In this document: piece by piece, positions 1 to 24,809 of the stretch
How the letters are laid out: every line of letters begins with the position of its first letter
Position numbering within the stretch: the stretch's first letter is position 1
IMG/VR virus record: IMGVR_UViG_3300049138_000126
Coordinates: 1 to 24,809 of that record
Direction: 5' to 3' (one strand)
From: a virus
Lineage: Duplodnaviria > Caudoviricetes
Length of the DNA: 24,809 nt
Program-made: the position numbers and the translations under genes
The notes under the pieces: generated by a model
What the model was told of the DNA's origin: nothing
Databases searched by the model: none
What the model saw: only the letters and a program-made list of their open reading frames with translations

Positions 1-39
1 CTCCCGCCGGTCACCGCCCGGACGAGAGGAGAGACAGCA

Positions 40-2064
40 GTGACCATCACCTGGAAGACGTTTTGGACCGTCGGAGCCACAGTGCTGGCGTTGAGCATGG
101 CCGCGCTGGCGGTAACCGATGTGCTGTGGACGCCCCTGGCAGTGGTGATCGCCGCCGTCCTGGCAGTGGTGGTCCTCTTGCTCAGCCACGTCATCGTGGA
201 CGCGTGCGAGATGTGGCGCGAAACTGAGGACTGGCAGCGCAGACGGGTCTGGCTGTGGACCAGTGCCGCAGGTGGCGCCTACGCCGCGTGGACGATCACT
301 GCCGCGCTCCTGCCACTGACGTGGCTGCACGGTCTCATCATGGTCGCCGCCTTGGGGATCTTGTCGGTCAGCGTCTACTGGGCGGCCGTCGGCATGGAGT
401 GGCGTCTGCGGTCCGTCGCGCCTCCGCGCCGCCCCGACGCCGAGGACGATGAGGCGCTGCTCGGCCCTTACGAGAAAGTCCTCGCCGCCGCACTGCGCCG
501 CGCCAGCCTCGGCTTCGTGCGGGTCCTGCCCGGCTGTGACCCGCTGCGCAGCAACGCCGGATCGCAGTTTCGTGCGCGCACGCAGTCGAAGGCGCAGCTC
601 GCCCGCGGCGAACGCGCCGGCGCCCAGACCGAGCTGACTCCAAAGCACATGGAGGCGCTGGCGATCGCCCTCGCCGAGATCACCGGCCGTGATGTCGAAT
701 CCGGTTGGGTCCGCTACCGCAAGGAGCCGCAGGCCGGGACCTACTCCATTACCATCACCAACCGAGACGTCATGGCCGAGGTCATCCCCTACGTCGACGA
801 CCCCACGCCGACGAGCATCACCGAGCCCGCCCTAGTCGGTGTCGAGATCGACGGCCGCGAGCACCGGGAGCGCCTCGACCAGCACTCACGGGCCGTCGGC
901 GGATCGACCTCGGGCAAGTCCTCACTGTTCCAATGCGAGCTGGCGCACGCCACCCGATGCGAGGACGCGATCGTGTGGGTCGGCGGTGTCCAGAAACTCT
1001 ACGACCTGGTGGCGGGCTGGGTCGAGCCCTACCACGGGCGGGACATGCGATCGCCGCTGGACTGGATCGCGCACGGCCAGACCGACACGCTCTCCATGAT
1101 GGCCTCGGGCATGTCCGTCGCACGCTGGCGCCAACGCCAGCCCCTGCACCTGCGGAAATGGCGCACGATCCTCCTGTATCTGGATGAGTTCTCGTTCGTC
1201 GCGCAGTCCAGCCAGAAAATCTGGTTCCAAGGGGAGTGGTGGACCGCCTCCCGCCTCGCTTCGGGCTTGCTGCGAGGCGCGGCCAGCGGCAACGTCTTCG
1301 TCCACTTCGGCTCCCAGAGGTCGACCACCGACCACTACGGCGACCAAGGAGGCGACGTCGTCGCCAACATCGGCGTGAACTACGCCTTCCGGTCGAAAGA
1401 CTTCGCTGAAGTCGGCCGCCTCACCAACGACTACAAGCTTCCCGTCCCCAAGTCATCCGGCGAGTGCTACCGGTTCTCCGACGCCGACCCGATCCACCTG
1501 AAAGCCCCCTACATCCAGACCAACGACCCCAGCAAACCCCGGCTGCACAACGGCGTCACCCTCGCCGAGATCGCATGGTCCCGGCGCCACCTCATCCAAG
1601 GAGGGCTCACCGAAGCCGAAGGCCTCACCGCAGCCGGACCCGCCTACGCCGCCCGGCACCAGATCGTCAATGACCGCTTCATGACCTATCTGACCCACGG
1701 CGACGACACGGAGATGCCCGAAGACCCCGACGCACAGGGCGAGGTTTACGACTCCGTCCGCTCCCAGTTGACGGCCCTCGCCGAGCAGCACGGCCTCGAC
1801 CTCTCCCGCAACGACCCCCAACCGTCGACACCGTCGGAGCAGCGCCGCCCCGACGCGATCCTCGCACTCCTCAAACACTCCCGCGCCGAGGAGGGGTTGT
1901 CCGCAGCGCAGATCGCCGCCACGCTTAAGGACGCTGGCGACGCCACGGCCGAGCCTGGCGTCATCGCCCCGACCCTGTCGCGGATGCACAACCAAGGCAA
2001 GATCGCGCGCGTCGCGCCCGGCCGCTACACCGCACTCAGCCACCACGACCACCCGACCACCTGA
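40..2064 (+). CDS. FtsK/SpoIIIE-family membrane ATPase, TraB-like conjugative DNA translocase (plasmid/AICE type)
   Basis: 674 aa. About 4 N-terminal hydrophobic helices, Walker A GGSTSGKS, Walker B ILLYLDE, SQR motif, and a C-terminal winged-helix-like segment (GLSAAQIAATL...TLSRMHNQGKIARVAPGRY). GAGAGGAG RBS before the GTG start. Confidence 0.75.
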   Translation: MTITWKTFWTVGATVLALSMAALAVTDVLWTPLAVVIAAVLAVVVLLLSHVIVDACEMWRETEDWQRRRVWLWTSAAGGAYAAWTITAALLPLTWLHGLIMVAALGILSVSVYWAAVGMEWRLRSVAPPRRPDAEDDEALLGPYEKVLAAALRRASLGFVRVLPGCDPLRSNAGSQFRARTQSKAQLARGERAGAQTELTPKHMEALAIALAEITGRDVESGWVRYRKEPQAGTYSITITNRDVMAEVIPYVDDPTPTSITEPALVGVEIDGREHRERLDQHSRAVGGSTSGKSSLFQCELAHATRCEDAIVWVGGVQKLYDLVAGWVEPYHGRDMRSPLDWIAHGQTDTLSMMASGMSVARWRQRQPLHLRKWRTILLYLDEFSFVAQSSQKIWFQGEWWTASRLASGLLRGAASGNVFVHFGSQRSTTDHYGDQGGDVVANIGVNYAFRSKDFAEVGRLTNDYKLPVPKSSGECYRFSDADPIHLKAPYIQTNDPSKPRLHNGVTLAEIAWSRRHLIQGGLTEAEGLTAAGPAYAARHQIVNDRFMTYLTHGDDTEMPEDPDAQGEVYDSVRSQLTALAEQHGLDLSRNDPQPSTPSEQRRPDAILALLKHSRAEEGLSAAQIAATLKDAGDATAEPGVIAPTLSRMHNQGKIARVAPGRYTALSHHDHPTT

Positions 2065-2084
2065 GACTCCCCGAGAGGACCACG

Positions 2085-2396
2085 ATGTCTCGCCACACCG
2101 AACTCGCCACCCGCGCCGAAGCGCATTTGGCGACCGCCGAGACCGGCGCCGACGACCCGCAGGTGGCTGCGCTGTGCGCCCTGGCCGCGGCGCTCCTCGC
2201 CACCCGACCCGCATGCCTGAGGCGCGCCCCGATTCGCCTGGACCTCGACCAGTACCTCGCTGACATCGAGCACGACACCAGCCCAGCTACGGTCGCGGTC
2301 CGCGCCGTCGTCACCTCCATGCAGGCGGCCGCCGCGGAGCTCGACGGCCTCAACGTCGACGACGGCGGATTCCCTACGGACCTCACCATCTCCTAA
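2085..2396 (+). CDS. Hypothetical Ala-rich helical protein (103 aa)
   Basis: GAGAGGA RBS before ATG, starts 20 nt after the TraB-like stop, no recognisable motif. Confidence 0.65.
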   Translation: MSRHTELATRAEAHLATAETGADDPQVAALCALAAALLATRPACLRRAPIRLDLDQYLADIEHDTSPATVAVRAVVTSMQAAAAELDGLNVDDGGFPTDLTIS

Positions 2397-2402
2397 ACGC
2401 TC

Positions 2403-2431
2403 TTCACACGAATGCGCGCTGGCGTTATCGT
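2403..2431 (+). promoter_or_regulatory. Putative housekeeping-sigma promoter for the HTH gene
   Basis: TTCACA (2403-2408), 17-nt spacer, TATCGT (2426-2431). GGAGAGG RBS follows at 2451-2457. Confidence 0.4.
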
Positions 2432-2463
2432 GATCCCCAACAGCTACATGGAGAGGCCTGCCC

Positions 2464-2835
2464 GTGGAGCGCGACCCGTCGGAGATGACCCCGGCCGAGT
2501 TGCGCTGTCTCCGAGAGTGGATGGGGCTCACCATTCGGGCCATGTCCGCAGCGCTGGGGATCACGTACCAGACGATCACCCGCTGGGAAAACGGTTCATG
2601 GCCGATCTCCAACACGAATGCCGGGGTCTTGTCCGAACTGGTCGCTTACACCAATGCTGTCGTGGATGCGCTCGTCGAGGCCGCGCCCGCCACGATCATC
2701 GTCTACCGCGACGACAAGGCGTTCCGAGCGAACGAGGACACCGGCGGGTGGATGCTGTCGGCAGCGTGGCATCGGATGGTGGCTGTGCGCGCAGCGGAGC
2801 GGATCCCCGGCGCACGCGTCGACTACCGAGATTGA
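2464..2835 (+). CDS. XRE-like HTH protein, Aca2/YdiL (DUF1870)-like
   Basis: N-terminal HTH MTPAELRCLREWMGLTIRAMSAALGITYQTITRWENG, followed by a C-terminal VYRDD...AAWHRMVAVRAA...VDY segment. Size (~120 aa) and layout resemble DUF1870 proteins as I recall them. Confidence 0.6.
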   Translation: MERDPSEMTPAELRCLREWMGLTIRAMSAALGITYQTITRWENGSWPISNTNAGVLSELVAYTNAVVDALVEAAPATIIVYRDDKAFRANEDTGGWMLSAAWHRMVAVRAAERIPGARVDYRD

Positions 2836-2939
2836 CCCGCGGTGCGCCTCCCAGCCACGGCGGCCGCGTGCCGTTAGAGTCGGCCGTGGCCGGCCTCCCT
2901 GATCGTTGGGATCGAGCAGTGGACTCCCGGCCACAGCGA

Positions 2940-2973
2940 AAGGCCCCCGCCTCCCGAAGGAAGCGGGGGCCTT
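2940..2973. terminator. Intrinsic terminator-like hairpin
   Basis: AAGGCCCCCGC (2940-2950) pairs with GCGGGGGCCTT (2963-2973), with an inner TCC-CGAA-GGA. Lies between the HTH gene and the ligase. Confidence 0.65.
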
Positions 2974-2989
2974 CGCGCCGAACCCGTCG

Positions 2990-3004
2990 TACGCTCAGAA
3001 TGTG
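2990..3004 (+). promoter_or_regulatory. Putative -10 box for a leaderless ligase transcript
   Basis: TACGCT (2990-2995), 6 nt, then an in-frame GTG at 3002 with no RBS. This is the usual actinobacterial leaderless geometry. Confidence 0.45.
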
Positions 3005-3859
3005 GACCTACCTGCACCGATGCTGCCCACCGCGGGGCCGCTGCCGACAGGGCCGGGCTGGGCTCACGAATTCAAGTGGGACGGCATCCGGGCTATGTGC
3101 GGATCCCGCGCAGGCAGCCTGCGGATGCAGACCAGGCGCGGAAACGACGTGAGCGCGCAGTTCCCCGAAATCGGCGGCACCGCGGTCGACGCCATCCTCG
3201 ACGGCGAGATCGTGGTGTTCACGGACGAGTCCCCTGATTTCGGTGCGACCCTCCGAAGGCTCAGAGCCAAGCTCCCCAGTGCGCTGGTGGAGACGGTCCC
3301 TGCGACCATGCTGGCCTTCGACCTCCTCCACCTGGACGGGGCGGACCTGCGGGGACGGCCGTACGAGGAGCGGCGCGCAGCACTGGAAGGCCTCACACTC
3401 CCGCCCGGTTGGGTGGTCCCTCCTGCGTTCAGCGACGGGCCCGCGACCCTCGCGGCCAGCATCGAGCACGGCCTGGAGGGCGTCGTCGCCAAGCGCCTGG
3501 TCAGCCGGTATGTCAGCCGGCGCTCCCGCGATTGGATCAAGCACCGGCACCAGGGGGCCGTCGACGCCGTCGTGATCGGCTGGCGTCGGACCTCCTCCGG
3601 CGGGATCTCGATCCTCCTCGCCGAGCCGGGCCCGGGCGGTCTGGTCCACACGGGTAGGTGCACCGCGCCCCGCTCGCTCCTGGAGGTGTTGGAGCCGCTG
3701 GCCGTGACGACGCCACCGGTAGTCGTCGCCGCCGCGCCCATCGGGGTGCAGTGGGTGCGCCCGGAGCTGCGGGTCGAAGTGGTCGCGGGATCGCGGAGTC
3801 CGGGTGGGCGGCTGCGGCATCCGCGTTTCGTCCGGGCCCGGCTCGACCAGCTCGGGTAG
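3002..3859 (+). CDS. ATP-dependent DNA ligase (compact LigC/LigD-ligase-domain type)
   Basis: Motif I HEFKWDGIR, III LDGEIV, IIIa AFDLL, IV EGVVAK, V WIKHR, and an OB-fold tail WVRPELRVEV...GRLRHPRF. Start moved to GTG 3002 because the ORF-track start at 2906 runs through a hairpin. Confidence 0.88.
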   Translation: MDLPAPMLPTAGPLPTGPGWAHEFKWDGIRAMCGSRAGSLRMQTRRGNDVSAQFPEIGGTAVDAILDGEIVVFTDESPDFGATLRRLRAKLPSALVETVPATMLAFDLLHLDGADLRGRPYEERRAALEGLTLPPGWVVPPAFSDGPATLAASIEHGLEGVVAKRLVSRYVSRRSRDWIKHRHQGAVDAVVIGWRRTSSGGISILLAEPGPGGLVHTGRCTAPRSLLEVLEPLAVTTPPVVVAAAPIGVQWVRPELRVEVVAGSRSPGGRLRHPRFVRARLDQLG

Positions 3860-3875
3860 GTCTTGCACACGACGA

Positions 3876-3912
3876 AAGGGCCCGGCCGCCGCCGAAGCGG
3901 GGCCGGGCTCTT
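3876..3912. terminator. Intrinsic terminator hairpin after the ligase
   Basis: AAGGGCCCGGCC...GGCCGGGCTCTT with an inner CCGC-CGAA-GCGG. Confidence 0.65.
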
Positions 3913-3931
3913 CTGCGTCTTGCGAACTAGG

Positions 3932-3961
3932 TCATGCCAGTTCACATGATAGTTGGCATGA
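3932..3961. repeat. Inverted repeat, 11-bp arms with 8-bp spacer; candidate recombination (att) site or operator
   Basis: TCATGCCAGTT-CACATGAT-AGTTGGCATGA. Arms match at 9 of 11 positions and the site is AT-rich relative to its flanks. Confidence 0.45.
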
Positions 3962-3966
3962 GGAAA

Positions 3967-3993
3967 GGCCCCGCCCCAGAAGGGGGCGGGGCC
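3967..3993 (-). terminator. Intrinsic terminator of the phage late/lysis transcript
   Basis: Perfect 11-bp stem GGCCCCGCCCC/GGGGCGGGGCC with a 5-nt loop, followed by TTTCCT on the minus strand, 23 nt after the holin stop. Confidence 0.75.
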
Positions 3994-4016
3994 GCGTGAG
4001 AGCGCTTGCGGCGCGG

Positions 4017-4295
4017 CTAGACGCTGCCGCGCCAGTTGAGGTCCCGCAGCGCCGCAGCGAACGACTCGGCGTTCTCCGCGTTGACGGCGTCTACCCGGAT
4101 GGTCACATTCGCGTTGGAACCGCGCTGCTTCCAGGTCTTGACGGCCGACAGCAGCTGCGAGGCGGCGCCGAGCAGTGCCAGACCGGCGACGCTGTACGCC
4201 TCGACCTCGTCGGCGTTGATGAGGCCGAAGGTACCGGCCGCGGCCAGCACGGCGGTCATCACCGCGTAGATGGCGGTGCGCTGTTCGTTGGACAT
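4017..4295 (-). CDS. Putative holin (92 aa, 2 TM)
   Basis: MSNEQRTAIYAVMTAVLAAAGTFGLI...AGLALLGAASQLLSAVKTWKQR. AAGGAGAA RBS, last gene of the lysis cassette. Confidence 0.7.
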   Translation of the reverse strand: MSNEQRTAIYAVMTAVLAAAGTFGLINADEVEAYSVAGLALLGAASQLLSAVKTWKQRGSNANVTIRVDAVNAENAESFAAALRDLNWRGSV

Positions 4296-4321
4296 GGGCT
4301 TCTCCTTGTAGATTCGTACGC

Positions 4322-4615
4322 GTGTCGGAAAATGTGGTGCTGTTGATCCTCGACCACGAAGCGCCGGGCACCAGGCGTGTCTGGAGGTCCCGCGAGCTGG
4401 GCTACTTCGGCCGCTGGCGTGACTGTGTCGTCGAGGCCGGGCAGCTCGACGACGGACGCTGGTGGGTCCGGCGAATCGCCCACCCCGTGGGCGGCGAGTT
4501 CTGGGCCGAGCTGTACGACAGCGAGCGGGCCGCCCTGGATGCGGCGCGGGAGGCCATGGCTGATATCGAGCCAGCACTCATCGCGGCCGGGTGGCGGCCA
4601 TTCCGAGAGAGCTAG
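4322..4615 (+). CDS. Hypothetical Trp-rich small protein, antisense within the lysis cassette
   Basis: 97-aa ORF that exactly fills the gap between the holin and the collagen-like gene. Protein-like composition. Start uncertain (4322, 4334 or 4337). Confidence 0.6.
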   Translation: MSENVVLLILDHEAPGTRRVWRSRELGYFGRWRDCVVEAGQLDDGRWWVRRIAHPVGGEFWAELYDSERAALDAAREAMADIEPALIAAGWRPFRES

Positions 4616-5310
4616 TCCGGCCCCGTCTCGCCCTGATCGGTGAGGATGCAAGCGATGATGTCGACCGCGCCGCCAGGCGTTACGACAGTCAGGGGACCGG
4701 GAGGCGCTTCGGGCGGACAGATGGGCAGCCCGTACTCGGCGATGTACGCCTCCACCTCCGCGCGAATCTCCTCCCGGGTGGGAGGCCGTCCCGGTTCTCC
4801 CTGTGCGCCATCGGTGCCGTTCGCTCCGTCGGCACCGTCCTCGCCATCCGTCCCGGGAGGCCCGGGCGGGGGCGGGTTCTCGGCCAGGTACCCAGCGAGA
4901 GCTGCATAGATCTGGTCGTTGAGTGCGCCCGGGTTCTCGGCGAGGAGCGCAGCGAACGCCGCAGCGAGCTCGGCCGCCGACAGCTCCCCTTGGTAGGGGT
5001 GCTCGGCGAAGTGCCGCGCGACCGCGGCATCGATAGCCTCCTGGGACGGTCCGGGACCGGGAGGCCCTGCCGGTCCAGGCGGACCGGGCTGCGGCGTGTA
5101 CTCGGGGTCCTCGATGAGGTCGTCGGCAGGCGGGGCGACCGGATCCAGGCCCGCCGCCTCGGCCGCGGACTGCTCATCGCCTAGGGCCTGCGCCAGGACA
5201 TCGATCCGCTCGCCTTGGAGCCGAACACCGACGAGCGCGACCGCGACCGCGGCGAGCACGGCCACGATCGCCACCCAGTGGACGAGAGCCTGGCGTTTAA
5301 CGACGCTCAT
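4612..5310 (-). CDS. Membrane-anchored collagen-like protein of the lysis cassette
   Basis: N-terminal TM, two Gly-X-Y tracts (GPPGPAGPPG; GPPGTDGEDGADGANGTDGAQGEPG), four helical repeats, two C-terminal Cys. ATGA overlap with the upstream gene. Confidence 0.75.
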   Translation of the reverse strand: MSVVKRQALVHWVAIVAVLAAVAVALVGVRLQGERIDVLAQALGDEQSAAEAAGLDPVAPPADDLIEDPEYTPQPGPPGPAGPPGPGPSQEAIDAAVARHFAEHPYQGELSAAELAAAFAALLAENPGALNDQIYAALAGYLAENPPPPGPPGTDGEDGADGANGTDGAQGEPGRPPTREEIRAEVEAYIAEYGLPICPPEAPPGPLTVVTPGGAVDIIACILTDQGETGPD

Positions 5311-5660
5311 GGCAGGATTCCGGTCGACGACAGCACCTGCACGACGATGCCGATGATCGCGCCGAGGAGAGCGCCCTTGGTGATGCGACGGTCAGCGGCC
5401 CGGCGCTCCTCGTCTGCACGTTTCTGGTCGGCCTCGGTCTTGCGCCGCTCCGCCTCCGCTCTCCGTTCGGCTTCCATCGCGGCGACGAGCCGGTCCAGAT
5501 CCCGCTCGACCGTGGAGATCCGGTCGGTGACCCGCCCGAGCTGCACGTCATGAACCTCGCGGGAGACGAGTCCGGCCAGCAGCGGGCGGAACTCCGCCAG
5601 GTCTTCCTTAAGGTCGGCCCGGAGTTGCTTGATCTCGCGCCCGAGTGCGTCATCGGCCAC
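5307..5660 (-). CDS. Coiled-coil protein with a C-terminal TM helix (lysis accessory, holin-like)
   Basis: Charged heptad-like region then ALLGAIIGIVVQVL. Directly after the endolysin. Likely GTG start at 5660 (alternative 5681). Confidence 0.65.
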   Translation of the reverse strand: MADDALGREIKQLRADLKEDLAEFRPLLAGLVSREVHDVQLGRVTDRISTVERDLDRLVAAMEAERRAEAERRKTEADQKRADEERRAADRRITKGALLGAIIGIVVQVLSSTGILP

Positions 5661-5691
5661 GATCACCCCCTGGCTCGGCATCGCTGGTTGG

Positions 5692-6837
5692 CTACTCTCC
5701 GGGCCCGGTCAGCAGCTCGCCGATCCGGGCAACGACTTCGTCGGCCGCGAGCCGACCGGAGCCGACCTGCGCGATCAGGGCCAGGATCTCCGCGTCGCGC
5801 TGCCCCGCGGCGGTGTCCCGCTGGGCGTCCTCGGCGGCGCGCGCGTTGATGGCGTCGAGAATGGTCTTCGTGTCCGCGCCGGCGAGCTTCGCGAGTACCG
5901 CCTCCTGAAGCTGCAGGAGCTTCGCGGTGCGGTCCGATGCGGACCGGGAGTACACGTAGCCGTGCGAGAGGGCGGTCCGCACGTCGAGCGTGAGCCGGTT
6001 CCACGTGGTCTTCGTGTACTCCGTGACGGGCAGCGGGTCAGTCAGGTCCATGTCGTCCTCCACAAGGTTTCTCAGGGCATCAGCGGATGCGGTGTCGTAG
6101 GTGCCGTTGATGGTGATGCCGGCGCGGTGCTGGAGCTCGCGCACAGCCGCGGTCGTCGCTGGCCCGAAGTCGCCGTCCTCGACCAGCCCGGCGGCGATGA
6201 CGCCGTTGAGGTAGACCTGCAGGGCCAGGACGGCGGGTCCCTCGGCGCCTTCGCGCAAAACGGGCTCAGGAATGCCGGAGACCGGGAGCGTCGGAGCCGA
6301 GCCGCCCCACTTTCGCTTGGCCCACGCTTCCCATGTCTCGCCGGACCAGGCCGAGGCGATACCTTCAAGCGCAGCCCAGTCGTTCACGAAGGCTGCGAAG
6401 ATCGCGCCGTGGATGTGCCACAGGTGGCTCGAGTCGGAGGTGGCGGAGTTCCAGGGTCCGTCCTCGTCGTCCTTGCTGAGGCCGAACACGGTCTTGCCGT
6501 CGAGCGTGCCGTAGAACTCGCGCATGGCGCGTAGCCGGTTGTCCCTCCGGTCGAGCGCGGAGCGGCGCAGGTACCCCGTGCGCTTCTTCATCTCGGTGGT
6601 GGACATGGTCCAGTCGATCGCGCGGGCGAACTTCCGGTTGCCGCGGTTGAGGTCGAGCCACAAGCGAATCGAGTAGTTCGGTGCCCACTTCGCGAGGTTC
6701 TCCTCGACCGAGGAGTGGTAGTAGGGCTTGGGCGCGTAAATGCCGCCGAAGCGGACGCCCGGGGTGGCCGCGGAGGTCTCTTCCCAGACCCGCCAGGTGG
6801 GTTCTGCGATGCGGGTCGGGTTCGGGTTGCGGGCCAT
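5692..6837 (-). CDS. Endolysin: putative Zn-peptidase domain, peptidoglycan-binding domain, C-terminal helical region
   Basis: YH...AID...HLWHIH metal-ligand pattern (M15/LAS-like) and a PG_binding_1-type repeat LREGAEGPAVLALQ...DGDFGPATTAAVRELQ. Positioned after the tail genes. Confidence 0.8.
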   Translation of the reverse strand: MARNPNPTRIAEPTWRVWEETSAATPGVRFGGIYAPKPYYHSSVEENLAKWAPNYSIRLWLDLNRGNRKFARAIDWTMSTTEMKKRTGYLRRSALDRRDNRLRAMREFYGTLDGKTVFGLSKDDEDGPWNSATSDSSHLWHIHGAIFAAFVNDWAALEGIASAWSGETWEAWAKRKWGGSAPTLPVSGIPEPVLREGAEGPAVLALQVYLNGVIAAGLVEDGDFGPATTAAVRELQHRAGITINGTYDTASADALRNLVEDDMDLTDPLPVTEYTKTTWNRLTLDVRTALSHGYVYSRSASDRTAKLLQLQEAVLAKLAGADTKTILDAINARAAEDAQRDTAAGQRDAEILALIAQVGSGRLAADEVVARIGELLTGPGE

Positions 6838-7022
6838 CAGTCCAGGCCCTTCGGGTTCGGCCCGTCCTCGCGCAGCTGCTCGAACTCGGCGTCGTTGAGG
6901 ACGGTCACCTTGCCATTGGCGTCGCGGACTTCCCAGCGGTTGCCCTCGCCGTCGGGCGTGGTCTGCCGGACCTCAAGGTCCCGCTCGGCGTCGAACAGAT
7001 GCCAGTCGTGTGGGTCGGCCAT
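6837..7022 (-). CDS. Small acidic hypothetical protein (61 aa) coupled to the endolysin
   Basis: AAGGAGG RBS before ATG 7022 and a TGATG stop/start overlap with the endolysin. Confidence 0.7.
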   Translation of the reverse strand: MADPHDWHLFDAERDLEVRQTTPDGEGNRWEVRDANGKVTVLNDAEFEQLREDGPNPKGLD

Positions 7023-7091
7023 GGTGTCCTCCTTGGGTTTGGGCACGCCGAGCGGGCCGGACGGGCCGGTGAGTGAATGGGGCGCCGGGAC

Positions 7092-7535
7092 TTAGGCGCT
7101 GTAGGACTGGGCGCGGAACCAGATGTTCGCGTTCGCGTGGGAAATCCGGGCGTAGTCCGCCGCGGTGCTCAGGTTCAGCACCCGGGTGTTGTAGGAGTCG
7201 TAGAACCGGACCGTCGCCGACGTGAACCCCTGGGACTGGCCGACCATGATGGTGCGGGCGACGAGAGTCTCATCGACGGTCACTTGGCTGTGGCCCACGT
7301 TGATCAGGTCGTCGTGTTGGATCTCCAGCAGGCCCGCCGAGGTGATCGAGACGCCGGTGACGCCTTTCGGGGTGTGGTTGGCGTCGTCCAGGACCTCAGG
7401 GCCCGTGGACGGGAACCGGATGATGCCGTACACCTCCACGCCCGTCTGCGCCTGGGCGGGTGCGGCCGTGAGGACGACCGAGCCGATGCCTCCGAGGAGA
7501 CCCGCGAGCAAGCCCCGCCGAGTATTCTTCGCCAT
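7092..7535 (-). CDS. Secreted beta-rich protein with a twin-arginine (Tat)-like signal peptide (147 aa)
   Basis: MAKNTRRGLLAGLLGGIGSVVLTAAPAQA|Q, with an AAGGAG RBS before ATG 7535. Confidence 0.7.
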   Translation of the reverse strand: MAKNTRRGLLAGLLGGIGSVVLTAAPAQAQTGVEVYGIIRFPSTGPEVLDDANHTPKGVTGVSITSAGLLEIQHDDLINVGHSQVTVDETLVARTIMVGQSQGFTSATVRFYDSYNTRVLNLSTAADYARISHANANIWFRAQSYSA

Positions 7536-7546
7536 GTGGTGGCTCC

Positions 7547-8053
7547 TTAGGTGAGGCGGCGGGCCACAGCCCAGCCGTAGTCGTGAATCGAAGTCGCGCC
7601 GGGGTCGGAGACGTTCTGCGCCCATTTGAGCGTCAGCGTCGACGGCTCAGACCCAGTGGTGAGCAGGAATTTCTCCCGGACCGCGCATGGCGCCGGAGTG
7701 GTGGCCGTCCCCGACACCCAGGCCGCCAGAGACTGCTCCCGGGAGATGATCAGCGTGTTCGACGACGACGTGCCCGCGATCTCCATCGCCTGGATAGTGC
7801 GGACGGTGGTGGCGCCGCCGGTCACATCCCATTCGGTGACGATGTCCGCGGCGGTCGCGCCGGTCACGCCGTAGTTGACCTCGACGAGGTACGTCGCGGA
7901 CGGTTCGGACACGGTCATTTTCAGGTCCGCATCCCACTGGAGGGTGATGGTCGAGGAGAACATCTGCCGCCCGTTTTTGAACGCGACCAGCAAACCCTTG
8001 TCGCCGAACTTCTTACCGGTCAGGAACTCGTTCGCAGTCCAGACGCGGGTCAT
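7547..8053 (-). CDS. Minor tail/receptor-binding-like protein, paralog 3 (168 aa)
   Basis: TGATG coupling at 8053. Shares motifs with the two upstream genes (DADL...ATYLV...LTLKWAQN). Confidence 0.7.
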   Translation of the reverse strand: MTRVWTANEFLTGKKFGDKGLLVAFKNGRQMFSSTITLQWDADLKMTVSEPSATYLVEVNYGVTGATAADIVTEWDVTGGATTVRTIQAMEIAGTSSSNTLIISREQSLAAWVSGTATTPAPCAVREKFLLTTGSEPSTLTLKWAQNVSDPGATSIHDYGWAVARRLT

Positions 8054-8559
8054 CAGAGGACCCGCTGGATGCGCAGGAACGAGCTCGCTTCGACAACGAC
8101 CGGAGTCGCGGAGGTGACGTTCTGCGCCCACTGCATATGCAGCACACCCCCGGCCGCCTCCGTGTACAGGACGCCCTCCTCGATGATCGACACCGGTGTG
8201 GTGGTGATGCCGTAGGTGACCGCGGTGGGCCAGCCGTGCACGGAGATGCGCATGTTGTCGGCTGTCGCTGTGGCCGCGCCGGCCGGGCCGAGGTTGTGGC
8301 GTCGGCCCTGTGCTCCCGCGGGCACGGAGTAGCCCAGACGAATGTCAGCGGCGGTCGGGCCTGAAGCCGCGAAGCAGCCCAAGACCAGGTAGGTCGAGAA
8401 GGGTTCGACGGGCAGGAACAGTTCGTCGTCCAGCTGGTCAACAATCGAGTTCACGACCGACTCGCTCGTGGTTTTCCAGGCGTAGACCGGTTTCCCGAGG
8501 TTGTAGCCGTGGGCCGTGAACGGGTCACCGGCGATCACAGGCATAGCTTGGACCGCCAT
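8053..8559 (-). CDS. Minor tail/receptor-binding-like protein, paralog 2 (168 aa)
   Basis: KTTSESVVNS...DDELFLPV...STYLV...LHMQWAQN...SFLRIQRV. Confidence 0.72.
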   Translation of the reverse strand: MAVQAMPVIAGDPFTAHGYNLGKPVYAWKTTSESVVNSIVDQLDDELFLPVEPFSTYLVLGCFAASGPTAADIRLGYSVPAGAQGRRHNLGPAGAATATADNMRISVHGWPTAVTYGITTTPVSIIEEGVLYTEAAGGVLHMQWAQNVTSATPVVVEASSFLRIQRVL

Positions 8560-8560
8560 G

Positions 8561-9073
8561 TCACACCACTCTCTGCGCTGTCATCAAGGAGCCCTCACGG
8601 ACGGTCGTCGGGGTGGCGTTCGCGGCCAGCTGCGACCACGTCAACGCGAACGAACCTGCAGTTCCTGCTGTGAACAGCAAGATCTCTTCGCGGATCAGGG
8701 AGTTCTCGGTGCCGTCGGTGCCATACCCGAGGCTCGTCGATATCGACGCCGACCTGGTTTGGATCTTCGTGGCTCGCACCGTCGTCGTCGTCGTGTCGGG
8801 TCCGTGCGTGAACCGCTGCCCGGTTGCCCCAGCAGGGAACGTCCACTGCTGCTTCCAGTCCCCGGCCTGCGCACCAGACACGATCACGACCACGGACACG
8901 TGGTAGGTCGCGTTCGCCGCGACCGGGAGCGTCAAGTGCAGATCGGCGACGTTCACCGTCGAACTCGTGACCGATTGGTTCGCGGTCTTTACGACCGAGA
9001 GCTCCTGTCGGTCGTCGAACAGTGCTTTCGTGGCGACGGTCCCTGCAGTGACATACCGGTAGTAGTAGGTCAT
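8561..9073 (-). CDS. Minor tail/receptor-binding-like protein, paralog 1 (170 aa)
   Basis: KTANQSVTSST...DLHLTLPV...ATYHV...FALTWSQ...SLMTAQRV. Abuts the large tail gene. Confidence 0.72.
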   Translation of the reverse strand: MTYYYRYVTAGTVATKALFDDRQELSVVKTANQSVTSSTVNVADLHLTLPVAANATYHVSVVVIVSGAQAGDWKQQWTFPAGATGQRFTHGPDTTTTTVRATKIQTRSASISTSLGYGTDGTENSLIREEILLFTAGTAGSFALTWSQLAANATPTTVREGSLMTAQRVV

Positions 9074-11845
9074 CTACAGCCCCACATAGTTCGGCTGGAA
9101 CAAGCCCACCGAGGCACCGGCAGCGTGCGACTTGCTGACGGTGTTGACCGCCCTGGTGACCGTGAACCGTTGCGGGTGCAGCGTCGCGTCCGTGTCGAAC
9201 TGCAGCAGCACCGGCAGCGCATTCGTGTTCCCCGAGTTCAGTCGGACCCGGCAACCCCACACCCCAGCGGCAGTGAGCTGCGTGTCATACGCCGTCAGCG
9301 TCCACTGGGGCGGCTCAGTCGATCCACCCCAGATCTTCATGAACAATCTGGGTCCGTCCAGGCGGAACCGGATCCGGAAATCCGTGGTCGTCCCGTGCGT
9401 GAGTCCAGCGACGGTCCTCGACGCGAGGGTCGTGACCGTCCCCGCGAGGACGACCTGCAGTTGCGCTGTCACCGACTGGTCCGTCTCGACCTGGAGTGCC
9501 GCCGCGTAGTAGGAGTTCGCAGCGACATCCCAGCGAGCGGCCTGCCGGACGAGGATGCCCGCGCCCGTCGCCAAGACCGGGATGCGTGTGATGAACGTCC
9601 GGTCCAGATTCGCGACCGGCAACGTGTCGATGTAGGTGGAGCGGAGTGCGTTGACCGCACCCAGGGAGATGATCCCGCGAGTGCCGTTCACGCTGTAGTC
9701 CGCGGCGACACCGCCGTTCGTCGACCAAGCATGCCCGGACGTGGAAGTGCCCCAACCGTTCGAGACCGACCTGGTAAACGAATCCGTAAACGAACCGGCT
9801 ATCGCCGAGGTCGTCATGCGCTCCCCGCCGATCCCGATGTCGAAACCGGCGCTCGTGGTCCACTCCGGGCCCTCGTACGTCTCCACATCGAACGTCGTCG
9901 CACTGGAAGTGAGAGCATTGACCAGGCTTGAACCGGCGGTGTCCATCCGGCCGTACTCGGTGTGGTCCAGGCGCGCGATCCGGTACCGCGACGCCGGGGA
10001 GCAGTACAACTCCACGACCCACGAGAACTGGTCCATGGACTCCTGGTAGCCCTCCAGGATCAGGTCGATGCTGTCCACAACCCCAGGTGGAGGATCGGGG
10101 ATCAAAACCCGGTCGCCGAGCTCAGCGACTTTCCATGCCGCGATCTGGCCGGTCGCCCCGTGCAGGAGGACCTGAATCCGGGGGTACCGGTAGTCCCTCC
10201 GGGTCCCCTGGTAGAGGACCCATCCGGCGTGGTCGGGCAGCCGGTCGGGGTAGCGGACGTTCCGTGACGCGGAGATCTCGTTCTCCACCGCCGACACGGA
10301 CGCCGTCGCCGACGACCCCGCACCCGAGACTGTCGCCTGCGTCGCGAGGTAGTGGTCGTCGTCGCCCTGCTCCAGGATCGAGAAATCGGCCTGCGTCAAC
10401 GTCAACGCGGGGGCCCCGAGAGTGTTCGCGTTGAGCAGCGACCGCGCCCGATACCGCAGCGACCCCGAACCGAAATCCCTCGGCTCGAAAAGGATCCCGC
10501 CGTCGGCCTCCACAGCGTCGGCGATGACCCCGAGAATGCTCGCCTTCGGCTGCTCCCCGAGCCGCTCGTACATCGCCGACTCTGTCGACGACGTCGACAT
10601 CGAATACAGCAGCGCGCATTCCTCGTCGAGCCGGTTCAGGCGGGTGCTCGTCGTCTCGCCCGCACCAGTCAGGAACGCGTTCATCGCGTTCGCGTACCGG
10701 TCGATGTAGGTAATCGGCAGGTCATCGTCGTACACCGCGAGATGCCCGACTGCCAACAGGTCGGGGGCGGTGTTGATCGTCGGCGCCGGGAAGCTGACTT
10801 TCCTTATGGTGCCGAGGGTTTTGCTGGTGAGGCTATGCGTGTACGTGACGCCCTCGTATCGGATGCGGAACGAGATGTCGGAGCCGGACTGGGCGGCGCG
10901 CACCGCGACCGCATGCCACTCCCCATCCCCAGGGGGTTTCGTAGTAATCGCCCCGGTGTCCAGTGTCCCCAGCAGGGTGTCGTCCTCCTGGTACACGTGC
11001 AGCACGAGTTTTGTATCGGTCACCACCAGCCGCAGCCGGTCGGGCTGGGTGCTGCCCTCGGATTTGTTGATGTCGCAGTCCATCAAGGTCGTCGACCAGG
11101 CCGTGTCGGACTCGATTTTGAAGGCGCCGAGTACGTTCCACTCCCCGGTGCCCGCGTACGGGCGGACGATCCCCGTCGCACTCGGCGGGTTCGCTTTCAT
11201 GAACTCGTAGTCCGAGTGCGGCGTCGGCTCCGACCCGGCAGGCGGTGAGGACGCACCCAGCTCGATCGACCCGGTCACTGTCATCGCGATCCCGTCAGGG
11301 AAGAACGAGCTGCATTCCGTGGCGTTTTTGCCGTCTTCCATCGGCCAGTACTCGATGCACCCGGTGTTGCTGGAGGGCAGGTTCGGTGCCGTCCAGTACA
11401 GCGGCGAATGCGCCCCCTGCGTCCCCAGCCGGCGCAGGATCGAATCCGCCGTCACCGACACCCACGAATCCGAACCCGCAGGGCCACGCCACTGGTTCGG
11501 CAGTTTCGACAGGTACCCCGAGAACCGGGTCGACCACGACCCCCCGGAGTCGGTGGAGGCACTGAGCCGGATCGGCGTGTTCACCTGCAGCAGCGGAAAA
11601 TACGGCGACAGGGGGTTCTGGGTGCAGAACCTGCCATCCCCGTTCTCCAGATCGAACGTGGCCGTCGACGGCGACGTCGACCCGGAGTCGTTCCGCCGGC
11701 CCCGGTTGACCACCACTTTCGATCCGTCGGCGGTCCGTAGCTTGGCGGAGATGTCCGTCCACGACCACAGAGCAGGGTCGCCAGTAATATCCGCGCCGAG
11801 CGCGATCTCGGCTTTCACTTTCAGCGGGTCGGTAGGGAATACCAT
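9074..11845 (-). CDS. Large minor tail (tail tip/baseplate) protein, 923 aa, with a probable LamG/ConA-like insert
   Basis: Immediately after the tape measure gene (TGATG overlap). Beta-rich, with EYWPMEDG and DGEWHAVAV lectin-like motifs and FTDSFTRSVSNGWG in the C-terminal region. Confidence 0.78.
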   Translation of the reverse strand: MVFPTDPLKVKAEIALGADITGDPALWSWTDISAKLRTADGSKVVVNRGRRNDSGSTSPSTATFDLENGDGRFCTQNPLSPYFPLLQVNTPIRLSASTDSGGSWSTRFSGYLSKLPNQWRGPAGSDSWVSVTADSILRRLGTQGAHSPLYWTAPNLPSSNTGCIEYWPMEDGKNATECSSFFPDGIAMTVTGSIELGASSPPAGSEPTPHSDYEFMKANPPSATGIVRPYAGTGEWNVLGAFKIESDTAWSTTLMDCDINKSEGSTQPDRLRLVVTDTKLVLHVYQEDDTLLGTLDTGAITTKPPGDGEWHAVAVRAAQSGSDISFRIRYEGVTYTHSLTSKTLGTIRKVSFPAPTINTAPDLLAVGHLAVYDDDLPITYIDRYANAMNAFLTGAGETTSTRLNRLDEECALLYSMSTSSTESAMYERLGEQPKASILGVIADAVEADGGILFEPRDFGSGSLRYRARSLLNANTLGAPALTLTQADFSILEQGDDDHYLATQATVSGAGSSATASVSAVENEISASRNVRYPDRLPDHAGWVLYQGTRRDYRYPRIQVLLHGATGQIAAWKVAELGDRVLIPDPPPGVVDSIDLILEGYQESMDQFSWVVELYCSPASRYRIARLDHTEYGRMDTAGSSLVNALTSSATTFDVETYEGPEWTTSAGFDIGIGGERMTTSAIAGSFTDSFTRSVSNGWGTSTSGHAWSTNGGVAADYSVNGTRGIISLGAVNALRSTYIDTLPVANLDRTFITRIPVLATGAGILVRQAARWDVAANSYYAAALQVETDQSVTAQLQVVLAGTVTTLASRTVAGLTHGTTTDFRIRFRLDGPRLFMKIWGGSTEPPQWTLTAYDTQLTAAGVWGCRVRLNSGNTNALPVLLQFDTDATLHPQRFTVTRAVNTVSKSHAAGASVGLFQPNYVGL

Positions 11846-14544
11846 CAGCTGGTCCCGAACGCGGCCTGGACGTTGCCGGCGCCCCGCACGCGGACGATTT
11901 CCTGCAAGGCGCGAGCCATCGGATCAGAGCTGTTCGCGAAGTCCAATCGCACCGTCACAGTGCTATGCGAGGCTGCCGCGCCCGACATGGCCTGACCCGC
12001 ACCGGTGTTCCGGTCCATGCCATTCCAGACCGGCACGCCGCGGCCCGAATTGACGGCCTCCAGCAGCGTCCGGTAGCGCCTCGTCGACGCCGCATTGACG
12101 ATGAACTCGCCGTTGCTGACCCTGATCAAGTTCGCGTCGTCGCGCGGTCCCCCTCGGCCGCTGAACATCCCCCCAGAGGGAAACGCAGGCAGGCCTCCGG
12201 AGGCGAACCCAGGCACATAGCCGCCGTCCGCGTACCCCATGGGAGACTCCCCGCCCTTCGGGATCCACGGCCGCTGACCAGTAGTCACATAGCTCGTCTT
12301 GACGGTGGTCTGCACCAGGGACGGAATCTGGTCGAACGCCGCGGCGTAGTCGTCGATCTGGTCCTCGGTCAACCCGAGCCGCCTCGCCAGAGCCCGGAAC
12401 TCCGCCTCGAGATCCTCAGCGACCGCCATCGCCTCCTCCTGGGAGCCTGTCGACTCGGCTACCGCCGACACCTGGTCGAGGTAGGCGCCGATGAGGTTGC
12501 GAACGGTCTCCCGGTTCGACAGGGCAGCCTCGGAGTTGCCATCGATCGCGAAGCCGTTCTCCTCGAATTCGGCGGTTGCGGCATTGACGATCGACGCCAC
12601 CGCGTCCTCGGCCTCCTGGACACCGAACAGGGTCTCCGTGATCTGCCGCAGCGCCTCGTCGAGTTCTTGAATCCCCGACATCGCCTCCGAGGCGGCATCG
12701 GTGGAGACACGCAACTGCTCGGCGTACAACTGCGTTGCCGCAGAGGCGCCCTCTGTCGCTTCGGTGCCAGTCTCGGTGCCGAGACGCAGATTCTCTGCCC
12801 GGTCAGCGGCCTCGTCGTACGTGCCCTGCAATTCACCCAGCTGGCCGTCGAGGTAGTCGACCGCGTCGGCCTGGTTCCACTCCTCGTCGGTCATCTGCCG
12901 GAACTCGTCGCCGGTCTCACCGGACGCGGCACGCAGCTCGTCGTAGTAGGTCTTCTGCTCGGCCAGGGCGTCAGTGCCGTTCAGCACCGAGTCGACAAGC
13001 TCGGACTGGGAGATCCCGAATTCCTTCGCGGTCTCGAACGCGCCGATGGCCTCAAGTTCGTTCGCGACCCACGCCCGAGTGTTTTCGGTGATCGCACCGG
13101 TCTGCGAGTCCAGGGTCGACGACAGGTCGTCCGTTTTCGCTGACGACTGTGCCTGCGCCGCCGAGAACGCGCCGAGCACGGTCACGGCTACACCGATGGC
13201 GGCACCCCAGGGCCCGAACAAAAAACCCGTCAACCCGGAGAGGGCCCTCTTCGCCATCAGGGCCCTACTGGTTCCCATGTCCGCGAGGGCAGCGTTCAAC
13301 GCGTGCACCTTCGGCACCGCGACGATCGCGGCCCCGCCAAGGATCGTGATCGCGGCACCAGCCGCGCCAATCCACACCGCGGCCTGCTGCACCGGCGCGG
13401 GCAGAGCCGAGAACGCCTGAACCGCACTCGTGGCGGCCTGCGCCATCGCGCGAAGCGCATCGTTGGCGCCCGAGCCCGACTGGATGAGGGCCGAGTCCAG
13501 CGTCGACTTCAACTTGGTCAAGTCGCCGTTAAGGTTGTCGAGACGATCCGCCGCAACCTCGGCGGCGTACCCGGAGTCGTTGACCGCCAGGTTCCAGTCC
13601 GTGATTCCCTGCGACCCCTCCGTGTACAGCACGTTCGCCGCGCGCACCGCATCCGCCCCGAAGATCGTGGCAAGCGCAGCGTCCCGCTCGGCCTGTGTGA
13701 GGCCCTGCATTTGGCTCTTCAACTGCCCGGCGAGATCAGTGAGGCCGACGAAGTTCCCGGCTGCGTCGTACGCGTTGATGCCGAGGTCCTCCATGAGCGT
13801 CGATGCTTCTTTGGAGGGGTTCGCGAGCATCATGAGCATCGTCTTGAGGGAGGTGCCGGCATCCGAGCCGATCAGGCCCGCGGACGCGAACGCCGCGAGG
13901 GCCCCCGTACCGTCCTCGATGCTGATGCCGAACTGGTTCAGGACCAGGCCGCTTTGCTGCAAGGCCATGCCGAGGTCCGCAACAGACCCCAAGGACTTCC
14001 CTGCCGCGGCGGCAAGGAGATCCGCAACATGAGGGATCTGGTCGCCGGAGAGACCGAACTGCTGCATCGCCAGGGCCGCGATCTCCGCCGCATCGGCCAC
14101 GGCCATAGACCCGGCCGCAGCCAGCGACAGTGCCCCGTCGAGGCCGCCGTCGAGAATGTCCCGGGTGGAGATACCTGCTTTGCCGAGCTCCTCGATCGCC
14201 TGCGCCGCTTCCGTCGCGCTGTAGGCGGTGCTAGCGCCTGCTTCTAGGGCGGCTTCGCGGAGCAGACCCATGGCTGCGTCGGTTTCGTGCAGCACCGCGT
14301 TGACGTTGCTCATCTGCGCGTCGAAGTCGGCGAACTTCTTGACCGCGTAGCCGACCCCGAGCGCGAGTGCGGTCCCGGCGATCATGGCCGTATGCGACAA
14401 CTGGTCGGCGACCTCACGGTGCGCCATGACGTTCTTCTGGATCTCGCCTCGGGCGTCGACCCACGCCTGCTTGTAGTTCCGGATCGCAGTGATGGCGCCG
14501 GCCATCTGCATGCGAATACCGACCGACACTGTCCGCTCTGCCAC
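11845..14544 (-). CDS. Tail tape measure protein (~899 aa)
   Basis: Ala/Gly-rich helical protein with a TP901-type core (FDAQMSNV...YSATEAAQAIEELGKAG...GSDAGTSLKTML), a hydrophobic middle and a C-terminal ADGG...SNGEFIVNA. Likely GTG start at 14544, right after the chaperone extension stop. Confidence 0.93.
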   Translation of the reverse strand: MAERTVSVGIRMQMAGAITAIRNYKQAWVDARGEIQKNVMAHREVADQLSHTAMIAGTALALGVGYAVKKFADFDAQMSNVNAVLHETDAAMGLLREAALEAGASTAYSATEAAQAIEELGKAGISTRDILDGGLDGALSLAAAGSMAVADAAEIAALAMQQFGLSGDQIPHVADLLAAAAGKSLGSVADLGMALQQSGLVLNQFGISIEDGTGALAAFASAGLIGSDAGTSLKTMLMMLANPSKEASTLMEDLGINAYDAAGNFVGLTDLAGQLKSQMQGLTQAERDAALATIFGADAVRAANVLYTEGSQGITDWNLAVNDSGYAAEVAADRLDNLNGDLTKLKSTLDSALIQSGSGANDALRAMAQAATSAVQAFSALPAPVQQAAVWIGAAGAAITILGGAAIVAVPKVHALNAALADMGTSRALMAKRALSGLTGFLFGPWGAAIGVAVTVLGAFSAAQAQSSAKTDDLSSTLDSQTGAITENTRAWVANELEAIGAFETAKEFGISQSELVDSVLNGTDALAEQKTYYDELRAASGETGDEFRQMTDEEWNQADAVDYLDGQLGELQGTYDEAADRAENLRLGTETGTEATEGASAATQLYAEQLRVSTDAASEAMSGIQELDEALRQITETLFGVQEAEDAVASIVNAATAEFEENGFAIDGNSEAALSNRETVRNLIGAYLDQVSAVAESTGSQEEAMAVAEDLEAEFRALARRLGLTEDQIDDYAAAFDQIPSLVQTTVKTSYVTTGQRPWIPKGGESPMGYADGGYVPGFASGGLPAFPSGGMFSGRGGPRDDANLIRVSNGEFIVNAASTRRYRTLLEAVNSGRGVPVWNGMDRNTGAGQAMSGAAASHSTVTVRLDFANSSDPMARALQEIVRVRGAGNVQAAFGTS

Positions 14545-14545
14545 G

Positions 14546-14956
14546 TCACCACCGCTCTCTGACGTTGAGGAACAAGGCTTGCGGCTGGGGTTTCTTCTGG
14601 CCGCGGATCTGGTCGGCACCGATACCGATTGCGGTGCACCGGTGGCATCGAGTGGGGTCGTCGGGCAAATACTTGCCGTCGTTCTCCGGGAGCGTCGTCT
14701 CGGAGAGCCGCCCGTGGCAGCCGGGGCATTCGTCGCCCTCAGCGAGCGCGAGCGCGAGCATCCAGTCCTGCTGTTCGTCGTCCCACTCGGTTTCGCGTTC
14801 GGTCACGGTTACCATGCGGCCGTCGCGTTTCTCGCGCCACGAGTAGGTTTTCGGCTCCCAGCCGTCGAGCCGCTTCAAGCTGATGCCGAGCGTCCTGGCC
14901 GTGGTGACCTTCGCCCGAAGCTCGCCCGACTCGTGGAGCCGCTCGGTCAGAAAGGG
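14546..14956 (-). CDS. Tail assembly chaperone C-terminal extension (gpT-like), reached by -1 frameshift
   Basis: Open -1 frame from the slippery site to TGA at 14546: LTERLHESGELR...CPGC...CHRC...RERW. Confidence 0.75.
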   Translation of the reverse strand, partial: PFLTERLHESGELRAKVTTARTLGISLKRLDGWEPKTYSWREKRDGRMVTVTERETEWDDEQQDWMLALALAEGDECPGCHGRLSETTLPENDGKYLPDDPTRCHRCTAIGIGADQIRGQKKPQPQALFLNVRERW

Positions 14957-15399
14957 AGGCTGGAGCCCTGAAGGTTCAGTGCTTGGGCTGCGGCCACCAG
15001 ACGAATCCACTCGCCCTCGGTGAGGACCTCGTCGATCTGGGTCCACTCCTGGTCGGTGGGGACAGGGTCGACGATGCTGGCCCGCACCATCGCCTCATAG
15101 AGGGTGTCCTCGTTGTAGCCGACTTTCCGGTCGTCGACGTGGTCTTTCCTGGGCGGGTGGGCCTTGATCAGCTCCGTCCACTGCTTGCGCGGCAGGGCGC
15201 GGAGGGTGAACCGGATCGTCGCCGCTTCCACTGCTTCGGCGAGCTCGTCGGGGACGGTGGGCTTGCCTCCGAGGGAATCTGCGGCAGTGCGCACCGCTTT
15301 CCGCTCGGCCTCCCGGTAGGCCTCGATCGCCGAAGCGTCGAGGCACACCGGGACGACCCGCTCGGGAAGCTTCGCCTTGTTGAGGGCTTCGATCGCCAT
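14947..15399 (-). CDS. Tail assembly chaperone (gpG-like)
   Basis: 150 aa between tail tube and tape measure. FTLRALPRKQWTELIKAHPP motif, ends at the slippery site. Confidence 0.85.
   Translation of the reverse strand: MAIEALNKAKLPERVVPVCLDASAIEAYREAERKAVRTAADSLGGKPTVPDELAEAVEAATIRFTLRALPRKQWTELIKAHPPRKDHVDDRKVGYNEDTLYEAMVRASIVDPVPTDQEWTQIDEVLTEGEWIRLVAAAQALNLQGSSLPF
14950..14956 (-). other. Programmed -1 ribosomal frameshift slippery heptamer C CCT TTC
   Basis: X XXY YYZ in the correct phase, directly before the chaperone TGA (14947-14949). Confidence 0.8.
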
Positions 15400-15878
15400 C
15401 AGGCGGCCACTGCCCGCAGTTCAGGGTCGGACGTGATCATCGTCGGCACCTCGTACCGCGCGGTCGTGTTCGCCTCGGGCGCGAGTTCCCGGGTCTCGCC
15501 GCACGCAATCGGGTAGACGCTGACCTTGTCTGCGGCGGCCCACGCCGTGGAGGCGTCCACGTAGCGGCGCACCACGATGTTGCCCTCCACGCCGCGCACC
15601 AGCGTCGTGTAGGTCGTGTCGGTGCCGGTCTGCTTCTTGATCCGCAGCAGGGTGCCCGAGAACGAGGCCCGGCCGGGACGCTTCGTGTCGAACGTGGACG
15701 AAAGGCTGGTCGTGTCGACCTCGGCCGTTTCCGGCTCGAAGCCGACAAGACCGTCCGCAGTGATGAACGTGTCGATGTCGTCGCCGGCGTTGATCTCGAC
15801 GACGGTCGGCGCGGCGATGTTGGTGATCGTCGGCACGAACGCGACCTTGACGGTGCCGTCGACAATGATGTCGCCCAT
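15399..15878 (-). CDS. Major tail (tube) protein, 159 aa
   Basis: MGDIIVDGTVKVAFVPTITNIAAPTVVEINAG...PGR...VVRR...KVSVYP. Sits before the chaperone. ATG 15878 preferred over the ORF-track start at 16208. Confidence 0.85.
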   Translation of the reverse strand: MGDIIVDGTVKVAFVPTITNIAAPTVVEINAGDDIDTFITADGLVGFEPETAEVDTTSLSSTFDTKRPGRASFSGTLLRIKKQTGTDTTYTTLVRGVEGNIVVRRYVDASTAWAAADKVSVYPIACGETRELAPEANTTARYEVPTMITSDPELRAVAA

Positions 15879-15880
15879 AG

Positions 15881-16063
15881 CTACTTGTCCTTCCGGGTGT
15901 TCGTGGTCTGGGGCATGACCAGGTCGGCCATGGGCTCTGTGTCGGTGGTTTCGACCGGAGCGGAGGCTCGCGTCCAGCCCTTCGCGATCCAGTCGTTGAC
16001 GGCGGCCACAGGGCACGCCCACTCGCCCTTCGTCTGCGGATGGCGCAGCAGCACGGTCTTCAT
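15881..16063 (-). CDS. Small hypothetical virion-module protein (60 aa)
   Basis: AGGAGAA RBS; MKTVLLRHPQTKGEWACP...WIAKGW; ends 2 nt before the tail tube start. Confidence 0.65.
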   Translation of the reverse strand: MKTVLLRHPQTKGEWACPVAAVNDWIAKGWTRASAPVETTDTEPMADLVMPQTTNTRKDK

Positions 16064-16168
16064 TGGTTCTCCTGGTGATTGATCGATTACGAATGGGGAC
16101 GTTCGGTCGATGTAGACCAACGCCACCGCAGGTACAGTGAAAGTTCTCGACCCCTGAGAGAGGCCCCG

Positions 16169-16387
16169 ATGAACCGACTTGCCCTGGTCTTCCTGCTCGG
16201 TGCGGCACTTGCCGCGGTCGGCGTGGTAGTGCTGATCGCCAGCACGGACTTCGACCCGAACCCGTTCATGGAGAACCAGACGAACGAGACCGGTCAGCTC
16301 GCCGGCGTCGTCGTGGCTTCCGCTGGCGCCGTGATCGTTGCGATCGCCGCCGCCGCCCAGGCGGTCTGCCGGAGCATCCGCAGCTAA
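16169..16387 (+). CDS. Small two-TM membrane protein (72 aa), antisense moron in the tail region
   Basis: GAGAGG RBS before ATG 16169. Two hydrophobic helices joined by an acidic loop. TACAGT -10-like box at 16133-16138. Confidence 0.7.
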   Translation: MNRLALVFLLGAALAAVGVVVLIASTDFDPNPFMENQTNETGQLAGVVVASAGAVIVAIAAAAQAVCRSIRS

Positions 16388-16779
16388 GCGGCGGCCATCC
16401 GCCACAGGTAGACGTCGATCTGGTCCATCACGGCGATGCCGGTGGACTCGTCGCGCCCCGGCGGGTTCGTCAGTTCACGCCGGATCGGCCCCGATGACCA
16501 TCCGGCGACCGTGAGCCGCTGATCGGTGACCGTGGAGTCGACCTGGCTGGCAACGACCCGCGCCCCCTGCGCCGACTCCGCCACCGAATGGACGTAGGCC
16601 CGGTCGGTGGCCTCGTTCGAGGTCTGGCGGAGGTTGTCGCCACGATTGCGCCCGCCCGCGAAGTAGACGACGACGTACGGCGGTTCCAGCCCGACAGGGA
16701 CGTCGCCGTCGACCACCGTGATGTTGGGGTTGGTCTCCAGCAGTGCCAGGAACGCTGCGGCAGCAGCCTCAGCTACCAC
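16384..16779 (-). CDS. Tail terminator/completion protein
   Basis: VVDGDVP...PPYVVVY motif, ~131 aa, canonical position before the tail tube. Likely GTG start at 16779. Confidence 0.72.
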   Translation of the reverse strand: MVAEAAAAAFLALLETNPNITVVDGDVPVGLEPPYVVVYFAGGRNRGDNLRQTSNEATDRAYVHSVAESAQGARVVASQVDSTVTDQRLTVAGWSSGPIRRELTNPPGRDESTGIAVMDQIDVYLWRMAAA

Positions 16780-17155
16780 CGAGCACGTCCTCAATGGCGT
16801 CGCCGAGGTAGCGTTCCAGCCGCGGTGTCTCCCGGTCCAGGGCAGGCATACCGCCGGGGATCGGGGCGTTGTTCACGGTCCCGAACTCGATGATGTTGCC
16901 CAGAGCGCCCTGCGCACGGCCCTTGTCGGGGCCGATCTCCCACTCCACCGCACCGGCCGAGAACTTGCGGTCGTAGTTGACCGCCCGCGACAAAGGCTCG
17001 ATGTAGGAGTGACCCGACCAGGTCTCAGCCCAGTCTTTCTTGATGTTGAGCGCGGCCTTCTCGCCGACCTTCACGACCTCGTCATGCAGGGCCTTCGGGA
17101 GGCGGTCGAGCTCGGTGATGTACGCGCGGAGCTCGGCGTCGTCGATGTCCATCAT
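16769..17155 (-). CDS. HK97 gp10-like neck protein
   Basis: EIGPDK...GALGNIIEFGT...PAL motif, position, ATGA overlap. Confidence 0.72.
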   Translation of the reverse strand: MMDIDDAELRAYITELDRLPKALHDEVVKVGEKAALNIKKDWAETWSGHSYIEPLSRAVNYDRKFSAGAVEWEIGPDKGRAQGALGNIIEFGTVNNAPIPGGMPALDRETPRLERYLGDAIEDVLGGS

Positions 17156-17550
17156 CCGGTCACCTCCGTGCACATGACCCGCCGTGAGGTCGCATGGGAC
17201 TTGTGGTGCAGGTCCTTGATGCGTACGACCCTGCCGACCAGGTCGGGGTCATGCACGGAGGTGTCGATCGTGATCTCGTCACCCTTCCGCAGGCCCGTGA
17301 CCGCGATCGGCAACTGCACCTGGAGGGTCAGCAAGACCAAGGCGGCTTCCCCGATGTCCCTCGGTTCACCCCAGCCGCCGTTGGTCTGCACACGACACTT
17401 CTGCGCCGCATACAGCACCGAGTACGTCGGTGTCACTGCGCCGGTCGTCAGGTTCGTGGTGTCGCCCGTGCGGCGACGGATCGTGCACGAGTCGACCATC
17501 AACGCCTCAGCCGCCGCCCGCCCTTGGGCGAGCAGGTCACTGGCATTCAT
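17152..17550 (-). CDS. Head-tail stopper/closure protein (DUF6093-like)
   Basis: GRAAAEALMVDSCTIRR...KCRVQ...DPDLVGR...KSHATSRR, and position. Confidence 0.72.
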   Translation of the reverse strand: MNASDLLAQGRAAAEALMVDSCTIRRRTGDTTNLTTGAVTPTYSVLYAAQKCRVQTNGGWGEPRDIGEAALVLLTLQVQLPIAVTGLRKGDEITIDTSVHDPDLVGRVVRIKDLHHKSHATSRRVMCTEVTG

Positions 17551-17911
17551 CGCGGATCGCAATCGAGAACGCGGACCCCAGGCCCGCGGCCCGGCGGATC
17601 CGACGCGACTCGTCCCGGGACACCTCGAACGACGTGACGGTCTCTGACGCGTACGTCAAGATCTGCGTGTAGTCGTCGATCGTCCCCTGCTGCGACCGGA
17701 GCCCCGACGGGTTCGTGAACAACCGCTTCGCCATGTCCAACGCCACCGAGAAGAACCGGGACTCGTCGGTGGCGTCGAAGCGGGCCTGCCCGACCGCGTT
17801 GATGATCTCCACGCGCACTTTCCGCTCCAGGAGCAGGTACGTGCCCTCGTCGATCGCTGACGGGTCGACCTGAAGGAAGGCGGCCAAGTCGTCCTTGGTG
17901 AACAGCGCCAT
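17537..17911 (-). CDS. Head-tail adaptor/connector protein
   Basis: MALFTKDDLAAFLQ...MAKRLFTNPSGLRSQQGTIDDY, follows the capsid genes. Confidence 0.78.
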   Translation of the reverse strand: MALFTKDDLAAFLQVDPSAIDEGTYLLLERKVRVEIINAVGQARFDATDESRFFSVALDMAKRLFTNPSGLRSQQGTIDDYTQILTYASETVTSFEVSRDESRRIRRAAGLGSAFSIAIRDECQ

Positions 17912-17923
17912 GACCGCCTCCCC

Positions 17924-18271
17924 CTATTCGTCGATGACGCCGGAGTCGGCCAGCGCAGCGATGATGTCGTCCCTGGTGTCGTCGTCCTCTACCTGGACAC
18001 CATGGTTGGCCGCGAACAGCGCCCATGCGTCCCGGCTGGAGCCCTTCCCGGCCCGGGGCGGCTCGACGACGGCATCCGTGGGCTCGTCCTCCTCAACCTG
18101 GGACGACTCGAACTCTGCAGCCGCCTCGACGACCGCGTCCGGGTCTTCCCACACGCCAGGGTTAGTGATGAGCGTCAGCAGACGACCCTCCACTTCGGTG
18201 CCGCGGTTCAGGACCACGGTCCGGCCCGTCTCCGGGTCGTGCACGTGGACCGTCAATGCGAGTTTCGGCAT
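17924..18271 (-). CDS. Hypothetical capsid-associated protein with a C-terminal small helical domain
   Basis: 115 aa; PPRAGKGSSRDAWALFA...TRDDIIAAL; GGAGGA RBS; directly after the major capsid gene. Confidence 0.7.
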   Translation of the reverse strand: MPKLALTVHVHDPETGRTVVLNRGTEVEGRLLTLITNPGVWEDPDAVVEAAAEFESSQVEEDEPTDAVVEPPRAGKGSSRDAWALFAANHGVQVEDDDTRDDIIAALADSGVIDE

Positions 18272-18280
18272 GATGTCCTC

Positions 18281-19315
18281 CTACTGGACGTCGGCGACCA
18301 TGAGCCGGTTCGGGTCGGTCAGGACGGGCATGCCGACCCCGGTGACCTTGGTCCAGGTGCGGACAGGGTCGCCCTCCTTGAGGACGACGCCCACCAGGCC
18401 GGGAGCGTCGGAGAACTCGAGGGACGGGTTCCCCACACCGGCGAGTTCGAGCGCTTCCGCGGTGATGCCCCACGCGGTGTAACCCAGCGTGGACGGGTCC
18501 TGCGGGAGCATGATGAACCGGTCCGCGGGGATCACGCGGGTGTCGACGTCATCGACGTTGACCTGCGTGTCGTACTCCACCAGGGTCGGCAGGCCATAGG
18601 CCTGCAGGACGGTGGTGAGGTTCGCGGGCGTGACGATGGACGGCGTTCCCGCCATGGAGCCCACCAGGGCCCGGATCTCCGCGTTGCGCAGCAGGTTCCC
18701 GATGACCGCACGAGACGTCAAGGCGAACGCAGGGCGCTCACCGTTGAGCGCCACGTACGTGTCGGTCCACGACATGATGTCGGCCAGCGGCGTCGCGGTT
18801 GCGATCGTCGACCAGGGCGTGCCCGGGGCGACGAGGTTCCCGGCAGGGACACCCCAGTCGGCCTCGAGCGTGAGCCCGTTCTCGTCGGTCAGCGTGAACT
18901 TGCCGTCCACGAGGACGTCGCCGCGGGCGAGCTCCATGCGAGCCCGCACCGCGCGGGTGTTGATCTCGGCGTCGTCGAAGATCGCGTCGACTAGCGCCGG
19001 GTTGGCGTCGCCGTTGTTGCGCAGCGCCTCCATCTTGAGGCGCTCGTACTCGCCGACGACGGTCTTCTGACCCAGCGGCGGCAGTTCGACTTCCTTGCGG
19101 GTGTAACCGTCCCGCTGCCCGATCGGAGTCTCCGCGTCGTACGTCCGGAACTTCGCAGTCCGGTTCTTGCGGGTCACCGAGTCGATCCGGGCCGTGATGT
19201 CAGAGAACTGACGGTCGGGAAGGAACTGGTTGAGGATCTGGTTGGCAGGCAGCGGCACTTCGCGCACGAACGCGGTCAGCTCCGCCGGGTCAACGAGATC
19301 AGTAACGATAGGCAT
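18281..19315 (-). CDS. Major capsid protein (lambda gpE-like family)
   Basis: 344 aa; AKFRTYDAETPIG...LPPLGQK...RMELARGDVL...DP...WTK...MPVL; follows scaffold and decoration genes. Confidence 0.9.
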   Translation of the reverse strand: MPIVTDLVDPAELTAFVREVPLPANQILNQFLPDRQFSDITARIDSVTRKNRTAKFRTYDAETPIGQRDGYTRKEVELPPLGQKTVVGEYERLKMEALRNNGDANPALVDAIFDDAEINTRAVRARMELARGDVLVDGKFTLTDENGLTLEADWGVPAGNLVAPGTPWSTIATATPLADIMSWTDTYVALNGERPAFALTSRAVIGNLLRNAEIRALVGSMAGTPSIVTPANLTTVLQAYGLPTLVEYDTQVNVDDVDTRVIPADRFIMLPQDPSTLGYTAWGITAEALELAGVGNPSLEFSDAPGLVGVVLKEGDPVRTWTKVTGVGMPVLTDPNRLMVADVQ

Positions 19316-19330
19316 GTGTCATTCCCTCCC

Positions 19331-19720
19331 TTACCGGACCACGATCCGGCCGGCCATGTCGGTGCCAGCGGCAGCGTCATAACCGGATTCGGCCGGCAGG
19401 CGGTCTTCGATGACCATGCCGTGCTCGAGCAGCGGGGCCCCGACGTCAGCCGTGCCCTTGATCGAGATCGAGTTGAACAGGAACCCCGCAGCGACCTGCT
19501 GACCGGTGGCCAGGGCGTCGTCGTAGGGCCCGTAGAGTCCCGTCGCGGTGATCCGACCGACCACGGTCCCGGAAGGGATGTACCCGTCCGGGTAGTGCGT
19601 GGCCTCGGTGAACGCCGAAACGTCGAGCGTGATGGTGCGCGTGGCCTCGGTGCCATGAGCCGATCCCAGCCAGGACCGGTCCTCAACACCCCAGGTTTCG
19701 CTGCGGACGGAAATGTCCAC
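19331..19720 (-). CDS. Head decoration (capsid stabilising) protein
   Basis: 129 aa; EDRSWLGSAHG...YPDGYIPSG...GLYGPYD...AGFLF...HG; GGAGG RBS. Confidence 0.8.
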   Translation of the reverse strand: MDISVRSETWGVEDRSWLGSAHGTEATRTITLDVSAFTEATHYPDGYIPSGTVVGRITATGLYGPYDDALATGQQVAAGFLFNSISIKGTADVGAPLLEHGMVIEDRLPAESGYDAAAGTDMAGRIVVR

Positions 19721-19759
19721 TGTTACCTCCTAGTGGTATCCCCGCCCGGCACGGGGTCG

Positions 19760-20269
19760 TCATTTACCGGGATCACCGAACCGGGCTCGCGCCCGTGCCT
19801 TACCGGCTTCTTTCGGGTTCTTGACCGCACCAGGGCGGGCGCCCTGGGACGGATCGGGTTTCTGCTGCTGCACGGTGACCCGCTCGCCTTGGAGAGCGAC
19901 CAGCCGTTCAGCCTGTTTCGCGATCGACTCCTCATCGGAGCCGGTCAGGAAAATCTCGGCGTCCTCATCGGAGAGGCCGTGTTTGGTGGCGATCCGGTAC
20001 CGCAGAGCCTCGGTCTCAGCCTTCGCGGCCTTCCGCTCCATCTCAGCGAGCAGCTCGTTCGCCTTCTCGAGGTCCGATTTCCGTTGGTCCTCGATCTCTT
20101 TGAGCCGGTCCGCTGCAGGCTTGGCGGCCTTCAGCTGGTCCTTGAGCTCTTTGATCTGCCGTTCGGCTTCCTTGCGGGCGTCGCGCTCCGCTGTCAGGGC
20201 TTTCAGGCCGGATTCGCCGAGCTGCTCCGGGGGAGCGCCTGCCGGCTCGTTCGGGTCGGGTTCGGACAT
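19760..20269 (-). CDS. Capsid scaffolding protein (169 aa)
   Basis: Coiled-coil, charged; LGESGLKALTAER...PDPSQG; GGAGGA RBS before ATG 20269. Confidence 0.82.
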   Translation of the reverse strand: MSEPDPNEPAGAPPEQLGESGLKALTAERDARKEAERQIKELKDQLKAAKPAADRLKEIEDQRKSDLEKANELLAEMERKAAKAETEALRYRIATKHGLSDEDAEIFLTGSDEESIAKQAERLVALQGERVTVQQQKPDPSQGARPGAVKNPKEAGKARARARFGDPGK

Positions 20270-20327
20270 CGCGTCCTCCATGTCGGGGCCGACATCGCAT
20301 CGGCCGTTCACCGGCCCCGCAGGGCCG
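20264..20327 (-). promoter_or_regulatory. Three-hairpin mRNA leader of the scaffold gene, two loops GCGAU
   Basis: CGGCCC-UGCG-GGGCCG; GGCCGAU-GCGAU-GUCGGCC; GGAC-GCGAU-GUCC, the last containing the AUG. Confidence 0.6.
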
Positions 20328-20339
20328 TGGTCTCAGGGG

Positions 20340-21293
20340 CTAGTAGATGTAGCCGTGGAGCTTCAAGAGCCGAAGCGCGTCGGGGTGGTCCTTGGCGATC
20401 TCGTAGATGCTCTCGGGCATCAGCCGGGTCAACTGCTGCCCGCGGGAGCCCGTCACCCGAAGCTCAGCCGTGGTGAACAAGTCCGCGCCGAACACGTTCC
20501 GGCGGCGCAGACTTCGCCGTTGCCCTTCGGCGGCGCCGGTCATCCCGGCGGCTTTCCGTCGGGCGTTCACGACACGGGCCATGTCGGCTCCGTCGCGGAT
20601 CGCCTGCGCGCCAGCGTTCGTGAATATCCGGTCCTGCTCGGCCTTCGACAGCGAATCGAAGTACGCTTTCGGGTCGGTGATCAAGTCTTCGCGCGGATCC
20701 CCCACCACGGGCACCGAGATGCAGTTGCACTTCGGGTGTCGTTTGAAATCCGTCTTCCACGACCGGTCCGACCCGGCGAGGATGATGCACCTGGAGCACG
20801 ACGGAGGCGTGATGGCCCGCGCGTACCGGGTCACGCGCCTCGTGGTCGAGACGATCGTCGGGGCGATCCGATAGGCGTCCGCGACCTGCGTCGCGGCGAT
20901 CATGCGAGTGTGCGCCTGTCCGAACGCCATCGCCTTCGCGACGGTCGCACCCCGCTTCAGGGCTTCGATCGCCGTGAACGCCGGCGAGAGCAGCAACGTG
21001 TCAAGGGGCCTGCCGTCCGATGCCCATCCTGCGAGCGCGAGCGGCAGGATGTGACCGTCGGTCGGGTTGTCGCCGCCCTGGACGCGGATGGCCTCGTCGA
21101 CGAACGGTGTCGCCTGCCCGGCCGCCTGCGCCTGCGCGGTCACGATCGACCGCAGCAGCAGCGGGACGAGCGCCCTCCACGAGTCGAGGATCCGCGACTG
21201 GTCTACTTGCGCCCACAGGGTGCTGGCGGTCTTCTCGGCCGCGGCGGCGGCTTGGTCAGTTCGTTTCTTGTAGCTCAGCGCGGCCCGCAGCAC
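20340..21293 (-). CDS. MuF-like minor head / capsid maturation protein
   Basis: 317 aa between portal and scaffold; CSRCIILAG...FKRHPKCNC motif; AGGAGG RBS; 38-nt overlap with the portal 3' end. Confidence 0.8.
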   Translation of the reverse strand: MLRAALSYKKRTDQAAAAAEKTASTLWAQVDQSRILDSWRALVPLLLRSIVTAQAQAAGQATPFVDEAIRVQGGDNPTDGHILPLALAGWASDGRPLDTLLLSPAFTAIEALKRGATVAKAMAFGQAHTRMIAATQVADAYRIAPTIVSTTRRVTRYARAITPPSCSRCIILAGSDRSWKTDFKRHPKCNCISVPVVGDPREDLITDPKAYFDSLSKAEQDRIFTNAGAQAIRDGADMARVVNARRKAAGMTGAAEGQRRSLRRRNVFGADLFTTAELRVTGSRGQQLTRLMPESIYEIAKDHPDALRLLKLHGYIY

Positions 21294-22635
21294 TCACGGC
21301 CTCCTGCTGGCGAGCGAGAACAGACAACGGGTCACGCTCAAGCGCTTCCCGCTCCTCGTCCTCCATCAACTCGATCTGCGTGTCGGTGTAGCCAACATCC
21401 AGACGGGTCTGACGGAGCGTCGAGATACCCACTTGGAACTTCTTCACTGAAGCGTCCGCGACCTGCGCGACCGTCGGTGTTGAAGCGTCACGCCACACCG
21501 TCTCCATGCGCCGCAGGTCCGCGCCGTCGACGTCCAGCTTCGCGATTGTGGCCGCGATCCGCATGACCTGCTCCCACGCGCCGCCGAACACCCGCTGCTT
21601 GCGCTCGACCCGCTTCACCAGCTGCGCCTCCGAAGAACGGATCGCATCAGCCGAAGCCGGGTTCGTGCCAGCGAACTGCAAGTAGTGCGGAGGCAGCGCG
21701 AGCATCTGCGAAGCGACCTGCGCCAGCAGTTTGATCGTGTCGTGGAAGTTCGAGAGTGCCGCCTCGGGGAACTGCACGACGTCGGCCTCTTCGCCCTTGC
21801 GTTGGCTTGTCGCCCACTCCCGGCCGGCCACTTTCTCCCACGTGGACAGCGGTTTGCCGTTCTCGTCGACGAAGTCGTCCTCGTTGAGGCCGAACCAGAC
21901 CCTTCGGGGCATCGCGTGGTACTCGCCGGAGATCATCATGTCCGTCGCCATCTTGTTCGCGGCGTCCGCAATCGGGATGACATCGGCGAGTTCGCTCGTA
22001 CCCTGAGGCTTCAACATTCGAGGGCGGTTCACCAACGGCACTACCGAGCAGAACCCACGATTGTGATCGGTCTGGTCCTCCAGGACCCACTTACCGCCCT
22101 CATAGACGTAGAACCGGTCGACGCCCTCGGTGTATAGCGTGGAATGCAGCTGATCGTCGTCGTCGGTCCACCGCTTCAGCCCCCAGATGACCTTCCGAGT
22201 TCGGGGGTCATGGTGGGTGATGACTTGACTGGGGTGCTCCACGGTGATGACCGGCAGTTCCGGCTCGTCCGGATTGGGGCCCACGATCGCATAGGAGCGC
22301 TTCAGGATCAGCGACTCCAGGTGCGCCTGCTGCGACACCTCATCGAGGTCGTTCGCCTGCCAGATGCCCCATAGCCGGTCGTCCGCCTTCGCTTCGCCGG
22401 GGAGTCGGAAACCCTCCACATCAAGGCGGTTCTCGTAGGCGTCCACGCCCATCCGCGGCCAGTTGATCACCAGTTGGGTGATCCGGTCGCCGATTTCCTG
22501 CTGCAACGCCGGGGCCATGTAGCACAGCGGCTGGTCACCCTCGTAGTAGCGGTTCAGTTTCCGCAGTTCGGCATGTTCAGCGGCGAGCTGCCCCGACAGG
22601 TACTCGACCATCTCGACAGGGGTGCGTTCAGGCAC
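21256..22635 (-). CDS. Portal protein (SPP1 gp6-like)
   Basis: 459 aa; RYYEG...NWPRMGVD...RLDVEGF...WQANDLD...SADAIRSSEAQL...WRD; follows terL. Confidence 0.92.
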   Translation of the reverse strand: MPERTPVEMVEYLSGQLAAEHAELRKLNRYYEGDQPLCYMAPALQQEIGDRITQLVINWPRMGVDAYENRLDVEGFRLPGEAKADDRLWGIWQANDLDEVSQQAHLESLILKRSYAIVGPNPDEPELPVITVEHPSQVITHHDPRTRKVIWGLKRWTDDDDQLHSTLYTEGVDRFYVYEGGKWVLEDQTDHNRGFCSVVPLVNRPRMLKPQGTSELADVIPIADAANKMATDMMISGEYHAMPRRVWFGLNEDDFVDENGKPLSTWEKVAGREWATSQRKGEEADVVQFPEAALSNFHDTIKLLAQVASQMLALPPHYLQFAGTNPASADAIRSSEAQLVKRVERKQRVFGGAWEQVMRIAATIAKLDVDGADLRRMETVWRDASTPTVAQVADASVKKFQVGISTLRQTRLDVGYTDTQIELMEDEEREALERDPLSVLARQQEAVSAAGRAELQETN

Positions 22636-22638
22636 GAC

Positions 22639-24264
22639 TTACCCCCGTCTCACGATCATCTTCGAGCTTCGTCGCTGCCAATTGCCCCCAGCGAGGGCGT
22701 CGAGTCGTGCCTGCCAGCTCAAACAGCCGGCCATGGCGAGGTCGATGTACTTCTCCGAGTCGGGCCGTTCCTTGTAAATCGTCCACAGCGGGGTGTCGTC
22801 GTCGTCCAGGACCTTGACACTGCTGCGGCGAGCGTTAGCGATATGGCGAGCCAGGTCGGAGTCACCGGAGTGCGACAACTGACCAGACGTCATTGCGGTC
22901 CTATAGGCCCGCATGGCTTGGCCGATTTGCTTCTGCCGGTTCGTGTACCACTCCATGACGCGCTTCTGGCCGTACTTCCCGGCCCACTTCGCGACGTTGT
23001 CCTCGAACCGTGGCGGATCGGCGTAGAGCAGCACGACCCGCCAACGCTGCATCGCTTCTTCCAGCGCGCCGTTGACCTGGTCGTCGGTGACTTCCCAGTC
23101 CACTTCCTTCGGGAGGTCTTCGGGTTTCTCCCACAGCGCGATCGGCCATTGGTGGCCCGTCTCGATGTGTGTGGCCACGAATCCGCAAGCGTCTCGCCAG
23201 CGGGCGCCGTCGAAACCGAGCACAATCGGCTCCTTGTCGGCGATCACCAGGTCGGCGCGGGTCAACTCGCTCCAGCGGACCGGATCGAACGCCTGCCGGG
23301 AGCTCGCAACCCACCGGTTCAGCCAGACCCGCTCGAAGTACGCCTGGTCGGTGTCGTCCTGGTGGTACAGCGACATGATCGAGTCGATGTCGGACCATTT
23401 CGCGACCGCTGGACCCGATGCCTCAACGATCGCCGCCCGCAGACCCTCATCGGTCTCCAAGTCATGCGACGGGCTCGCCTCTCGGTGGAAGTAGAACAAC
23501 TGCGGGTCCCGCGCCTTGCCGGCGTGGACCTTCTCCGCGTAGTCCTTCTCCGTCTCCGCCACCGACCGTTCCCCAGGAACACCCGCGGTCGTCGTTGACA
23601 GGCTCCATGGGTCCGCGATCGGACGCTTCGGGATGTTCTGCAGCATCGTCTGATGCGCGTCAATCAACTTCGGGAGCGTCATCCGGTGCGGCTCATCGAA
23701 ATGCTGAAACGTCGTTCTCGCGCCGTCGCGGGAGTTCGGGGCCGCCGCCAAAGCGACTGCCTTCCCGTCGCCGTTCCAGCGAGTGATCCGCTCCAACGTC
23801 GGGTCAAACAAGTCCGCGTCCGTGGACTCCTCGCACATCAGCTTGAGCGCCGCGTACGCGAGCTCCTCAGTCTGCTCCTCCGTGTACGCCACCATGGGGA
23901 TGTACGGGTCCCGCACCGGCCTGCCGACAGGGTTCCCGTTGGCATCGAACCCGTCGCAGCGCACCGGTCCCTCAGGGTGCAGTTCGGCGAAAGCGATCCA
24001 CGCGGCCTTCTCGGTCTTCGCCGTCCCCTTGCGAAGCGAGATGCACACTCGCTTGAACCGGCGCCGCCCCGCCTTCGGATGCCCCTGCGGGTACACCTCG
24101 TAGGCCCGATAGATCAACGCCCGCGTCTCATCGTCGATCACCGCGGGCTCGCCACGGAGGTCACCGGGCCCGAATGTGCATCGTTCCTCGATCAGGTCGC
24201 AGATCTGCGGCCCGAGAGTGGACCAGGGGGTTTCATCGAGCGGAGGGACGATCAGCCCCGTCAC
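22639..24264 (-). CDS. terL: Terminase large subunit
   Basis: 541 aa; Walker A-like LRKGTAKT, Walker B FQHFDE, TTAG motif, nuclease LGFDG...D and YIDLAMA. Confidence 0.93.
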   Translation of the reverse strand: MTGLIVPPLDETPWSTLGPQICDLIEERCTFGPGDLRGEPAVIDDETRALIYRAYEVYPQGHPKAGRRRFKRVCISLRKGTAKTEKAAWIAFAELHPEGPVRCDGFDANGNPVGRPVRDPYIPMVAYTEEQTEELAYAALKLMCEESTDADLFDPTLERITRWNGDGKAVALAAAPNSRDGARTTFQHFDEPHRMTLPKLIDAHQTMLQNIPKRPIADPWSLSTTTAGVPGERSVAETEKDYAEKVHAGKARDPQLFYFHREASPSHDLETDEGLRAAIVEASGPAVAKWSDIDSIMSLYHQDDTDQAYFERVWLNRWVASSRQAFDPVRWSELTRADLVIADKEPIVLGFDGARWRDACGFVATHIETGHQWPIALWEKPEDLPKEVDWEVTDDQVNGALEEAMQRWRVVLLYADPPRFEDNVAKWAGKYGQKRVMEWYTNRQKQIGQAMRAYRTAMTSGQLSHSGDSDLARHIANARRSSVKVLDDDDTPLWTIYKERPDSEKYIDLAMAGCLSWQARLDALAGGNWQRRSSKMIVRRG

Positions 24265-24719
24265 TTCACCGCCTGAAGCAGACTCCGCGGATCGGCAGCC
24301 GGCTCCGAAGACTCTCGAGGCTTCTCCGCAGCGGTCTTCCGCTTCCGGGTGTTCTCCTCCGCCGCCTCGCCGCGGTCAATCTCCCACTGGAGACGCCGGC
24401 GGTCCAACGGAGTGATCCCGTACAACTGCCCTTGCATGCGGATCTCCGCCGACAACTTCACCCGCAGGTTCGCGTTGTCCGCAGTCCAATAGTCATCCAC
24501 CAGGATCGCCAGCCGGATCAGGCCGTGCTTGTCGGAGTCGTCGTACTCGGGCGCCATCGGAGACGCCCAGATGTCCTTCCACCACTCCAACGTCTGCGAA
24601 TGCCAGTCCTTACCCTCAGGGAGCGAAGGCGCCTCGACGTCATGCACCAGCGTCAGGGTCGCCCTGGTCGTGGTTTGGTTCCGTCGAGCCGGATTGCGTT
24701 TCGGTTGAGGCCCAGGCAT
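24261..24719 (-). CDS. terS: Terminase small subunit
   Basis: 152 aa; MPGPQPK...RRN...WWKDIWASP...EIRMQGQLYGITPLDRRRLQW; 4-nt overlap with terL; AGGAGG RBS. Confidence 0.85.
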   Translation of the reverse strand: MPGPQPKRNPARRNQTTTRATLTLVHDVEAPSLPEGKDWHSQTLEWWKDIWASPMAPEYDDSDKHGLIRLAILVDDYWTADNANLRVKLSAEIRMQGQLYGITPLDRRRLQWEIDRGEAAEENTRKRKTAAEKPRESSEPAADPRSLLQAVK

Positions 24720-24779
24720 CGCGCCCTCCTCGAAGTGAGAGCGGATCGCCCGCTCAACTGATGGTCACAGTGAGTGACC
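24714..24779 (-). promoter_or_regulatory. Three-hairpin mRNA leader of terS, two loops GCGAU
   Basis: GGUCAC-UCACU-GUGACC; GAGCGG-GCGAU-CCGCUC; GGGC-GCGAU-GCCU, the last containing the AUG. Confidence 0.6.
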
Positions 24780-24809
24780 GAAAACTTGGGGAACCCGTAC
24801 GCGGAGAAA

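Follow-up and report, generated by a model that had tools for sequence, protein, structure and literature searches.

Pentaloop hairpins over the scaffold and terS starts of actinophages vary with the scaffold N-terminal segment, suggesting a scaffold-read translational operator

The window analysed here, the whole of a 24,809-nucleotide stretch of Caudoviricetes DNA (IMG/VR record IMGVR_UViG_3300049138_000126), encodes a terminase small subunit (TerS) and a head scaffolding protein, the leaders of which lie ~4.5 kb apart and carry tandem hairpins with a common GCGAU loop (Table 1). A preliminary description made from the letters alone had located four such hairpins, and all four were recovered on the minus (late-gene) strand with the loop spacings it gave, 27 nt for terS and 26 nt for the scaffold gene. 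Its reading that the second hairpin of each leader is made of the RBS end and the AUG is also borne out, with the AU sitting in the loop and the G forming the first base of the 3' arm. It had further listed a third, 6-bp hairpin upstream in each gene; these exist, but we rejected them as family members because their loops differ.

Table 1. Genes, protein segment and hairpins of the window
Feature	Position	Strand	Remarks
terS, terminase small subunit, 152 aa	24261..24719	-	PF25673, E 5e-29; phrog_226, phrog_1897
Head scaffolding protein, 169 aa, proposed reader	19760..20269	-	phrog_1793, E 2e-26
Codons of scaffold residues L17-R32 (LGESGLKALTAERDAR)	20174..20221	-	segment type tracks loop; R29 is the Arg/Lys position
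HTH gene	2464-2835
terS leader hairpin 1, GAGCGG-GCGAU-CCGCUC	24739..24755	-	same sequence in loci L001-L003
terS leader hairpin 2, GGGC-GCGAU-GCCU	24714..24726	-	5' arm overlaps RBS end; AUG starts in loop
GCGAC-loop 4-bp hairpin within terS, CAGG-GCGAC-CCTG	24654..24666	-	Ala-Thr codons; possible third site
terS upstream 6-bp hairpin, GGUCAC-UCACU-GUGACC	24763..24779	-	loop TCACT; excluded from family
Scaffold leader hairpin 1, GGCCGAU-GCGAU-GUCGGCC	20287..20305	-	GGCCGA-GCGAU-UCGGCC in L001-L003: loop kept, one pair lost
Scaffold leader hairpin 2, GGAC-GCGAU-GUCC	20264..20276	-	covers RBS end and AUG
Scaffold upstream 6-bp hairpin, CGGCCC-UGCG-GGGCCG	20312..20327	-	loop TGCG; other sequence in close relatives

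The preliminary description had made its proposal depend on such hairpins exceeding their frequency in shuffled sequence. Of GCGAT hairpins with 4 bp or more the window holds eight, where shuffles average 1.9; it also holds two GCGAT tandem pairs, against none in 500 dinucleotide shuffles. When any shared 5-mer loop was allowed, these two remained the only tandem pairs (mean 0.04 per shuffle, 100 shuffles), and the GCGAT 5-mer by itself was not enriched in the window (97 versus 84 +/- 9). Single GCGAT hairpins also occur at positions 16239, 15330, 4479 and 23433.

The GCGAU hairpins belong to a widespread actinophage element placed over the scaffold and terS starts. This element is a G-N-N-A-N pentaloop, mostly closed by a C-G pair, on stems that covary freely; it lies over the RBS or AUG in 86 of 108 non-redundant scaffold leaders and in 79 of 138 terS leaders, the other 59 being without it. 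The commonest loops are GCGAT, GCAAG, GCGAC, GCGAG, GCAAC, GACAT and GTCAT, with U, G or C at position 5 (A in 3/131 and 3/139 G-N-N-A-N hairpins), and no 6-nt loop was enriched among leaders. Thus the loop conservation anticipated for homologous leaders is present as a pattern of G1 and A4, while the single fixed GCGAU loop that had been proposed holds for the window's four leader hairpins but is, family-wide, one of several loop classes. Cultured phages carry the element too, with GCGAN loops in ZoeJ, MissDaisy, Seahorse and Cleo, GACAN in GAL1 and GTGAT in Isolde; Che9d has a motif different from the G-N-N-A-N classes.

Placement and pairing both set the element apart from background, in line with what the preliminary description had expected of a genuine motif. 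A sequence-only scan returned 108 distinct matches, 13 of them with both stems (Fisher p 1.7e-11), and 12 of these 13 precede TerS or scaffold genes, against 0/65 for the other ORFs scanned. Hairpins were found in 111/151 scaffold and 76/133 TerS leaders, compared with 12/171 for TerL, 13/169 for portal, 13/133 for MuF and 2/82 for HNH, and of the tandem sites 124 lie on the sense strand versus 12 on the antisense strand. Counted without selecting on pairing, stem pair 2 of the scaffold leaders is paired in 153/188 sequences, against 76.8 in column shuffles (max 96). The excess of G-U over A-C combinations expected of RNA is decisive at the closing pair only (12 versus 0 in scaffold leaders); at internal pairs the counts are 14 versus 15 and 12 versus 8, so that this signature is weak evidence overall. 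Rfam covariance models gave no match at gathering score, with two unrelated sub-threshold matches in the window and a single sub-threshold match in 20 related loci. With gene starts chosen by RBS alone, hairpins occur in both leaders at 48 loci, before terS only at 19, before the scaffold gene only at 12 and in neither at 18 (p 0.006). An earlier tabulation (65, 2, 16 and 14, respectively), in which the scaffold start was partly picked by hairpin count, had suggested that the terS site almost never stands alone; given the 19 terS-only loci, we dropped that claim. TerS loci without this scaffold family mostly have no hairpin (9/11), a sample too small and loosely annotated to carry much weight.

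The scaffold protein is predicted by AlphaFold2 (mean pLDDT 85) to form a long helix at residues 19-63. Within the L17-R32 segment, which has no more than a slight basic character and includes acidic residues, L17, G21 and A24 are invariant across 85 sequences. Comparison of the scaffold with solved structures by Foldseek and by PDB profile search gave no informative match, and an ESM Atlas search with residues 10-60 gave leads all below 0.9. Four distinct scaffold N-terminal segments occur, each with its own RNA motif: LGxxGxxALxxER accompanies a GCGA loop, its counterpart ending in MK a GCAA loop, GFP...YWK a G[A/C/U]CA loop, and the Che9d-type ITSQ segment a different motif. The codons of this segment lie 50-200 nt from the scaffold leader, so the correlation seen at that leader could reflect linkage. 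Only the correlation at the terS leader, 4.5 kb away, where the match holds too, escapes this. The two leaders of one genome have the same loop type in 52 of 65 cases, against 17.8 when permuted (max 29).

A single Arg/Lys column of the scaffold predicts GCGA versus GCAA with a leave-one-out accuracy of 0.94-0.97, whereas the best columns of other proteins reach 0.76 (TerS), 0.78 (TerL), 0.82 (portal), 0.78 (MuF) and 0.76 (HNH). All of these, and capsid family as well, are poorer predictors of the loop than the scaffold segment. At terS leaders the column pairs Arg with G in 20 cases and Lys with A in 15, with none discordant. On the TerL tree this corresponds to 7/7 independent pairs (p 0.016); contrasts are few, and those on the portal (5/5), scaffold C-terminal (4/4) and TerS (3/3) trees fall below significance. 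Among fresh loci, those of the Lys (MK) type, which are kin of the training Lys loci, have GCAA in 49/50 scaffold and 23/27 terS leaders, and YWK loci have GxCA in 33/48 and 19/25, respectively. Exceptions include other loops in 3 of the 23 hairpin-bearing terS leaders of ER type, one Lys-type terS leader with GCGAG and one Arg-type scaffold leader with GTCAC. Extra sites follow the same division in early coding sequence: the scaffold gene has GCGA in 29/72 Arg-type and GCAA in 7/18 Lys-type loci, and the early part of terS has a GCGAN hairpin in 9/27 Arg-type and 0/17 Lys-type loci, one of the latter having a GCAAC hairpin there. Locus L003, of Arg type, has a third hairpin with a GCAAG loop.

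These patterns bear on which molecule might read the loops. One candidate is TerS, a nucleic-acid-binding protein, for which the hairpins could either imitate its DNA site in RNA form or act as cruciforms in the DNA close to the genome end; by binding them it would repress both its own gene and the scaffold gene. In its favour, many relatives have their terS leader no more than ~100 nt from the end of the contig. We regard TerS as a very unlikely reader. The TerS tree fits loop class worst, with 16 parsimony changes against 11-13 on the other whole-protein trees. Loops differ between loci L173 and L200, whose TerS proteins are 91% identical, and a locus with TerS 76% identical to that of Che9d (L288) combines an ER-type scaffold with GCGAT tandem hairpins before terS, a motif unrelated to Che9d's. 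Che9d itself has its other motif in both leaders; its scaffold matches the window's at 57% identity over residues 50-123, with a different N-terminal segment. Scaffold leaders also retain the element at loci with TerS of other families, where the terS leader has none (phrog_1459, 0/5). Variable arms around a fixed, asymmetric loop are the reverse of a double-stranded DNA operator, and the strand bias of the tandem sites likewise argues against DNA recognition.

Alternatively, another head-module protein (portal, capsid or the product of a small gene beyond the fetched DNA) might read the loops, with the scaffold covarying through linkage or protein contact. Whole-protein trees of the scaffold, portal and TerL are hardly separated by parsimony (12, 11 and 13 changes, respectively), some capsid columns reach 0.85-0.95 within single capsid families on 13-19 loci, and the analysed stretches mostly left out regulatory and early genes. 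On the contrary, no portal, MuF, HNH or adaptor column comes near the scaffold Arg/Lys column, both loop classes are found with five unrelated capsid families, and each of four scaffold segments is paired with its own motif; we consider this explanation unlikely.

A host RNA-binding protein (ANTAR, CsrA-like or other) is highly improbable as the reader. The dual stem-loops of actinobacterial ANTAR targets, often over the RBS or AUG, offer a precedent in the account consulted (PMC8164766); the present loops are 5 nt with G1 and A4, against ANTAR hexaloops with A1 and G4, and they contain no GGA. Moreover, phages of one host genus differ, both in Mycobacterium (ZoeJ GCGAN, KristaRAM GAAAC/GTAAC, Che9d GCGGTCAA) and among Nonomuraea prophages (L165 GCAAN, L200 GCGAN). 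Least probable of all, in our view, is that there is no reader and that intrinsically stable loops statically tune initiation or mRNA stability: GCGA and GCAA are GNRA sequences and the upstream hairpins are predicted to fold well unaided, but this leaves unexplained both the joint switch of two distant leaders with a scaffold residue and the non-GNRA GACAU class.

Since loop class changes with the scaffold segment, spare scaffold likely binds the hairpins as RNA. The suggestion in the preliminary description that free scaffold is the reader thereby gains specific comparative support, pointing to the N-terminal segment and one Arg/Lys position. What such binding would do depends partly on folding. 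ViennaRNA gives the window's scaffold hairpins probabilities of 0.95 and 0.60, but for its terS leader favours a cross-paired fold (-40.1 versus -32.6 kcal/mol) in which the GCGAU hairpins have probability 0.00 and the RBS and AUG are also buried, so that protein binding there could relieve rather than add repression. An outcome other than repression (leader refolding that activates translation, late-operon antitermination, or tethering of mRNA to nascent proheads) would accommodate this predicted fold, which loop binding would undo, and the extra sites in early coding sequence. Across the family, though, the terS hairpins need no help to form according to the fold prediction (median probability 0.87 and 0.80), and the last hairpin contains the AUG or runs into the RBS in 55/79 terS and 66/86 scaffold leaders; a scan of the late strand at 17800-24809, weak given the high GC content, found no terminator-like site for antitermination. 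Such outcomes appear rather unlikely.

We therefore consider that free scaffold is probably an autogenous translational repressor acting through leader hairpins, with regulation extended to terS and the terminase. The hairpins, likely RNA operators, would form on the late mRNA, and the N-terminal helix beginning at LGxxGxxAL would read the loop, with the residue at window position 29 setting the preference at loop position 3: G for Arg, A for Lys. Loops ~27-29 nt apart could be bridged by scaffold in dimeric or oligomeric form, which would stabilise the weak RBS/AUG hairpin and keep ribosomes from loading on either gene. As long as there is coat protein, proheads would sequester the scaffold; in excess, or once released at packaging, scaffold would repress the gene that encodes it, together with terS and probably terL (the terL start overlaps the terS stop), and terminase supply would thus be tied to head assembly. 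More broadly, comparison of these sequences inclines us, by a little beyond an even judgement, to a general proposal: scaffolds may have at their N-terminus an RNA-reading module that can be exchanged and follows a simple code (Arg for GCGA, Lys for GCAA, other segments for other hairpins), free scaffold may run a two-gene regulon coupling terminase synthesis to prohead assembly, and orphan hairpins before phage scaffold genes, including GP20-a and GP20-b, may be operators of their own scaffolds.

To our knowledge, how the amounts of scaffold, coat and packaging motor are matched from one long late transcript is poorly understood, and P22 scaffold autoregulation (1985) is the only case known to us. 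The present work points to a target structure, to 16 scaffold residues as the candidate reader and to one residue as a switch of specificity. If true, it would add feedback from head assembly to DNA packaging, suggest a reader for many orphan phage leader RNAs, and provide small orthogonal peptide-hairpin pairs for translational control, drawn from a large natural library of peptide-RNA pairs. The cultured phages that carry the element, together with Che9d and its other motif, grow on harmless hosts and give experimental access.

A literature search that covered few subscription papers found no description of the motif or of a scaffold-loop code. The preliminary description had likened the leaders to the paired loops bound by CsrA-type repressors. 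CsrA/RsmA targets present GGA in hairpin loops, and the commonest loops here are without it, so the analogy is architectural only. Actinobacterial ANTAR targets likewise place a pair of stem-loops across the RBS or start codon, but in the cited account their loops are hexanucleotides with A1 and G4, and the reader is a host ANTAR domain (PMC8164766). The SAS repeats of cluster K phages also sit beside start codons, and the GACAU class ends in AGGAGCCC as does the SAS consensus; as far as the published account goes, however, SAS is a 13-bp conserved GGGATAGGAGCCC found at non-structural right-arm genes only, and its authors saw scant evidence that the extended form makes RNA hairpins (PMC3203893). 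The window's two leaders lack GGGATAGGAGCCC, and the element precedes structural genes.

Closer likenesses lie with phage RNAs. Immediately before Phage_GP20 and DUF4355 genes lie GP20-a (RF02991), GP20-b (RF03003) and csRNAs, all with predicted structure (Fremin et al. 2023, PMC10690425); the families concerned, PF06810 and PF14265, are scaffold families. In the portion of that report consulted, GP20 is called a gene of unknown function and neither a reader nor a terS copy is named; the Rfam models, GP20-a and GP20-b included, gave no match in the window or in 20 related loci, and our element may overlap with one of the report's 10,006 candidates. Lambda boxB is, like the present element, a short hairpin whose pentaloop begins with G and is recognised by a single alpha-helix (here putatively so), in its case the arginine-rich helix of N. 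It acts in antitermination, and its GNRNA loop has A at position 5 in the account cited (PMC12027372). Here A is fixed at position 4 and rarely found at position 5, and the element sits over the RBS or AUG.

The nearest functional parallel is the scaffold of phage P22, the autoregulation of which was reportedly described by Casjens and Adams and by Wyckoff and Casjens in 1985. In the sources covered, P22 gp8 controls its own synthesis after transcription, with the N-terminus implicated (10.1101/2022.12.13.520362), and the scaffold leaves the prohead and is recycled at packaging (PMC3185693). No homology to gp8 was detected, no scaffold appearing among PDB sequence matches (E up to 1) or Foldseek matches. 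As in P22-type autoregulation, control here would act on the scaffold gene itself, the cis element lying at its translation start; and while the N-terminus is implicated in P22, segment type and one residue track the loop here in sequence comparison and may play a comparable part. Features of the present system that the sources covered do not describe for P22 are a defined site with several pentaloop copies, a putative second target gene (terS) and a candidate residue-to-loop code. Scaffold autoregulation itself has already been reported for P22; the new part is the code that links scaffold segment to loop.

The late arm of this actinophage-like genome lies on the minus strand of the window and carries terS, terL, portal, MuF-like, scaffold, decoration, capsid, neck, tail, and lysin genes; past the lysis genes, FtsK-like, HTH, and ATP-dependent DNA ligase genes occupy the opposite strand (40-3859, plus). 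The terS product is the terminase small subunit (PF25673), although phrog_226 is labelled "minor tail protein", a name repeated by many RefSeq records. All four GCGAU-loop hairpins that the preliminary description placed before terS and scaffold were recovered at their positions, and the start codons of terS (24719) and scaffold (20269) begin inside the loops of the second hairpins. Bare GCGAT occurs in the window at chance frequency; the comparison with shuffled sequence proposed in that description gave 8 stem-GCGAT-stem hairpins (stems of at least 4 bp) versus 1.9 expected, and tandem pairs numbered 2 versus 0 in 500 shuffles. With any common loop permitted, the terS and scaffold pairs were still the sole tandem pairs in the window. 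Rfam searches of the window and related loci returned no match. Separately, a CGTACG palindrome lies at 24796-24801 (minus), ~80 nt 5' of the terS AUG, and may be a packaging signal close to cos or part of a promoter; among 138 relatives, 90 have YGTACGR no more than 130 nt before terS, near many contig ends.

Features of the window and of related loci
Feature	Sequence	Position	Strand	Remark
terS	window	24261-24719	minus	
terL	window	22639-24264	minus	start overlaps terS stop
Single GCGAT-loop hairpins	window	16228-16245, 15320-15336, 4470-4484, 23425-23437	minus	away from start codons
Second uncatalogued leader motif, TACGCC...stem-GCGGTYAA-stem	L029 (Che9d)	401-430 and 4273-4302		
Second uncatalogued leader motif	L030 (ODay)			
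Second uncatalogued leader motif	31 more loci			

We scanned viral contigs, covering about half of the collection, for GCGAT, a gap, and then GGAGGNCGCGATG, with pairing not demanded. Both stems (at least 4 bp) were present in 13 of the 108 distinct matches, the first only in 1, the second only in 6, and neither in 88 (p 1.7e-11). Twelve of the 13 double-stem matches sit before TerS (4) or scaffold (8), two of these twelve being near-copies of the window, and the remaining one precedes neither; among the ORFs of at least 40 aa following 65 other matches (30 with shorter ORFs were left out), none encoded TerS or scaffold. In the exceptional locus (L048, 121-950, minus), the tandem GCGAT hairpins precede a gene for a protein of 261 aa that has a C2H2-like zinc finger at its C terminus. 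Relatives were then collected via TerS and via scaffold, merging near-duplicates and leaving out three scaffolds with wrong starts as well as any leader with <60 nt of upstream sequence. Using a family pattern set after the data were seen (a stem of at least 4 bp and a G[A/C/T]NA[T/G/C] loop), we found the element in 79 of 138 terS leaders (at least two hairpins in 40) and 86 of 108 scaffold leaders (at least two in 47), with 7 and 10, respectively, in reverse complements and 9.0 and 5.4 in shuffles; about 40% of terS leaders are thus without it. By protein cluster, hairpin leaders were found for scaffold (111/151) and TerS (76/133), and for TerL in 12/171, portal in 13/169, MuF in 13/133, and HNH in 2/82. 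In three loci (L220 6890-7137, L253 4220-4440, L265 5178-5390), a 58-68 aa ORF directly 5' of scaffold is itself preceded by tandem GCGAT hairpins, suggesting a third target gene in these phages.

The pairing itself is also conserved. The covariation check suggested by the preliminary description came out in its favour: under a GC[A/G]AN-only selection, flank pairing far exceeded column shuffles and all six pair types occurred. At pair 2 of the upstream scaffold hairpins, for instance, 153 of 188 sites were paired versus 76.8 in the shuffles. In an alignment of 31 double-hairpin leaders, 97% of cells were paired and double changes numbered 73 versus 20.6, figures that are inflated because the rows were hand-picked. 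Median loop spacing in the family is 27-29 nt, and the last hairpin contains the AUG or reaches the RBS in 55 of 79 terS and 66 of 86 scaffold leaders. Tandem sites numbered 124 on the sense versus 12 on the antisense strand, and this bias, together with varied arms and a constant, asymmetric loop, argues for a structure in single-stranded mRNA, a case to which the G-U test contributes little. The element is almost certainly real and conserved.

Loop type is shared between the two leaders: where both have hairpins (n = 65 loci), it was the same in 52, versus 17.8 under permutation (5000 permutations, maximum 29). Two Nonomuraea prophages are 77-82% identical in TerS, TerL, portal, and capsid. 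Their terS leaders are almost the same, with GCAA in both loops of one prophage and GCGA in both loops of its counterpart; a pair of Streptomyces loci (L175, L179) shows the same switch, and each class occurs with five capsid families. The Arg/Lys column of the scaffold segment LGxxGxxALxx[E/M][R/K] predicts GCGA versus GCAA with a leave-one-out accuracy of 0.94 (51 loci), versus best columns of 0.76 in TerS (of 141), 0.78 in TerL (of 516), and 0.82 in portal (of 431); on identical loci, MuF reached 0.78 and HNH 0.76 versus 0.96-0.97 for scaffold, and capsid columns attained up to 0.95 inside small families. The 80 loci labelled GCGA or GCAA comprise 63 Arg-GCGA and 17 Lys-GCAA. With scaffold starts chosen by RBS only, R-type (ER) segments gave 61 GCGA and 10 without a hairpin, and K-type (MK) segments 5 GCAA, 1 GCTA, and 10 without. 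Since the scaffold leader adjoins the segment codons, linkage could account for the scaffold half of this correlation; in the terS leader, 4.5 kb off, the third loop base also tracks the scaffold residue (R-G 20, K-A 15). Independent pairs on the IQ-TREE TerL tree agreed in 7 of 7 cases (p 0.016), as did every pair on other trees, where pairs were too few.

Fresh loci, with start codons picked blind to hairpins, gave GCAA in 49 of 50 K-type scaffold leaders and 23 of 27 terS leaders (1 GCGA, 3 none), these loci being kin of the training set; R-type loci from metagenomes gave GCGA in 8 of 13 (1 GTCA, 4 none). A further scaffold class, GFPxxTP...QxxYWK, is accompanied by G[A/C/T/G]CA at scaffold in 33 of 48 leaders and at terS in 19 of 25. 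A few loops contradict the Arg/Lys code. From these sequence correlations, scaffold is the likely reader of the loops.

At the scaffold gene of cultured phages, GCGAN is found in ZoeJ, MissDaisy, Cleo, and Seahorse (ER), GTGAT in Isolde, and GACAT/GACAG in GAL1, all as their segments predict; the element was seen in none of the six annotated or presumed terS leaders. Halo, Apricot, Ascela, and Lucky10 have different segments and scaffold leaders without a pentaloop (G-N-N-A-N) hairpin; in the first three, other inverted repeats are apparent by eye. In Isolde (L375), a tRNA-Trp gene is annotated at 4859-4930, a short way 5' of the GTGAT hairpin and flanked by the protease and scaffold genes. 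The pentaloop is missing from 26 of 27 leaders of ITSQ/FTQ-type scaffolds. A second motif, TACGCC...GCGGTYAA (background, 39 matches in 1.6 Mb), lies 5' of scaffold in 33 hand-picked ITSQ-type loci and 5' of phrog_4479 TerS in 12. Che9d and window scaffolds are 57% identical over residues 50-123; another locus has a TerS 76% identical to that of Che9d, yet an ER scaffold and GCGAT hairpins.

AlphaFold2 models a long helix over residues 19-63, with the segment at its beginning; L17, G21, and A24 are invariant among 85 sequences, and our searches found no relative with a solved structure. Arginine prefers guanine, which fits the R-to-G link. The RBS/AUG hairpin of scaffold leaders is predicted with a median probability of 0.46, and the helix of free scaffold may bind the loops and stabilise this weak hairpin, which would block initiation. 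Scaffold held in proheads would be unavailable, and repression of scaffold and terS would come from the protein in excess or recycled; terL, whose start overlaps the terS stop, would probably follow. Were scaffold the reader, repression would be highly probable; as a whole, the reading in which free scaffold recognises the hairpins and represses is one that sequence comparison moderately favours. In the window's terS leader a cross-paired fold is predicted to be favoured (-40.1 versus -32.6 kcal/mol) and hides the RBS too, and the direction of regulation at this copy could thus go either way.

The element differs from CsrA targets in a defining feature. It likewise lacks a defining feature of each of ANTAR (PMC8164766), boxB (PMC12027372), and SAS (PMC3203893) elements. 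Term searches of PMC8632094 and PMC6316719 gave nothing relevant, and our literature search, whose reach ended short of the PMC10690425 alignments and the PMC5737381 supplement, which may contain a related model, returned no description of the element. GP20-a/b and several candidate RNAs lie 5' of scaffold-family genes, with no reader named in the accessible part of that work (PMC10690425). The closest working likeness is the autoregulation of P22 scaffold; relative to known autogenous scaffold control, the proposed system would reach further, to terminase, and carries an apparent recognition code.
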